A stretch of 64,000 bases of DNA from a bacterium (GCA_028823995.1 JAPPFD010000007.1:9594-73593), one strand, 5' to 3'; shown: positions 1 through 64,000, counted from the stretch's first letter. Numbers and translations are program-made. Notes: generated by a model from the sequence alone, not told the origin.

Positions 1-258
1 TTCGGGGTTCTTGGCGTATGGGGCGTTGCGGGCTTTGGCGTAGACGAAGCTCCACGTTTCGTCTGCTTGTACCCGCCTGCAGGGCAAGTTGCGGAGGGTT
101 TGGTCTTGATATTGGGCGGTGGCGTAGCCAACATCGACCAGCAGTTTGCTGGTGGTGTTCTTGGAGCATCCGACTAGGCGGCTGGTGGCTCGGACGCTCA
201 TGCCCTCGGTGAGACACTGCAAGATGAGGGCTCTTTTCTCTACCGCCAACCTGTTCAT
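1..258 (-). CDS. IS1-family transposase, N-terminal part (runs off the left edge; not in ORF track)
   Basis: Manual translation from ATG 258 gives MNRLAVEKRALILQCLTEGMSVRATSRLVGCSKNTTSKLLVDVG...RRVQADETWSFVYAKARN. This is an HTH followed by the Q-x-DE-x-W-S-F motif of IS1-type DDE transposases. Confidence 0.85.
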   Translation of the reverse strand, partial: MNRLAVEKRALILQCLTEGMSVRATSRLVGCSKNTTSKLLVDVGYATAQYQDQTLRNLPCRRVQADETWSFVYAKARNAPYAKNPE

Positions 259-266
259 ACTGCCCA

Positions 267-288
267 ATGATAGGCGGGGGGTGTGACA
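267..288 (-). promoter_or_regulatory. PafBC/RecA-NDp-like promoter of the transposase
   Basis: Minus strand reads TGTCAC-N10-TATCAT-N8-ATG, compared with the consensus TGTCGG-N10-TA-N3-T. Confidence 0.5.
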
Positions 289-309
289 GTTCTAGGGCTA
301 GGATTGAGC

Positions 310-371
310 AAGGAGCGTCGGGAAACCTATGGGGTTCTGCCAACCCCAGCCACTCATTCCCGGCGCTCCTT
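310..371. other. Long stem-loop with nested hairpin
   Basis: AAGGAGCGTCGGGAA (310-324) pairs with TTCCCGGCGCTCCTT (357-371); inner hairpin GGGGTT/AACCCC. Confidence 0.55.
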
Positions 372-422
372 CTCGTGTGGTCGTAGCCGCCGACCATCCC
401 CGACTGGCGAGGCCAGGGAAAC

Positions 423-632
423 CTATTGTGCGTGAGCGGCTTTGGATGCGATGGTAGCGATCTCCTTGCGCCTCTCCGCTGACAGTGCCTCGGTTCGGGC
501 TTTGGCGGACAGTTCGCGGCCCATCGGGGGAAGTTTGTCGATGTCCTCTTGTGTGATGGTGCCGGTGGCGAGGTCTCCGATCAGCATCGCCCGCTGGACA
601 ACATCGCCAGGGCGGCGCGGCAACTTAGCCAA
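423..632 (-). CDS. Small basic protein of the type that accompanies IS1/IS1595-like elements
   Basis: RPGDVVQRAMLIGDLATG...AKARTEALSAERRKEIA..A.KA pattern. Confidence 0.7.
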   Translation of the reverse strand: MAKLPRRPGDVVQRAMLIGDLATGTITQEDIDKLPPMGRELSAKARTEALSAERRKEIATIASKAAHAQ

Positions 633-856
633 ATCGATCTGTCCTTTCGCTTGATTGGTCTTGCTGTAATACTAACACCCTTTTCCCGTTCATGCGGCTG
701 GTAACGACTCTAGTCTGTGGGGTGTGCGACAACGCGTGTGATCCCTGTCGGGTTGCTCGCTGAATACAACAGCCCACCACCTGGTGGGCGAATAGGCGAG
801 ACCTATCACGCCACGCGTTGATCGCACAACGACCCGACGCGCAGAAAGGGCAGAGC

Positions 857-1024
857 ATGTTGGAAGCTCTTGTACTTATCGGATTCTTGGTTCTGTGGTG
901 CTATCTCGGAGCCAAGATCACCGCGAACAAAGGGCGTGGGGGTGTGGGCGGCTTCTGGCTGGGCTTTTTCCTTGGCCCCCTGGGTGTGCTGATTGCTCTT
1001 TGTCTCCGCCGAGTGGATTCATGA
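857..1024 (+). CDS. Small membrane protein (passenger)
   Basis: Two hydrophobic segments around KGRGGVGGFWLGFFLGPLGV; AAAGGG RBS; ATGA overlap with the next gene. Confidence 0.65.
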   Translation: MLEALVLIGFLVLWCYLGAKITANKGRGGVGGFWLGFFLGPLGVLIALCLRRVDS

Positions 1025-1593
1025 GCAGGAAACTACTCGCAGTTCTGGCGTTCATCTTGGGGATGACCGGCGGGGTGCTGGTAGCACAGCCCGTTCGGAC
1101 CTTCACCGATGTGCCGGAGGATCACTGGGCGCATGAGGCCGTCCAGTGGGCGGTCGCCAACGGGATCACCACCGGCAAATCCGACACCGAGTTCGGCGTG
1201 GACGATCCCCTCACCCGCGGGCAGGCCGTGGTGCTTCTCCACCGAGCCATCGAGGAGAAACCTGCACCCGCTCGAACAGCATCTGACGTTTTTTCCGGCA
1301 CCGGGAACGCCGTGGCCGGACCCGTCATGTTGGAAGAGGGACGGTATCTAGTCACCGTTACGGGAGCGACGTATGTGTACGTCTACAGCGACGGCGCGGT
1401 TGAGGACTGGGACCACTGTGATGTGTTGACCAGTGGCGGGCTGCTCGGACAAGAAAGCATTATGGTGGTGTCGGATGAACCGTCCGATTGGCGTCCATAC
1501 CAGTGCCCCGCGGGTTTGGCGTGGCTGGAAGTACGGGCAACTAGCGGGGAGTGGGAGATTCGGTTTGTTCGCCTGAACCGCCCCGCCAGCTAG
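1021..1593 (+). CDS. Secreted S-layer homology (SLH) domain protein (passenger)
   Basis: Signal peptide, then FTDVPEDHWAHEAVQWAVANGITTG...LTRGQAVVLLHR. Confidence 0.8.
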   Translation: MSRKLLAVLAFILGMTGGVLVAQPVRTFTDVPEDHWAHEAVQWAVANGITTGKSDTEFGVDDPLTRGQAVVLLHRAIEEKPAPARTASDVFSGTGNAVAGPVMLEEGRYLVTVTGATYVYVYSDGAVEDWDHCDVLTSGGLLGQESIMVVSDEPSDWRPYQCPAGLAWLEVRATSGEWEIRFVRLNRPAS

Positions 1594-1599
1594 GATTGG

Positions 1600-1631
1600 G
1601 GCTGGCTCCTGACCCGACCAGGTAGCCAGCC
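1600..1631 (+). terminator. Hairpin after SLH gene
   Basis: GGCTGGCT-CCTG...CAGG-T-AGCCAGCC. Confidence 0.4.
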
Positions 1632-1640
1632 AGTCAAATA

Positions 1641-1982
1641 ATGGCGATGCACCGGCTCCACCCGGTCACCGCCCCGAACCCACCAGACAGGAGGTGGATT
1701 GGCGAAAGAGACTACCAGATGCGCATACTCGATCTCGGAACCGACCAGATACCCGTCGGCGAGTCGATCAGCTGGGGCGACCTCCTGATGGCGTTTGAGT
1801 CACCAGGAGGCTACAAAACCGCGCCCGGACCCAACCCAGCAGACGCAGAGCGGGCCACCCCTACCCGCAACGCCAAGCGCATCGACGAACTAGAAGAAAT
1901 GGTGGACGCTCTGTTCCAAATGGTCGAAGGATTGACTCGCCAGGTCAAGGTGCTCTGGTCAGCCCGCCAGAAATCAAACTGA
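1641..1982 (+). CDS. Hypothetical protein with C-terminal coiled coil (passenger)
   Basis: 113-aa ORF whose stop lies inside the element terminus. Confidence 0.5.
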   Translation: MAMHRLHPVTAPNPPDRRWIGERDYQMRILDLGTDQIPVGESISWGDLLMAFESPGGYKTAPGPNPADAERATPTRNAKRIDELEEMVDALFQMVEGLTRQVKVLWSARQKSN

Positions 1983-1991
1983 CCCACTACC
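1971..1991. repeat. Terminal inverted repeat of IS1-family element
   Basis: AAATCAAACTGACCCACTACC (reverse complement GGTAGTGGGTCAGTTTGATTT) resembles the ends of this IS1 subgroup; the partner end is outside the window. Confidence 0.65.
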
Positions 1992-3913
1992 TACCGTTCA
2001 AAGCTTCAGGCTACATCGAGGGCGTTCCGGTCATTACGGAGCGGACACCGATAACCGGCACCATTCCGGTTGATGTCCATTACTGTGGTCGGCAGGGCAA
2101 ATACACAAGCGAAGACCTAGCCGAATTGGTCCGCTGGCTCAACGACGACATAGGTTCTCGGTTAGCCGCGGAGTCTTCAAATCTGCTGAACATGGTCTTC
2201 AACGAAGGCCTTGTCTTGTCCCCCGACATCGCATGGGACAACGTTATTTTTGGGGAGGCAGACAACTATTGCTTGGGTGAACTCTTCTGGGAGCTCTACC
2301 AGGGCCTTGTGCCACACAACACCCCTCAGACCCTCATCATTGTTGATGCTGTGCCCGGCTTTGCTGCAGGTTACGCAGGCAGCACCTTTGCGAGGGCCAC
2401 ATCACTTGATGCGCGGCGAGGGAATGTGAACGATTTCCGAGGCACCGTAGCTCACGAGTTGGGTCACACGGTGCTGGATCTGCCTCACATCTTTGTGCGG
2501 TGTGGGGCGGACACCTTGATGGTTAACACACAGACACCCGTTGCCCCTACCCGAGTCTGTGTGGCGGAAGAGTGGATTGGCGTACACGGAGAGTTCTTGG
2601 GGAAAATCGATGCGAACCTACCCAACTACGGTGATGGGCTTCTCCTCTCGTGCTACGAACGCAGAGTTCTGGGCTGGCCCGTCGGGGGAGACAGTCCTCC
2701 TTGTGTGCTACTGCCTCCTTCAGCACCGTCGGCGTCTTTGTCGTCTGTTGTTGATGACGGTTTCACTGTCAGTTGGACTCCACCGGTCTTCACAGACGAC
2801 GTACCGGTCGACGGCTACACGCTAACTGTTGCGCGCGAGGACAGCGGTGGCCTCAACGTTTACGAACGACACGACCTGTCGGCTGGCGAGAGTTCCTTCA
2901 CTGTTGATGGTTTACCAGTCGGGCGTTACTCGGTCCGTATGTGGGCCGAATCCGAATATGGATCCGGCGTCCCCTATAGGACACCGTCGCTTCCCCTTAT
3001 GCCTTCTCCGGCTTCAGTAACTGCCACCGCGATAGATTCGACATCCATCAGAGTGTCTTGGAGTCCGGTCCCCGGCGCTGCCCACTATGTCGTGTGGAAC
3101 AGCGAAGATGACCCCCCGGACATCTTTGAGATTGACGATGAGGGAAGCTTCACCTTTTTCGGTGGGACAGTTGTACGTGGCAGCACCTCGCTGGTGCTAC
3201 ACAACCGCCAACCGGACACTGAATACACCATCAAGGTACGGGCCTGTGGCTTCCAGGAGGTGTTCGGGTCGGAGGAGTGCAGCTTCGGGACGGAGGTCAC
3301 TGTTACCACGACGCCTCCCGAGCCTGGCGCCACCGCACCCGGGGCGGTCTCGTCGGTGTCGATCACCGAAGCGGGCGATGATTGGCTGGTCCTGTCATGG
3401 GACCCGGTCCCCGGCGCCACGTTCTACGAATGTGGGTACCTGACCGCCCAAAATACGTGGTTTGAAGGTCCTGGAACAGGAGACACATCCTGTGAACTGT
3501 GGTGGGACAGCCGACGGGTTCCAGCCGGCATCGGATTGGTGGCCGGCACCACTTACACGGTTGGGGTCAAGGCCTGCCAGAAACCGTTGGTCAACTGCAC
3601 TGATTGGACGACCGCCACCGCCTCGACACAGGTACTAGCTGCCGCGCCGGCGTCGTACCCGGTGTCGGTTAAAGAGGTGGGCGACACCTCGTTCACACTC
3701 TCCTGGAACCCGCCTGCGGCCGACGCCTACTACGACCTCAGGGTGGTGACCCGACTGAGCACGACGTTCCGGGTCGCCGGACGGACCCGCGACGTAACCG
3801 TACCCAACCTACAACCGAACACCAGCTACACCGTAAAGGTACGCACCTGCCGGGGCACTGGAGGCAACTGCTCGAGTTGGGTGACGATACCCGTGACCAC
3901 GCGGCGCAACTGA
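1992..3913 (+). pseudogene. Zinc metallopeptidase with four FN3 repeats, probably 5'-truncated by the IS
   Basis: HELGHTVLDLPH motif; four FN3 units (..VSW.P..Y.V.V.A/TC); frame open from the IS end to TTG 2126 with no signal peptide. Confidence 0.65.
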
Positions 3914-3952
3914 GCAGACTTCCCGTGCGTGCCGTAAGTCTGATTCTGCGAA

Positions 3953-4801
3953 TCAGTAACTGGTGAAGGTGAGCACACCCAAGCCGTAGTCGTTGGTGCT
4001 GGCAAGCGCCACCATGGTCTGATGCACGTCGCGGGCCACGTCCATGATCAGTGCTTCGCTGGCGGTGGAGTCCTGCAACCCAAACTTGGTCATCACCGAG
4101 ATGGCGTAGGGCCGGTTCGGGAGGAACACGATCCCGACGTCGCAGCGCACCCGTTCCATGCCGCCCGACTTGTTTGCAACCGCCAGGTTGGACGGGATCG
4201 CCCGGTTCAACGGCGTCGACTTGGGCTTGCCGAGGATGCGCATGACCTGGTCCGCCACCCCTGGCGAGGGCTTGCCCCGGTACAGCATCTCCATCATCGC
4301 CACCAACTCGTTGGGCGTCGAGACGTTCTCCTCGCCGCGGTCGATGGCTTCGCTGTCCATCATCTTGCGCCTCAGCCTGGTGTGTCCGAGGCCCATGTCG
4401 TCCAACAGCGCGTTGGTGGCCTCCATGCCCGCCCAGTCGATGCACATGTTGGTGGACGTGTTGTCAGACACGATGATCATCAGGATGGCGATATCCAGCA
4501 CCGACAACTCAGGCTCGCTCTCCATGTAGTGGATCACGCCGCTGCCCCTTCCGTACATCTCGGGTGTGATCCTGACACGGTCGGTGAGGTCTATCTCACC
4601 CCGTTCGGCGCGGGTCAGCAACTGCGTCAAAATGTGGATCTTGATGCTGGACGCGGTGGGGAACACCTCGTCGCCGCGGATGGAGAATCCGTCCCCGCGC
4701 TCCAGATCCAAGACCGAAACCGCCGCCACCCCTTCAAAGTCCTCGACCCTTTGACGCGAACGCTTCTCCAGACGCTCCCAGAGGCTGCTATAGCTCATCA
4801 C
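3953..4801 (-). CDS. Class A beta-lactamase-related serine hydrolase (cytoplasmic)
   Basis: TASSIK (SxxK), SDN and KSG motifs; no signal peptide. Confidence 0.85.
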   Translation of the reverse strand: MMSYSSLWERLEKRSRQRVEDFEGVAAVSVLDLERGDGFSIRGDEVFPTASSIKIHILTQLLTRAERGEIDLTDRVRITPEMYGRGSGVIHYMESEPELSVLDIAILMIIVSDNTSTNMCIDWAGMEATNALLDDMGLGHTRLRRKMMDSEAIDRGEENVSTPNELVAMMEMLYRGKPSPGVADQVMRILGKPKSTPLNRAIPSNLAVANKSGGMERVRCDVGIVFLPNRPYAISVMTKFGLQDSTASEALIMDVARDVHQTMVALASTNDYGLGVLTFTSY

Positions 4802-4887
4802 TTCTCTCCTTTGTGCTTCCGTCCCGGTGCGGCAACCGCTCCAGGGCTGTGCCCAGCCTCCCTACTCCCCCCCCAGTCCCAGCTTAA

Positions 4888-5805
4888 TCAAGCGGCGGTG
4901 GTCAGGTCGAGGAGGCGGGCGAATCGTTTGCGGGCGATGATCAGCGCCAGCAGAGTCACCACGAAGGGCAGGGCGTCGGTGATCTGCACCGGCAGTCCGT
5001 TGCCCTGGAAGCGGAACCCCAGCGCCTCGGCCAGAGCGAACAGCGCGGCGGCCGCCAGCACGCCGACCGGATGGGCCCGGCCCAGCATCACGGCCACCAC
5101 CGCCACCCATCCCCGCCCGCTCGACATGTTCTCGGCGAACTGGACCACGTTGCCCAGGGACAACTGGGCGCCGGCCAACCCGGCCAGGGCGCCGGACGCC
5201 AGAACGGCCCCGTACTTGTAGACGGTGGGGCTCACTCCCAGGGTCTCGGCGGCCAGCGGGCGTTCACCGACCCCTCTCAGGCGCAGGCCGACCGGAGTCC
5301 GGAAGAGGAAGACCCACAGGATGGGCACCAGCAACAGGGCCACATAGGTCAACAGGGTGTTATCAAAGAGCACGGGCCCGATCCACGGGATGTCCGACAG
5401 CACCGGGATAGCGATCCGGTCCAGGCCGTCGATCCGGGGATGCTGGAACACCCCCCGCACATCGAACAGCTGCGGCAATAAGAACCCGGTGAGTCCCATC
5501 GCCAGGAGGTTCAGCGCGATCCCCAGCACGATCGAGTCCCCCCGGCGGGTGACCGTGCCGTACGCCAAAGCCAGGGAGATGAGCATCCCGGCCGCAATCC
5601 CGAACACGACTCCCAGCGTCCAACTGATCGCCAGGTAGGAACCGGCCACCGCCGCGAAGGCGCCCGCCAGCATCATCCCCTCCAGGGCGATCTGGAAGAC
5701 CCCCGCCCGCTCGCAGATCATCCCGCCCAGCGCCGCCAGCAGGATGGGAATCATCGCCCGGGTGGCCGAGTCGAACAGGGCGGCGTCGAAGATCTGCTCG
5801 AACAT
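4888..5805 (-). CDS. Nucleoside/sugar ABC transporter permease
   Basis: ERAGVFQIALEG, LRLRGVGE, GRGWVAV; start MFEQIF overlaps the upstream stop. Confidence 0.9.
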   Translation of the reverse strand: MFEQIFDAALFDSATRAMIPILLAALGGMICERAGVFQIALEGMMLAGAFAAVAGSYLAISWTLGVVFGIAAGMLISLALAYGTVTRRGDSIVLGIALNLLAMGLTGFLLPQLFDVRGVFQHPRIDGLDRIAIPVLSDIPWIGPVLFDNTLLTYVALLLVPILWVFLFRTPVGLRLRGVGERPLAAETLGVSPTVYKYGAVLASGALAGLAGAQLSLGNVVQFAENMSSGRGWVAVVAVMLGRAHPVGVLAAAALFALAEALGFRFQGNGLPVQITDALPFVVTLLALIIARKRFARLLDLTTAA

Positions 5806-6899
5806 CAGACCTCCCCTACCCCGGCCGCGTCCGCTTCGCTCGGCTCGGCCCTCCGTCGCTCGCTGCGCCAGACGGAGAGTCTGCAGGCCACCGCAACGAT
5901 CACGACCGCTTGTAGAACCTGAGACAGACGCCACGAGACACCCGCATTCCGCTGCATGGCAAGACCCCCGATCTGCAGGCCAGAAAAGAACAGTCCCGTG
6001 ATGAAGATGGGGATCGGCCGGTTCACCGCCAGGAGGGAGACCAGCAGGCCCGTCCAGGCAAACCCGGCGAGCACCAGCTCTCCGTCGATGAACCGCAGGG
6101 CCTCACCGATGATGAGATGGGTTCCGATCAGTCCCCCGATGGCGCCGGCCACCACCATCACCTGGACGGTTCGCTGCTCGACATCGATCCCCCCGTAGCG
6201 GGCTGACCGCATGTTGAAGCCGGTCATCTGGGACTCATAGCCCGCCACCGACCGCGTGTACACCATCCAAAGCAGCGCCACCAGCACCATGACGAGGATC
6301 AGCGACAGGCTCACCCCTCCGAAGACCGGCATCTTCGGCATGCGGGCCGCCTCCGGGACCTGGCGGGTGGACGTGAGAGTGACCGCGTCGTCCAATAGGT
6401 GGAACCGCACCAGGTAACCGGTGACGGCCCGGGCCACGTAGTTGAGGAGAAGGCTCGTGATCAGAATGGGAAGGCGAAGCCAGGTCTGCCCGTAGGCGGG
6501 GAGCAACCCCCACACCGCACCCACTACCGCACCGGCGAGCATCGCCAGGGGGACGATCAGATACCCCGGACCGGGCACGTAGATGGCAACCATCGTTCCT
6601 GCCAGGCCGCCGATCACCATCTGACCCTCTCCCCCCAGGTTGATGATTCCCGACCGGAAGGCTATGGAGACTGCCAGGGCCATCCCGACGATCGGTACCG
6701 CCCTGCCGAGGGTGTTGCGCAATCCCGAACCGGTGACCGCGCCGGTGACCATCTCCTCCCCGGCTGCCAATGGATCGCCTCCCGTTACGGCCACGATGGC
6801 GCCAGCCAGGGCAAAGGCGAAAAAGAGGGAGAAGGTAACCGGACTGACCAGCGCCCGCCGACTCATGTCGCCAAGGAAGTCCGGGAACCGCCTAAGCAA
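5805..6899 (-). CDS. Nucleoside/sugar ABC transporter permease
   Basis: FRSGIINLGGEGQ, ITSLLLNY; start may be 6866. Confidence 0.9.
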   Translation of the reverse strand: MLRRFPDFLGDMSRRALVSPVTFSLFFAFALAGAIVAVTGGDPLAAGEEMVTGAVTGSGLRNTLGRAVPIVGMALAVSIAFRSGIINLGGEGQMVIGGLAGTMVAIYVPGPGYLIVPLAMLAGAVVGAVWGLLPAYGQTWLRLPILITSLLLNYVARAVTGYLVRFHLLDDAVTLTSTRQVPEAARMPKMPVFGGVSLSLILVMVLVALLWMVYTRSVAGYESQMTGFNMRSARYGGIDVEQRTVQVMVVAGAIGGLIGTHLIIGEALRFIDGELVLAGFAWTGLLVSLLAVNRPIPIFITGLFFSGLQIGGLAMQRNAGVSWRLSQVLQAVVIVAVACRLSVWRSERRRAEPSEADAAGVGEV

Positions 6900-8415
6900 C
6901 CGCTTTCTCCAGATGGGCGCCGGTCATGTACAAACCAATCTCCGGTTCGGCCACCTTGCTCGGATCCAGGTCGGCCACGATGCGCCCCTCGAACATCACC
7001 AGAATCCGTGTGCTCAACGCCAGTATCTCCGAGAGTTCGGCCGAAACCATCAGCACCGCCCCGCCCTGATCGCGAAACCGTACCAATTGGCCGTGGACAA
7101 ACTCGATCGCCCCGATGTCAAGGCCGCGGGTGGGCTGCTCGGCGATGAGAAGCGGGGTACCCTGCTCCATCTCTCGAGCCACCACCACCTTCTGCAGATT
7201 CCCGCCCGACAGGGTGGAAACCGGCCCCGACACGGAACCCGCTTTGATATCGAAGACCTCCACCAGTCGACGGGCCAGCCGCGCCACAGCCTGACGGTCA
7301 AACCATCCCCGGTGCTGGATACTCGGATTCCGATGATGACCCAACAGCAGATTCTCGGAGACCGAGGCCTGGCGGATCGTGCCCACCGCGTACCGATCCT
7401 CGGGGATGTATGCCAGACCGGCCGACCGCCGACCAGCCACATCGGCGCCGGTGATCTCCATTCCAACGAGACTTACCGCACCACCGTCCGTCTCTCGCAA
7501 TCCACACAGGGCCTCGATCAACTCGCTCTGCCCGTTCCCGGCCACCCCCGCTATGCCAACGATCTCTCCCGACCTGACCTCAAAGCTGGCATCGGCCACC
7601 GCCGGTCGACCATGCTCACCGATCACGGTCAGGCTGTCCACCTTTAGCACCACCTGCGCCGGTTCATGTTCGGGGGCTCTCCGATCCAGGTCCACCGCCC
7701 GACCGGTCATGTGCAGAGTGATCTCGGCAGGGTCGGTCTCGGCGGTCACCAGATCGGCCACCGCCCGGCCATTGCGAAGCACCGTCACCCGGTCGGAGAT
7801 GGCCATGACCTCTCCCAACTTGTGGGTGATGAACAGGATGGTCCCTCCTGCGTCCCGCAGTCGCCGGATCACTTCGAAAAGCTTGTCCCGCTCCTGGGGG
7901 GTGAGTACCGCAGTGGGCTCGTCCAGAATAAGCACATTGGCGTCCCGGTAGAGAGCTTTGAGTATCTCCACTCTCTGTAGCACCCCCACCGGAAGGTCCT
8001 CCACCACCGCTTCGGGGTCGACCGCCAGTCCGTACCGGTCCGCCAGTTCTCTGACCCGGGCTACGCTTGCGGCCCGGTCGATCAGCCCGCGGCGGCGGGG
8101 TTCCTGGCGGAACACCACGTTGTCGGCCACGCTCAGGGTCGGGAACAGCTTGAACGACTGATGGACCATTCCCAGGCCGGCGGCGATGGCCTCTAGGGCC
8201 GAGGAGAATTCGACCCGCTCCCCCCGTATGAAGATCTCGCCCTCGTCGGGAGGGAAGAGACCGTAGAGCAGTGACATCAGAGTGGTCTTACCCGCCCCGT
8301 TCTCACCGACTATGGCATGGATCTCCGCGGGACGCACGGCCAGGTCCACGGCGTCGTTCGCCAGGACGCCTGGGTACCGCTTCGTTATCCCGCGGAGCTC
8401 CAGCTCAAATGTCAA
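6892..8415 (-). CDS. Nucleoside/sugar ABC transporter ATP-binding protein (two NBDs)
   Basis: GENGAGKTT, LDEPT, LSGGNLQK. Confidence 0.95.
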   Translation of the reverse strand: MTFELELRGITKRYPGVLANDAVDLAVRPAEIHAIVGENGAGKTTLMSLLYGLFPPDEGEIFIRGERVEFSSALEAIAAGLGMVHQSFKLFPTLSVADNVVFRQEPRRRGLIDRAASVARVRELADRYGLAVDPEAVVEDLPVGVLQRVEILKALYRDANVLILDEPTAVLTPQERDKLFEVIRRLRDAGGTILFITHKLGEVMAISDRVTVLRNGRAVADLVTAETDPAEITLHMTGRAVDLDRRAPEHEPAQVVLKVDSLTVIGEHGRPAVADASFEVRSGEIVGIAGVAGNGQSELIEALCGLRETDGGAVSLVGMEITGADVAGRRSAGLAYIPEDRYAVGTIRQASVSENLLLGHHRNPSIQHRGWFDRQAVARLARRLVEVFDIKAGSVSGPVSTLSGGNLQKVVVAREMEQGTPLLIAEQPTRGLDIGAIEFVHGQLVRFRDQGGAVLMVSAELSEILALSTRILVMFEGRIVADLDPSKVAEPEIGLYMTGAHLEKAVA

Positions 8416-8419
8416 GTAA

Positions 8420-9451
8420 TCAACCGAAGAGGGGGTCGGGGACCACGATGTCGCCGTTGACGATGGCGTCCCGGGCGGCGCGGACCTCCGCCACGATGTC
8501 GGGATGGTCGGCGATCACGCACTGGCTTTCGGCCAGCACCTCATCCGACTCCAACGCCATCACGCCGGTGCCGCCCTCGGCCAGCCCGAAGGCCACCACC
8601 GGACCGGCGGTTCCTTCGAGGACCTGCTTCGCCAACTGCTCGACCAGCACGTCCACCAGCTTGAGGTTGTTGTCGACGATGTGTCCCGGCGCCTCGGGGC
8701 ACTGGTTGACGTCCACGCCGTAGCCCAAGAAGCCCTCCTGCTGGGCGGCCTCGAAGATGCCGCCGTTGGACCCGGCGCCCACCGCGAAGATGTGATCTGC
8801 GCCGCGGGCCGCCACCGCCAGGGCTTGCTCCTTGGCGCGGGCGGGGTCGGAGAAGGGGTTGTCTCCACCGATGAACACCTGGGTGTCGGTGATGGAGGGG
8901 TCGATGCTCTGCGCGCCCAGCGCGAAGCTGTCGGACCAGCGGTGGAGGAAGGGGATGTCGAGAGCCACCACCGAACCGATCTGCTTGGCCTCGCTGAGGC
9001 GCCCGGCCATGATGCCCAGGAGGTAGGCGCCCTCATGCTCGCGGAACACACCGCAATGCAGGTTGGGGGCCGGTTCGTCGGAACAGGCGTCGATCAGGAT
9101 GAACTGCTGGTCCGGGTTGGCCTTGGACAACTCGTCGGCCAACTCGATCAGGGTGAACGTGGTGAGTACCACGATGTCGGGCGCCTCGTCGATGGCGGCC
9201 TCGATGTTGGCGCGCCGGTCGGAGTCGTTGGTCGACTCGAATGTCTTCCAGGTGCCTCCCAACTCCTCGGCGACCCGCTGGGTGCCGACTTGCCCGAGTT
9301 CGAGGAACTTGTTGACCCCGATCGGGTTGGGCGTTACATAGATGAGGCTGGGCCCATCGGCGGCCTCTTCCTCATCACCTCCGCACGCCGAAGCCAGCAG
9401 CGCCAGCGCCGCCATCACAGCAATGCCGAGAATCATCTTGCGGTTCTTCAT
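8420..9451 (-). CDS. BMP-family ABC substrate-binding lipoprotein
   Basis: Lipobox LASAC; FREHEGAYLLG; GVDVNQ. Confidence 0.9.
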   Translation of the reverse strand: MKNRKMILGIAVMAALALLASACGGDEEEAADGPSLIYVTPNPIGVNKFLELGQVGTQRVAEELGGTWKTFESTNDSDRRANIEAAIDEAPDIVVLTTFTLIELADELSKANPDQQFILIDACSDEPAPNLHCGVFREHEGAYLLGIMAGRLSEAKQIGSVVALDIPFLHRWSDSFALGAQSIDPSITDTQVFIGGDNPFSDPARAKEQALAVAARGADHIFAVGAGSNGGIFEAAQQEGFLGYGVDVNQCPEAPGHIVDNNLKLVDVLVEQLAKQVLEGTAGPVVAFGLAEGGTGVMALESDEVLAESQCVIADHPDIVAEVRAARDAIVNGDIVVPDPLFG

Positions 9452-9455
9452 CCGA

Positions 9456-10541
<1,086 letters not shown>

Positions 10542-10551
10542 AGCAATCCTC

Positions 10552-10558
10552 TAGCCTA
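10552..10558. promoter_or_regulatory. Symmetric bidirectional -10 element
   Basis: TAGCCTA lies in the 24-bp gap between divergent ATGs at 10541 and 10566. Confidence 0.5.
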
Positions 10559-10565
10559 TAGGAAG

Positions 10566-11882
10566 ATGCCGCAGACCCGTCGATACGTGGCCGATCACCT
10601 GATTCCCATGGAGCCGGAAGGCGTCATCCACTCACCGGGTGCGGTGGACACCGAAGACGGAGTGGTGGTGTGGGCGGGGAAGGCCGCGGAGGCCCGGGAC
10701 CTCGCCGAGGTCAAGACCGAACGGGTGGAGGGCGTGCTGCTCCCCGGAATGGTGAACATCCATTGTCACACTCCCATGGTCCTCCTGCGAGGCGCGGGGG
10801 AGAACCTGCCGGTGGACCGGTGGCTGCACGAGGTGATGTGGCCGAGAGAGGCCCGCCTCACCCCCGAGGACGTGGAGGTGGGGATGGCGGCCGGCGCCGC
10901 GGAACTGCTGGCCGGAGGCGTGACCACCTCGTTGGAGATGTATTTCTGTGGGGAGGCCGTGGCCGCGGGGGCGGTCTGGGCGGGACTCCGATGCGTGGTC
11001 ACCGCTCCGCTCATCGAAGACCCGAAGCTGAGCGGGATGTTCGGCTCCCTGCAGCACCAGTTGGACGAGATGACCGAACTCATCAGGCGTTGGTCCGAAA
11101 GCACCCTGATCCAGGTGGGAATCGGACCCCACGCCGTCTACTCCCTCTCCGAGGAGTGCCTGCGGAGCGTGGCCGACGCGGCGGCCGCCCACGGAGCGCT
11201 GGTCCATATCCACGTCGATGAACAGGAGTGGGAGGTGGAGGCGGTACGTGAACAGACCGGAATGTCGGCCACCGCCTTCCTGAGGGAGGTGGGCATCCTG
11301 GACTCGCCCACCATGGCCGCCCACTCGGTGTGGATCTCACCCGAGGACATCGACATCCTGGCCGAGTCGGGAGCGGGGGTGGCCCACTGTCCCTGCTCCA
11401 ACGGCAAGCACGCCTCCGGCATCGCCCCGGTGGCTGAGATGCGGGCGGCCGGGATCCCGGTGGGAATCGCCACCGACGGACCGGCTTCCCACCATCGCCT
11501 GGACATGTTCGAGGAGATGCGGATGGCCATGCGCCTGGCTCGCATCCGCTCCCAGGACGCCGCCGCCCTCCTGCCCCACGAAGCCCTGGCAATGGTGACC
11601 CGGGAAGCGGCCGACGCCATCCGCCGACCCGACCTGGGCCGCCTGACGCCGGGAAGCCCTGCCGACATGATCGCCGTCTCCCCCACCGGCCCGGCCTTCG
11701 GTCCGGTGATCCCCGAAGAAGACGATCTCATCTCCCGGCTGGTCTGGTCGGGTTCCCCCGCCGCGGTTCACGCCGCGTGGGTGGGCGGAAGGCAGGTGAT
11801 GTCGGAGGGCGAGGTGCTAACCGTAGACGTCGAAGCGGTCAGCCGGGACGTCGCCGACCGCGCCCGCAGACTGGCCGGATGA
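10566..11882 (+). CDS. mtaD: MTA/SAH deaminase-like amidohydrolase
   Basis: PGMVNIHCH, GPHAVYS, HIHVDE, HCPCSN, ATDGPAS; adjacent to mtnA. Confidence 0.75.
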   Translation: MPQTRRYVADHLIPMEPEGVIHSPGAVDTEDGVVVWAGKAAEARDLAEVKTERVEGVLLPGMVNIHCHTPMVLLRGAGENLPVDRWLHEVMWPREARLTPEDVEVGMAAGAAELLAGGVTTSLEMYFCGEAVAAGAVWAGLRCVVTAPLIEDPKLSGMFGSLQHQLDEMTELIRRWSESTLIQVGIGPHAVYSLSEECLRSVADAAAAHGALVHIHVDEQEWEVEAVREQTGMSATAFLREVGILDSPTMAAHSVWISPEDIDILAESGAGVAHCPCSNGKHASGIAPVAEMRAAGIPVGIATDGPASHHRLDMFEEMRMAMRLARIRSQDAAALLPHEALAMVTREAADAIRRPDLGRLTPGSPADMIAVSPTGPAFGPVIPEEDDLISRLVWSGSPAAVHAAWVGGRQVMSEGEVLTVDVEAVSRDVADRARRLAG

Positions 11883-12325
11883 ACGCCGACCAGGTCATCT
11901 CCCTCCTGGGCCTCGAGCCCCTTCCGGCCGAGGGCGGCATGTGGACCCGGATCTGGCTCGACGATCACGGGAGCGCCATCTATTTCCTGATGCGACCCGG
12001 AGACTTCTCCGCCATGCACCGCCTGGATGCTCCCGAGATCTGGCATCACTACCTGGGCGCCCCGGTAAGCATGCTGCTGCTCCACCCCGGCGGGTCGGTG
12101 GACCAGCCCGTCCTGGGAAAGGGACTGACCGAAGGCCATCGGCCCTGCGTGACGGTGCCGGCCGGGGTGTGGATGGGCGCCTCCACCACCGGCGATTGGA
12201 GCCTGGTGGGAGCGACGATGGCGCCCCCCTGGCATCCGGACCGCTTCGAGTTGGGCGACTGCGGTGACCTGATCGGCCAATACCCCCGGGCAGCCGGCCG
12301 CATCGAAGAACTGACCCGGAACTGA
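11879..12325 (+). CDS. Cupin_5 (DUF985) family protein
   Basis: LEPLPAEGG, SAIYFL, FSAMHRL..PEIWHHYLG, MAPPW; ATGA overlap. Confidence 0.85.
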   Translation: MNADQVISLLGLEPLPAEGGMWTRIWLDDHGSAIYFLMRPGDFSAMHRLDAPEIWHHYLGAPVSMLLLHPGGSVDQPVLGKGLTEGHRPCVTVPAGVWMGASTTGDWSLVGATMAPPWHPDRFELGDCGDLIGQYPRAAGRIEELTRN

Positions 12326-12332
12326 TCCTTAG

Positions 12333-13106
12333 ATGAGCGACCTCCCCACCCCTGCCTCCATGCTCGATCTCTCCGGCCTGGTGGTGGCCGTCACCGGGGC
12401 GGGGGGCGGGATCGGCCAGGGAATCGCCCGACGGTTCTCCCAGGCCGGAGCGTCGTTGGTGGCTCACACTCGCACCACCGACCTGGGACCCCTGCTCGAC
12501 TCCCTGCCCGGGCCTGCCGCGGAAGTGGCGGCCGACTTACGCCGACCCGAAGGGCCCGACCGGGTGGTGGAGGCGGCGGTGGCCTCCTTCGGCAAACTCG
12601 ACGTCCTGGTGAACAACGCCGCCGACCAGACCGTGGTGGCGATGCCGGAGATGGGCGACGAGGACTGGCAGAGAATGGTCGACACCAACCTGACCGCTGT
12701 GCATCGCCTCACCCAGGCGGTTGCGGCCCATCTCATCTCCCGGCAGTCCCCGGGCTCGGTTATCCACATCTCCTCCATCGAAGGCAGCCAGCCGGCCCCG
12801 CTCCACGGCCACTACGCGGTGACCAAGGCCGGCGTGATCATGCATGCCCGGGCCGCCGCGCTGGAGTACGGCGCCCACGGCATCCGCGTGAACTCGGTCT
12901 CCCCGGGCCTGATCCATCGGGCCGGGCTCACCGAACAGTTTCCGGAAGGGGTGGCCCGCTGGAAGGCCGCCGCGCCCCTGACGAGACTGGGCACCCCCGA
13001 GGACGTGGCGGACGCCTGTGTCTTCCTGGCGTCTCCCCTGGCCCGGTGGATAACCGGTGCCGACCTGGTGGTTGACGGCGGAATCCTCGCCCATCCGACC
13101 TGGTGA
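12333..13106 (+). CDS. SDR family oxidoreductase
   Basis: TGAGGGIG, NNA, YAVTK. Confidence 0.9.
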   Translation: MSDLPTPASMLDLSGLVVAVTGAGGGIGQGIARRFSQAGASLVAHTRTTDLGPLLDSLPGPAAEVAADLRRPEGPDRVVEAAVASFGKLDVLVNNAADQTVVAMPEMGDEDWQRMVDTNLTAVHRLTQAVAAHLISRQSPGSVIHISSIEGSQPAPLHGHYAVTKAGVIMHARAAALEYGAHGIRVNSVSPGLIHRAGLTEQFPEGVARWKAAAPLTRLGTPEDVADACVFLASPLARWITGADLVVDGGILAHPTW

Positions 13107-13119
13107 TGGAGGCCTAGCC

Positions 13120-13890
13120 GTGAAACTCACCGACCGGGTCTATGTGGTGACGGGTGCAGGGGGAGGGATCGGGCGGGGTGCCACCCTGGCCCTGCTGGAA
13201 GAGGGCGCGCGAGGAGTGGCGATGGTGGACCTGGTGGCGCCGTCTGATGCCGCCGCGGAGATTGACCCCGGCGGCCAGCGGACCCTGGCCCTCTCGGCCG
13301 ACGTCACCTCAGGGGATGACGCCCGGTCGGTGGTTGCCGGGACCGTGGAACGCTTCGGGCGGCTGGACGGGTTGGTCAACTGTGCAGGAGTGGTTTTCCT
13401 CGACACCGCCTGGGACGCCTCGGCGTCCGACTGGAACCGCCAACTCGAGGTGAACGTCACCGGCTCGTTCGTGTTCGCCCGGGCGGTCGGGGCCCACCTG
13501 CGGCGGCACGGTGGCGGAGCGGTGGTAAACGTGAGCTCCAACTGCGGCAAGGCCGGTTACCCGAACATGGCCGCCTACAACGCCTCCAAGGCGGCGGTGC
13601 TGGGACTCACCCGGTCACTGTCGATGGAGTGGGCCGCAGACGCCATCAACGTCAACGCCGTGTGTCCGGGAGGGGTTGACACGCAGATGCTGGTCGGAGT
13701 GGCTGACTGGCTCTCCCCCCGCCTGGGCGTGCCGGCCGAAGATCTCCTGGGACAGATGGGTCCCGCCCAACTGGGGCGGCGGATCGAACCGCTGGAAGTC
13801 GGGCGGGTGATCGCGTTTCTGCTGTCCGACGAGGCGCTGATCATCAGGGGCCAGTCGATCAGCATCGACGGCGGCGACACTCCCTACTGA
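13120..13890 (+). CDS. SDR family oxidoreductase (polyol dehydrogenase-like)
   Basis: TGAGGGIG, SSNCGK, YNASK. Confidence 0.9.
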   Translation: MKLTDRVYVVTGAGGGIGRGATLALLEEGARGVAMVDLVAPSDAAAEIDPGGQRTLALSADVTSGDDARSVVAGTVERFGRLDGLVNCAGVVFLDTAWDASASDWNRQLEVNVTGSFVFARAVGAHLRRHGGGAVVNVSSNCGKAGYPNMAAYNASKAAVLGLTRSLSMEWAADAINVNAVCPGGVDTQMLVGVADWLSPRLGVPAEDLLGQMGPAQLGRRIEPLEVGRVIAFLLSDEALIIRGQSISIDGGDTPY

Positions 13891-13898
13891 GGTGAAGC

Positions 13899-15869
13899 GT
13901 GGTGGAATACCTCTGGGATGATCTAGTAGCCCCGGCGCCCTCCGACCCCCTGGCCGAGTGCGTGTACGGCTCCCGGCTGATCGGGTCGGACCCGGCCATG
14001 GTGCTCCATGGCGGAGGCAACACCTCGGCCAAGGCGCCCTTCTCCGACATAACCGGCCAAGAGGTGGAGACCCTTTGGGTGAAGGGATCGGGTTGGGACC
14101 TGGCCAGCATCGAGAAGGAGGGGTTCGCTCCCCTGCCCATCCAACGGCTCCGCCAACTCTTGGACCTGGACAGCCTCTCGGATATCGAGATGATGCGGGA
14201 ACTTTCGGCGGCCCGACTCGACCCCGCCGCTCCCCAGCCGTCGGTGGAGTCCCTGCTCCATGCCCTGATCCCCCACCGGGCGGTCCTCCACAGCCACGCC
14301 GACGCGATCGTCACCCTCACCAATCTCGAGGACGGCGCCGACCGGGTGCGGGAGGTCCTGGGCGAAGGCGTCCTGATCGTGCCCTACGTGATGCCCGGCT
14401 TCGACCTGGCGCGAGAAGTCCGGGACATGTGGCCCTCCGGCGGTGACTGCTCGACCGGCATGGTGCTGATGAACCACGGACTCTTCACCTACGGGGACAC
14501 CACCCGGCAGGCCTATCGCCGCCATCTGGACCTGATCAACCGGGCCGCCCGGTGGCTGGAGAGCCACGCGCCCCACCGTCCTGCGGAGGGAGGGCCCCTG
14601 GGCCGGGTGGACCCGGTGGAACTGGCGCGGATCAGAACAGAGATCTCCCGGGCGGCGGGCCGTCCCATGATCTCGGTGCGCCACGCCACCGCCGAGGTGG
14701 CCCGCTTCGTCGGCCGGGCGGACCTCTCCTCGGTGGCGACCCGCGGGCCGCTCACCCCCGACCACGTCATCCGGACCAAGCGCATCCCCATGGTGGGCCG
14801 GGACGTGGCCGGCTACGCCGACCAGTACCGGCTCTATTACCAGCGCAACCTCCACAGGGCCCGGGGGGAGACCACCATGCTGGATCCGGCTCCCCGAGTG
14901 GTGGTGGATCCCGAGATAGGGATGCTGGCGGTGGGCGCCACGGCCGCGGACTCACAGATCGCTTCCGACATCTACCACCACACCATCCCGGTGCTCACCA
15001 GGGCCGAGGACCACCTGGGCGGCTACGCGGCCCTACCCGAGGGGGACCTGTTCGAAGTGGAGTACTGGGAGTTGGAGCAGGCCAAGCTCCGACGGCGGGG
15101 CGCCTCCCCCGAACTCGCCGGAATGGCTGCTCTGGTGACCGGGGCGGCCTCGGGCATCGGGCGGGCCTGCGCGGAGGAGTTGATGGAGCGGGGAGCGGCG
15201 GTCACCGGCCTGGACCTCTCCCCCGGGGTGGTGGACGCCTTCGACTCGCCCGCTTGGCTGGGGGTCCCCTGCGACGTGACCGACCCCGCCGCCCAGACCC
15301 GGGCGGTGGAAAGAGCCGTGGAGCGCTTTGGCGGGATCGACATCGTGGTGGTGTGCGCCGGTATTTTCGGCGGAGTCTCCCCGATCGCCGAACTGGACGC
15401 CTCCGAATGGCGAAAAGTGATGGCGGTCAATGTCGACGCGGCGGCCGACCTGCTGTCGGGGGTCCACCCGTTCCTGCGTCTCTCGCCGGCCGGAGGAAGG
15501 GTGGTGGTGGTCTCCACCAGAAACGTCCCCGCACCCGGGCCGGGAGCGGCGGCCTACTCGTCCTCCAAGGCGGCCCTCACCCAGTTGGGGCGGGTGGCTG
15601 CCCTGGAGTGGGCCTCCGACGGAATCCGAGTCAACATCGTCAATCCCGACGCGGTGTTCGACACCGGGATCTGGAACGAAGAACTGCTGGCCACCCGCGC
15701 CGCCCACTACGGCATCGGTGTGGAGGCCTACAAGCGGCGGAACCTCCTGGGGACCCCGGTCACCTCCTCCCAGGTGGCCGAGGTGGTGGCCGAATTGGCG
15801 AGTGACCGGTTCGCGGCCACCACCGGGGCCCAGATACCGATCGACGGTGGCAATGAAAGGGTGGTTTGA
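13899..15869 (+). CDS. Bifunctional class II aldolase / SDR dehydrogenase
   Basis: HGGGNTSAK, KGSGWDL, PSVESLLH, HSHAD, NHG; C-terminal TGAASGIG...YSSSK. Confidence 0.92.
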   Translation: MVEYLWDDLVAPAPSDPLAECVYGSRLIGSDPAMVLHGGGNTSAKAPFSDITGQEVETLWVKGSGWDLASIEKEGFAPLPIQRLRQLLDLDSLSDIEMMRELSAARLDPAAPQPSVESLLHALIPHRAVLHSHADAIVTLTNLEDGADRVREVLGEGVLIVPYVMPGFDLAREVRDMWPSGGDCSTGMVLMNHGLFTYGDTTRQAYRRHLDLINRAARWLESHAPHRPAEGGPLGRVDPVELARIRTEISRAAGRPMISVRHATAEVARFVGRADLSSVATRGPLTPDHVIRTKRIPMVGRDVAGYADQYRLYYQRNLHRARGETTMLDPAPRVVVDPEIGMLAVGATAADSQIASDIYHHTIPVLTRAEDHLGGYAALPEGDLFEVEYWELEQAKLRRRGASPELAGMAALVTGAASGIGRACAEELMERGAAVTGLDLSPGVVDAFDSPAWLGVPCDVTDPAAQTRAVERAVERFGGIDIVVVCAGIFGGVSPIAELDASEWRKVMAVNVDAAADLLSGVHPFLRLSPAGGRVVVVSTRNVPAPGPGAAAYSSSKAALTQLGRVAALEWASDGIRVNIVNPDAVFDTGIWNEELLATRAAHYGIGVEAYKRRNLLGTPVTSSQVAEVVAELASDRFAATTGAQIPIDGGNERVV

Positions 15870-15872
15870 ACC

Positions 15873-16604
15873 ATGCATCTTCCCGTTTTGAATGTTGCGG
15901 CATCGGACATCCCCGAGCGGATGCTGGTGGTGGGCGATCCCGACCGCGCCCTCCGGGTGGCCGCCCGGTTGGAGGACCGCGTCGAGATCGGGCGCTTCCG
16001 CGAATACGTGACCCTGGCGGGCAGACACCGGGGGGTCGAGGTGGGGGTGGTCTCCCACGGGGTGGGCGCCGCGGGGGCGGCGGTCTGCTTCGATGAACTC
16101 TTCCAGGCGGGGGTCCGGCGGGTGATCCGGGCCGGGAGTTGCGGAGGGATGCAGGACGACGTCCTCGACGGCCATCTGGTGATCGTCACCGCTGCGGTGC
16201 GCAACGACGGGCTCACCCCCCAGTTGGTGCCGGAGGGTTATCCCGCCGCCGCCTCACCCGACATCGTGGCCGCACTCCGCCGGGCCGCACGGGGGAGCGA
16301 GAACATCCACGAGGGCCTGGCTCTCACCAACGCGGTGTTCTACAGCAATGAGATCATGGGCTCCAACCTGCGTCTGTGGCAGAAAGCCGGCGTGAAAGCG
16401 GTGGAGATGGAGTGCGCGGCGCTGTTCGTGATGGCCGGCCTGGCGGGACGGGAATGCGGCGCCATCCTGACGGTGGACGGGAACCCGCTGGTGGAACGGG
16501 ACGAGGAGATGACCGGTTACGACCCCCACCGCGAGGTGGTGAGGGAAGCGGTGGGCCGGATGATCGGGATTGCGCTCGACGCCCTGGTGGCCGACCCTCC
16601 CTGA
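15873..16604 (+). CDS. Nucleoside phosphorylase (PNP/UP family)
   Basis: VGDPDRA, REY, SHGVG, RAGSCG, VEME. Confidence 0.9.
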   Translation: MHLPVLNVAASDIPERMLVVGDPDRALRVAARLEDRVEIGRFREYVTLAGRHRGVEVGVVSHGVGAAGAAVCFDELFQAGVRRVIRAGSCGGMQDDVLDGHLVIVTAAVRNDGLTPQLVPEGYPAAASPDIVAALRRAARGSENIHEGLALTNAVFYSNEIMGSNLRLWQKAGVKAVEMECAALFVMAGLAGRECGAILTVDGNPLVERDEEMTGYDPHREVVREAVGRMIGIALDALVADPP

Positions 16605-16618
16605 CCCGAAGGACCGAG

Positions 16619-17254
16619 TTACCCGACGCCGTCGGAGTTGGACTGGTGGTAGCCCAGGATCAGCAACTCGGTGGCGACATCCACCCTGCGGAGAGTCGTT
16701 CCCGCCGGTGCGTGGAGGACCACGGGGGCGAAGTTGAGAATGGAGGTCACCCCCAACTTCACCAGCAGGTCGACCGCCCCCTGGGCGGCGGGAGCGGGAG
16801 TGGCGATCACACCGATCGACACCCCCTGGGAGCGGACATCCTCGGTCAGGCTGTCGGGGTGGCGGATGACCAGGTCCCCCACACTCTCTCCGATCTTCCC
16901 GGGATCGGTGTCATACACCCCCGCCAGGATCAGCCCTCGACTGGCGAATCCCTGGTAGTGGGCCAGAGCCATCCCGAGGTTTCCCATCCCCACTATGACA
17001 ATGGTCAGAGGAACGTCGAGGCCCAGGGCGGCGCCGATTTGGGATGCCACCGACTGGATGTCGTACCCCACCCCCCGGCGGCCCTCGCATTCCAGGTACC
17101 AGAAGTCCTTCCGCACCTTGGCCGCATTGATGCTGAGGGCCGCGGCGATCTCCCCTGACGACACCGTCTCCTGGTCGACGGGGAGTTGGTCCAGACACCG
17201 CAGGTAAAGCGGCAACCGCGAGACCGTGGCGTGAGGGATAGCCGGTCTAGCCAT
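16619..17254 (-). CDS. rex: Redox-sensing transcriptional repressor Rex
   Basis: IP.ATVSRLPLYLR, VRKDF, GVGY, GMGNLG, ILNFAP. Confidence 0.92.
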   Translation of the reverse strand: MARPAIPHATVSRLPLYLRCLDQLPVDQETVSSGEIAAALSINAAKVRKDFWYLECEGRRGVGYDIQSVASQIGAALGLDVPLTIVIVGMGNLGMALAHYQGFASRGLILAGVYDTDPGKIGESVGDLVIRHPDSLTEDVRSQGVSIGVIATPAPAAQGAVDLLVKLGVTSILNFAPVVLHAPAGTTLRRVDVATELLILGYHQSNSDGVG

Positions 17255-17397
17255 CCCCGAAATCCTACACCTGGCCGCCCTGCCGGGATCCCCCCTCCGT
17301 CCGCCCCGGGCGTACGCAACCGGGAGGAGATGGGATGGACGCCAACCCCCGCGGCGACCGGCGGCGGGAGGAGCCCAGGTGAAGGCTATCTTTTGAG

Positions 17398-18639
17398 ATG
17401 ATGAACGGCGCTGACGTGTTGGTGGTTGGGGGAGGCCCGGCCGGGTCGGCCGCCGCCTATTGGCTGGCTCGGGACGGACACGCCGTCACGGTCGTGGAGC
17501 GCAAGTCCTTTCCCCGCGACAAGACCTGCGGCGACGGTCTGACGCCGCGGGCCGTCTACCAACTCGACGAGATGGGATTCGACTTCTCGGCGCCGGGATT
17601 TCACCGTGTGACGGGACTGCGCTCCTATGCCGGAGACAAGCTGATGCTGGAGATGTCCTGGCCCGATCACTCCCGGTTTCCCGACTGGGGGGGAGTGATC
17701 CGCCGCAGTGAACTCGACCAGCAGGTGGCCGACCTGGCCCGCGGCCAGGGGGTGAGCGTCCTGGAAAATACCGAGGCCCGCCCGTTGGTGGACAACGGGG
17801 CGTTGGAGGGGGTGGAACTGCGCTCCAAGGGGTCGGTGGAAACGGTCAGACCGAGGGTGGTGATCGTGGCCGACGGGGCCCTCAACCGGTTCGGGCGTCA
17901 TCTGGGGGTAACCCGCCGGAAGGACTACCCCCTGGGATTGGCGGCCCGCGGTTATTACCGCAGCCCCCGCTCGTCCGATCCGTTCCTGGAGAGCCAACTG
18001 GACATCCGCGACCGCGCGGGAGCCACCATGCCCGGCTACGGCTGGGTGTTTCCCCTGGGTGACGGGACGGTCAATGTGGGAGTGGGACTCCTCTCCACGT
18101 TCAAGCGGTGGAAGCAGACCAACACCACCAAGATGATGGCGGACTGGGTCGACGCGGCCCCCGGGTACTGGGGACTCTCCGAGGAGACCCGTCTCACCGA
18201 TCCGGTGGGCGGCGCCCTGCAGATGTCGTTCTCCCGTTCCCCGCTGGCCGGACCCAACTGGCTGGTGATCGGAGACGCGGCGGCCGCGATCAACCCTTGG
18301 AACGGAGAGGGCATCGCCTACGCCTACGAGACGGGGCGCATCGCCGCGGAACTGGCCGGACAGGCGGTCGCCAACGGGAACTCCGATGCCCTGTCGCGAT
18401 ACCCCGGTCACCTGGACCGGGAGTACGGCCTCTACTACCGCACGGCGCGCATCTTCGTGAAGCTGATCGGACGCCCGGCGGTGATGCGAACCCTCGCCCA
18501 CACGGGCTTGCGCAACCGTCCCCTCATGGAGTGGACTCTGAAGGTGATGGCGAACCTCCTGGAGGAGGACGAGAGAGGCATCGGCGAAGAGGTGTTCCGG
18601 GCCCTGCAGAGGCTGGCCCGCGCCGTACCGGTAGCCTGA
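17398..18639 (+). CDS. Geranylgeranyl reductase family (MenJ-like)
   Basis: GGGPAG, FPRDKTCGDGLTPRA, GYGWVFP, GDAA..INPWNGEGI. Confidence 0.88.
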   Translation: MMNGADVLVVGGGPAGSAAAYWLARDGHAVTVVERKSFPRDKTCGDGLTPRAVYQLDEMGFDFSAPGFHRVTGLRSYAGDKLMLEMSWPDHSRFPDWGGVIRRSELDQQVADLARGQGVSVLENTEARPLVDNGALEGVELRSKGSVETVRPRVVIVADGALNRFGRHLGVTRRKDYPLGLAARGYYRSPRSSDPFLESQLDIRDRAGATMPGYGWVFPLGDGTVNVGVGLLSTFKRWKQTNTTKMMADWVDAAPGYWGLSEETRLTDPVGGALQMSFSRSPLAGPNWLVIGDAAAAINPWNGEGIAYAYETGRIAAELAGQAVANGNSDALSRYPGHLDREYGLYYRTARIFVKLIGRPAVMRTLAHTGLRNRPLMEWTLKVMANLLEEDERGIGEEVFRALQRLARAVPVA

Positions 18640-18778
18640 AAAAGGCCTTTTCGGGATTTGGCGGCAGCCAGGCCCGTTAACATGCGTGCTGGTGGTTCGA
18701 GGCGACGCAAGGCGCCGGATCATCGGGTAGTTGCTCAGAACCCTGTTTAACAAGTCGCGGAAGGGCATTGAGGTAACA

Positions 18779-19324
18779 ATGGCAAGGAAGTACCGGTTGG
18801 AACCCGAAGGCGAAGGCCTCTACCGGGTGATCGCTGCGAGAGATTTCAAGACCTCCCGGGGCCAGAGTCCGGAAGTCAAAGAGGGTGACCGGGGAGGACT
18901 GGTCTCCGGACCCTACAACCTGTCCCAGCGGGGACGGTGCTGGATCGAGGAGGGCGCCAAGGTGATCGACCAGGCCAAGGTGTTGAAGGACGGCTTGGTG
19001 ATGGAGAACGCCACCGTGAGCGGCCAGGCCGTGGTCACGGACCTGTCCTGGGTGGCGGGCTCCGCCCAGGTGCAGGACAACGCTCAGATCCAGGAGGGCG
19101 GAGCGGTGCTCGACCAGGCGATAGTGCGGGACGGGGCCACGGTGAGGTCGGCAGGGATCGTGGGCGGACAGGCTGTGGTGGAACACCGGGCAAGGGTGGA
19201 GGACGGCGCCATGGTGGGAGACAAGACCCAGGTGGGAGGAAACGCCGTGATCAGCGGCAAGGAGACCGTGGTCACCGGCGACCGCTACATCATCAAAGGC
19301 ATCACCAAGACGGAAACCGCATAG
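18779..19324 (+). CDS. Phage-type left-handed beta-helix (hexapeptide repeat) protein
   Basis: LYRVIAARDF...VKEGDRGGLV...NLSQRGRCWI, then 6-residue A-x-V repeats; GAGG RBS. Confidence 0.8.
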   Translation: MARKYRLEPEGEGLYRVIAARDFKTSRGQSPEVKEGDRGGLVSGPYNLSQRGRCWIEEGAKVIDQAKVLKDGLVMENATVSGQAVVTDLSWVAGSAQVQDNAQIQEGGAVLDQAIVRDGATVRSAGIVGGQAVVEHRARVEDGAMVGDKTQVGGNAVISGKETVVTGDRYIIKGITKTETA

Positions 19325-19555
19325 AGGGACCAGGCGCTGGGCGAAACCCGGTCCCCGCAGCCTGAAGCCCAGCCTCGTCACCGGTCCCGGCGAAAGTCGC
19401 GAAAAAACTCCCCTTTCAGGGCCCACCCCCGCCTCCACCGCGCCGTGGGTCTGTGAGTGTTCAGCCCAGCCGAGGGCAGGGCTTGACTCTTCAGACCGGA
19501 TGATCCCTTGCGCGGCCCGTGTGACGTCCGACGGGCCGGTTCGGTGCTTGGCTCC
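19325..19555 (-). ncRNA. Candidate Ms1-like RNA polymerase-binding sRNA
   Basis: Minus strand has GCCAAG...AAGGGATC...CCGGTCTGAAG...ACCCACGGCG in the order recalled for Ms1/scr3559. It also has internal hairpins, an upstream -10 (CATAGT) and a terminal hairpin at 19325-19356. Confidence 0.5.
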
Positions 19556-19560
19556 TATTC

Positions 19561-19582
19561 ACTATGAGACATCGGTGTGACA
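19561..19582 (-). promoter_or_regulatory. Putative promoter of the ncRNA
   Basis: TGTCAC-N10-CATAGT, the same architecture as the promoter at 267-288. Confidence 0.4.
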
Positions 19583-19711
19583 AAAACCGAACTTCCGGCA
19601 GGGTATTTTGACAACCGGCGACAAAACCGACGCCCAGGGGTCGACACCACGGCGCGCCGGAACACCGCGGGGCCGCCCTCCAGCCGCGAAGGAACCGGCC
19701 GTTCCGCTAGC

Positions 19712-21820
19712 TCAGGGGAGTTGGCAGGCCACCCCACTCGGATAGTCGAGGCCGAGAGAAGCCTGCAACGTCACCGACTCATCCACACCGACGTCGCCGT
19801 CCAAGATCAGCAGCACCGACCCGTCTTCGTTGGTGTGCACGTACAGGGGCGGGTGCGATTCGCTCTCCACCTTGAACCGGTATCCGGGCTCCAGAGCCGT
19901 GGCGTAGGTGTAGCCCTCCACCGGACACCCGATGCTCGAATCCGGCCACGTCCGGCTCTCGGCCTCCACCACCTCCAGCTTGGTGCTGGAGACACCCAGC
20001 CAATCGGCGAGGAACTCCACGGCCAGGTTCTGCATGCACTCGAGAGGCGAGCACCCGGGCCCGGCGTCGGTGGCTGCGGCTATTTCCTCGGCCCAAGCGG
20101 TGAGGACCGCGAATTCTGCGACATCGGCGTCATCGGGCGCCAGCCTCAACACCCGGACTGCCTCGGCGGCGACATCGCCGAGGCTGCTGTCCTGGGCCCA
20201 GTAGCTCTGGCGGAGGACCTCAGCGTACTCTGCCACCACGGCCGCCAACTGGAAACTCGAGGAGGTCTCCTCGAAGTCCGCCACCAGTTCGCTCCGGAGG
20301 AACGACCTGTCGATCTCGCGGACCTCCCCGGTGTCGGGGTCCTCGTAACGAAGGTAGACGGTACCCAGAGCGCCGTCCGCTTCGTCGAACAGCTTCATCT
20401 CGTACAAGGCAGTCACGCTGTGGCCCGCCCCCACCTCGCCGGCGTCCACGGTGTCGTCACGGAACTCCTCGTCCCTGACCGCCCGGTTCTCGTACCCCAA
20501 CAGCCGCCAACTCCTGACCACCTCCGGGTTGAAATCCACCTGCACCTTGGTGTCCCGGGCGATGTTCTGTAGGGTGCCCACCAGGTTGTCGACGAACAGA
20601 CGTCGCGCCTCTCTCAGGGTGTCCACGTAGTGATAGGTGCCGTCCCCGTCGTTGGCGAGTTGCTCCATGAGGACGTCGTTGAAGTTCCCCATCCCGAATC
20701 CGACGGTGGTGAGGGTCACCCCCTGGTCGACATACGACCTGATCTCCCGGAGGATGGAGTCGGCTCCAGTCATGCCCACGTTGGCGACGCCGTCGGAGAG
20801 CAGCAGCACGCGGGTCACCCGTCCCGGCTGGACGCGCTCTGCAGCCATCTGGTAGGCCAGCCTCAGCCCCTCCTCCGCGTAGGTAGACCCGCCCGGTTGC
20901 AGGGCGTCAATGGCCCGGGTGATCGACTGCTTTTCTCCGCCATCGGTCGGTTCCAGAAGCACCTGCCCTCTGGACCCGTAAATCACGATGCCCACCTCGT
21001 CTGTTGGACGAAGTTGGTCGACCAGCAATGCCAGCGACTCCTTCACCAGGCCAAGCCGGTCTCCGCGGTTCATGGAACCGGACACGTCGATGGCGAACAC
21101 CAGCGTGGCGTCCTTGCGCTCCTCCTCGGGGATGGCCTTGCCCTGCAGCCCCACTCTCAGGAGCCAGTGCCGCTCGGTTCCGAAGCGCGACGGCGAGCCC
21201 TCCATGTGTATCGCGAAGGCCCCTTCGGAGGGTGCCTCGTAGCCGTAGTCGAAGTAGTTGACGAACTCCTCCACCCGCACCGAGGCCGGGTCGGGCAGGT
21301 GGCCGTCCTGCACGAAGAAGCGGGCCACCGTGTACGACCCGGTGTCCACATCTATGGCGAAGGTGGAAAGGTGGTCGTCCTCGGTGTCGACGAAGGGGTT
21401 GACCCCGTAGTGTTCGAAGAAGGTCAGGTCGTAGGGCTCGTCGTTGACCGTCGCCGAGCCCCCGATCCGATTGAAACCCTCGTCCTCCGATGCCTCGAAC
21501 GCCGCCGCACTGGCTGCCGCCGCCTCCGCTTGCGGCGCGGCGGTCACTAACGCCGCTGCGGTGGTTGCAGACGCTACCGCTGCTGCTGCGGTGTCCTCAT
21601 CCAGCCTTCTGTTCTTCGCCTCCGCTTCAGCGGCCATGACTTCTTCCGCGGCATCCATGGCGGACCGGGCCGTTTCCTGGGAAGCCAGGGTGTTGGGTGG
21701 TTTCTGGGTCGATATCCGCGTGGTGTTCGTCACACGCTCGTCTCCGGTGTCGCCGGCACAGGCCGCGGCAGCGATCACCAGGACCACGACCCAAATCAGT
21801 TGTCTGGGTCTGGTAGTCAT
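19712..21820 (-). CDS. YfbK-like VWA-domain lipoprotein with extra C-terminal domain
   Basis: Lipobox AAAC; STFAIDVDTGSY; VRVEEFVNYF; MIDAS DVSGS; SDGVAN; LLGYENR. Confidence 0.88.
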   Translation of the reverse strand: MTTRPRQLIWVVVLVIAAAACAGDTGDERVTNTTRISTQKPPNTLASQETARSAMDAAEEVMAAEAEAKNRRLDEDTAAAAVASATTAAALVTAAPQAEAAAASAAAFEASEDEGFNRIGGSATVNDEPYDLTFFEHYGVNPFVDTEDDHLSTFAIDVDTGSYTVARFFVQDGHLPDPASVRVEEFVNYFDYGYEAPSEGAFAIHMEGSPSRFGTERHWLLRVGLQGKAIPEEERKDATLVFAIDVSGSMNRGDRLGLVKESLALLVDQLRPTDEVGIVIYGSRGQVLLEPTDGGEKQSITRAIDALQPGGSTYAEEGLRLAYQMAAERVQPGRVTRVLLLSDGVANVGMTGADSILREIRSYVDQGVTLTTVGFGMGNFNDVLMEQLANDGDGTYHYVDTLREARRLFVDNLVGTLQNIARDTKVQVDFNPEVVRSWRLLGYENRAVRDEEFRDDTVDAGEVGAGHSVTALYEMKLFDEADGALGTVYLRYEDPDTGEVREIDRSFLRSELVADFEETSSSFQLAAVVAEYAEVLRQSYWAQDSSLGDVAAEAVRVLRLAPDDADVAEFAVLTAWAEEIAAATDAGPGCSPLECMQNLAVEFLADWLGVSSTKLEVVEAESRTWPDSSIGCPVEGYTYATALEPGYRFKVESESHPPLYVHTNEDGSVLLILDGDVGVDESVTLQASLGLDYPSGVACQLP

Positions 21821-22123
21821 CTTCTTACCTCTTGATTTCAGATCTGTTCGAGTTTGGGATCGGGGAACCGACCCGATGACTTCTCCCTCAGGGGATCGCC
21901 CCCTGGACCGGGAAGCCGGGCCGAGGCCCCTGCATCCGAGCATATGACGTGCACGAACCTATGCAGGCACATAAGGGGGCCAACCGGCTGCGGAGAAACC
22001 GTCCCTGTCAATACCCCCGATAGCCCACAGGGCTTCCGGTTGATATAAGGAACTAACGGAGACCCGATGGGAGGGAGTCCGTCCGGCCCCGCCCGTTGAT
22101 TTGAACTTCTGATTACGTGAGGC

Positions 22124-23536
22124 TCACCCGGCAGGCAGCAGGTCGGGGGGATGGCGCTCGTGCCATTCGGTGAGCGACTGGTAGGCGCGGGCCGCCGCCA
22201 GTATTGCGTTCTCCTCGTAGGCCCTGCCCATGAACTTGATCCCGGTGGGCAGACCCTCTTCGGAGAAACCGCTCGGCACGGAGACCGCAGGGAGGCCGGC
22301 CACGTTCCCGAGCGACATCATCGTGTCTTTCCCGGCGTGCAGGGTGGCGCTGCGGAATCCCTGGTTGACCGGCGTGGCCACCCCTGAACGGGTGGGCGCC
22401 ACCAGTGCGTCGAAGGGCGACATCGCCTCCTCGGCGTTCTCGGCCACCAGCCTTCTCAGGCGCAACGCGTTTATGTAGTCCTTGGCCAGCACCGTGACCC
22501 GGGGATAGGCGCCGAACCGGTCTTCAGGCGCGGTCAGTTCCGCCAACTTCCCGCTGTCCACGATCTCCTCGAAGGCGCTTGCGGCCTCGGCGAACAGGAT
22601 GACCTGGAGGATCTCCTCGTGCGGCAGGTCGGAGAACCTCATCTCCTCGATGTCCGCCACCTCTGCCAGCACGTCGAGAGCCCGCTCGAAGTTGGTACGG
22701 GTCGGCTCGTCCACGTGGTCAGTCACGTTCTCCATCATCCCGAACCGGAAACGGCGCGACCCGACGTCGGAGTCGTCGTAGGCGAAGCTGTGACTCGTGG
22801 TGGTCGGGTCCTTCGGATCCCGCCCGGAGATGGCCTCCAGGACCAGGCCGCAGTCATCGGCGGTGAGGCACATCGGCCCCAGCTTGTCCAGGGTCCAGGA
22901 GAGGGCCATGGCGCCGAACCGGCTCACCCGCCCGTAGGTGGGACGAAGGCCCGCCACACCGCAATTGCTGGAAGGCGACATGATGGAACCGCCCGTCTCG
23001 GAGCCGATCGCAAACGGGACCAGGCCCGCCCCGGTCGCCGCGCCGGACCCGGTGGACGATCCGCCGCTCCACCGGTTCTTGTCCCAGGGGGTGATGCCCG
23101 GACCGGTGAAGGAGGCATTGGGTTGCCAGTAGCCGCCGCCCCCGGCCAACTCCACCATGGCCAGCTTGGCCGCCAGCACCGCGCCGGCCGCCCCCAGCCT
23201 CTCCACAACCGTGGCGTCGTAGTCGAAGACCTGGTTGCGAAACGGCGCCGCGCCCCAGGTGGTGGGGATGCCGTCCTTGGTGGCCAGCAGGTCCTTCACC
23301 CCGTAGGGAATGCCATGCAGAGGGCCCCTGTACCGACCCGATGAGATCTCCTGCTCGGCGCGTCTCGCCTCCCGGATCGCTCTCTCGCGGGTCACCGTCA
23401 CCACCGCGTTGTAGTCGCCTCCCAGCCTCTCCAACCGGTCCAGGAAGACCTCGGCCAACTCCGTCGGCGACACCTCCCGGCCCCGGATCAGGCCGCCGAG
23501 TTGGCGGATGCTCTTGAAGACCAAGCTGTCGGACAA
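22124..23536 (-). CDS. Amidase-signature enzyme (GatA/AtzE-like)
   Basis: GIPYGVKD, GGSSTGS, GSETGGSI; start uncertain. Confidence 0.88.
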   Translation of the reverse strand: MSDSLVFKSIRQLGGLIRGREVSPTELAEVFLDRLERLGGDYNAVVTVTRERAIREARRAEQEISSGRYRGPLHGIPYGVKDLLATKDGIPTTWGAAPFRNQVFDYDATVVERLGAAGAVLAAKLAMVELAGGGGYWQPNASFTGPGITPWDKNRWSGGSSTGSGAATGAGLVPFAIGSETGGSIMSPSSNCGVAGLRPTYGRVSRFGAMALSWTLDKLGPMCLTADDCGLVLEAISGRDPKDPTTTSHSFAYDDSDVGSRRFRFGMMENVTDHVDEPTRTNFERALDVLAEVADIEEMRFSDLPHEEILQVILFAEAASAFEEIVDSGKLAELTAPEDRFGAYPRVTVLAKDYINALRLRRLVAENAEEAMSPFDALVAPTRSGVATPVNQGFRSATLHAGKDTMMSLGNVAGLPAVSVPSGFSEEGLPTGIKFMGRAYEENAILAAARAYQSLTEWHERHPPDLLPAG

Positions 23537-23540
23537 GACG

Positions 23541-23750
23541 TCAGCCCTCTTCCCGGTAGGGCGCGAACACCGAGAACGGCTCGTCGCCATTCTCCAGCCT
23601 GACGGCGCTCACCGCCTGCGACGCCCGGACGATGGTCTCCACGCCCGTCCGCACCCCCTCCAGTTGCTCCTCGTCCAAGCGGTCCCCGTAGAGGCGCTTG
23701 ACGGTGTTGAATCTCTCCTCCACATCCTGATTGGTCGCTTCGTCGTTCAA
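23541..23750 (-). CDS. Small GatC/AtzG-like partner protein
   Basis: 69 aa immediately upstream of the amidase; ends L.NGDEPFSVF. Confidence 0.6.
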   Translation of the reverse strand: MNDEATNQDVEERFNTVKRLYGDRLDEEQLEGVRTGVETIVRASQAVSAVRLENGDEPFSVFAPYREEG

Positions 23751-23869
23751 GATTGTCCTCCGCTTCTCGCCTGCCTGATCCTGTCCCGATCCGGCTCTCG
23801 CCCAGCCTCAACTGCCCGTCACAATAGCAAGCGGCCGACCCGGTGAATACCCGCAGGCCGTTTGGGCTT

Positions 23870-24247
23870 TCAGTCGGTGACGTAGGTGTGGGTGATTACC
23901 TCCCACACGTGGCCGTCCTCGCAGTCGAAGTAAAACCCTCGTCCCCCGTGATGGTGGTTGATCCTGCCGTCCGCACGGGAACGGGGGCCGCTCCCGAAGG
24001 GTACGCCCTCGTCCTTGATCCGTCCGAGCACCGCATCGAACTCCTTGTCGGAGGCCAGGAAGGCGTAGTGGTTGGACTGGGGGTTGTCCGAGTCGTCGAA
24101 GTCAAGCGTGAAAGTGTCGTTGACCTTGACCGGGGCGAAGTGTCCCCAGGTCCCCCGGTATTCGACCCCGAAGATGCGGGCGATGAACTTGGCGGATTTC
24201 ACCTTGTCGTGGGCGGGCACGATCGTATGGTCCAGCTGCAGAGCCAT
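23870..24247 (-). CDS. VOC/glyoxalase family protein
   Basis: LDHTIVPA.DK..SA.F, HYAF, GGRGFYF...GHVWE; GGAGG RBS. Confidence 0.88.
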   Translation of the reverse strand: MALQLDHTIVPAHDKVKSAKFIARIFGVEYRGTWGHFAPVKVNDTFTLDFDDSDNPQSNHYAFLASDKEFDAVLGRIKDEGVPFGSGPRSRADGRINHHHGGRGFYFDCEDGHVWEVITHTYVTD

Positions 24248-24441
24248 GGCGAACCTCCTCTCCCCCACCACTCTACCCCCGGCTCGAACGCCAAGGCAGG
24301 GGGCCCTGACCCGATGCCATCGGAGCCGAGAGCCCGTGTGGGGCCGGGGATCCCGGAGGCCCTGTGACCAGCGCCGAAGCCCGCGGGCAGGTACCATGCC
24401 GAGAAAGCGCCAGATACCGACACAACGCACAGGGAGAAGCC

Positions 24442-25701
24442 GTGGGCAAGGCGCAGACAGTTATCCGGGCCAAGGCCCTCCTGGACGGCACCGGGGCTCC
24501 GCCCGTCCGTAACGCGGTTGTGGTCGTGGAGGGGTCCCGTATCGTGGCCGCGGGCTCACAGGAGGCCGTCGAAGCGCCCCGGGGGTCCGACGTGCGGGAA
24601 CTGGACTTTCCCGAGGGGTATCTCCTGCCGGGTCTCATCGACGCCCACACCCATCTCATGTTCGGCGCCGGGGAGGCCACCTACGAGGAGGTCATCGAGC
24701 GGGACACCGACGAGATCATGCTGCTGCGCGCCGCTCGCAACGCCCACATCCACCTCAACGCCGGCGTAACGACCCTCCGGGACTGCGGCGCCCGCAACCA
24801 GGTCACCTTCGACCTGCGCCGGGGAGTCGACCAGGGCCTGGCCCTGGCGCCCAGACTGCTCCTCAGCGGCCGCCCGGTGACGGTCCAAAAGGGCCACTTC
24901 TGGTGGTGCAACGGAGAGGCAGAAGGAGTGCACGGCGTCCGTAAGGCGGTGCGCCGACTGGTCGAGGACGGCGCCGACTTCATCAAGATCATGGCCTCGG
25001 GCGGCGGCACGGCCGGCACCGACAACCGCCGGCCCTCCTTCAGCGTGGAGGAGCTGAGGGCGATCGTGGACGAGGCCCACAACCAGGGCGTTCCCACCAC
25101 CGCCCACTGCATCGCCACCCAAAGCATCGCCAACGCCCTGGACGCGGGCGTCGACTCCATCGAGCACGCCACCTTCATAGAGCCCGACGGCTCCTATGTC
25201 TTCAACCCGCACCTCGCCGAACGCATCGCCAGCCAGGGCGTCAGGATCAGCCCCACCGTCCAGACCGGCTACCGGCGTCGGGAGAAGCTCCTGGCGATGC
25301 GGGAGGAGGGCCATGCCCTGACGCCCGAGGACAGGATGCGCCTGGAAGACCTCCAGATCAAGTGCGAGCGGCAGGTGGAGTTCCTGGGGAGGCTGTGGTC
25401 GGAGTGGGGGATCACAATCGTGGCCGGCACCGACGCCATCTCCAGCTTCGGCGACTACTGCCTGGGGCTGGAACTCCAGGTAGAGGCAGGGATGAGCACC
25501 GCCGAGGTGATCCGCTCCGCCACCGGGGTGGCCGCGCAGGCAGTCGGCCTCGACCATCTGGTGGGGACTTTGGAGCCGGGCAAGGAGGCGGACCTGATCG
25601 TTGTGGACCGGGACCCCCTGGCGGACATCCGGGCTCTGCGGTCCATGCGGATGGTCATGCAGCGGGGAGGCGTCGTCCCGCCGCCGCTGGCCATGGGCTA
25701 G
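24442..25701 (+). CDS. Metal-dependent amidohydrolase (prolidase-like)
   Basis: [34 protein letters not shown]. Confidence 0.88.
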
Positions 25702-26801
25702 GAGATCTCGAGCACCGGGTCCCCGAGCACCTCGAAGTTCGGTTCGACGCCCAACCCCGGCCGGTCGGCGGCCTTCATCCTGCCCAAGTTCCTTCGGGGC
25801 GCCCCGGTGGCGGTCGACACCGTGACATAGGAGTTGAAGTCGGTGGCCGCGAAGTTGAACTCCGAGGGCGTCGACTGGGCCAGGTGAGCTATGGCGGCGG
25901 TGGTGATGTCGGACCCCCACGGGTCCTCGATGATCATCGGGATTCCCGACGCCACGCAGACGTCGCGCATCAGCCGGGCCTTGGTCAGTCCGCCCACCTT
26001 GGAGATCTTGAGATTGATCACGTCCATGGCGTCCTCCGAAAGGCCTCTCAGGAGAGTGTCGAGACCGTCTATGGTCTCATCCAGCACGAAGGGCCGGGAG
26101 GTGCGCCTGCGGACCGATAGGCACTCGGCGAAGGTGGCGCATGGTTGCTCGATGTACACGTCCAACTCCCCTACCGCGCCGACCACCCGGGCCGCCTCAT
26201 GGCGAGTCCAGCCGGTGTTGGCGTCAGCCACCAGGACATTGTCGTCGGGAAGTATCCGGCGGGCCGCATGGATGCGGGCGATGTCATCGTTGGGATCTCC
26301 CCCCACCTTCAACTGGAACACCCGGTACCCCTCCGCCTGGTACTTGGCCACGTTGGCCGCCATCTCATCGGGTGGTAGTTGGGATATGGCGCGGTAGAGC
26401 GCCACGTTTTCTTGGGCCCGACCACCCAGCAGCGCGTAGACCGGCAGGCCGACGGACCTGCCCAGAATGTCCCAGCAGGCTATGTCGAGCGGCGCCTTGG
26501 CATGCGGATGGCCGAGCAGGGAGGCGTCCATGACCCGGTTGAGCCCGTTGACGTCCCTCGGGTCCATCCCGATCAGATGCGGGGCCAGTTCCGCCAATCC
26601 CGCCCGCACCCCCAGGGCGTGGGCAGGCAGGTAGGCAGGCCCCAGCGGGCAGCTTTCGGCGTATCCCGAGATCCCGGCGTCGGTCTCCACCTCGACGACC
26701 GTGTCATCGAACACCTCCACGAACCGGCCGTCGGACCACGTGTAGCGACCCTCGACCAGCGGAAGCCCGACCCGCCATGCCCGCACAGCCGTGATCCTCA
26801 T
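25698..26801 (-). CDS. Enolase superfamily, cis-3-hydroxy-L-proline dehydratase-like
   Basis: [47 protein letters not shown]. Confidence 0.82.
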
Positions 26802-26811
26802 GGGCGCCTCC

Positions 26812-27546
26812 TCAATCCGACTGGTCGGTTCCCACGAGTTCAGGCATTCCCTTATAGAGACCCACCCCCAGCATGATCAGAAAAGCATTTGCCAGGTTTA
26901 CGGACGCCGCAAACAGCAGGAAGAAAGTACCGGCCAAGCCGTAGAAGGGGCTGATGGCGGCGACGAACACCGTCGACACCAAACAGGACAGGACTGTGAG
27001 GGCGCCGACAACCCGGTAAGAGGTGGAACGGAATCTCGGCAGAAGGCCGACGCCCAATCCCATGGCCCCCAGAAGAAAGGCGATGAACCCCACAAAATTG
27101 AAGGCGCTTTGCATCTTCAGGAGCATCACGGCAAGAAAGTCGAGAAGTTGGGTCTGATCGGGTCCGGTACCCGCGCCGATCCCGTATGTCATGGTGTGGG
27201 CTGCGGTGTAGAACAACGTCCTGTCGATGATCGAGATGATCACTCCCAGCCCTATGGCCATGACCCCGAACCTGGCGATGGTGTCGTTGGCGCTCTCTCC
27301 GGCGGCCGTTTTACGCAACGCCAACAGCCCGTGGAGTTGTAAGACCAACCCAAAGACGCCAAAGGTGGCTGTGAAGATACTGAGGGCCGTGTTGTTCCGA
27401 ACGGCTTCGCCGATGCCGATGAAGTCATCCGCGTCCGCAAAGTCGATCAGCGCCAGGCCGGGGGTGAAGAAGAGAGTCCCAATCACCAGGCACGTGCCGA
27501 TGACAAGCAACGCTCCCCCTATTCGGTTCTGGGGCGTTGTGATCAT
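26812..27546 (-). CDS. Multi-pass membrane protein of unknown function
   Basis: About six hydrophobic helices; GGAGG RBS; resembles 44449-45144. Confidence 0.75.
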
Positions 27547-27723
27547 CTTCCCTCCTTCTCGGAAAGTGGCGTCGCCGGGAGCGGAGTTCAGGTCTGAGAG
27601 TAGTGGGTCCTCGATCTTCCCTGCATGAGCGGGGATCACTGTCAAACCGAAAAATGCTGCCGTCGGCCCCGGATTGCGGGATGTGACCACCACCCTCGAT
27701 CCCCTCCTCGGCGGGTGCTCGGG

Positions 27724-28176
27724 TTAGGCCCGGCGGAGTGCGACGACCGGGATCTGGCGGTCGGTACCAGCGCGGTAGGCGGCAAAGCGGGAATTGGTCG
27801 CCACCACCCCCTCGAACAGCACGATCCGTTCTGCGCCCTCCGCGATCCGGGCCTGGGCCGAGAAACGCTCCCCTCTGACTTCAACCACCACTTCAGGGTC
27901 AGACAGCAGGTTCCAAAACCACCCGGGATGGTGATCCTGGCCGTAGTTGGATGCAACCACGATCAACTCGTCTGACCCTTCGAACCGGAAGTACAGCAGA
28001 GGCGAGGAGCGCCGCTTGCCGCTCTTCCGTCCCCTGGTCGTCAGGATGAGGACCCCCACGCCCTCCAGGCGGCTCAGAAGCCGGCCGCCGGAGAGCCGGA
28101 ACAGGAACCGGTGCAGAGGCACGAAGAACCAGGCGATGACGAGACGCTTGTAGGTCGGCACGGCCGGCTTCTTCAT
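27724..28176 (-). CDS. Deazaflavin (F420)-dependent nitroreductase family (Ddn-like)
   Basis: LTTRGRKSGKRR.SPL, VASNYG...HPGWFWNL, RQIPVV. Confidence 0.9.
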   Translation of the reverse strand: MKKPAVPTYKRLVIAWFFVPLHRFLFRLSGGRLLSRLEGVGVLILTTRGRKSGKRRSSPLLYFRFEGSDELIVVASNYGQDHHPGWFWNLLSDPEVVVEVRGERFSAQARIAEGAERIVLFEGVVATNSRFAAYRAGTDRQIPVVALRRA

Positions 28177-28195
28177 GGGCTCATTCCCCGACCGG

Positions 28196-29401
28196 TCATG
28201 TCCCCTTGTAGTTGATCCTGGCCACCAACCGGTGCTCGGCGGTCACCAGGTCAGACTGGTCCTCCATCACCTGGTCGATCGGCTTGTATGACCACGGGGA
28301 CTCGTCGACCAACTTCCGCGCCCGGTGGGCCTCCCAGGCCTTTCCCGCCATCGCCTCGGTCAACTGCTCGGCTGTGAAGAGCTTCCTGGCGCGGTTCCGG
28401 GAGTGCACGCGTCCCGCGCCGTGGGCGGCGGAGAGGTAGGAGAGCGGGTTGCCCAGCCCCCGCACGATGTAGGAGTCGGTCCCCATCGAACCGGGTATCA
28501 CGCCGCGGTCATCCGATCCCGCCCTGATGGCGCCCTTCCTGGTCACCCACACCCTGCGGCCGCCATGTCTCTCCAGAGCGGCGTAGTTGTGATGGCAGTT
28601 AATCATCTCCAGCAACTCCACGGTCCCCAGGTGTTTCCTGAGCGCTCCCCAGACCACGTCCAGTATCAGTTCCCGGTTTCTCCACGCGTAGGACTGGGCC
28701 CACAGCATCTGCCGGATGTACACGTCGAACAGGTCGTCGTCGGCCAGGTAGTAGGCCAGATCCCGGGTGGCTCTCCTTCCCCCGGCGGCGCACACCCGGG
28801 CGGAGGCGGCGATGTGGTGGGTGGCTATCCGGTTGCCGATGCCCCGGCTCCCGGTGTGCAGCACTATCCAGAGCCGCCCGAGTTCATCCGACGACACCTC
28901 CACGAAGTGGTTTCCACCACCCAGGGTGCCCAGTTGCTTTCCCACCCTCCCAGCGGTGCCTTTGGCTTTCGGCACCATCTCCGGGTGGGGGATCGGGTTC
29001 TCCCCCAGCCACCTTCGAGCCTCCGGTGAGGCAGCCTGGTGCCAGTCGAAGCCGGCCGGCACCCCCCGGCGGATCTCCCGGAGAACTTCCTGCGGGGAAT
29101 CGAGGTCCTCCAGGCGCCGGTTGGTGAGAGCGGCGATCATGCCGCACCCTATGTCCACCCCCACCGCGGCCGGGATTATGGCGTCTTCGGTGACTATCAC
29201 CGACCCCACCGTGGCGCCCTTCCCCAGGTGGGCATCCGGCATCAGGGCCACCGGGCCCGCCAGCACCGGACTCCGCGAGGTCTCCAACGCCTGCTTCCTG
29301 GTCTGGGGGTCCAGGATCGACGCCCAGTTGCGGACCCCCGCACCGCCCCCGCGGCCAGAATCCAAGAGCCGTCCCCGGGGACTCCCGCTGGTTGCCACCA
29401 T
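28196..29401 (-). CDS. rtcB: RNA 2',3'-cyclic phosphate--5'-OH ligase RtcB
   Basis: MPDAH, GVDIGCGM, GGGNHF, HTGSRG, HHNY, RKGA, PGSMG, HGAGR. Confidence 0.93.
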   Translation of the reverse strand: MVATSGSPRGRLLDSGRGGGAGVRNWASILDPQTRKQALETSRSPVLAGPVALMPDAHLGKGATVGSVIVTEDAIIPAAVGVDIGCGMIAALTNRRLEDLDSPQEVLREIRRGVPAGFDWHQAASPEARRWLGENPIPHPEMVPKAKGTAGRVGKQLGTLGGGNHFVEVSSDELGRLWIVLHTGSRGIGNRIATHHIAASARVCAAGGRRATRDLAYYLADDDLFDVYIRQMLWAQSYAWRNRELILDVVWGALRKHLGTVELLEMINCHHNYAALERHGGRRVWVTRKGAIRAGSDDRGVIPGSMGTDSYIVRGLGNPLSYLSAAHGAGRVHSRNRARKLFTAEQLTEAMAGKAWEAHRARKLVDESPWSYKPIDQVMEDQSDLVTAEHRLVARINYKGT

Positions 29402-29476
29402 GGCCCTTGACCCTACCGACCGAACCGGAGGCCGCTGACCCAATTTGCCCCCTTGACAGAAGTCACGCGGGGAGCG

Positions 29477-29494
29477 GCAACTATAGTTGGCGAC
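29477..29494 (+). repeat. 18-bp direct repeat copy 1 (palindromic core)
   Basis: GCAACTATAGTTGGCGAC. Confidence 0.6.
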
Positions 29495-29514
29495 CGATAA
29501 CGGCTGTGAAAAGT

Positions 29515-30978
29515 ATGTACAAGAGAGTTGAGGGTAGAGCGCGCGCCAGCCGAGGGCATCCCGCTCCGGTCCCACCCGGAGAGGCATGGGTCCAGCGGGA
29601 TCCCCCGTGCCCCAGGGATGGGCCCAATGCGGCGGACAGCCGGAAGGGTCTTGAAAGGAAAGCGGCTGCGCTCGCAGCATTGATGTTGCTGGGCGCGGGC
29701 TGTGCCGGCGGGGAGGATGTCGAGAACCCTGGGTCTGCATCCTCTGAAGGGCCCGTGCAGGAGGTAGTGGGCCCGGCCGGGCTTGAGCGATGCGAGGACG
29801 TGGCCGCGGTGACACCCAGTCTTGAAGGGAACCTCGGCGCCCGGCAGAACCCCGACCCAGCGGTGATGGATTTGATCGGCGCCTATCGGGACGAGCATGC
29901 CGGCACCTTCGGGGGGACGTGGATCGACCGGGCATACCGTGTTGTGGTGGTGGCCTTCACCGACGACCCGGAAGCGCATCGGGAGGCGATCCTGACCTAT
30001 CCCCCTCCCGGTGGCGATTCCGAAGCCGATCTGAGGCCGCTTGGTGAGCAGAGCGAGGTGACCATCGATGTTGTCCAGGTCCGGTACAGCAAGGCCGAAC
30101 TGGAGGGTATGCATCAGCAGATCATGGGCGCCGTGTCGGGTCGGGACTTCGCTGACTCGCTGATGACATTGGTCCTGATCACCAAGAACCGTCTAAACCT
30201 CAGCTTGTTCAATCCGCCCGAGGGAACTCTCGATGAACTTGTGGAGCTGGTGCCTGATGTGGGTGCAGTCTGTATTTCGGTTTCCTACCTCCCAGAACAA
30301 CCAACGGGGCCACTTGAGCTGATTCCCGACCTCGATGTGGAGGATCCGCTGGTCATCTGCCACGGTATCCCGCCAGTGCCCTACTCGCGGCTGGTCGACC
30401 CGCCTCCGATCGACCAGGTCGACCACCCGGCCGTGGAAGCCCTGCGTGCCGAACTCGAGGCTCCGGGCGCTGAGCCGATGCCGACGGGCCGCTGGGTGGT
30501 GATCAGCATCGGCGACGATCTCGCCACCTTCGCCGCCCTGTCCCCGGACTCCTTCGGCCATGCGGAATTCCGACGCCACGGGGACAGGTGGCGATTAGGG
30601 GGAGTAGGAATCGGTCCCTCCTGCGAACCCACCGTGGCGCTTCCCGATGGGCTCAACCGGCTCAACCGAGTCGCTATCAGTCTCGACCCCGGCTCGCCGC
30701 CCGATCCCGACAGCAGAACCATCCATGTGCTGGCTACTGAGCAGGCATGCGCAAGCGGGCGAGAGATGGGAGACGATCTCCAAGGTCCCCAAGTGGTTGA
30801 AACCGACTCCGCAGTACTGATCGCCTTCGTGGCCATCCCGCTCGCCGAGCGTTTGGTCAACTGCCAGGGAAACCCGTCCACCCCGGTGACCATCGAACTG
30901 AGCCGACCGCTCGGAGACCGCACGATATACGACGGACTCTACGTTCCCCCCAAACCGCTGGAACCCGAAAGCGAGTAA
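29515..30978 (+). CDS. Lipoprotein of unknown function
   Basis: Lipobox-like LLGAGC; C-terminal E.ACASG...CQGNP....I.L..PLGDR.IYDG; start uncertain. Confidence 0.75.
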
Positions 30979-31017
30979 AGCGACCGGAGCAAGCACGGCC
31001 GGGCCCTCGAGGGCGCC

Positions 31018-31035
31018 GCAACTACAGTTGGCGAC
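31018..31035 (+). repeat. 18-bp direct repeat copy 2
   Basis: GCAACTACAGTTGGCGAC (17/18 identical to copy 1). Confidence 0.6.
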
Positions 31036-31073
31036 GTGAAGGCGTCTCGAAGCGACTGGCAGACTGCCTGATC

Positions 31074-31586
31074 ATGGCTGCTCTTGAGACTCCGGGTCCG
31101 GTTCTCACCATCCACATGGGGGACATCACCAAGCTGGAAGTGGACGCAATAGTGAACGCGGCCAATAACACGCTGCTCGGCGGCGGCGGGGTGGACGGGG
31201 CCATCCACCGAGCCGCCGGACCCCGGCTCCTCGAGTACTGCCGCACCCTGGGAGGGTGCGAGACGGGCCAAGCCAAGGTCACGCCCGGTTTCGGTCTGCC
31301 GGCCCGGTGGGTGATCCACACCGTCGGACCGGTGTGGCGGGGCGGCGGCGGGGGCGAGCCGGAGCTATTGGCCTCCTGCTACCGGGAGTCGCTGGCCCGC
31401 GCCGACGAGGTAGGTGCTGCGACCATCGCTTTTCCGGCCATCTCCACCGGCGTGTACGCGTACCCCCTCGAAGACGCCGCCACGACGGCTATCGAGGCGG
31501 TTCGCTCCACACCCACGGATGTGACCCAAGTCACATTCGTCGCCTTCGACCAGAAGACCCTGGAAGCCTACGCCGACCGTCTCTGA
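31074..31586 (+). CDS. Macrodomain O-acetyl-ADP-ribose deacetylase (YmdB-like)
   Basis: [35 protein letters not shown]. Confidence 0.93.
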
Positions 31587-31665
31587 GGGTTCCTCCGCCT
31601 CCACCACGAATGGGTCTGAATGGATACCCCCGCAGGGACTCGCACAGCTTGCCCTCCCGTTTAGC

Positions 31666-32196
31666 ATGAATGTCATGGGGGAAACGGACTCGGGACACCT
31701 GAGCGCACTGGACGGACGGCTCCTGCGCCGGGCCATCCAGCTATCGGCCAGTGCAGCCGCCAAGGGAAACATGGCATTCGGCGCCCTTCTCGGAGACCCG
31801 GAAGGCAACATCCTCCTCGAAGCCGAGAACACGACGTTCACCGAACTGAATCCCCTCAACCACGCCGAGACCAACCTGGTCAACATGGCGGTCGCCTCCC
31901 TCGACCCGGAGTTGATCGCCGCCGCCACTCTCTACACCAGTTGCGAACCCTGCGCCATGTGCAGCGGCGCCATGTACTGGGGCGGGATTAACCGGACGGT
32001 GTACGCGATGTCAGAACACGACCTGCTGGACATCACGGGCGTCAGCGACCACTGCCCGACCATGCGGGGAGTGGGTTGTCGCGCCATCCTCAACAGCGGC
32101 CAGCGTCACATCGAGGTAAGCGGGCCTCATCTGGTCGAGGAGGCATGCGCAGTCCAACTCGACTACTTTGCGGCCCGGCCTCCGGAGAGTTCATAG
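31666..32196 (+). CDS. Zn-dependent nucleoside/nucleobase deaminase
   Basis: HAE...LYTSCEPCAMC. Confidence 0.9.
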   Translation: MNVMGETDSGHLSALDGRLLRRAIQLSASAAAKGNMAFGALLGDPEGNILLEAENTTFTELNPLNHAETNLVNMAVASLDPELIAAATLYTSCEPCAMCSGAMYWGGINRTVYAMSEHDLLDITGVSDHCPTMRGVGCRAILNSGQRHIEVSGPHLVEEACAVQLDYFAARPPESS

Positions 32197-32438
32197 AAAC
32201 TCATCTCCCGATGACGAAGCCAAGGGAATTCGGGGTCCATGACGTTTATCCCCCCTCCCGCTTCTAACCGCTGATCTCCCCGGGGACACTCGACAAGCCA
32301 ATCCCCGGCCCCGGGTCTTAGCAGTCACCGAGCAGGAATACTTCCGGTGTGGTGGACCGGTGGTTGTTCAGACGTTCTCCATGGTTCCCACCGCTCCCTT
32401 CGCCCGACGGCGCCCGCACGGGACAACTAAGTCCGCCT

Positions 32439-32470
32439 GACATATTTGAGCAACATTTCGTTGCCACAGT
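32439..32470 (+). promoter_or_regulatory. Conserved upstream motif, copy 1
   Basis: GACATATTTGAGCAACATTTCGTTGCCACAGT aligns without gaps to 57301-57332. Confidence 0.55.
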
Positions 32471-32511
32471 GAATGGCATCACACAGACCTTCAAGCGAAA
32501 GGAGTGAACCG

Positions 32512-33963
32512 ATGAAGTTAAAGAAGTTTCTGACCAAGACCTCCGTGATTGGGGTGGCGATAGGCGCCATGCTCAGCATGGGGGTGCTGGTCGCCTGCGG
32601 GGACGACACAGAGTCCCGGGGCGGCCAGGAGACCGGCGGCGCCGAAGGCTCTGGCGAGCACGGCGCCGCCGGGGAGGCCGGCGGCGAAGGCGGCGGCGGA
32701 AGCGAAGAGGCCAGCGGAACCATGTTGGCCCCCGACGAGACCTTCGACACGGTCCGGGCAGGCGCCCGGCTGATGATGCGCTACGACGCACCGAGCAACT
32801 CCTTCACGGGCACCGTTGAGAACACCACCAACAACGTCCTCACCCGAGTGAGGATCGAGGTGCATCTCTCCAACGGCGTGGAACTCGGTCCGACAACTCC
32901 CGTGGACCTGGCCCCGGGCGAGGTGATTGCGGTCGCCCTGCCCGCCACGCCGGAACCGTTCACCGGATGGACTCCCCACGCCGAGGTCGGCAGCGGCGAA
33001 GGCGGCGGAGGCGAGGGCAGCGAGTCCGGCGGCGAAGGCGGCGCCGAAGGTCCCGAGGGCAGTCCCGAGGGCAGCGGCGCCGAACTCAACGAGGCGGCCA
33101 TGTCGAGCCCTATCGTTCCCCTCTCACAGACGTGGGAAGGAAACCTCGGGGGACTGGCCATCTCTGCCCGATACGACGCCGCAACCCAGACGGTCTACTC
33201 GACGGTGGAAAACACCACCTCCCAGGTCCTCTGCTACGTGCAGGCCGAACCTCACCTGAAGTCGGGGACGACGACGGTCGGGGAACTCGGCCCGGACGTA
33301 CTGGGGCATCTCAGCCCCGGACAGGTGGCCACGACAGCGGTGGCGGTTTCCAGTGAACCGTCCCTGGCGGGGGTCTCCTTCGACGGGTACGTCGTCCACA
33401 TGGAGATCTTCGACTGCGCCGGCTCCGGCCCCGTGCCTCACACAGGAGGCGAGGGCGGTGAAGGCGGCGGTGGCGAAGGCGCTGGGGGCGAAGGGCACGG
33501 TCCCGGTGGCGAAGGCGGCAGCGAAGGCGGCGGCGAAGGCTCGGAGACCGGATCCTCCGGTGGTGAAGAGGGCAGCGGAAACATGCTGGCCTTGAACGAG
33601 ACCTTCGACACCGTCCGTGCCGGCGCCCGGTTGATCCTGAACTACGACGCCCAGAGCAACTCGTTCAAGGGCACCGTGGAGAACACGACCAACAACACCC
33701 TGACCCGGGTCAGGATCGAGGTCCATCTCTCGAACGGGACGGAACTCGGTCCGACCACCCCGGTGGACATGGCCCCCGGCCAGGTGCTGGCGGTCAACCT
33801 TCCCGCCACGGCTGAACCCTTCACCGGCTGGGTACCCCATGCCGAGGTCGGCAGCGGCGAAGGCGGCGGGGAGCACGGCAGCGAATCCGGCGGTGGTGAA
33901 GGCAGCGGCGAACACGGCTCCGGCGGAGAGCACGGCGGCAGCGGCGAAGGCGGCGGCGGCTGA
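32512..33963 (+). CDS. Three-domain (A-B-A) lipoprotein with Gly/Glu/His-rich linkers, FxLYD-like beta domains
   Basis: AAGGAG RBS; lipobox LVAC; repeated GTVENTT..L.RVRIE.HLSNG.ELGPTTP...PHAEVG domain. Confidence 0.85.
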   Translation: MKLKKFLTKTSVIGVAIGAMLSMGVLVACGDDTESRGGQETGGAEGSGEHGAAGEAGGEGGGGSEEASGTMLAPDETFDTVRAGARLMMRYDAPSNSFTGTVENTTNNVLTRVRIEVHLSNGVELGPTTPVDLAPGEVIAVALPATPEPFTGWTPHAEVGSGEGGGGEGSESGGEGGAEGPEGSPEGSGAELNEAAMSSPIVPLSQTWEGNLGGLAISARYDAATQTVYSTVENTTSQVLCYVQAEPHLKSGTTTVGELGPDVLGHLSPGQVATTAVAVSSEPSLAGVSFDGYVVHMEIFDCAGSGPVPHTGGEGGEGGGGEGAGGEGHGPGGEGGSEGGGEGSETGSSGGEEGSGNMLALNETFDTVRAGARLILNYDAQSNSFKGTVENTTNNTLTRVRIEVHLSNGTELGPTTPVDMAPGQVLAVNLPATAEPFTGWVPHAEVGSGEGGGEHGSESGGGEGSGEHGSGGEHGGSGEGGGG

Positions 33964-33986
33964 CGACTCCTACGGACACCGACAAC

Positions 33987-34023
33987 GGAGGCTCCGGTTC
34001 CGACATTCGGAACCGGAGCCTTC
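33987..34023 (+). terminator. Long hairpin after lipoprotein copy 1
   Basis: GGAGGCTCCGGTTCCGA-CAT-TCGGAACCGGAGCCTTC. Confidence 0.7.
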
Positions 34024-34196
34024 ACGCGGAGGATCAGAGATGACGTCATCGAAGACCGGTGACAGGAGCGAAGGAGTGATCCGGAAGAAATGTCAAGACC
34101 CGAACAGCGATATTCTGAAAACGGACACACCCGGTGGCCAGGTGGGAGCTCTCGTAAGGGATCTCCCTCCGGAGTGGCTCCCTGTTAGGACTGCTG

Positions 34197-34874
34197 ATGA
34201 ACGACATAGTGCTGATTGTCGAAGACAACAAGAGGATCGCCAACTGGGTGAAGGTGTACTTCGAGCGGGCCGGGTTCACCGCCGAGGTCGCCCATGACGG
34301 TCGATCCGGCCTGTCCATGGCCCGCCGCCTGCTTCCGGACCTGGTGATCCTCGACCTCAACCTTCCCCGCCTCGATGGCGTGGAGGTGTGCCGGATCCTG
34401 CGTGGCGAGTCGGACGTGCCGATCATCATGCTGACCGCCAGGGAGACCCCCGCCGAACGCATCATCGGGCTGGACAGCGGCGCCGACGACTACATCATCA
34501 AACCCTTCGACCCCGACGAGGTGGTGGCGCGGGCCAACGCGGTCCTCCGGCGCGTCAGGGACAGAGTCCAGCAGGTCCTGACCCGGGGAGCCATCACCCT
34601 GAACGAGACCACCCGGAGCGTAACGGTCGACGCCGAACCCGTGCCGGTGACTCAGGCGCAACTCGCCCTGCTGTCGACCTTCATGCGCCATCCCAACCAG
34701 GTACTCACCCGCTACCAGTTGATATACCTCACCTTCGGCTACGACTTCGAGGGGTACGAACGGGCTATCGACAGCCAGGTGGCCCGCCTGCGGAAGAAGA
34801 TCGACCGGGGCGGCCACCAGCCCATCCGGACCGTGTACGGCGCCGGCTACAAGTTCGTGACGGAGGACCGCTGA
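34197..34874 (+). CDS. OmpR-family response regulator
   Basis: VED, LDLNLP, IIMLTA, GADDYIIKPF, RTVYGAGY. Confidence 0.95.
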   Translation: MNDIVLIVEDNKRIANWVKVYFERAGFTAEVAHDGRSGLSMARRLLPDLVILDLNLPRLDGVEVCRILRGESDVPIIMLTARETPAERIIGLDSGADDYIIKPFDPDEVVARANAVLRRVRDRVQQVLTRGAITLNETTRSVTVDAEPVPVTQAQLALLSTFMRHPNQVLTRYQLIYLTFGYDFEGYERAIDSQVARLRKKIDRGGHQPIRTVYGAGYKFVTEDR

Positions 34875-36319
34875 TGTCGCTCCGCTGGCGGATCATGGGT
34901 GCCATCGTCCTGGTCATCGTCCTCACCATCCTGATCGGAGTCGGCATCGGCTACTACACCACCCAGGCCCGCCTGGACGTGTTCGTGGACCGGATAGGCG
35001 AGGAAGAGGCTAACCGGCTGGCCCGGAATCTGAGCCGGGAATACACAGACGCCGGTGGTTGGCAGACGGTGGACGGGCCGCTCACCGAAGCCGGGTACAT
35101 CTCCGGCGGACCCACGGTGAGAGAGGGACCCGAGACAGGTGAGCATGGGTCCTCCGAGTCGTTCCACCATAACCCGGTGCGAGTGGTGATCGTGGGCGCC
35201 GACGGCCGGGTGGTGGTGGACAACCTGTCCGAACTCTCGCCGGGAACCATGGCGCCGGAGTTGGACGGACGCAGCGTGACCCTCTTCGACTTGACTGCCA
35301 ATCAACCGGTGGGCCGCCTCTACCTGGACGTGAACCAGGAGTTCCTCTCGACCGAGTCCCACGGGTTCCTCAGCACGATCTTGACCGTGAGCCTGATCGG
35401 CGGTCTGCTGACCGCAGGCGCCGGCATTCTGCTGGCCGCCTGGATGTCCAAGCGGATCACCGCGCCGGTGACAGCCTTGACGGAGGCAACCCAGGCGATC
35501 GCCCAGGGTGACACGACCCGCCTCCCCGTCACCTCATCGGACGAACTGGGGCGGATGAGCGCCGCCTTCAACCAGATGACCACCGCCCTGGAAACCCAGC
35601 GCAACCTCCGCAGGCGGCTCATCAACGACGTCTCGCATGAACTGAACACCCCGCTGAGCGTCATCCAACTGGAAGCGAAGGGACTCCGCGACGGGCTCCA
35701 GACGCCCGAGGACGCCTCGGAACACATCATCGGAGAGGTGGACCGCCTGCGCGGCCTGGTAACCGACCTGAACTGGCTTGCGGAGACCGACCACGGCGAG
35801 TTGAGGCTCACATTCCAACCGGGTTCGATCTGCGAACTGCTCACCACGGAGGTGGAGCGCTGGCAGCCACAGGCCCGGGCTCGACAGATCGAGTTGTCGC
35901 TCCGGGCATCCGGTGACCTCCCGGACATGGACCTCGACCGGGTGCGCATCAGCCAGGCACTGGGAAACCTGGTGAGCAACGCCATCGGGAGCACCGATCC
36001 CGGTGGAAGCATCGGTATCTCGGCGGACTTGGAAGACGACGACTGGTTGGCCATCTCGGTAACCGATGACGGGATCGGGGTCGACCCCGCAGACCTTCCC
36101 AACCTGTTCGACCGCTTCTACCGCACCGACCAGTCCCGCAGTCGGGAAGCGGGCGGGACCGGCCTGGGACTGGCCATCACCCGGACCATCGTTGAGGCAC
36201 ACGGGGGCACGGTTTGGTTGGAAAGCGCCGGACCCGGACAGGGCGCCACGGTGAGTATCCGCCTTCCCCTCCCTTCCGCCCAGGGCAGCATTGCGTCGCC
36301 GCCCCCGGACCCGAGTTGA
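34874..36319 (+). CDS. HAMP sensor histidine kinase (BaeS-like)
   Basis: Two TMs, HAMP, SHELNTPL, NLVSNA, DDGIG, GTGLGL; TGATG overlap. Confidence 0.93.
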   Translation: MSLRWRIMGAIVLVIVLTILIGVGIGYYTTQARLDVFVDRIGEEEANRLARNLSREYTDAGGWQTVDGPLTEAGYISGGPTVREGPETGEHGSSESFHHNPVRVVIVGADGRVVVDNLSELSPGTMAPELDGRSVTLFDLTANQPVGRLYLDVNQEFLSTESHGFLSTILTVSLIGGLLTAGAGILLAAWMSKRITAPVTALTEATQAIAQGDTTRLPVTSSDELGRMSAAFNQMTTALETQRNLRRRLINDVSHELNTPLSVIQLEAKGLRDGLQTPEDASEHIIGEVDRLRGLVTDLNWLAETDHGELRLTFQPGSICELLTTEVERWQPQARARQIELSLRASGDLPDMDLDRVRISQALGNLVSNAIGSTDPGGSIGISADLEDDDWLAISVTDDGIGVDPADLPNLFDRFYRTDQSRSREAGGTGLGLAITRTIVEAHGGTVWLESAGPGQGATVSIRLPLPSAQGSIASPPPDPS

Positions 36320-36430
36320 TCCCCGCGGCCGATAGGGCTACGCCTACGACGAACATAACTCCTAATCTCCCAAGCTTGTGCGGCGAAAAATGTCCGGAAG
36401 CAGCCAAGCCCGCCATGGTCTCGTTCTGAA

Positions 36431-38197
36431 ATGACCGTCGAAGGGTTCATCGTGCTGGGAATCCTGATCGGGATCGTGGCCTTGTTCGTCTCCGAGAAGT
36501 ACCCCCTGGACATTGTGGCCATGCTGGGTCTCGGAGTGCTGCTGGTTCTCGGCCTGGTAACGCCCCAGGAGGGGTTCTCGGGCTTCAGCAACCCGGCCAC
36601 ACTCACGGTGGCCGCCATGTTCATCCTCAGCGCCGGTCTGCAGAGAACCGGCGCCACCACCACGGTGGGCCGGCTCATGGTGCGCTTCAGCCGCAATCAC
36701 TTCACCGCGCTGGTGGTGATCATGGTGACGGTCACCGTCATGTCGGCCTTCGTCAACAACACCGCGGCGGTGGCCGTGTTCATCCCCCTGGTCACCATCC
36801 TGGCCGGCCGGCGAAAGCTGTCCGCCTCGAAACTGCTGATCCCCCTCTCCTACGCCTCCCAGTTCGGCGGGGTCTGCACTCTCATCGGGACCTCCACCAA
36901 TCTGCTGGTCAGTTCCATCTCCGAAGAAGCCGGCTACGGAGCGTTCACCATGTTCGAATTCAGTCGCATGGGCCTGGTGCTGTTCGTGGCGGGGGTGGCC
37001 TTCTTTCTTCTGTTCGGACGATGGCTGCTGCCCGACCGCCGGACACCGGAACTGGCCACCGCCTACCAACTTGGCGAGTACATAACCGAACTGAGGGTGC
37101 GACAGGGTTCCCCCCTGGTGGGCAAGTCGGTACTGGAGAGCAGGCTCGGGGAGGATCACGACATCACTGTCCTGCGGGTCCTCGACACCGGAGAGGACGG
37201 ATGGGCGCCGTTGAGGCGGACCCTCCAACCCGACGACGTCCTGCTGGTCCGCGGTTCGCTGACCGATCTGATCCGTCTCCGGGGGACCATGGGCCTGCGA
37301 ATCAACGCCGACTTCGAACTTCGCGACGAGACCCTGCAGACCGAGGACCTGCGCCTCGTCCAAGCGCTGGTGGCGCCCGATTCGGGGCTCATCGGTCACA
37401 CCCTCAAGGAGGTCGACTTCCGCAATCGCTACCGGGCCCTGGTGCTGGGCATCCGACGCCGGGGCAAGACGACCAACAAGAAGCTCAGTTCGGTCAAGCT
37501 CGGCCTGGGGGACGCCCTGCTGCTGCAGGCGCACGAAGCCGAGATACGGGAACTGCGGAGCGGCGACGACCTCATCATTCTCAACGAGGTGCCGGGCAGC
37601 CTCCTACGCCACAAGGCGCCCCTCGCCATCGGGATCCTCGTGACGGTAGTGGGACTGGCCGCCTTCGACCTCGTCCCGATCCTGGTGGCCGCCCTGCTCG
37701 GCAGCGTAGCCCTGGTGATGACCCGGGTGCTGCGGCCGGAGGACGTCTACCGGGCGATCAACTGGCAGGTGATCTTCCTGCTGGCCGGGGTGCTTCCCCT
37801 GGGCGTGGCCATGCATACCAGCGGAGCGGCCGGCTGGCTCGCCGAGCAGACGGTGGCGTTGGTGGGAGACATGGGTCCGGTGGCCGTCCTGGCGGCCTTC
37901 TACCTGCTGACCGCCATCATGACCGAAACCATGAGCAACGCCGCGGCGGCGGTGCTGCTGGCGCCGATAGCCATCTCAACCGCCGAGCAAATCGGCGCCG
38001 ATCCCCGGCCCTTCCTGATGGCGATAACCTTCGCCGCCTCCACCGGGTTCTCCACCCCGGTCGGCTACCAGACCAACACCATGATCTACATCCCGGGGGG
38101 ATACAGGTACACCGACTTCCTGCGGGCCGGGATGCCCCTCAACCTCATATTCTGCATCCTGTCGGTCATCTTCATCCCCCGCTTCTGGGCGTTCTGA
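36431..38197 (+). CDS. SLC13-family permease with TrkA-C domains
   Basis: GFSNPA, SAFVNNT, LIGTSTNL, TPVGYQTN. Confidence 0.92.
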   Translation: MTVEGFIVLGILIGIVALFVSEKYPLDIVAMLGLGVLLVLGLVTPQEGFSGFSNPATLTVAAMFILSAGLQRTGATTTVGRLMVRFSRNHFTALVVIMVTVTVMSAFVNNTAAVAVFIPLVTILAGRRKLSASKLLIPLSYASQFGGVCTLIGTSTNLLVSSISEEAGYGAFTMFEFSRMGLVLFVAGVAFFLLFGRWLLPDRRTPELATAYQLGEYITELRVRQGSPLVGKSVLESRLGEDHDITVLRVLDTGEDGWAPLRRTLQPDDVLLVRGSLTDLIRLRGTMGLRINADFELRDETLQTEDLRLVQALVAPDSGLIGHTLKEVDFRNRYRALVLGIRRRGKTTNKKLSSVKLGLGDALLLQAHEAEIRELRSGDDLIILNEVPGSLLRHKAPLAIGILVTVVGLAAFDLVPILVAALLGSVALVMTRVLRPEDVYRAINWQVIFLLAGVLPLGVAMHTSGAAGWLAEQTVALVGDMGPVAVLAAFYLLTAIMTETMSNAAAAVLLAPIAISTAEQIGADPRPFLMAITFAASTGFSTPVGYQTNTMIYIPGGYRYTDFLRAGMPLNLIFCILSVIFIPRFWAF

Positions 38198-38267
38198 AAA
38201 GTCGCGAAATTCTCGACCCCTATTTCGGGAACCCTCCCCCGCCACCGGGTAACATTCGCGGGCCGTG

Positions 38268-39281
38268 ATGCCTACTCCTGGTACAAGTTCGCGCTCTTTG
38301 GGCTTCCTGGGACCTGCCGGCACCTTCACCGAGGAGGCGCTGGTCACCCGCAAAAACCTGGCCGAGATGCGCCGCCAACCGTTCAACTCGATGATGCAGG
38401 TACTGAAGGCTGTGGAGTCCGGCACGGTGGATCTCGGGTTCGTCCCGATCGAAAACATGATCGAGGGGGCCGTCACCTCCAGCATCGATACCCTTGCCTT
38501 CGGAACCGGCCTGTTGATCCAGTACGAGGTGACAATGGATGTCCGGCTCACGCTGATGGCGCTTCCGGGCGCGGATCTCGACAGCGTCAAGTACCTCCGT
38601 TCCTACCCCGTGGCTTATGCTCAGTGCAGTCGGTACCTTACGCGGCGGCTGCCCGACGTCGTGATGGTTGCGGCGAACTCGACGGCCGCGGCCGCCCGTG
38701 ACCTGGCCGCCCGGGGGGACTTGGACACGGTGGTGATCGCACCGCAGAGAGCCGCCGATGTCTACGGCCTAGAGGTGCTGGCGGTGGATATAGAGGACCG
38801 GCCCGGCAACAAGACGCGTTTCCTGCTGGTCGGCCGCGATACCGTTCCGCCGCCGACCGGACAGGACAAGACGAGCCTGGTCGTGTATCAGCGCGCCGAC
38901 GCACCAGGGTCGCTGGTGGGGATCCTGGGCGAGTTCGTTGCCAGGTCCATCAACATCACCAGCCTGCAGAGCCGCCCGACCAAGGCCGGCCTCGGAAGCT
39001 ATTGCTTCCTCATCGACTGCGAGGGTCACATAATGGACGAACGGTTGGGCGATGCGCTACGCAACCTCCAGATGCGCGCGGCCAGCGTCAAGTTCCTCGG
39101 TTCCTATCCGGCGGATTCTGTCAGCCATGTGCGGGGTCCGGCCAACCGGGCAGAGCGCGAAGATGTGGATGCTTCCTACGTGGACGATGAAGGATACTTG
39201 TTGTTGGCGGGCGTTCCGGACCAGACGAGCCGTGACCAAGCTGATGCTTGGCTCGCCAACGTACGCTCCAGAGTCGTTTGA
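38268..39281 (+). CDS. pheA: Prephenate dehydratase
   Basis: FLGPAGTFTEEA, PIEN, NKTRF, ACT domain QSRPTK, FLGSYP. Confidence 0.92.
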   Translation: MPTPGTSSRSLGFLGPAGTFTEEALVTRKNLAEMRRQPFNSMMQVLKAVESGTVDLGFVPIENMIEGAVTSSIDTLAFGTGLLIQYEVTMDVRLTLMALPGADLDSVKYLRSYPVAYAQCSRYLTRRLPDVVMVAANSTAAAARDLAARGDLDTVVIAPQRAADVYGLEVLAVDIEDRPGNKTRFLLVGRDTVPPPTGQDKTSLVVYQRADAPGSLVGILGEFVARSINITSLQSRPTKAGLGSYCFLIDCEGHIMDERLGDALRNLQMRAASVKFLGSYPADSVSHVRGPANRAEREDVDASYVDDEGYLLLAGVPDQTSRDQADAWLANVRSRVV

Positions 39282-39927
39282 TTTGATTTGGGTGACCACC
39301 GCGTCAGCCTCAGTTTTTTCACAACTCCTGGCGCAAAACCTACGACAGGCGTCGCCGCAACACTGCCACGGGACACCCCGTTTTCAGGCCGGGCGCCGCG
39401 TAGCAATCAGTGTGAATGCGGCGGATGGCTCCCACCGGGAGCCTCAGGGCCCTGTCAACATCCCGGTTGTCCCGGGTGCCCGCAGCAGCGGCTCCGGGTG
39501 GAGATCTTGATCCACGCATTCCGCAAGGCCATTCCCACCCGAGCATGCCATGGCCCAGGGACTGTCCGCAACATCTTCAGGGACCTCCAAATTGAACGGA
39601 GCATGGGCGGGCAGTGTATCAGTTGGAGACGCTCACCGGGACATGATGCCCGACCTCTTGCCCCACCGTGTCGACATAGGCCCGGCGATGACCTCCGGAG
39701 GTTTCCAACCGGAGATGTCTGATGTTCAGCCAGTGGATCGGGGCGCCATTCAAATACCCCGGAATGCATCGGGCCCCGACTTAGCATCGGAGCGCAGTGG
39801 GCGGCAACAGCACTTTGTTGCAGGAAATTCAGTACCGGTTGAACGGAGTTCAGGACCGGAGGGATCTGGTCAACCAATACGAGTCGCCCTCCACTGTCGA
39901 AGAGATCTTGGCCCTCCTCTCCTCCTA

Positions 39928-39946
39928 GGTAGTGATTATCATTATT
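39928..39946. promoter_or_regulatory. Fur-box-like site
   Basis: Reverse complement AATAATGATAATCACTACC matches GATAATGATAATCATTATC at 16/19 positions. Confidence 0.6.
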
Positions 39947-39971
39947 ACTTAACGCCCCTTGGAGAAACATC

Positions 39972-40403
39972 GTGAGGTACTTGAAACTGGCGGCCAGCGT
40001 CTACCTGGCGGTGATGGCCGGGTGGGTGATAGTGCACTTCTTCGGGCACACGTTCGGCGAGGACCACCCGGAAGAGTCTGTGACCGAGGCAGACGAACGA
40101 CTCGCAACCCTCGATGCCTTCATGGCTCTGGCATTCCTGGTGACGTCGATCACCGCCTACCAGGCCGTCAGGCAGGCAGCGAAACAGTCCCCACCCGCGC
40201 CGGGTTGGTTCGGGTCCAACCTCTTCTTCTACTTCACGGTCCTAGTGGCCATCCCCTTCTTCGCCAACTGGTTCGCTTCTATGGGACACACCGACGACGG
40301 GCTGTTGTGGATCTATGTGGAGACCTTGGGACCGGTGACCTGGGGAATCCAGGCTGTCCGGCTGTGGCGCAGCGCCAGGACGGCCGAACGAGTATCCGCC
40401 TGA
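39972..40403 (+). CDS. Four-TM membrane protein with His/Asp/Glu loops
   Basis: GGAG RBS + GTG; VHFFGHTFGEDHPEE and GHTDDG loops. Confidence 0.75.
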   Translation: MRYLKLAASVYLAVMAGWVIVHFFGHTFGEDHPEESVTEADERLATLDAFMALAFLVTSITAYQAVRQAAKQSPPAPGWFGSNLFFYFTVLVAIPFFANWFASMGHTDDGLLWIYVETLGPVTWGIQAVRLWRSARTAERVSA

Positions 40404-40424
40404 CCAAACCGGGCCTCGGTCCTG

Positions 40425-41483
40425 TCAGTCGTATTCCACGGTGACCCGGGGGGCGGTGGGAAGGGCCTGACAGGTGAGTATCACGCCGCGGGCTATCTCG
40501 GCGTCGGTGAGGGCCATCCGCGCCCGCAGGTGAACCGAGCCGTCCCGCAGGCGAGCCCGGCAGGCCCCGCAGACGCCCGACTCACATGAGTAGGGGGCCA
40601 TGCCACCGGAGGCCCGGACGGCCTCCAGGATGGTTTGACCCGAGGCGGCGGGCACCGACCGCGCTTGCCCGCCCAGCAGCACGGTCATCGCCGCCGACAC
40701 GCCGGGAACCGAGTCGTCCGGCGGCGTCACGGGCAGGAAATTCTCGGTGTGGATTCGTTCCTCGGGCACGTCCATCCCTGCCAGCGCCGATCCGACCACG
40801 GCGTTCATGTCACCCGGCCCGCACACGTAGTAGCCGGTGTCCTGGGCATAGGGAGGATGTGTCTCGATGAACTCGACGACCCTCTTCGCGTTGATCCTGC
40901 CTCGCCGCCAAGGCCTCAACGAAGAGTTCCGGGAAGGAGACGACAGGACGTGTCTCACCGTCAGGCGGCCTGTCGAATCCTCCTCCAGCCGGGAAAGGTC
41001 CTCTGAGAAGATGACGGAGTCGGCGTCTCGGTTGCCGTAGAGGAGAAACACCGCAGAGTGCGGCTCCGCAACCAGTACCGAGCCCAGCATGGAGTACAGG
41101 GGGGTGATCCCGCTGCCCGCGCCGAACAGGTACAGGGTCCGGCGTCGTCGGGCGTCCGGGTCCAGGCAGAACCCCCCGAAGGGCGGCATCACGTCCAGGA
41201 CGTCGCCGGGCATCACGTTCCTGTTGATGTGGCTGGAGACCAGCCCGCCGCGGACTCGCTTGACGGTCACTCGCAGCGGTCCGCCTCCGAACGGGGACTC
41301 CGAAATCGTGTAGGGGCGTCGCCTCTCGAGACCCTCGAGGCGAAAACGCAAAGTCAGGTGCTGGCCGGGCCTCCAGCCGAATGTCTCGGTGAGGGGCGGG
41401 GGTACATGGAAGGACACGCTGGTGGCGTCCCTCGTCTCGGCCCGGGTATGCAATACCCGGAGGCGGTGGAACTCCCCTTTCAC
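40425..41483 (-). CDS. Ferredoxin-NAD(P) reductase with C-terminal 2Fe-2S (PaaE/CntB-like)
   Basis: PGQHL, RPYTI, GSGITP, CGP, CESGVCGAC...LTCQ; GTGA overlap. Confidence 0.92.
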   Translation of the reverse strand: MKGEFHRLRVLHTRAETRDATSVSFHVPPPLTETFGWRPGQHLTLRFRLEGLERRRPYTISESPFGGGPLRVTVKRVRGGLVSSHINRNVMPGDVLDVMPPFGGFCLDPDARRRRTLYLFGAGSGITPLYSMLGSVLVAEPHSAVFLLYGNRDADSVIFSEDLSRLEEDSTGRLTVRHVLSSPSRNSSLRPWRRGRINAKRVVEFIETHPPYAQDTGYYVCGPGDMNAVVGSALAGMDVPEERIHTENFLPVTPPDDSVPGVSAAMTVLLGGQARSVPAASGQTILEAVRASGGMAPYSCESGVCGACRARLRDGSVHLRARMALTDAEIARGVILTCQALPTAPRVTVEYD

Positions 41484-42628
41484 CGACTCCCTTCCACCCA
41501 TTCGCGTACCAACTCCTGGTGCCGCCGCACCCCCTCCTCGCCCCTGATGGAGGAGGGACCGTGCTGGAAATACGGGCTGTGCAGGGAACGCTGCTGCTGT
41601 TCGCAGGCGTAGATGTCCTCGGCGGTGAAGTCGCCGGAGGCCATGGGGTCGGAGGCGTCCCCCTTGTACTTGGCGCCGGTGTTCTTGGCCCAGAAGCCAT
41701 AGGACCGGATGGACTGGCGCATGAACGCCCACGACGAGGCGTCCGCCACCCTGGTCCGGTTCAACACGCGGGTCCGGCCGGGCGCCAGCGGGGTCACGTG
41801 GAACACCGGCCACGAACTCTCCGTCTCCACCAGTCCGATTCCCGGGAACAGCATCGGCACCCACGCTCCCAACCGGTCGGGCGGCACGATCAGGGGATAC
41901 GGCGCGTTCTTCTCCGCGTTCTCGGCGTACTCGGGGGCCAGGGGCTCGTAGAAGGCGAAGTGCGGGCCCACGAAGCCCGCCTCGATGCGGGAGTGGTCGT
42001 ACATCGCCAGGGTGCCCGAGTGCAGGTGCCCCAGGTGGTAGCCGTCTATGTAGTTCTCCACCACGATCTTCCAGTTGGCTGCCACCTCGTACTCCGTGCG
42101 GCCCTTTTCGTACTCCACCAGGCGGTCCACGTCGTGAGGCCCGAGATGCGGCTCCACCTCCCCGAACCAGTCCATGATCGAACCGGCATGCTCGTCGGGA
42201 TGCACCCACAGCATCCCGCGCCACAGGTCGACGGAGGCCTTCTTCAGCCCCAGGCAGGCCATGTCCAGGTCACCGAACTCCCGCTCCCGGCTCGGCACGG
42301 AGATGAGACTCCCCTCCAGGTCGTAGGTCCAGTCGTGGTAGGGGCAGACGATGGCTCGCTGGACGTTCCCCACCGCCCGCAGCAGTTGCGTCCCCCGGTG
42401 GCGGCAGATGTTGTGGAAGGCCCTGAGCCGGCGGTCCCGTCCCATCACGATGAAGATGTTGTTGAGCCCCGCCTGCACCGACGCGTACTGGCCCGGCTCA
42501 CTGACGTCCCCCGGCAAACCGGCAAACGCCCAGGTCCGGGAGAAGATGGCTTCCTGCTCCCGGTCGAACCACTCCTGCGACGTGTAAGCCTCCACCGGGA
42601 GGACGGGCATCCCGCGCCGGCTATCCAC
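41480..42628 (-). CDS. Rieske non-heme iron oxygenase alpha subunit (CntA/choline monooxygenase-like)
   Basis: CRHRG...CPYHDW; NWK..VENYIDGYHLGHLH; ED..ACE. Confidence 0.92.
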   Translation of the reverse strand: MDSRRGMPVLPVEAYTSQEWFDREQEAIFSRTWAFAGLPGDVSEPGQYASVQAGLNNIFIVMGRDRRLRAFHNICRHRGTQLLRAVGNVQRAIVCPYHDWTYDLEGSLISVPSREREFGDLDMACLGLKKASVDLWRGMLWVHPDEHAGSIMDWFGEVEPHLGPHDVDRLVEYEKGRTEYEVAANWKIVVENYIDGYHLGHLHSGTLAMYDHSRIEAGFVGPHFAFYEPLAPEYAENAEKNAPYPLIVPPDRLGAWVPMLFPGIGLVETESSWPVFHVTPLAPGRTRVLNRTRVADASSWAFMRQSIRSYGFWAKNTGAKYKGDASDPMASGDFTAEDIYACEQQQRSLHSPYFQHGPSSIRGEEGVRRHQELVREWVEGSR

Positions 42629-42893
42629 CTGTTCCTCCCAGCCATGCGTCGACCCCTGGGAAGAGATCGGTGACGACAACCAACACCGCCAGGATGAACC
42701 ACATGGCGGTGACCGACCAGAAAAGGGCAGGGTTCCCGTCCCTCCGGACGGTCTGCACCAAGAACGCCTCTCCCGCTCCCCAGGATTGAACCGCCCAGTA
42801 GAGGTACAAAGCGCCCCAAACCCAGTACCACTCGAACCAGGTGGCCACCACCAGGACGACCAGGCTCACCACCGTCGGCAGCTTGGACGTCAC
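42621..42893 (-). CDS. Small Trp-rich membrane protein
   Basis: Overlaps both neighbours; WFEWYWVWGALYLYW. Confidence 0.7.
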   Translation of the reverse strand: MTSKLPTVVSLVVLVVATWFEWYWVWGALYLYWAVQSWGAGEAFLVQTVRRDGNPALFWSVTAMWFILAVLVVVTDLFPGVDAWLGGTGG

Positions 42894-43675
42894 AGTGTGT
42901 CGAACCCATGCCATCCGGGGATGGCGGCCGCTTGGCGGACCCACGTCTCCAACCGGGCCTCGTCGAACTCGCCCTGGCGGATGTTGACCCACCGCGAGTC
43001 GGGGTCCTTGCCCGACAGGGGCGGGCGGGGATCCAACGACGCGCCCTGGAAGAAGGTCACCTTCACATGCCGGGTGAAGACATGGCAGTTGAGGAACCAC
43101 CCCTGTCCCTCGACGCCGTAGAAGGGCGAGTTCCACCTCACCGCTTTGCAAACCTCGGGAACAGTGCGCTCAATCAGGTCGTCGAGACGGCGTCCCACCT
43201 CGCTCTTCCAGCCCGGCATGGCGGCGATGTAGGCCTGCACGGGAGCGTCGCCGTCACCCTTGGCGATCTGAGGGTTCCCGCCCGACAGCAGGACCGGCTT
43301 GGCCGGGCCGGTGGTGTTGTAGTCCACCGCCTCCCGCACGAGGGCCCCGAACGCGGCTGGGTCGATCGTGTCTCCCTCGAAGAGGTCTATCGCCCGCTTG
43401 GTGCTCGCGTTCAATCCGGCGTTGAAAAACCCCATCGGATCGGCCAGTTCGGCGCCGTGAGCGAACGTGACCCTGACCTTGTCCTTGAAGGCATTGGCCA
43501 CGGCGACCACCCCCTGATGGGACCAGGTGGGGACTCCCATCCACTTCCACTCCTCCACCACCTCGGGATGGGCCTTGAGGAACATCCGACGGACCTCGCT
43601 CAGCATCTCCCCCCTCCAGTCATCCAGTTCCGCGATCCTCTCATCGATCCTTTTGGATGCGCTCGAGCGACTCAT
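42890..43675 (-). CDS. Tandem DUF1801 (YdhG-like) protein
   Basis: EEWKWMGVPTW...F.HGA.L.DP and LLSGGNPQIAKG...KAVRWNSPFYG. Confidence 0.85.
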   Translation of the reverse strand: MSRSSASKRIDERIAELDDWRGEMLSEVRRMFLKAHPEVVEEWKWMGVPTWSHQGVVAVANAFKDKVRVTFAHGAELADPMGFFNAGLNASTKRAIDLFEGDTIDPAAFGALVREAVDYNTTGPAKPVLLSGGNPQIAKGDGDAPVQAYIAAMPGWKSEVGRRLDDLIERTVPEVCKAVRWNSPFYGVEGQGWFLNCHVFTRHVKVTFFQGASLDPRPPLSGKDPDSRWVNIRQGEFDEARLETWVRQAAAIPGWHGFDTL

Positions 43676-43827
43676 CCTAAGTAGCGTAACCTGCCGCTTC
43701 ACATTCGAGGTGAACGCCCCCGCCCAGGCACCGCAGGTCGGGGCGGCCTAAAATGGCACAAGCCCGGGCTGAATGCTGCTCAGAAACGGCCTGATTGGCT
43801 GACATCCGTGCACGGTGCTTGAACGAT

Positions 43828-44394
43828 ATGACCGGTTCTACAGACCCTGACACCAAAAGCCTTGTCCGGACCACCGACCGCCTGGTGGTGATCGGTACTT
43901 CCGGCGCAGGCAAGACGACATTGGCTGAGAGGATCGCCCAAGCGCTCGACATGTCTCACGTAGAGTTCGACGGGATACGTCATGGACCGGACTGGACGGA
44001 AACTCCCGACGAGGTGTTCAGGGAGACATTGAGACGCCAACTACAGGGCGACAGGTGGGTCGCCGACGGCAATTACAGCTTCGCACGGGACATAGTCTGG
44101 CCCAGGGCGACGACGGTGGTCTGGCTTGACTTCCCGATTCGAGTGGTCATGTGGAGGCTGTTCTGGAGGACGATGCGCCGGGGATTCTTCCGGGAGGAAC
44201 TGTGGAATGGCAACCGAGAAAGGCTCTGGTGGCACTTCTTCAGTCGCCAATCGCTCTTCCTGTGGGCCATGCAGACCCACTGGCACCGGCGCAGGACGAT
44301 ACCGGCGGCTCTGGCCCATCCGGAGCACGCTCATCTGGACTTGGTCCACCTGCGCTCGCCGAGAGAAGCACACCAATGGCTCCTGACGCTATAG
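43828..44394 (+). CDS. Adenylate kinase-like P-loop protein (FlaR-like)
   Basis: GTSGAGKTT, WVADGNY, LWNGNRE. Confidence 0.88.
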   Translation: MTGSTDPDTKSLVRTTDRLVVIGTSGAGKTTLAERIAQALDMSHVEFDGIRHGPDWTETPDEVFRETLRRQLQGDRWVADGNYSFARDIVWPRATTVVWLDFPIRVVMWRLFWRTMRRGFFREELWNGNRERLWWHFFSRQSLFLWAMQTHWHRRRTIPAALAHPEHAHLDLVHLRSPREAHQWLLTL

Positions 44395-44448
44395 GCGATA
44401 GCGGGTGTCCAATCCCCCGCTGACCTCATGTGTAAGGTGGGATCAATC

Positions 44449-45144
44449 ATGCGTTTGACTGAAACGAAGCTAGGCGGATGGTCCCTGTTGCTCGGGACCT
44501 TGGCCGTGGGAGTCGGCTATGCGCTCTCTCCGGGCCGCGGCGCGGTGGACACCGTGCCAAGCACCAGCCTCACCGACCTTACGATGGCCATGGCCCGCAA
44601 CCAGGGGCTTTCGTACACGGTGCCCATCGTGATCCTCGTCGGCGGCCTGCTCATGCTTCATGGTTTCTTGGCACTCCGGCGGCATGCAAGACCCTTGGCG
44701 CAACTCGGCATAGTGGGGATGGTCATCGGGCTGGTGCTGCAAATGGTGATGCGGGGCCTCGACTACATGATCACCGGCCTGGGAGTGGCGGCGCTGGAAA
44801 CCCAGGGGACCCGGTCGGAGGAATGGCTCCAATCGGCCCACGAGATGCAGCGACTGGTGTTCGGGCTGCAATTCACCTCCATCGTGGTCGGCTTCACCGG
44901 GGCTGCGATCCTGGCGCTGGGACTGGCCCTCCGGCCCGAGCCTCTGCACATTCCTCCCTTACTCAACAGCCTCGTCGCCGTGCTGGTCGTGGGGTCCCTG
45001 GGACTGTTCATCGCCGCGTGGCACTCCAACGCATTGGAGTTGGCGCTGGCGCCCGCGTTTGCGGCAATGTCGTTGGGTGGGATTGTCTACATGAGTCTTT
45101 TGGGGTGGAGGTTGATAAAGGCAAGCCCGAACGGGGAGCCATAG
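44449..45144 (+). CDS. Multi-pass membrane protein of unknown function
   Basis: About six TMs; resembles 26812-27546. Confidence 0.75.
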   Translation: MRLTETKLGGWSLLLGTLAVGVGYALSPGRGAVDTVPSTSLTDLTMAMARNQGLSYTVPIVILVGGLLMLHGFLALRRHARPLAQLGIVGMVIGLVLQMVMRGLDYMITGLGVAALETQGTRSEEWLQSAHEMQRLVFGLQFTSIVVGFTGAAILALGLALRPEPLHIPPLLNSLVAVLVVGSLGLFIAAWHSNALELALAPAFAAMSLGGIVYMSLLGWRLIKASPNGEP

Positions 45145-45189
45145 AATCAACCGGGTCCGTCCGCAACCTGTCGAGGGTCATTAGGGAAC

Positions 45190-46758
45190 ATGGAAGTCGC
45201 CGCGCCGCTGCCGAGTTGGTCGATCTATGCGATCCTGATCGCCCAGGGATCCATCTACGCCCTCCTGGTCTGGTTCCTGGGCAGGGCGAGGGGTAAGACC
45301 GCGGAGACCTTCCTCTCCGGCGGAAGGGACATCGGCCACGGGATGATAAACGCCTCCGTGGTGGCGACCTGGGTGTGGGCGGCCACGCTGATGATCAGCA
45401 GTTGGACCGGTTACCAGTATGGATTCATCGGGCCGTGGTGGTACGCCCTCGGGGCGACGGTGCCGCTGCCGCTGATGGCCTACCTGGGCAGGAGAGTCAG
45501 GACCGTGATGCCCCGGGCGACCTCCTATCCCGAGTTCATGGCGCACCGCCTGGACCGAAAGAACCACATCCTGCACTCGTCGATCTCCACGGTCGTGTCT
45601 CTCTGGATCACCGTCATGATCATCACCGGCGGCGCCATCATGGGCCACGCCTTCACGGGAGCGCCGTTCTGGGCCATCGCCCTGCTGATGGTGATCATCT
45701 TCGTCTCCTACATCCCCCTCGCCGGGCTCTGGGCCAGCATCCTGGCCGACACGGTGATGTCGCTGATGCTCTACGTGTGCCTCATCATCATCGCGGTGGC
45801 GGTCCTGGTCAAGATCGGTCCCGGAGAGATCTGGGCGGGCCTCACCGAGGTTGCGGCCACCAAGCCCACGTTGCAACCGGCAATTGGCGAAGCGGAGCAA
45901 CTCAGCCAGTGGGACGGCCTCAACTGGCTGAACCCCGCGGGCCTGGGCTTTCTGGTGGTCAACATCGTGGGCAACCTGGGAGCGGTCCTGTGCAACCAGA
46001 CGTATTGGTCCAGGGTGATCGGCGCCCGGGACCCGAATACCGCGTTCAAGTCCTTCATGACCGCTGCTCTCTGCTGGTGGCCCATCCCCCTGGCCACGGG
46101 CACGGCCCTGGGCGTCGCCGCCCTGTCCAGGGGCCTGGTGGTCGGAGAGACCTATAGCAACGGAGGCGCCACGATCCTCTTCACCGAGGCGGAGGCGGTT
46201 GCGCCGGTGATGGCGTTCCTGGTGCTGGGCTTCGCGGGGTTGACGATCTTCATCCTGGCGGTGGGTTCGGCCACCATCAGCACCGGAGCAGGGGAGATCC
46301 TTGCGGTGACCACCGTGTTCGTGAACGACATCTACAGGGGGCACATCAACCCGAAGGCCCGGGACAGGACCCTGCTGGTGGCCAGCAGGGCCACGCTCTA
46401 CGTGATCGCCGCAGCTCTCCTGGCGGTCGTCATCTTCTTCCGAGAGATCGGGTTCTCCTTCGCGGGCATGTACCAGGCGATGGGCATCGCCTTCTCCTCG
46501 GCGGTGATACCGGTGATCATGGCGTGCTTCGTGAAGAACACCAACCGGGAGGGCGCCTTCTGGGCCGCCATTATCGGGAGCGTCTGCGGCATGACCTACT
46601 GGTTGGCCACGGGAGCAGACCTGCTGTGGGGCGTGGTGTGGGGGAACATCATCGTGCTCAGCGTCTCCGCGGTGATAGCCGTCACGTGGACCATCATGAG
46701 ACCGCAACCCTTCGACTTCGACAGTCTCAAAGAGTCCGAAGGGGCCACGGGGGGATAG
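45190..46758 (+). CDS. Sodium:solute symporter (Dur3 urea-transporter-like)
   Basis: SVVATWVWAATL, YGFIGPWWY, QTYWSR, DIYRGHINP. Confidence 0.88.
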   Translation: MEVAAPLPSWSIYAILIAQGSIYALLVWFLGRARGKTAETFLSGGRDIGHGMINASVVATWVWAATLMISSWTGYQYGFIGPWWYALGATVPLPLMAYLGRRVRTVMPRATSYPEFMAHRLDRKNHILHSSISTVVSLWITVMIITGGAIMGHAFTGAPFWAIALLMVIIFVSYIPLAGLWASILADTVMSLMLYVCLIIIAVAVLVKIGPGEIWAGLTEVAATKPTLQPAIGEAEQLSQWDGLNWLNPAGLGFLVVNIVGNLGAVLCNQTYWSRVIGARDPNTAFKSFMTAALCWWPIPLATGTALGVAALSRGLVVGETYSNGGATILFTEAEAVAPVMAFLVLGFAGLTIFILAVGSATISTGAGEILAVTTVFVNDIYRGHINPKARDRTLLVASRATLYVIAAALLAVVIFFREIGFSFAGMYQAMGIAFSSAVIPVIMACFVKNTNREGAFWAAIIGSVCGMTYWLATGADLLWGVVWGNIIVLSVSAVIAVTWTIMRPQPFDFDSLKESEGATGG

Positions 46759-46768
46759 TGAGCTGACC

Positions 46769-46909
46769 ATGTCGGAACTGTGGTACGTCCTCAACCACTG
46801 GGTCACCATCGCCTGGCTCGTCCTGGCCGCCTTCTACGCCTACTACGCGGTGATAGCAGACCTGGTGATCATCGTCAAGAACCGCAGGAGAGAACGAAAG
46901 CAGGGGTGA
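46769..46909 (+). CDS. 46-aa single-TM protein (not in ORF track)
   Basis: MSELWYVLNHWVTIAWLVLAAFYAYYAVIADLVIIVKNRRRERKQG; fills the gap within the operon. Confidence 0.7.
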   Translation: MSELWYVLNHWVTIAWLVLAAFYAYYAVIADLVIIVKNRRRERKQG

Positions 46910-46916
46910 CGCGGTC

Positions 46917-48575
46917 TTGGGAACCAGCGCCACCGCACACACCCACCCGCACTCCGTGAGCCACGACGCCGCGCGCGGCTATCGGCGTGCCGGGTGGTGG
47001 ACCGGCCAAAGGCTGGTGGATCGATTCGCGTCCCATGTCACAGAGGCCCCCGACCGACTGGCCCTGGTCAGCGGCGGCGACACACTGTCAAGGGGGGATC
47101 TATGGAAGGAAGCGGGAAAGGCCGCCGACCAGATCCGTGCGGTTGTGGGTGACGCAAGGAGGGTCGTGGTGATTCATCTGCCCAATACCACCTCCTGGAT
47201 GGTGATGTTCCTGGCCGTGCTGCGGGCCGGCCATGTCCCGGCTACGCCACCGGTAACCACCGAGGCCGACCACCTGCGTCACATCTTCGAGCTGACCAGG
47301 CCCGCCCTGGCCATTTCCGCGGGCAGCCACGGGCGGGCGTCGCCGGCCCGGATCGTCCAAGAGGCCGCCGCCAGAACCGGGGGCGTGGCCCTAGGCCTGG
47401 CTGATCAAACACTCCTCGAAGTGCATAGCATCGGCAGAGACCTGCATGCGACCGACCATGTTCCCGAAGCCACCGCCCACCTCATGTTCACTTCGAGCAC
47501 CACCGGACCGCCGAAGGCTGTGAGCCACAGCGAGGACTCCCTGGCCACGCTGAACCGGCAGTTCGCGGAGCGATTCGACCTCACCGGCCACACGCCTGTA
47601 TTCATGCCGTCCTCCCTGGGGCACAGCGTTGGGGCCATCCATGGCGCTCGACTGTCGATGTTTCTGGGCGCGCCGCTCATCCTTCAGAGCGGGTGGAACC
47701 CCGGAACGGCCCTGGAACTCATCGCGCGTCACCGGGCGGCGTTCACCGCCGCCGCCACGCCGTTCCTTCTCGACCTGGCCAACGCCCCGTGGAGCGGCGC
47801 CGAGCCCAAGCTGGGCCCGCTGCGGTACTTCCTGTGCGGCGGCGCCCAGGTGCCGCCGGCGCTGATCCGGCGTTGCCGCAAAGAGTTTCCCGACACGTTC
47901 GTGACGCCGCTCTGGGGCATGACGGAGGGCGGCCTCACCACCTGCGTGGACCGTTCCACCGCCGAGCAGGTCGAAAACACCGTCGGCATCGGCCTTCCCG
48001 GCCTGGAGCTACGAGTCCTCGACGCCGAGATGCGGCTGCGAGAGCGCGGCGCCGGCGAGTTGGTCATGCGCGGGCCGGGAGTGTTCAACTCCTACTTCGG
48101 CCAGCCCGAACTGTATGCCGAGCACCTCGTCGGAGAGGGATTCTTCCGCACCGGCGACCTTGCCCACATCGACGCCGACCGTTACGTATCGATCACCGGA
48201 CGGGTCAAGGACCTGATCGTCCGCGGAGGGGTCAACATCTCCCCCGTAGAGACCGAGAATGCTGTCGCTGCCCACCCGGACGTGGTGGGGGTGGCGGTGA
48301 TCGGGTGGCCGGATGAACGCCTCGGCGAGCGCATCTGCGCGGCTGTCCAGGCCAACGCTCCCCTGGACCTTGAACAAGTCATAGCCTTCTGCGCGGCCCG
48401 AGGGCTGTCTCGACGGTACTGGCCCGAGCGTCTCGAATTGGTTGACGGCTTCCCCCGCACGGCGTCGGGAAAGATCCGGAAGCTGCAATTGCGGACCGTG
48501 TTGTTGGGGCGTGCCCCCGGCGCCCAGGGCCCGCCTTCGGGGAGTCCGTCCCAATCCGGGGAGGCGAAGCCGTGA
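46917..48575 (+). CDS. Acyl-CoA ligase (cyclohexanecarboxylate-CoA ligase-like)
   Basis: FTSSTTGPPK, WGMTE, RTGD, GRVKD, TASGKIRK. Confidence 0.9.
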   Translation: MGTSATAHTHPHSVSHDAARGYRRAGWWTGQRLVDRFASHVTEAPDRLALVSGGDTLSRGDLWKEAGKAADQIRAVVGDARRVVVIHLPNTTSWMVMFLAVLRAGHVPATPPVTTEADHLRHIFELTRPALAISAGSHGRASPARIVQEAAARTGGVALGLADQTLLEVHSIGRDLHATDHVPEATAHLMFTSSTTGPPKAVSHSEDSLATLNRQFAERFDLTGHTPVFMPSSLGHSVGAIHGARLSMFLGAPLILQSGWNPGTALELIARHRAAFTAAATPFLLDLANAPWSGAEPKLGPLRYFLCGGAQVPPALIRRCRKEFPDTFVTPLWGMTEGGLTTCVDRSTAEQVENTVGIGLPGLELRVLDAEMRLRERGAGELVMRGPGVFNSYFGQPELYAEHLVGEGFFRTGDLAHIDADRYVSITGRVKDLIVRGGVNISPVETENAVAAHPDVVGVAVIGWPDERLGERICAAVQANAPLDLEQVIAFCAARGLSRRYWPERLELVDGFPRTASGKIRKLQLRTVLLGRAPGAQGPPSGSPSQSGEAKP

Positions 48576-49366
48576 ACTCGGTCGAATTGAACGACATCGT
48601 AGTCAACTACAGCCGGCGTGGCTCGGGCAACCCCGTCGTGTTGCTCCACGGACTGGCGGAGGACCATCGCTCATGGGAGGCCGTCGCCACCCACCTGGGT
48701 TCCTTCACCACCTTCGCCGTCGACCTCCGAGGCCACGGGAGGACGACCGCCGGCCAGGCTGCGGGTACCCTGTCGCAACTGAGCGACGACTTGATCATGT
48801 TTCTCAGCGCCGTCAGCGGCCCGGCAGCGGTCGTCGGGTACTCGCTCGGGGGCACGATCGCTCTCCGGGCCGCGGCCGTGGCGCCGGGCCTGATCCGCCA
48901 CCTTATCGTGGTCGCCACCTCATCGGTGGTCGGTTCGGCCGCAGCCAGGTTTTTCGAGGGCCGCGTGGCCCAGATTGAAGCCGGGGACTGGGCCGGCTTC
49001 GCCGCCGGTCTGCGCAACGACACGTCGCAGCAGATCATCACCGACGCGGAACTCGACTCCGTAACCGCCAGCCGGATGGCGGCCACCGGAGACGGCCGCG
49101 GGTACGTCAACGCCGCCAGGGCCATGGTCGGGATCCGGAGCGAACCGCTCCATCCACTGTTGGCAAGGATCACGATCGCCCTCGACATCGTCGGAGCCGA
49201 AGGCGACGTCTTCTGTCCCCGACGGGCGTCGGACCTCATCGCCGACGCGGCCCTCCACAGCCGCTTCCACGAAATCGCCGGCGCCGGTCATCTGCTGTCC
49301 GTCGACCAGCCCCGGGCCTACGGCGAGTTGCTCGCTCGGCTCCTCCGCGAATCGGAGGCCCGATGA
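48572..49366 (+). CDS. Alpha/beta hydrolase
   Basis: LLHG, DLRGHG, GYSLGG, GAGH. Confidence 0.9.
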   Translation: MNSVELNDIVVNYSRRGSGNPVVLLHGLAEDHRSWEAVATHLGSFTTFAVDLRGHGRTTAGQAAGTLSQLSDDLIMFLSAVSGPAAVVGYSLGGTIALRAAAVAPGLIRHLIVVATSSVVGSAAARFFEGRVAQIEAGDWAGFAAGLRNDTSQQIITDAELDSVTASRMAATGDGRGYVNAARAMVGIRSEPLHPLLARITIALDIVGAEGDVFCPRRASDLIADAALHSRFHEIAGAGHLLSVDQPRAYGELLARLLRESEAR

Positions 49367-50382
49367 CGCAAAGGTACGGCATCTCGCTGGGAGTGAGTCC
49401 CCGGGAGCCGTTGATCCGCACGTCCGAGCTGGCCCGGGCCATTGACGAGAGCGGCTTCGAGGTCCTTTGGTACATAGACTTCCAGCTCGGGATGAAAGAC
49501 GTGTACGCGGCTATGAACCTGGCCGCGTTGTCCACCAAGACAGCGCTCATCGGAGCGGGCGTCACCAACCTCGTGACGCGGCACCCCACCGTCACCGCCA
49601 ACGCCACTGTCGCTCTCGACGAACTCTCCGGCGGTCGGGCTCTACTCGGTCTCGGCGCGGGATGGTCGGCGGTGCTCGGCGCCGGAGGCAGGCCGTCGAG
49701 GCTGGGCGACCTGCGGTCCGGAGTCGAGGAATTCCGCAAATTGTTCACCGGCGAGGCACACGAGCTTTACGGCGCCCGGGCGCGCCTGGCGACCGCCACC
49801 CGGCAGATCCCCATCTATCTCGCCGCGTCCCAGCCCGCCATGCTGCGCCTCGCCGGCGAAGTCTGCGACGGGGTGGTCCTGATGGGCGCCGCCGACCCCG
49901 ACTTCTGCTCGTGGCAGATCGAGTTCATACACGAGGGTTTGGCGGCGGCCCACCGTGATCGGAAGGAACTGACGATCGACCTGTTCATCACCATGTCGGT
50001 AGGCGACGACGAGACAGGGGCCATCGAGGACATCCGAGCTTGGGCGACCAGCCAGGCAGCCACGTTTTACCCGTGGAAGCGAATGCCGCCGGCATGGGAG
50101 AGGTTCCGCCCCGAGTTCGCTCGGGCGGCCGAAGCCTACAAGCTCGTCGATCACCTGTCACTGCAGGCCCGGCACCGCCAGATCGTGTCGAACGACTTCG
50201 CTCGATCGGTGGCGCTGGTGGGCGACCTGGACACGTGCGTGAGCCGGCTGCGCCGCCTCTGGCGACTCGACATCGACCGAATAACCTTCGCCCTCCTGTC
50301 GGGCGGGCGGGAGCAGCGTCTCGCCCACCTGTCCAATACCGTGATTCCCGCTGTGAGAGCAAGGGAGGAAACTGATGGTTGA
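49363..50382 (+). CDS. LLM-class (probably F420-dependent) oxidoreductase
   Basis: GVTNLVTRHP, LDELSGGR..LGLGAG, IPIYLAA. Confidence 0.88.
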   Translation: MTQRYGISLGVSPREPLIRTSELARAIDESGFEVLWYIDFQLGMKDVYAAMNLAALSTKTALIGAGVTNLVTRHPTVTANATVALDELSGGRALLGLGAGWSAVLGAGGRPSRLGDLRSGVEEFRKLFTGEAHELYGARARLATATRQIPIYLAASQPAMLRLAGEVCDGVVLMGAADPDFCSWQIEFIHEGLAAAHRDRKELTIDLFITMSVGDDETGAIEDIRAWATSQAATFYPWKRMPPAWERFRPEFARAAEAYKLVDHLSLQARHRQIVSNDFARSVALVGDLDTCVSRLRRLWRLDIDRITFALLSGGREQRLAHLSNTVIPAVRAREETDG

Positions 50383-51136
50383 CGAAATGCCGGTGGCGCT
50401 GGTCACCGCAGCCGCGGGAGCAGGCATCGGAGCGGCGGTGGCGCGCCGACTTGCCTCGGACGGATTCGACGTGGTGGTGACCGACGCCCACGAGCGCCGA
50501 TGCCGGGAGTTCGCACGAGTCCTGTCCGCCGAACTCGGGCGGGACTTCCTCTCTTACCACCTCGACGTGACCGACCACGCGCAGGTACGCACCGTGATCG
50601 ACGACGTGGTGGCCCGACGAGGCCGCCTCGACGTGCTGGTCAACAACGCGGGATGGTCGAAGATCGAGCCGGTGGCCGAGATGTCCCTGGAGACCTGGCA
50701 ACGCTGCCTCGATGTGGATCTCACCGGCACGTTTGTGTGCATGCGTTACGCCCTCCCCACCATGATCGCCGGCGGAGGCGGCTCGGTCATCAACATCTCC
50801 TCGATCGCGGCGTGGGAGATGTCGGCCGATCACGGCGCAGCCTACTCGGCCGCCAAGGCCGGTGTGTTGGCCCTCACCCGGGTGGCAGCGGCCGAGAACG
50901 GGGTCCACGGAGTGCGCGTCAACGCCGTGGCTCCCGGCCTCATCCACAACGAATTCCTGCGCAGGATCTACCCCAACGAGTTCTTCGACCAATACCTCTC
51001 CGACAAAGCGTTCCTGGGCCGCATAGGACGACCTGACGATGTGGCCGGCATGGTTTCCTTCCTGGCCTCGGACGAAGCCGGCTACGTGACGGGCGAGGTC
51101 TTCACCGTCTCCGGAGGTGTGTCCGCCCGTGGATGA
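50375..51136 (+). CDS. SDR family oxidoreductase
   Basis: TAAAGAGIG, NNAG, YSAAK. Confidence 0.9.
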   Translation: MVDEMPVALVTAAAGAGIGAAVARRLASDGFDVVVTDAHERRCREFARVLSAELGRDFLSYHLDVTDHAQVRTVIDDVVARRGRLDVLVNNAGWSKIEPVAEMSLETWQRCLDVDLTGTFVCMRYALPTMIAGGGGSVINISSIAAWEMSADHGAAYSAAKAGVLALTRVAAAENGVHGVRVNAVAPGLIHNEFLRRIYPNEFFDQYLSDKAFLGRIGRPDDVAGMVSFLASDEAGYVTGEVFTVSGGVSARG

Positions 51137-52508
51137 GGGGCCGCTCTGGTGGCCCGTCCGGCGACTCCTTGCCGCCTACCGCGACGGCTCGCTCTCGCCC
51201 GTGGAGGTTGCGGACCTGGCCCAGGCGCGCATCGCCGAGACCAATCCGATCCTTCATGCGTTCATCCGCCCCACCCCCGCACTGGCCCGGCGTCAAGCCG
51301 AGGCCGCCGAGACGGCCTACCGTTCGGGTAGCCCTGGCCCTCTCGCCGGCGTCCCCGTCTCGATCAAGGACGCCTTCCACATCAAGGGTCACGTCACCAC
51401 CCTGGGTTCGCTGGCCCACGTCAACGACGTTGCCGGCCACGACTCCGGCGCGGTGCGCCGCCTGCGAAGGGCCGGAGCCGTGATCGTCGGTAAGACCAAC
51501 CTCCCCGAGTTCTGCCAGTCGGCCACCACTGACAACCTGCTCGGTCCCCCCACCGCCAACCCTTTCAACCCCGACCTCACGGCGGGAGGGTCGAGCGGCG
51601 GTGCGGCGGCATCGGTCGCCTCGGGGGCCTGCACTCTGGCGCTCGGATCCGACGGCGGTGGATCGATCCGCATACCTGCGTCTTTCTGCGGCCTCGTGGG
51701 CTTGAAACCCACCCATGGAGCCATAGACGACGCTCAGGGCTTCCGGGCGTTCAGCCCGTTCGTCTCCGTGGGACCCCTGGCCCGTTGCGTGGACGACGCC
51801 CGCTACCTGTTTCGGGCGCTCTCAGCCGGAGGCGACGTTACCGCAGGGACGCCGGCCGGAAAGGGGCCCCGTCGTGTGGCGTGGTGCCCCAGCCCGGAAG
51901 GCCGCCCGGTCGACAGCGGTGTGGCGAGGGCGGCAATGGCGGCGGTGGACAAACTGGCCGCCTGCGGACACCACATCCGCCCTGTGGATCTCGACCTCGA
52001 AGGATGGGAGGACATATTCGGGCCGATCGTGCTCGCCGAGGAAGGTGAGCGGCGGGGGCGCCTGCTCGACGGACCCCACCGGTTGACGACCTACCAGGAA
52101 CGGTCATTGAGGGCGGCAGGGCGGCTCAGCCAGAAGACCATCGCCAAGGCCTTTTCGGACCTCGCCGAGTTCCGGGGTCGGGTGGATGGGCACTTTCGCG
52201 ACTACGACGTGATCATCACCCCCGCCACCGCCACCACGGCCTTCGAACTCGGCTGCCGACCGACGACTATTTCCGGCCGGGGGGTCGGGTGGCTCTGGGG
52301 AGCTTTCCCGTTCACCGCGCCATTCAATGTCTCCGGACATCCGGCGGTAGTGCTCCCCGTAGGGTTCCCGGACGGCCTGCCGGCCGCCATTCAACTGGTC
52401 GGACGCCGCGGGGACGACCGTGACCTGCTTTCCCTTGCCGGGCAACTGGAAGCCGAGTTGGACATCCGGCCCTTTACCCGCCTGTCGCCCCGGGTCCTGG
52501 CCCCATGA
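51129..52508 (+). CDS. Amidase-signature enzyme
   Basis: SIKD, GKTNLPEF, GGSSGG, GSDGGGSIRIPA. Confidence 0.9.
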   Translation: MDEGPLWWPVRRLLAAYRDGSLSPVEVADLAQARIAETNPILHAFIRPTPALARRQAEAAETAYRSGSPGPLAGVPVSIKDAFHIKGHVTTLGSLAHVNDVAGHDSGAVRRLRRAGAVIVGKTNLPEFCQSATTDNLLGPPTANPFNPDLTAGGSSGGAAASVASGACTLALGSDGGGSIRIPASFCGLVGLKPTHGAIDDAQGFRAFSPFVSVGPLARCVDDARYLFRALSAGGDVTAGTPAGKGPRRVAWCPSPEGRPVDSGVARAAMAAVDKLAACGHHIRPVDLDLEGWEDIFGPIVLAEEGERRGRLLDGPHRLTTYQERSLRAAGRLSQKTIAKAFSDLAEFRGRVDGHFRDYDVIITPATATTAFELGCRPTTISGRGVGWLWGAFPFTAPFNVSGHPAVVLPVGFPDGLPAAIQLVGRRGDDRDLLSLAGQLEAELDIRPFTRLSPRVLAP

Positions 52509-53290
52509 CAGACGTAAGGCACAAGGTCGACGGTTCCACCCTCCTTGCAAGGATCCACCGGCCGGATCGCGCCAACGCCCTGCGGCGCCGGACAATTCAC
52601 GAACTCGAAGCCCTGTTGGTTGCGGCCGAAGCTTCCGAGCCCGACTCCGCCGGACTGCCGGGCGCCTGCATCACGGGGGTGGTCATCACCGGGGGCCCCA
52701 AACGCTTCAGCGCAGGCGCTGACCTAGCCACGCTTACCGGAACGGTCAAGGACCTGGAGTTCGACGACGCCCTCGAACAACTGTGTCACCGGATAATCCA
52801 CAGCCCGCTGCCGGTGGTTGCCGCCGTCGAGGGCGCCTGCTTCGGCGCGGCCGTCGACCTGGCATGGGCTTGTGATGCAGTGGTCATTTCGGAGGAGGCA
52901 CGCGTCGCCCTGCCCTCCACCAGTTTGGGAATCCTGTACAACCCGCTGTCGGTGGCCCGCCTGCACTCCCGGCTCGGTTCCTCCACCCTTCGCCGTCTCA
53001 TGGTTCTCCAACAGGAACTGGAGGGGCGGGAACTTCCGCCTGGCTCGGCCGAGGTGACACCACCGGGTGCTGCGGCTTCGACCGCCGTGCGCCTTGTGCA
53101 AGGGGTGTCCGCGGAAGGCGGCGCGATGGCGGCCACCAAGGCTCTCCTGGCGTCTTTGGACAGCAGAGCCCGGTTCGACCCCGCACGATGGCAGGTGGAG
53201 CGAGAAGCCCTGTTGGCCTCAACCGCCCGCCGGGAGGCCCTCGAGGCCCGCCGGGCCTCGATCACGAAAGAGAAACGGCCCCAAGCCTGA
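52505..53290 (+). CDS. Enoyl-CoA hydratase/isomerase family
   Basis: RANAL, FSAGADL, PVVAAVEG.C.G. Confidence 0.85.
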   Translation: MTDVRHKVDGSTLLARIHRPDRANALRRRTIHELEALLVAAEASEPDSAGLPGACITGVVITGGPKRFSAGADLATLTGTVKDLEFDDALEQLCHRIIHSPLPVVAAVEGACFGAAVDLAWACDAVVISEEARVALPSTSLGILYNPLSVARLHSRLGSSTLRRLMVLQQELEGRELPPGSAEVTPPGAAASTAVRLVQGVSAEGGAMAATKALLASLDSRARFDPARWQVEREALLASTARREALEARRASITKEKRPQA

Positions 53291-53352
53291 ACGATCCAAC
53301 CCCTCCTGGGCGTCTCGCTCCTTGTTGACACCTGCCGGTCCCGGGCGGCGGG

Positions 53353-55752
53353 TCAGCGACTGTTCTCCCGCTCTTCCCGGCGACCCGCGGAGACCGATGA
53401 GGTGACAAGACTCAGAACATGTGGGGCGGTGATCGGGGTGCGGGTGATCTCTGCGACGCCCAGGTCCGACAGCGCCTCCTCGACGGCGGATGCGATGGCG
53501 GGCGCAGGACCGATGATCCCCGCCTCGCCGGATCCCTTGGCGCCCCACGGCATGGCCGGCGCCGGGGATTGGAAGTGGCGGACCACCATGTTCGGTATCT
53601 CGGTGGCGGTGGGCAGGTGGTAGTCGAGGAACGACGTCGACATCGGGTTCCCCCATTCGTCGTAATGGAGTTTCTCCAGGAGTGCGCCGCCGATTCCCTG
53701 TGCTATCCCGCCCACCACCTGCCCCCTGACGATCTGGGGGTTGATGACCGTGCCGCAGTCATGGGCCACGATGTACTCGAGGACCCGCACCTTCCCGGTG
53801 CCGACGTCCACGGACACGACCGCCCCGTGGGAGGCGTTGGTGTAGGTGGCGCAGCCATTGAGCCGCCCAAACTCGTCGGGATGGTGCTCGATGCCGGGAG
53901 GCTCGTAGCTGGCGGTGGCCTGCATGCCGGGTTTCACCCCTTCGGGCAGGTCGATGGTGCGAATGTTGGCAACCGTGGCGACGTCCCGCCACGTCACCGA
54001 CGCTCCGGGCGTTCCGCGGACGCTGAACCGTCCGTCCTGAACCGTGATGTCGTCCGGCGACGCCTCCATCAGGTGAGCTGCGATGCGGGTCGCCTTGTCC
54101 ATCACAACGTCGGCGGCTTCCCGGAGGGCGCCCGAGGCCACGTTGGTGCTCCTGCTCCCCCAACTGCCGAGCCCGTAGGGAGTCCGGTCGGTGTCACCCA
54201 TGACGATCCGGACCTGGTCGCGCCCGACGCCCAGCGCCTCTGCGGCGAGCGAGGTCAGCATGGACTCGAGGCCCTGGCCCGAGGTGGAGACGCCCACCGA
54301 AACCACGGCGGTGCCGTCGGGGTTCATCCTGACCGAGCACGAGTCGAAAGAGGTCCAGTGCCCGCTGGTGGCGAAATACGACGGGGTCACGCCCTCGATG
54401 TAGCTGACCACGCCCGATCCCAGCCGGACATGAGGGTCATGGGCGAGCCGCGCCTGCCATCGGTCAAGGCTCTCCGAGGTGAGGCGAGCGGTCTCCTCGA
54501 AGGCCTGGCGGTGACTCCCGGAGTCGACGATGGCGCCGGACGACGTCCGGTAGGGGAGGTCGTCCGGGCCTAAGAGGTTGCGACGTCTGATCTCCCGCCG
54601 TTCGATCCCCAGGCGGTCGGCGGCCTTGTCCATCAGGCGTTCCATAGCGAATACGGCCTCCGGAATCCCGAAGCCCCGGTAGGCGCCGCAGGGAGTCTTG
54701 TTGGTCGCTACGGCAATGACGCCCACCGACTGGTGGGGGATCCGGTACGGGCCGGTGATTTGGCTGACGGCTGCGAAGGCGGGCGAGAAGCCGTAGGGGT
54801 ACATCTCAGCGGCTCCCAGGTCTTGTATGGCCATCCCACGCACCGCTCGGAACCGCCCGTCCCCATCGACGGCCGCCTCGAGGTCGAGGGTCAGGTCGCG
54901 GGCGTGACAGGCCGAAATCAGATGTTCCCTCCGGTCCTCGATCCACCGCACCGGCCTCCCGAGCCTCATGGCCAACCAGGGGATCGTCACCTCCTCTGTG
55001 TAGAACTCCGCCTTGACGCCGAACCCTCCTCCCACATCCGGGGCGATCACGCGGATGTCCGTCTCGTCCAAGGGGAGGCAGTAGGACAGCATGGTGCGGG
55101 CGATGTGGGGAAACTGGGTGGACGTCCAGACCGTGAGCCGGCCATCCCGGTACTCGGCCGCCACTCCCCTCGTCTCCATGGGCACGCCGGCGTGCCGGCC
55201 GACCTGGTACCGGCCGGAGACGGTGGTCCTTCCCTCGAAGGCGGCCATCGCATCCGGGTTGGTAACCGCCGATTGGATCACGATGTTGTCCGGCCACTCC
55301 GGGTACAGGAGGGGAGCATCGGCGGCCAGGGCCTCGTCCACGGAGACCGCCGGATCGAGCGGTTCGAGTTCCGCGGACACGAGGTCGCGGGCGTCCTCCG
55401 CCTCGTACCGGTCATGCGCCACCACCACCGCGATGGGCGCCCCCACGTAGCGGACCCTGCCCCGCGCCAGGGGGAAGATGGCCACCGGCCGGGCGTTGCG
55501 GTCGAAGTCCGGGAAGGGTGAGACATCGGTCATGTCGTCCGCGGTGAATGCCCCCGCCACCCCGGGAAGCCCCATGGCGTCGGCCGTGTCCACGCTCTCG
55601 ATCAGGGCATGGGGCAGCGGGCTCCGGTAGAAGGCGGCGTCGAGCATCCCGGGCAGGGACACGTCTGCGACGAACCGCGCTCCGCCCGACAGCAGACGGT
55701 CGTCCTCGACGCGGGCCACATGAGCGCCGATGTGGCTGGGACGGGAGGTCAT
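53353..55752 (-). CDS. Xanthine dehydrogenase-family molybdopterin-binding subunit
   Basis: RVED, GGGFGVK, AYRGFG, GSWGSRS, GAKGSGEAG. Confidence 0.92.
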   Translation of the reverse strand: MTSRPSHIGAHVARVEDDRLLSGGARFVADVSLPGMLDAAFYRSPLPHALIESVDTADAMGLPGVAGAFTADDMTDVSPFPDFDRNARPVAIFPLARGRVRYVGAPIAVVVAHDRYEAEDARDLVSAELEPLDPAVSVDEALAADAPLLYPEWPDNIVIQSAVTNPDAMAAFEGRTTVSGRYQVGRHAGVPMETRGVAAEYRDGRLTVWTSTQFPHIARTMLSYCLPLDETDIRVIAPDVGGGFGVKAEFYTEEVTIPWLAMRLGRPVRWIEDRREHLISACHARDLTLDLEAAVDGDGRFRAVRGMAIQDLGAAEMYPYGFSPAFAAVSQITGPYRIPHQSVGVIAVATNKTPCGAYRGFGIPEAVFAMERLMDKAADRLGIERREIRRRNLLGPDDLPYRTSSGAIVDSGSHRQAFEETARLTSESLDRWQARLAHDPHVRLGSGVVSYIEGVTPSYFATSGHWTSFDSCSVRMNPDGTAVVSVGVSTSGQGLESMLTSLAAEALGVGRDQVRIVMGDTDRTPYGLGSWGSRSTNVASGALREAADVVMDKATRIAAHLMEASPDDITVQDGRFSVRGTPGASVTWRDVATVANIRTIDLPEGVKPGMQATASYEPPGIEHHPDEFGRLNGCATYTNASHGAVVSVDVGTGKVRVLEYIVAHDCGTVINPQIVRGQVVGGIAQGIGGALLEKLHYDEWGNPMSTSFLDYHLPTATEIPNMVVRHFQSPAPAMPWGAKGSGEAGIIGPAPAIASAVEEALSDLGVAEITRTPITAPHVLSLVTSSVSAGRREERENSR

Positions 55753-56237
55753 CGGTCCCGCCCCCAGGCCGCCATCACCGCGTCCACGATCCCCTCGTAG
55801 CCGGTACACCGGCACAGGTTGCCGGACAGGAGTTCCCGGACGCTCTCCTCATCGGGGTATTCGTCCGCCGTCACGCCGGCCAGCGTGGTCAAAAAGCCTG
55901 GCGTGCAGAAGCCGCATTGGAGACCGTGGTGTTCCCTGAACGCCTGCTGCATCGGGTTGAGACCGTCCTCGGGCGTGATTCCCTCCACGGTGGTCACATC
56001 GCATCCGTCGGCTTGGACCCCCAGCATGATGCAAGACCGGACGGGCCGGCCTTCCACGAGCACCGTGCACGCGCCGCACGAGCCCTGCTCACACCCGATG
56101 TGGGTCCCCGTGAGGCCCAGGTCTTCACGCAGAACGTCCACCAGAAGCCTGCGGGCGTCCACCGTCAGTTCAACCGGTCGACCGTTCACCGACATCGACA
56201 CGGGCAGGCGCCCGGCGGGCTGGCGGACCGGCTTCAC
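55749..56237 (-). CDS. (2Fe-2S) subunit (CoxS-like)
   Basis: GCEQGSCGACT, QCGFCTPG, CRCTGY. Confidence 0.93.
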   Translation of the reverse strand: MKPVRQPAGRLPVSMSVNGRPVELTVDARRLLVDVLREDLGLTGTHIGCEQGSCGACTVLVEGRPVRSCIMLGVQADGCDVTTVEGITPEDGLNPMQQAFREHHGLQCGFCTPGFLTTLAGVTADEYPDEESVRELLSGNLCRCTGYEGIVDAVMAAWGRDR

Positions 56238-57091
56238 CGGGTCATCTCCACGAGGGCTCGCCGCACCAGTTCCCCGGACACCCGCGCCCGGTAGGCGGCG
56301 TCGGCATGGACGTCCTCGGAGTCGGCTCGGGCAGTGCGCCTGGTCAGAGCCGCCACCTGGTCGAGAAGGTCCCCGGTGACCCGCTGTCCCTCCAGTCGAG
56401 CTTCCACTTCGCCGAGGCGCTGGGGGGACCCTCCCACCCCGAAAAGCGCCAGGGAAACGTCTCTCACCTTCCCCGCCCGGGTGGTGACAAGCTCTCCGGC
56501 CACCCCCGCGATCGCGAAGTCGCCCGACCGCGGGGCCACCTCGGCAACGGCGGCCCGAGTCTTCTTGGAAGCCGGGAAACGGACCTCCATAAGTATCTCG
56601 TCTTGAGCCAGAGCGGTGGTGAAGGGTCCCAGGAAGAACCGGTCGGCGGGGATTTGCCGAACGCCCGTCGCCGACCGGACGACCATGGTGGCGCCCAGGG
56701 CGAGGGCGACCGCCGGCATCTCCGCCGCCGGGTCAGCGTGGGCAATGCTCCCCGCCACGGTGCCCCGCATGCGGTTCTGAAGGTGACCGACGAAAGGAAG
56801 AGCCTTCTTGAGCAGGGGGCAGAAGCGCGCCACCTCGCTCGAGCGCTCCACCGCGTTCTGCGTGACCGCCGCGCCGACCCGCAGCATCCCGCGTTCCACC
56901 ACAAGCCGCCGGAGTTCTGTAACCAATACGATGTCCACCAAGACCGCTGGACGGGCCAGGCGGAAGTTCAACAGCGGTATCAGACTCTGACCCCCCGCCA
57001 GCACCCTTGCTTTATCCCCGTATTCGGACAGGATGCCGAGCACCTCGTCGAGGCTCTCCGGCCGGGCGTACTTGAATGGTGGCGGCTTCAC
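56234..57091 (-). CDS. FAD-binding subunit (CoxM-like)
   Basis: KPPPF.Y, AGGQSL, RGTVAGS.AHADP. Confidence 0.93.
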   Translation of the reverse strand: MKPPPFKYARPESLDEVLGILSEYGDKARVLAGGQSLIPLLNFRLARPAVLVDIVLVTELRRLVVERGMLRVGAAVTQNAVERSSEVARFCPLLKKALPFVGHLQNRMRGTVAGSIAHADPAAEMPAVALALGATMVVRSATGVRQIPADRFFLGPFTTALAQDEILMEVRFPASKKTRAAVAEVAPRSGDFAIAGVAGELVTTRAGKVRDVSLALFGVGGSPQRLGEVEARLEGQRVTGDLLDQVAALTRRTARADSEDVHADAAYRARVSGELVRRALVEMTR

Positions 57092-57300
57092 AGAAGAGAC
57101 ATCGGAATGCCCACACTACTACCGACCCTCTTCAAGCAATCGCCGGTGACCGCCAAGGCCCATGGTTGTCTACGGGTAGCCACCACCCCACGATATTCGG
57201 TGGGTGCAGTTGTGTGGGACGGTTTGGGCAAGCTGGTTGGTGGCGTGTTTGCCACCACACCTGAGGGTCAACAGGGCGACACCCGGAAGGGTCGCTGACG

Positions 57301-57332
57301 GACATATTTCGGCAACATTCGGTCGTCATAGT
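57301..57332 (+). promoter_or_regulatory. Conserved upstream motif, copy 2
   Basis: GACATATTTCGGCAACATTCGGTCGTCATAGT. Confidence 0.55.
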
Positions 57333-57369
57333 TACGGGCATGACAGAAGCTTCAAGAAAGGAGCAGAAC

Positions 57370-58854
57370 ATGAAGCGTTTGAGGTTTTTGACCAGGAACC
57401 GCCTGATCGGGGCGGTTCTTGGTACGGTGCTCACAGCAGGCGTGCTGGTCGGTTGTGGCGCCGGTAACGAGGGCTCCGAAGGCCCGGAGTCCGGAGTTGA
57501 GGGCACCACGGAACAAAGCGGCGAAGGCGGCGGCGAGCACGGCGCCGGCGGCGAAGGAACCGGCGGCGAGAGCGGCGGCGAAGGCGGATCGGGCGGCGAA
57601 GAGGCCAGCGGCAACATGTTGACGCTGAACCAGACCTTCGACCAGACCCGGGCCGGCGCCCGGCTGGTCATCGGCTACGACGCCTCCACCAACTCGTTCG
57701 TGGGGACCGTGGAGAACACCACCAACAACACTCTCACCCGGGTGAGGATCGAGGCTCACCTCTCCAACGGAGTCGAACTCGGTCCGACCACCCCGGTGGA
57801 CTTGGCGCCCGGTGAGATCCTGGCGGTCGACCTTCCGGCCACGGCCCAGCCGTTCACCGGATGGACCCCCCACGCCGAGGTCGGCGGAGGCGAAGGAACC
57901 GGCGGCGAGTCCGGTGTTGAAGGACCCGAAGGCAGCGGCACCGAGGGCGGTAACGAAACCGGTGTTGAAGGACCCGAAGGCAGCGGTGTCGAACTGAACG
58001 AGGCGGCCATGTCGAGCCCGGTGGTTCCTCTCGACCAGACGTGGAACGGCAACCTCGGCGGATTGGCTGTTTCTGCCTGGTACGACGCGGCCACCCAGAC
58101 TGTCCACAGCACCGTGCAGAACACCACCTCGCAGGCGCTCTGCTACGTGCAGGCCGAACCCCACCTGAAGTCGGGAACGCAGACGGTAGGAGAACTCGGT
58201 CCCGACGTGCTCGGACACCTGAGCCCCGGACAAACCGCCACCTCCAGCGTGGCGCTCTCCACCGAACCCGCACTTGCGGGGGTCTCCTTCGACGGATACG
58301 TCATCCACATGGAGATCTTCGACTGCGCAGGCTCCGGTCCGGTGCCCCACACCGGAGGAGAAGGCGGCGGAGGCGAAGGCGCCGGCGGTGAAGGCCACGG
58401 ACCCGGCGGCGAAGGCGGAAGCGAGAGCGGAAGCGAAGGCGGATCCGGTGGCGAAGAAGGTAGCGGCAACATGTTGACGTTGGACCAGACCTTCGACCAA
58501 ACCCGGGCCGGCGCCCGGCTGATCCTCGGCTACGACGCCTCCACCAACTCGTTCAAGGGCACGGTGGAGAACACCACCAACAACACCCTCACCCGGGTCA
58601 GGATCGAGGTTCACCTCTCCAACGGAGTCGAACTCGGTCCGACCACCCCCGTGGACATGGCCCCCGGCCAGATCCTGGCGGTTGACCTACCGGCCACAGC
58701 CCAGTCGTTCACCGGATGGACGCCACATGCCGAGGTCGGCAGCGGCGAAGGCGGTGGCGGCGGGGAAGGCAGCGAAGGCGGCGGTCGTGAAGGCGGCAAC
58801 GAACACGGCTCCGGCGGAGAACACGGCAGCGGCGGCGAAGGAGACAGCGGCTAA
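57370..58854 (+). CDS. Paralog of the three-domain Gly/Glu/His-linker lipoprotein
   Basis: AAGGAG RBS; lipobox LVGC; same A-B-A domains as 32512-33963. Confidence 0.85.
   Translation: MKRLRFLTRNRLIGAVLGTVLTAGVLVGCGAGNEGSEGPESGVEGTTEQSGEGGGEHGAGGEGTGGESGGEGGSGGEEASGNMLTLNQTFDQTRAGARLVIGYDASTNSFVGTVENTTNNTLTRVRIEAHLSNGVELGPTTPVDLAPGEILAVDLPATAQPFTGWTPHAEVGGGEGTGGESGVEGPEGSGTEGGNETGVEGPEGSGVELNEAAMSSPVVPLDQTWNGNLGGLAVSAWYDAATQTVHSTVQNTTSQALCYVQAEPHLKSGTQTVGELGPDVLGHLSPGQTATSSVALSTEPALAGVSFDGYVIHMEIFDCAGSGPVPHTGGEGGGGEGAGGEGHGPGGEGGSESGSEGGSGGEEGSGNMLTLDQTFDQTRAGARLILGYDASTNSFKGTVENTTNNTLTRVRIEVHLSNGVELGPTTPVDMAPGQILAVDLPATAQSFTGWTPHAEVGSGEGGGGGEGSEGGGREGGNEHGSGGEHGSGGEGDSG
57911..57986 (+). repeat. 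Intragenic tandem duplication in linker
   Basis: CCGGTGTTGAAGGACCCGAAGGCAGCGG at 57911 and 57959 (48-nt period). Confidence 0.8.
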
Positions 58855-58881
58855 ACCCCCAACCCGACACCGCCAACAACA

Positions 58882-58916
58882 GAGGCTCCGGTTCCGAACA
58901 TCGGAACCGGAGCCTC
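58882..58916 (+). terminator. Long hairpin after lipoprotein copy 2
   Basis: GAGGCTCCGGTTCCGA-ACA-TCGGAACCGGAGCCTC, a perfect 16-bp stem. Confidence 0.7.
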
Positions 58917-59053
58917 CCCGCGTGCAAAGAGCCCTGACCTGCCGCTGAATCGGCCGTAACCGGGAGGCATCACAGTTCAAGAGGGCGACACTACAAATCG
59001 AGGCGCCCTGTGGGCTACAGGAAAACCGAAAGGATGGCATCATAAGGGAAGGG

Positions 59054-59818
59054 ATGAGCGATCGGGTTGACTCCGTGGCAGTGATCACCGGCGGTGCCAG
59101 TGGGATCGGATGGAAAGCCGCCGAATTGCTACTGGAAAGCTGCCCGGATACGGCCTGCGCACTGGTTGATCTGAACGAAGGCCGGTCGGGGGAGTTGATC
59201 GAACGCTTCGGCCGACACCGGGTCCGTTTCGTGCAGTCCGATGTAACTGATCCGGCCGCAGTGAACGCCGCGGTGATGGAGATCGAGCACTGGAACCGGC
59301 CCATCAAAATGCTGGTCACCTGCGCGGGCATCCACATCGTGGGAGACAGCTTCGAGTATCCAAGCGAGCATTGGCGGGAGGTACTGAGGGTCCACGTCAA
59401 CGGGACCTTCTTTTGGTGCCAGGCCGCCGGTCGGGCAATGAGGGAGGCGGGCGGCGGGGCCATAGTGACCGTGGGATCCATCGCCCAGGACTTCGGGTTT
59501 CCCCGCCGGGCCGCCTACACCACGTCCAAGGCGGGGATCGCAGGACTGACCAGGGTGCTGGCCGTGGAGTGGGCGCCGGCGGGGATCAGGGTCAACCAGG
59601 TGGTCCCGGGAATGGTGGAGACCCCTATGTTGCAGCGAACCGCCGCCCAAGGAGTCCTGGACCTCGAGGCCGTCGCCGCAGAATACCCTCTGGGACGCAT
59701 CGGGACCACCGGAGACCTGGCCGAAGCCATCGTATTCCTGCTGTCGGAACAAGCAAGTTTCGTCACCGGGGCACTAATGCACGTGGACGGGGGCTTCCGA
59801 GCCCAGCGCCTTGCGTGA
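59054..59818 (+). CDS. SDR family oxidoreductase
   Basis: TGGASGIG, YTTSK. Confidence 0.9.
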   Translation: MSDRVDSVAVITGGASGIGWKAAELLLESCPDTACALVDLNEGRSGELIERFGRHRVRFVQSDVTDPAAVNAAVMEIEHWNRPIKMLVTCAGIHIVGDSFEYPSEHWREVLRVHVNGTFFWCQAAGRAMREAGGGAIVTVGSIAQDFGFPRRAAYTTSKAGIAGLTRVLAVEWAPAGIRVNQVVPGMVETPMLQRTAAQGVLDLEAVAAEYPLGRIGTTGDLAEAIVFLLSEQASFVTGALMHVDGGFRAQRLA

Positions 59819-59948
59819 GGGAGCGCATTCCAAGAACACGCCGCCATAGCCGTCAACGGGTGCAAAGTCAGAAAAAGCCACCAATCCGCCGAGCCGGGTA
59901 CGGTGTGACCTGGGCTGTCTCGTCGAGTTAGGATGATGGGGCACCACC

Positions 59949-60377
59949 ATGCGTTTCGTTATCGGATGGATTGCCGCGGGAACGTTGCTTGCCTTCTCCG
60001 TGTTGATTGCAGTATCCGCTTGGAACACCCGAGAAACCGCTACCTGGGTGGTGATCAGCGTCGGCGTTGCAGGCGGGCTGGGGGCCGCTCTCAGGTCGGT
60101 CGAGTCAGCAACACCGCTTGGCGGAAAGGAACTACTGCTAGCGACTTTGAAACCCATGTTGTCGTTCTCAGCAGGCGCGGCCGCCTTCCTGAGCATCTTC
60201 GCCGCCGAATGCCATGATGTGGCCGGGGTTCCGAGTTGGAAACGCTGCCAGTCATGGTTTGGCACCCCTACCCTCGACTGGCCGCGCGCACCTCTGTTGG
60301 CGCTTGCCCTCGGCCTGGGCATCAGCTACCTGGTCTGGCGGCTCTTAGGGAGGGTGGCCCCAAACCGCGGGGACTAG
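59949..60377 (+). CDS. Hypothetical membrane protein
   Basis: Four hydrophobic segments. Confidence 0.6.
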   Translation: MRFVIGWIAAGTLLAFSVLIAVSAWNTRETATWVVISVGVAGGLGAALRSVESATPLGGKELLLATLKPMLSFSAGAAAFLSIFAAECHDVAGVPSWKRCQSWFGTPTLDWPRAPLLALALGLGISYLVWRLLGRVAPNRGD

Positions 60378-60504
60378 CGATCCCGGTATTACACACCTAA
60401 GCCAACAGCCAGGTAACCCCTGACCAGGCAGAAACAGGCTGGGTGCTCTTGCAGTGACATGCTTTGATCTCCGGAGCAGCAGATACTCTCAGGGGTGGTG
60501 GTGT

Positions 60505-61014
60505 ATGTCTAACCAGCGATGGGCGACCCGGCGATTAGCAATCGCCTCGTCGGTGGGCGTCGCCGGCTGTGTAACGGGCCTGGTTTGGCGGCAATCGCGG
60601 CTGGCGGGACTGGAGTTGCTCGACAGTCGGGGCTGGTACACACCGCCAGAAGCGGCGGCCCTGTTCGACGCCCTCAACCAACTCGACGGGAGCGCGAGGG
60701 ACGTCTATGCGATCACCGCGCTCACCATCGACATGGTCTTTCCGGCGTCCTACGGCTTGCTGTTGGCGATCCTGTTGCACCGGCTTTTTCGAGGCGGGAC
60801 GCTATTGCATCTGCTGCCGTTGGCGCTCGCCTCGGCGGATGTGTTGGAGAACATAACCGTTGCTGCGCTGGCGTTCAGCTACGACGGTGCGGCGACTCCG
60901 CTGGCGTGGCTGGCCGCCGTGTTCACCCTGATCAAGACAGTGCTGATCGTGGCGACGCTGGCTGTGGTATTCCTAGGCGGAGTGCAGCGCCTGCGGGCAG
61001 GCATTCGGCATTAA
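60505..61014 (+). CDS. Hypothetical membrane protein
   Basis: LDSRGWY...D.VFP..Y...D.LEN pattern. Confidence 0.7.
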   Translation: MSNQRWATRRLAIASSVGVAGCVTGLVWRQSRLAGLELLDSRGWYTPPEAAALFDALNQLDGSARDVYAITALTIDMVFPASYGLLLAILLHRLFRGGTLLHLLPLALASADVLENITVAALAFSYDGAATPLAWLAAVFTLIKTVLIVATLAVVFLGGVQRLRAGIRH

Positions 61015-61091
61015 CTCCGATGAGCCGCATGGCGGGCAGGGGAGGAGCCCTTGAGGGCAGGCCTTGACCCTGTGGCCTGCTGTAACTGATG

Positions 61092-61889
61092 TCAACTCCG
61101 GTCGGGGCCGATCGGCAGGCAGACCATCCGACCGGATTCGGGGTTGGTGAAGATCTTCGCCGACACTCCGAAAACCGTCCGCATCAGTTCGACGGTGAGC
61201 ACTGCCGAGGGCGCACCGTCCGCCACGATCCGGCCGCTGTCCACCACGACGACACGGTCCGCATAGTTGGCGGCATGCAAGAGGTCGTGGAGCACCAGGA
61301 CGACCGTCATGTCGCCGCTCGCGCATAGGGACGCCACGAGGTCCAGGACCTCGAACTGGTGCCGGACATCGAGAAAGGTGGTCGGCTCGTCGAGGAGTAG
61401 GGTGTTGGCGCCTTGAGCAAGCGCCAGCGCGATCCAGGCGCGCTGGCGTTCTCCCCCGGAGAGTTCGTCCAGGGGGCGTTCCGCGAAACCGCTCAAACCC
61501 GTGAGCGTGAGCGCGGACTCCACGGCGAGTTTGCCTTCGGCGCCGTGTCGCCCGAACAGCCCGGTATGGGGAAAGCGGCCCAACTCGACGAGTTCGCGGA
61601 CCGTCAGTCCCGGTGGGCTGGATGGAGACTGGGGAAGGACGGATACCAGGCGGGCGATGTCGCGAGATCCAAAGTTCCGTATGTCCCGCCCATCGAGGAA
61701 CACGACGCCGCTCCGGGCCGCAAGCAAGCGGGACATCGCCCGTATGACCGTGGATTTCCCCGACCCGTTCGGCCCGACGATGGCGGTGATCGTGCCCTGC
61801 TCCAACCTCAGGTCGAGGCCTTCGAGCACCATCCGCCGCCCATAGCCGGCGCTGACCTGTTCCAGCCTGATCGGTTCGACGTCGTTCAT
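61092..61889 (-). CDS. Iron-siderophore/cobalamin ABC ATP-binding protein
   Basis: GPNGSGKST, LSGGERQRAWIA, LDEPTT.LD, VLHD. Confidence 0.93.
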   Translation of the reverse strand: MNDVEPIRLEQVSAGYGRRMVLEGLDLRLEQGTITAIVGPNGSGKSTVIRAMSRLLAARSGVVFLDGRDIRNFGSRDIARLVSVLPQSPSSPPGLTVRELVELGRFPHTGLFGRHGAEGKLAVESALTLTGLSGFAERPLDELSGGERQRAWIALALAQGANTLLLDEPTTFLDVRHQFEVLDLVASLCASGDMTVVLVLHDLLHAANYADRVVVVDSGRIVADGAPSAVLTVELMRTVFGVSAKIFTNPESGRMVCLPIGPDRS

Positions 61890-62911
61890 CTGGTGCTCCG
61901 CCGAATCAGAAAGATGAGCAGTGGCGCCCCGAGGATGGCCATCACGGCCCCGACGGGAAGGCCCACACGGTACGCCGAGGAGGGGATCGGCGGCTTGATG
62001 GAGAACGATTGGGCGACGAGGTCGGCCGCCAGCAGCAGCAGGCAGCCGATCATGGCGGCCAGGGGAAGGACACGGCGGGCGTCAGCACCGGCGACCGCTC
62101 GCGCCGCGTTCGGGGCCATCAGGCCGACGAATGGTATGGCGCCCGAGACAGTCACAGCCCCGGCAGCCAGGACCCCGGCCAGCCCGAACAGCGCCACCCG
62201 AGCAGGCTGCAAGGGGAGGCCGAGAGCGCGGCCGGACTCGTCGTCGATCTGGAGGACGTTGGCGGCCCGGGCAGCCAGCAATCCGGCGGGGATGGCGACG
62301 GCAGCCCACGGTAGCGCCAGCCAGACGTCATCCCAGACGCGGCCATGCAGCGACCCGATGAGCCAGGAGAGGATGTTGCCCAGGGCGTAATTGGAGCGCA
62401 GCATGACAATCGCAGTCAGCGATCCAAGGATGGCGTTGACGATTACCGCGGTGAGGATCAGTCGCAAGGGATCGATGCCTCCGCGCTTCGAACTCACCAA
62501 GAGCACCAGTATCCCCCCGGCCAGGGCGCCCACGAGCACCACGAACGGGAGCAGGCGGCCGGGTTGAGGCAGTCCCCACACGCCTCCCAGGAAGAGGACC
62601 GCGGCGAGAATGCCTCCCGTGGAGACGCCGGTGAGACCGGGCTCGGCGAGGCGATTGCGCATGACGACCTGCAGCAACGCCCCCGAGAGGCCCAGCATGC
62701 AACCCACCAGGAGCCCGAGGATCGCGCGAGGCATCCGCAGGTCCCAGACGATTGTCCGGTCCGTGGGGTCCGCGAGTCCATCCACCAGGGCCCCGATGAC
62801 ACGATCCGGTGGGATCCAGACGGTGCCCAGTCCGAGGTGGAGGATGAAGAGGACGACAGCCGCCATGCCTGCCACCACCACGAGGGCCACAAACGAACGC
62901 GCCGATGTCAC
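61886..62911 (-). CDS. FecCD-family ABC permease
   Basis: LRMPR, LQVVMRN.LAEP, FVGLMAP, LPVG. Confidence 0.9.
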   Translation of the reverse strand: MTSARSFVALVVVAGMAAVVLFILHLGLGTVWIPPDRVIGALVDGLADPTDRTIVWDLRMPRAILGLLVGCMLGLSGALLQVVMRNRLAEPGLTGVSTGGILAAVLFLGGVWGLPQPGRLLPFVVLVGALAGGILVLLVSSKRGGIDPLRLILTAVIVNAILGSLTAIVMLRSNYALGNILSWLIGSLHGRVWDDVWLALPWAAVAIPAGLLAARAANVLQIDDESGRALGLPLQPARVALFGLAGVLAAGAVTVSGAIPFVGLMAPNAARAVAGADARRVLPLAAMIGCLLLLAADLVAQSFSIKPPIPSSAYRVGLPVGAVMAILGAPLLIFLIRRSTR

Positions 62912-63948
62912 GAGCGGTTCAGTCCCAGATTCTTGCGGCGGAGAAGCACGAGGATCATCGGGGCGGCCAGGAGGGTCGTGCACAGCCCCACGGGAATCTC
63001 GCCCGGATAGATGACGACCTTGGCAAGTACGTCGGACGCCAGCAACAGGAGGGCTCCGATCACTGTGGCCACCGGAAAGAGGAGCCTCGCATCCGGCCGG
63101 ATGACTATCAGCCGAGCGATGTGCGGCGTCAGGAGCCCGACCCAGGCGATGGGCCCGGCGACCGCCACGATGCTCCCGACGAGCAGCGCGGCCAGCGCGA
63201 CGAAGACGCCGCGCATGCGCCTTGCCGGCATCCCCAGCGACGAGGTGACATCCTCGTCCAACTGGAGCACGTTGGCGCCTCGAGCGAGGATGAAAGCTGC
63301 GGGAACCCCCACCAGCACCCACGGCCACACCAGCTGGACATGGTCCCATGTCCTACCCGAGAGGTTGCCGACCGTGAAGAGGAAGAAGATCCGCACCGCA
63401 CCGGACGAGGCGGCGAGGCCGATCACGGCCAGGATGATCCCATTGAGGAGCGCCGCAACCGCCACGCCGGTCAGCGCCGCCTCCACGGGTGTACGCGCCC
63501 CCCGCGACGCCACCAGGACGATCAGGCCCCCGCCCAGCCCCCCGGCAAGAGCCACGACGGGGTGAAGGGCGAACAGGACGGGTGCGTTCAGCAGCAGGAT
63601 GATTGCCATCGCCAGGGATGCTCCGGCGGAGACGCCGAGCAGCCCCGGCGAGGCCAGCGGGTTCCTGAGAACGACCTGAAGGATGGCCCCCGACAGCCCC
63701 AGCGCCGCGCCGGAGAGAAGCGCCAGGATCAGCCGCGGCAACCCCAGCTCCCGGACCACGAGCCGTTCGATCCGGTCGCCGGATTCGCCCAACAGGATGC
63801 CGGGCAGTTGCCCGGGCGCCACCCTCGGCTCAACCGTGCTCAGGTGGATTATGGCGAGGGCGGCGAGCGCCACCAGTATCGCTCCGGCGACTATCACCAG
63901 GAACCAGGTCCGGCCCGGTGTCGCCGCCTCGCCGGGGTGTGTGCTCAA
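62908..63948 (-). CDS. FecCD-family ABC permease
   Basis: LPR, LRNPLASP, WVGLLTPH, EIPVG. Confidence 0.9.
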   Translation of the reverse strand: MSTHPGEAATPGRTWFLVIVAGAILVALAALAIIHLSTVEPRVAPGQLPGILLGESGDRIERLVVRELGLPRLILALLSGAALGLSGAILQVVLRNPLASPGLLGVSAGASLAMAIILLLNAPVLFALHPVVALAGGLGGGLIVLVASRGARTPVEAALTGVAVAALLNGIILAVIGLAASSGAVRIFFLFTVGNLSGRTWDHVQLVWPWVLVGVPAAFILARGANVLQLDEDVTSSLGMPARRMRGVFVALAALLVGSIVAVAGPIAWVGLLTPHIARLIVIRPDARLLFPVATVIGALLLLASDVLAKVVIYPGEIPVGLCTTLLAAPMILVLLRRKNLGLNRS

Positions 63949-64000
63949 GGCAGAGGCGCCGGGAATACCTCCGGATAGATCTTCGGCATCGCCTCGTCAA
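63945..64000 (-). CDS. C-terminal end of upstream gene, probably the ABC substrate-binding protein
   Basis: ...DEAMPKIYPEVFPAPLP*, stop overlapping the TTG start of the permease. Confidence 0.55.
   Translation of the reverse strand, partial: DEAMPKIYPEVFPAPLP

Follow-up and report, generated by a model that had tools for sequence, protein, structure and literature searches.

The 64,000-nucleotide window, that is, the whole stretch of bacterial DNA that was analysed, carries on its plus strand a three-gene unit encoding, in this order, a surface lipoprotein of three related domains (A-B-A), an OmpR/PhoB-type response regulator and a HAMP-containing histidine kinase (Table 1). Sensing and binding of a metal cation is its most likely task, and we give about even chances to the fuller reading, in which the three genes form a self-contained "sense and respond" cassette that moves horizontally and whose lipoprotein buffers or sequesters the cation at the cell surface. 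What an earlier note had observed in this DNA is confirmed, and its interpretation is supported in part.

Table 1. Positions of the cassette genes, their putative regulatory elements and the unlinked paralogue in the window
Feature	Position	Strand	Remarks
Direct repeat GACATATTTGA and GCAACATTTCG, 11-bp period	32439..32460	+	Overlaps the -35 region of the promoter before the lipoprotein gene
-10-like box CACAGTGAAT	32465..32474	+	Same position as CTATCGTGAG conserved in Chloroflexota loci
Ribosome-binding site AAAGGAG	32498..32504	+	5′ of the lipoprotein start
Lipoprotein gene	32512..33963	+	483 aa; domains by motif, profile and model evidence
GC-rich hairpin	33987..34023	+	After the lipoprotein stop; -36.9 kcal/mol for the folded 60-nt stretch
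OmpR/PhoB-family response regulator	34197..34874	+	225 aa; Response_reg and Trans_reg_C
Sensor histidine kinase	34874..36319	+	481 aa; HAMP, HisKA, HATPase_c
Direct repeat GACATATTTCG and GCAACATTCGG	57301..57322	+	Precedes the unlinked paralogue
Paralogous A-B-A lipoprotein	57370..58854	+	78% identical; no adjoining two-component system

Conservation and Spread of the Cassette

Comparison across related genomes establishes the gene order and its conservation. The earlier note had proposed looking for co-occurrence with the two-component system across genomes, and orthologues of regulator and kinase indeed follow the lipoprotein gene directly, in the same orientation, in 68 of 80 related genome loci (68 of 76 when only those with room downstream are counted): 59 are clean calls, eight have an over-extended regulator ORF and one has a split kinase. 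The pair is absent from eight of these 76, and four of the 80 loci reach a contig end at most 600 bp past the lipoprotein gene, two of the four showing the start of a regulator. Regulator and kinase are the only conserved neighbours, no other family occurring in more than 10 of the 80 loci, and no conserved metal transporter or metalloregulator was seen beside any form, three-gene or single-domain. In loci outside Acidimicrobiia, the median identity to the window proteins is 76% among 65 regulators, 70% among 64 kinases and 66% among 76 lipoproteins; within the window's own genome, the nearest OmpR-type paralogue of the regulator reaches only 39%. Only MAGs of Acidimicrobiia and Chloroflexota yielded the three-gene form, whose occurrence is patchy, with 7 of 16 genomes of the same genus, none of 8 from other genera of the family and 1 of 16 from other families of the order. 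Protein identities of 66–76% between MAGs of these two groups argue for horizontal spread, and the comparison thus points to a cassette passed between unrelated sponge-associated bacteria. Four runs labelled sponge metagenome, from two studies, contain at least half of the window's sampled words, and the best-matching of them may be the source sample.

The Lipoprotein and Its Candidate His/Glu Sites

The lipoprotein begins with a typical bacterial lipoprotein signal (Lgt/Lsp substrate), MKLKKFLTK...GVLVAC, in which a basic n-region and a hydrophobic core precede the lipobox L-V-A-C (pattern [LVI][ASTVI][GAS]C). A lipobox is present in 74 of the 80 orthologues under the broadened pattern [LVIMAFT][LVIAGSTM][GAS]C, the six without a match including NGC-type boxes and truncated ORFs. 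A longer ORF starting at 32473 is an over-extension, and the coding sequence was taken from the start that follows AAAGGAG. After the lipobox cysteine (Cys29) come a Gly/Glu/His linker, domain A1 (about residues 69–160), a linker, domain B (about 194–312, with Cys241 and Cys302), a further linker, domain A2 (about 356–447) and a GEHG tail. With A1 as query against its own ORF, A2 is retrieved with 83% identity (E 7e-48) and B with 40% (E 1e-9), and by sequence A1, B and A2 are homologous and not alike by chance. The four motifs that the earlier note had read in three related β-rich domains all recur as it described: TVENTT at residues 101, 231 and 388, ExHL at 116, 246 and 403, ELGP at 124, 258 and 411, and HxE at 156, 296 and 443. 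The Gly/Glu-rich linkers likewise bear its recurring GEHG (four times) and GHG (once); an EH[GSAND] motif occurs at least once in each of the 80 lipoproteins (median 3), and His/Glu-rich linkers are retained in low-GC, Lys-rich relatives. The mature protein is strongly acidic: 53 Glu and 13 Asp stand opposite no more than 11 Arg and 6 Lys.

No Pfam family matched the lipoprotein above its cut-off and PDB sequence searches returned no match, so that neither pointed to a metal-binding family. The NCBIfam FxLYD domain, NF038353, does match, in two stretches (41.3 bits against a cut-off of 23, E 1.1e-10), the better of which spans residues 96–146 and profile positions 4–57 of 71, leaving positions 58–71 unmatched; the F-x-L-Y-D string itself is absent from the 483 residues. 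The earlier note's word "undescribed" for the system is therefore right only in part, since its domain is already modelled, the model being one without a function; a full-text literature search on FxLYD found no relevant paper. The AF2 model of A1 (pLDDT 98) is a seven-strand β sandwich whose structural matches are generic Ig-like sandwiches, the best Z of 8.0 lying inside the tool's stated background (VIA); YjhA (3cfu), DUF1425 (3o0l) and YcdA (4r4g) score Z 6.8, 6.5 and 6.1, respectively (VIA).

Among 25 full-length homologues, E116, H118, H156 and E158 of A1 and E403, H405, H443 and E445 of A2 are invariant, as are C241, E246, H248, H296, E298 and C302 of domain B, which bears out the Cys pair remarked on before; no Met or Cys is conserved in the A domains. 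Of 599 domain instances, 410 have the E/H/H/E tetrad and another 145 are B domains whose C-terminal part was left unaligned; divergent members alter several tetrad residues jointly (P0206, for one, has K/R/R/E twice). Across 435 unique instances (effective number 177), direct-coupling analysis of pairs at least five residues apart ranks E124–E158 (56–90 in domain numbering) second, E116–H156 (48–88) fifth and H118–H156 (50–88) 29th of all pairs, with 57–85, 59–88 and 58–88 also in the top 30; coupling among such near-invariant columns stems from a few divergent sequences with joint losses and reports co-loss, not distance. E116 and H118 fall in strand 42–51 of the pLDDT-98 model and H156 and E158 in strand 85–90, and since each pair sits on a β-strand at i,i+2 spacing, its two residues should face one side of that strand. 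A His/Glu metal site in each domain is therefore plausible on alignment and model. The tetrad, the co-variation of ELGP, the His-bearing acidic linkers and the ExxE-type loop of the kinase together suggest metal binding.

Regulator and Kinase

Domain matches bear out that an OmpR-family regulator and a kinase lie directly downstream: the regulator matches PF00072 (96.4 bits) and PF00486 (68.9 bits), both over cut-off, which places it in the OmpR/PhoB family, and the kinase start codon overlaps the regulator stop codon (ATGA). The kinase comprises TM1, a PDC-like extracytoplasmic domain (residues 30–165), TM2, HAMP, HisKA and HATPase_c. Its extracytoplasmic loop reads GEHGSSESFHHNP in the window, as the earlier note had it; the literal GEHG within it is not conserved among 34 kinase orthologues, and what the same orthologues do conserve is an acidic loop with E55 (32/34), E58 (26/34), E61 (29/34), E/D66 (34/34), H69 (32/34) and D71 (33/34). 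An ExxE occurs in this loop in 33 of the 34 (E55 94%, E58 76%), RExxE in 17, and E132 (34/34) and H134 (32/34) stand beside TM2. The sensor domain has neither a Pfam nor a PDB sequence match. Its AF2 model (pLDDT 71) consists of helix 2–31 and strands 73–79, 83–87, 104–110 and 115–124, with loop residues 49–70 at pLDDT below 50 and predicted to be disordered, and in structural comparison it comes closest to the extracellular domain of WalK (Z 11.0, rmsd 2.8 over 111 aligned residues), followed by CitA (Z 9.5), the CusS sensor (Z 8.6) and PhoQ (Z 5.4) (VIA). As modelled, with a long N-terminal helix and then an antiparallel sheet between two transmembrane helices, it is a PDC or extracytoplasmic PAS-like domain, an assignment of fold that says nothing on the ligand; that the signal is a metal we infer.

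A Promoter Repeat and the Role of the Lipoprotein

Position 32439, given earlier as the start of the system, is the first base of the promoter repeat and not of the gene. Comparison of 75 upstream regions finds 8-mers of the repeat in 43–45, at −72 to −50 from the ATG, and the repeat is visible in nearly all of the 75 listed, in both phyla; it is kept before lipoprotein copies that have no adjoining two-component system, and CTATCGTG occurs at about −45 in 28 of the 75. The window's own 2.94-Mb genome holds two repeat sites only, each before a lipoprotein gene (reversed control, 0), and each of five Chloroflexota genomes holds exactly one, within the coordinates of the lipoprotein locus (control, 0); at no transporter gene of these six genomes was a repeat found. 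The repeat is a putative pho-box-like binding site of the OmpR/PhoB-type regulator, and the −10-like box may serve as a promoter element. Because the repeat is unique to lipoprotein promoters in the six genomes, the lipoprotein looks like the regulator's only direct target, with a regulon confined to lipoprotein genes. The proposal that the two-component system belongs with and controls the lipoprotein is thus, at the level of sequence, well supported by the linkage in 68 of 80 loci and by this unique, conserved repeat. Each of the 32 regions listed between lipoprotein and regulator genes contains a strong hairpin, and that of the window is probably a terminator or attenuator parting expression of the lipoprotein from that of the two-component system. 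A near-identical hairpin follows the unlinked paralogue, which, having the same repeat and the same hairpin, is likely a second target of the same regulator.

The domain forms linked to a two-component system all contain domain B, as A-B-A or B-A (L103), and three-domain copies without one nearby exist in 8 of the 76 loci with room and in L106. No OmpR-type pair lies near single-domain relatives in four same-genus loci, and in metagenomes only 2 of 80 such loci have one, by weak matches; the single-domain relatives thus stand alone, which argues that domain function does not require this two-component system. Such relatives, 291 in number, share the E/H residues and are frequent in other metagenomes of lower GC (median GC 47% for the best 80 of the 291).

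These observations bear on a rather unlikely alternative, in which the lipoprotein is mainly an accessory co-sensor in a three-component system, binding the signal or sensing the envelope state and contacting the PDC-like domain of the kinase. Lipoproteins or secreted proteins do act on actinobacterial kinases, as with LpqB and MtrAB, CseA and CseBC, and HbpS and SenSR. HbpS is also named in PMC4074579. Lipoprotein and kinase are both extracytoplasmic partners with adjoining genes in 68 of 80 loci, every linked form has domain B and single-A-domain relatives are unlinked, and the intergenic hairpin with a separate promoter fits a lipoprotein made in excess of the kinase. However, in the six genomes the conserved repeat is confined to the promoters of lipoprotein genes, which argues for an output and not merely an input; moreover, unlinked paralogues retain it, and three-domain copies occur with no such system nearby. 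The two roles are compatible, ZraP being described both as an output and as part of ZraPSR (PMC12314577, PMC4074579).

Distinctly improbable is a lipoprotein unconcerned with metal, either an Ig-like surface protein with which sponge symbionts adhere to or interact with their host, or a shield against pH or general cation stress; the two-component system would then respond to a cue from host or envelope, and the His/Glu residues would be conserved for structure or for sensing pH. The fold does resemble the Ig-like modules found in adhesins and in proteins of the biofilm matrix (RbmA Z 7.7, SadB Z 7.6), but at background-level Z scores, and the very acidic mature protein, the confinement of the three-gene form to MAGs of two groups, its presence in sponge metagenome runs and a cross-phylum spread suggestive of niche selection all fit. 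Yet the conserved site is not sponge-specific, its E/H residues being shared by the single-domain relatives that are frequent in other metagenomes, and the kinase loop bears ExxE-type motifs known from metal sensors (PMC4074579). Against it, too, all 80 orthologues, and relatives of different composition, retain His within linkers that are otherwise of low complexity. In its His/Glu sites and its flexible arms with His, the lipoprotein is reminiscent of the capture proteins that serve uptake systems. Metal acquisition under scarcity, with the kinase reporting low cation and the lipoprotein capturing metal for an importer encoded elsewhere, may draw on that analogy and equally on the linkage and promoter evidence, but is very improbable, as no importer is conserved near the cassette, the repeat lies at no transporter gene in the six genomes and the extracytoplasmic ExxE sensors that are known react to an excess (PMC4074579).

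Proposed Mechanism

On the reading that we prefer, a cation-responsive cassette with a buffering lipoprotein, the membrane kinase would sense an extracytoplasmic cation via its PDC-like domain, through the acidic ExxE/His loop and a membrane-proximal E-S-H, and phosphorylate the regulator. Bound to the 11-bp-period repeat in place of a −35 element, the regulator would turn on the lipoprotein gene, a direction of regulation that we infer, and in this genome also the unlinked paralogue. The lipoprotein would be anchored on the outer face of the membrane, the hosts being single-membrane bacteria, and display its three β-sandwich domains on long acidic Gly/Glu/His linkers. In each domain, E-x-H (strand 4), the Glu of ELGP (next loop) and H-x-E (last strand) could form a 2-His/2–3-carboxylate site for a hard or borderline cation such as Zn, Fe, Mn, Ni or Co, with Cu(I) or Ag(I) less expected, and the GEH-bearing linkers may be low-affinity capture arms. 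Serving as the output, and possibly also as a feedback signal to the kinase, the lipoprotein would in this way buffer the cation at the surface or sequester it there.

Comparison with Known Systems

Like FxLYD (NF038353) and Ig-like lipoproteins, the domains are small seven-strand β sandwiches, secreted or lipid-anchored; none of the FxLYD, YjhA, YcdA and DUF1425 families is known to have a function, nor is an E/H tetrad known to have been described in any of them. The likeness to CusRS and CzcRS that the earlier note had drawn does not extend to membership of the heavy-metal two-component subfamily (CusRS/CzcRS/SilRS/CopRS; TIGR01386 and TIGR01387), the kinase scoring 154.1 bits against 292.55 for cztS_silS_copS and the regulator 162.8 against 279.2 for cztR_silR_copR, nor is the kinase of the CusS type (PRK09835, 108.1 against 423). 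The best-scoring named models are of the BaeSR, MtrAB and PhoBR types, which share the domain order of this pair, BaeS_SmeS giving 235.8 bits over residues 12–465, PhoB 195.2 and MtrA 190.6, all far under their cut-offs of 500, 296.2 and 300; BaeSR membership is likewise rejected with BaeS PRK10549 (198.3 against 603) and BaeR (164.2 against 380).

ZraR is a sigma-54 activator, and ZraP is a helical CpxP/Spy-like protein and not a lipoprotein with β-sandwich domains. Enterobacterial ZraPSR nonetheless parallels the proposed cassette in that an envelope metal-binding protein is encoded beside, and induced by, a two-component system (PMC4074579), and ZraP, the zinc-trapping periplasmic main output of ZraSR, may feed back on the sensor (PMC4074579, PMC12314577). 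Here, however, the regulator is OmpR/PhoB-type, the hosts are Acidimicrobiia and Chloroflexota and the ZraS model scores 116.9 bits against 479 on the kinase. ColS, PmrB and BqsS are likewise HAMP kinases that pair with an OmpR-family regulator and carry an acidic ExxE in their extracytoplasmic domain, a likeness at the level of the motif. In ColS the ExxE senses Fe3+ and Zn2+ (PMC4074579). The ColS motif is described as adjoining TM2, whereas here ExxE lies in a mid-domain loop predicted to be disordered; in contrast to those systems, moreover, the regulon here appears confined to lipoprotein genes. SilE and PcoE are regulated by SilRS and PcoRS, and SilE uses His and Met for Ag(I)/Cu(I). As "molecular sponges" they resemble the present lipoprotein, in its proposed role, in being His-rich, partly disordered envelope metal soakers encoded with a two-component system (PMC5008109), but SilE is wholly disordered, whereas here disordered Gly/Glu/His linkers join three folded domains with His/Glu clusters.

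Gene Linkage and Distribution

The cassette consists of genes for a lipoprotein, a regulator and a kinase, with the kinase start codon overlapping the regulator stop codon, and the features discussed here are collected in the table below. A scan of one genome per species gave 414 loci with relatives, of which the best 80 were analysed, neighbouring ORFs being called by a simple longest-ORF script. According to the record titles, these 80 loci lie on MAGs of Acidimicrobiia (in which, following the taxonomy, 'Candidatus Spongiisociaceae' is counted) and Chloroflexota (Dehalococcoidia, SAR202 and Caldilineaceae), or on MAGs labelled only 'bacterium'. The co-occurrence of lipoprotein and two-component system across genomes, which the earlier note had set as a check on its proposal, is borne out within this set: orthologous regulator and kinase genes follow directly downstream and on the same strand in 68 of the best 80 loci (59 of them called cleanly, 8 in which the regulator ORF is over-extended and 1 in which the kinase is split). 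In 4 of the 80 the contig ends less than 600 bp from the lipoprotein gene, the start of the regulator gene being visible in two of these, and in 8 there is room downstream and the pair is absent; in two of the eight the gene is a second copy, the pair being present at the first copy of the same genome. Clustering of all neighbouring ORFs yielded no other conserved neighbour gene, the next family occurring in 10 of the best 80 loci.

At the loci outside the Acidimicrobiia, median identities to the window proteins are 76% (regulator), 70% (kinase) and 66% (lipoprotein), and the nearest OmpR-type paralogue in the window's own genome is 39% identical to the regulator. The cassette is present in 7 of 16 same-genus genomes, in 0 of 8 from other genera of the family and in 1 of 16 from the order's other families. 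From this high cross-phylum identity, the distant own-genome paralogue and the patchy presence we infer that the three genes may have moved horizontally as one unit. Part of the stretch 32300–34300 is present in 20 public sequencing runs, and in four of these at least half of the words sampled occur. Each of the four carries the label sponge metagenome; two studies produced them, and the run with the largest share may be the source sample itself. No RNA run is listed among the 20, which has no bearing on expression. Taken with the record titles of the loci, these sponge-metagenome runs indicate that Acidimicrobiia and Chloroflexota associated with sponges are the bearers of the three-gene form.

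Features of the cassette, its paralogue and neighbouring ORFs (window coordinates)
Feature	Position	Strand	Remarks
ORF	29392–30978	+	528 aa
Direct repeat (putative operator), first lipoprotein	32439–32460	+	GACATATTTGA GCAACATTTCG
Ribosome-binding site AAAGGAG	32498	+	5' of lipoprotein ATG
Lipoprotein CDS	32512 (ATG) to 33963 (stop)	+	483 aa
Domain A1	32716–32991		
Domain A2	33577–33852		
Strong hairpin	33987–34023	+	between lipoprotein and regulator genes
OmpR/PhoB-type regulator	34197–34874	+	downstream of hairpin
Kinase	34874–36319	+	two transmembrane segments, HAMP, HisKA, HATPase_c
Direct repeat (putative operator), paralogue	57301–57322	+	GACATATTTCG GCAACATTCGG
Paralogue	57370–58854		A-B-A layout, 78% identical to first lipoprotein
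ABC ATPase-like ORF	61092–61889	-	
ATPase-like ORF with two hydrophobic ORFs	61092–63948	-	2.2 kb from paralogue

The paralogous lipoprotein gene has no adjacent two-component system and is flanked by genes for a molybdopterin-dehydrogenase FAD subunit and a short-chain dehydrogenase. Nearby, the ABC ATPase-like ORF is preceded upstream by two long hydrophobic ORFs which, judged from their translations alone, look like permeases of iron-siderophore or cobalamin-type importers; a family related to this ATPase is the commonest non-cassette neighbour (10 of the best 80 loci).

A Putative Private Operator

When the 300 bases 5' of 75 lipoprotein genes were aligned, anchored on their start codons, a block at −72 to −50 proved to be conserved: GACATATTTCT GCGACATTTCA, which comprises two 11-bp units with G..A.ATTTC in common and is followed 3' by CTATCGTGAG and then TTCACGAAAGGAG. 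The block is also kept upstream of copies that have no adjacent two-component system. With at most two mismatches, the repeat pattern occurs at 2 sites in the 2.94-Mb genome, both at the lipoprotein genes (reversed control, 0), and with at most three mismatches the consensus occurs at exactly one site per genome in all five Chloroflexota genomes searched (2.7–3.9 Mb; controls, 0), each within the coordinates of that genome's lipoprotein locus, the arithmetic having been worked through for one of the five. PhoB-type regulators activate promoters via direct repeats with 11-bp spacing, positioned over the −35 region. Given the PhoB-like spacing of the repeat and the uniqueness of its sites, we infer that the adjacent regulator would bind it and that the lipoprotein genes would be its only direct targets.

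The hairpins that follow the two paralogues are nearly identical (folded stretches, −36.9 and −42.9 kcal/mol), and in the 32 intergenic regions examined a strong hairpin stands between the lipoprotein gene and the regulator gene; Rfam gave no match at E ≤ 1 over 32200–34300. These hairpins suggest that the lipoprotein transcript would mostly stop before the genes of the two-component system. In Chloroflexota intergenic regions (for instance at loci L042, L049 and L080) the conserved GC-rich hairpin ahead of the regulator gene has a GAGATAAT / TATAAT-like box upstream of it, and this region could either act as an internal promoter, the hairpin being its 5' stem-loop, or form part of the lipoprotein 3' end. 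At one further locus, L066, the hairpin region is broken by an N run and then poly-G, probably an assembly or scaffolding artefact.

The putative operator also bears on the main rival reading, which casts the lipoprotein chiefly as a co-sensor for the kinase. Judged by its promoter, the lipoprotein is at least an output of the system, and output and co-sensor roles can coexist. Complex prediction with lipoprotein residues 190–448 and kinase sensor residues 30–165, run on custom alignments, gave ipSAE values of 0.00 and 0.03, which is evidence neither way.

Lipoprotein Domains and the His/Glu Cluster

The lipoprotein carries the lipobox L-V-A-C, with Cys29, and the motifs that the earlier note had read in triplicate are all found three times: TVENTT at residues 101, 231 and 388, ExHL at 116, 246 and 403, ELGP at 124, 258 and 411, and HxE at 156, 296 and 443. 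Its three related domains likewise prove to be true homologues, as an A1 query finds, within the same protein, A2 (E 7e-48; 83% identity) and B (E 1e-9; 40% identity). The middle domain B holds Cys241 and Cys302, the linkers contain four GEHG and one GHG, and the protein as a whole is 22% Gly and 11% Glu with 13 His. All 25 full-length homologues share, without exception, the Cys pair, H310 and the four His/Glu positions in every domain, and the linker stretch GEGAGGEGHGPGGEG and the C-terminal GEHG are largely kept in them. Pfam returned sub-threshold matches only (GEVED, GD_N, DUF7507, T2SSI and Big_1). Upstream of the cassette, the 528-aa ORF, which has no Pfam match at E ≤ 0.001, contains a lipoprotein-like stretch and may encode another surface lipoprotein.

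The flanking A domains evolve in concert: the A1 and A2 of a single protein have a median identity of 87.6% (25 proteins), A1 is 76.4% identical to A1 or A2 of other proteins, and no position tells A1 from A2 among the 25. This suggests intragenic gene conversion or repeated re-duplication.

The A1 model, built with 91 sequences, is a seven-strand beta sandwich (pLDDT 98) with E116/H118 in strand 42–51, ELGP in the next loop and H156/E158 in the last strand, 85–90; from these positions each of the two pairs is predicted to face one side of its strand. A Foldseek comparison of the model with the PDB gave nothing at E ≤ 0.001, and a PDB sequence search with A1 gave 0 matches at E ≤ 10. VIA-align in its wide mode returned only generic Ig-like sandwiches, the top one, a GH2 Ig-like domain at Z 8.0, being at the tool's background level, followed by RbmA (7.7), SadB (7.6), YjhA (6.8), DUF1425 (6.5) and a FixG-related domain (6.2); no known metal-binding fold was prominent among the matches listed, families outside that listing not being excluded. 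The closest ESM Atlas clusters (0.90) consist of hypothetical proteins with no name, and the nearest named one, DUF1425 (0.83), is a lead only. The NCBIfam FxLYD domain model scored 41.3 bits against a cut-off of 23, over profile positions 4–57 of 71 only, and the FxLYD string itself is absent from the lipoprotein sequence.

Mean-field direct-coupling analysis of 435 unique domain instances (effective number 177), with pairs at least 5 residues apart ranked, put 56–90 (E124–E158) second, 48–88 (E116–H156) fifth and 50–88 (H118–H156) 29th, and pairs 57–85, 59–88 and 58–88 also fall in the top 30. ExH, ELGP and HxE are thereby shown to behave as one unit, the coupling reporting joint change and not contact; because the columns are nearly invariant, the signal stems from few sequences with several joint changes. 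In domain B, Cys241 and Cys302 may lie on the same two strands and would roughly fit an antiparallel pairing with H248 opposite H296, these two being one residue out of exact register.

The Wider Family

With residues 69–305 as query, a word-indexed search found 1646 proteins at E ≤ 0.001, many of them 66–89% identical and nearly all unnamed. An exhaustive search with A1 alone gave 814 clusters (50% identity) at E ≤ 0.001, which is the size of the domain family proposed here, and 594 at E ≤ 1e-10. Among the best 150 of the 814 are many single-domain proteins of 120–250 aa, along with two- and three-domain forms. The tetrad, that is, E116/H118/H156/E158 and its equivalents, reads E/H/H/E in 410 of 599 domain instances; 145 are B domains aligned in their first half only, and the other 44, in 28 other patterns, have a gap or substitution at one or more tetrad positions, among the relatives P0206 with K/R/R/E in both domains. 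The longer relatives P0004–P0008 (733–779 aa) have five domains in the order A-B-A-B-A, as placed by hmmsearch in P0008 and P0004.

Single-domain relatives have a far wider distribution than the three-gene form. They still carry a lipoprotein signal and a Gly/Glu/His linker, and their His/Glu residues are unchanged; those of the same genus have three or four tandem SGEHGGGSE-like repeats. Lys-rich relatives still have His/Glu-rich linkers and relatives from lower-GC DNA still have the conserved domain residues, so the linker composition is more than a by-product of GC-rich DNA. A two-component system was found near none of the single-domain relatives at four same-genus loci and near 2 of 80 single-domain metagenome loci, the latter as weak matches of 100–133 bits; by eye, no regulator box was obvious upstream of single-domain genes in four same-genus genomes. 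A metagenome scan with the relative P0144 matched patterns and found no relative. At three same-genus loci (L099, L101 and L102, in genomes G004, G011 and G002) the single-domain homologue lies directly 3' of a 629-aa ORF whose C-terminal region, read by eye, looks like an ABC ATP-binding domain, and also adjoins an ORF of about 440 aa that starts with a GTP-binding (P-loop)-like motif, also read by eye; none of the three loci has a two-component system close by.

The Kinase Sensor

The 136-aa extracytoplasmic sensor domain has no Pfam match, and a PDB sequence search gave 0 matches at E ≤ 10. Its model (pLDDT 71) shows a long N-terminal helix, a disordered loop at 49–70 and four strands, and resembles PDC-type domains (WalK, Z 11.0; CitA, 9.5; CusS, 8.6; PhoQ, 5.4), a predicted likeness of fold that does not imply the ligand. 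The loop is acidic in 34 of 34 orthologues, with conservation of E55 in 32, E58 in 26, E61 in 29, E/D66 in 34, H69 in 32 and D71 in 33; ExxE occurs in 33 of the 34 loops and RExxE in 17, and adjoining TM2 are E132 (34 of 34) and H134 (32 of 34). These numbers count along the sensor domain; in the full-length kinase E55, E58, E61, H69 and D71 are residues 84, 87, 90, 98 and 100, and the TM2-adjoining pair is E161 and H163. The earlier note had tied a GEHG in this loop to the lipoprotein linkers, a link that fails across the 34 orthologues, in which the literal GEHGSSESFHHNP is lineage-specific and not conserved. For ColS (Fe3+, Zn2+), PmrB and BqsS, PMC4074579 describes periplasmic-domain ExxE motifs as metal-sensing.

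Interpretation and Comparison with Known Systems

By the counts for linkage, spread and operator, the best-supported reading is that of a closed cassette: kinase and regulator would act on a promoter of their own and, through it, on a surface lipoprotein. The cluster of two His and two to three Glu, the His-bearing acidic linkers, the very acidic protein and the ExxE/His sensor loop together point to a metal cation as the putative signal and ligand. Since the A domains have no conserved Met or Cys, coordination chemistry would favour Zn, Fe, Mn, Ni or Co over Cu(I)/Ag(I). We tentatively propose, as a possibility somewhat short of even, that the domain founds a previously unrecognised, widespread family of metal-binding beta sandwiches with a 2-His/2–3-Glu site and His/Glu 'capture arms', and that the three-domain version of sponge symbionts, with its dedicated ExxE-type sensor and private operator, forms a closed, horizontally transferable 'sense-and-sequester' cassette by which unrelated symbionts would withstand the metal load of sponge tissue.

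If correct, this would define a compact three-gene module whose operator, sensor and single output are each directly testable, and would give a first function to a large, currently unannotated family of small lipoproteins. Its cross-phylum spread at 66–76% identity in MAGs of sponge-typical groups would make these genes candidates for niche adaptation in sponge symbiosis, where few modules of this kind have been defined mechanistically, and the closed sensor–operator–output unit could be reused as a biosensor part once its signal is known. Judged by title and the start of the abstract, the literature searched yielded no publication on the cassette, none of relevance on FxLYD and none on Spongiisocius.

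Among known systems, the CusRS/CzcRS model of the earlier note does not hold as a matter of membership, the heavy-metal subfamily cut-offs not being reached, and BaeS and ZraS were likewise rejected for the kinase, which scores well below both model cut-offs. SilE and PcoE with their two-component systems would work alike by analogy, the cassette not being a member of their group. The same holds for ZraPSR, to which the cassette does not belong but whose manner of working it would share, ZraSR being described in PMC4074579 as inducing the zinc-trapping ZraP.
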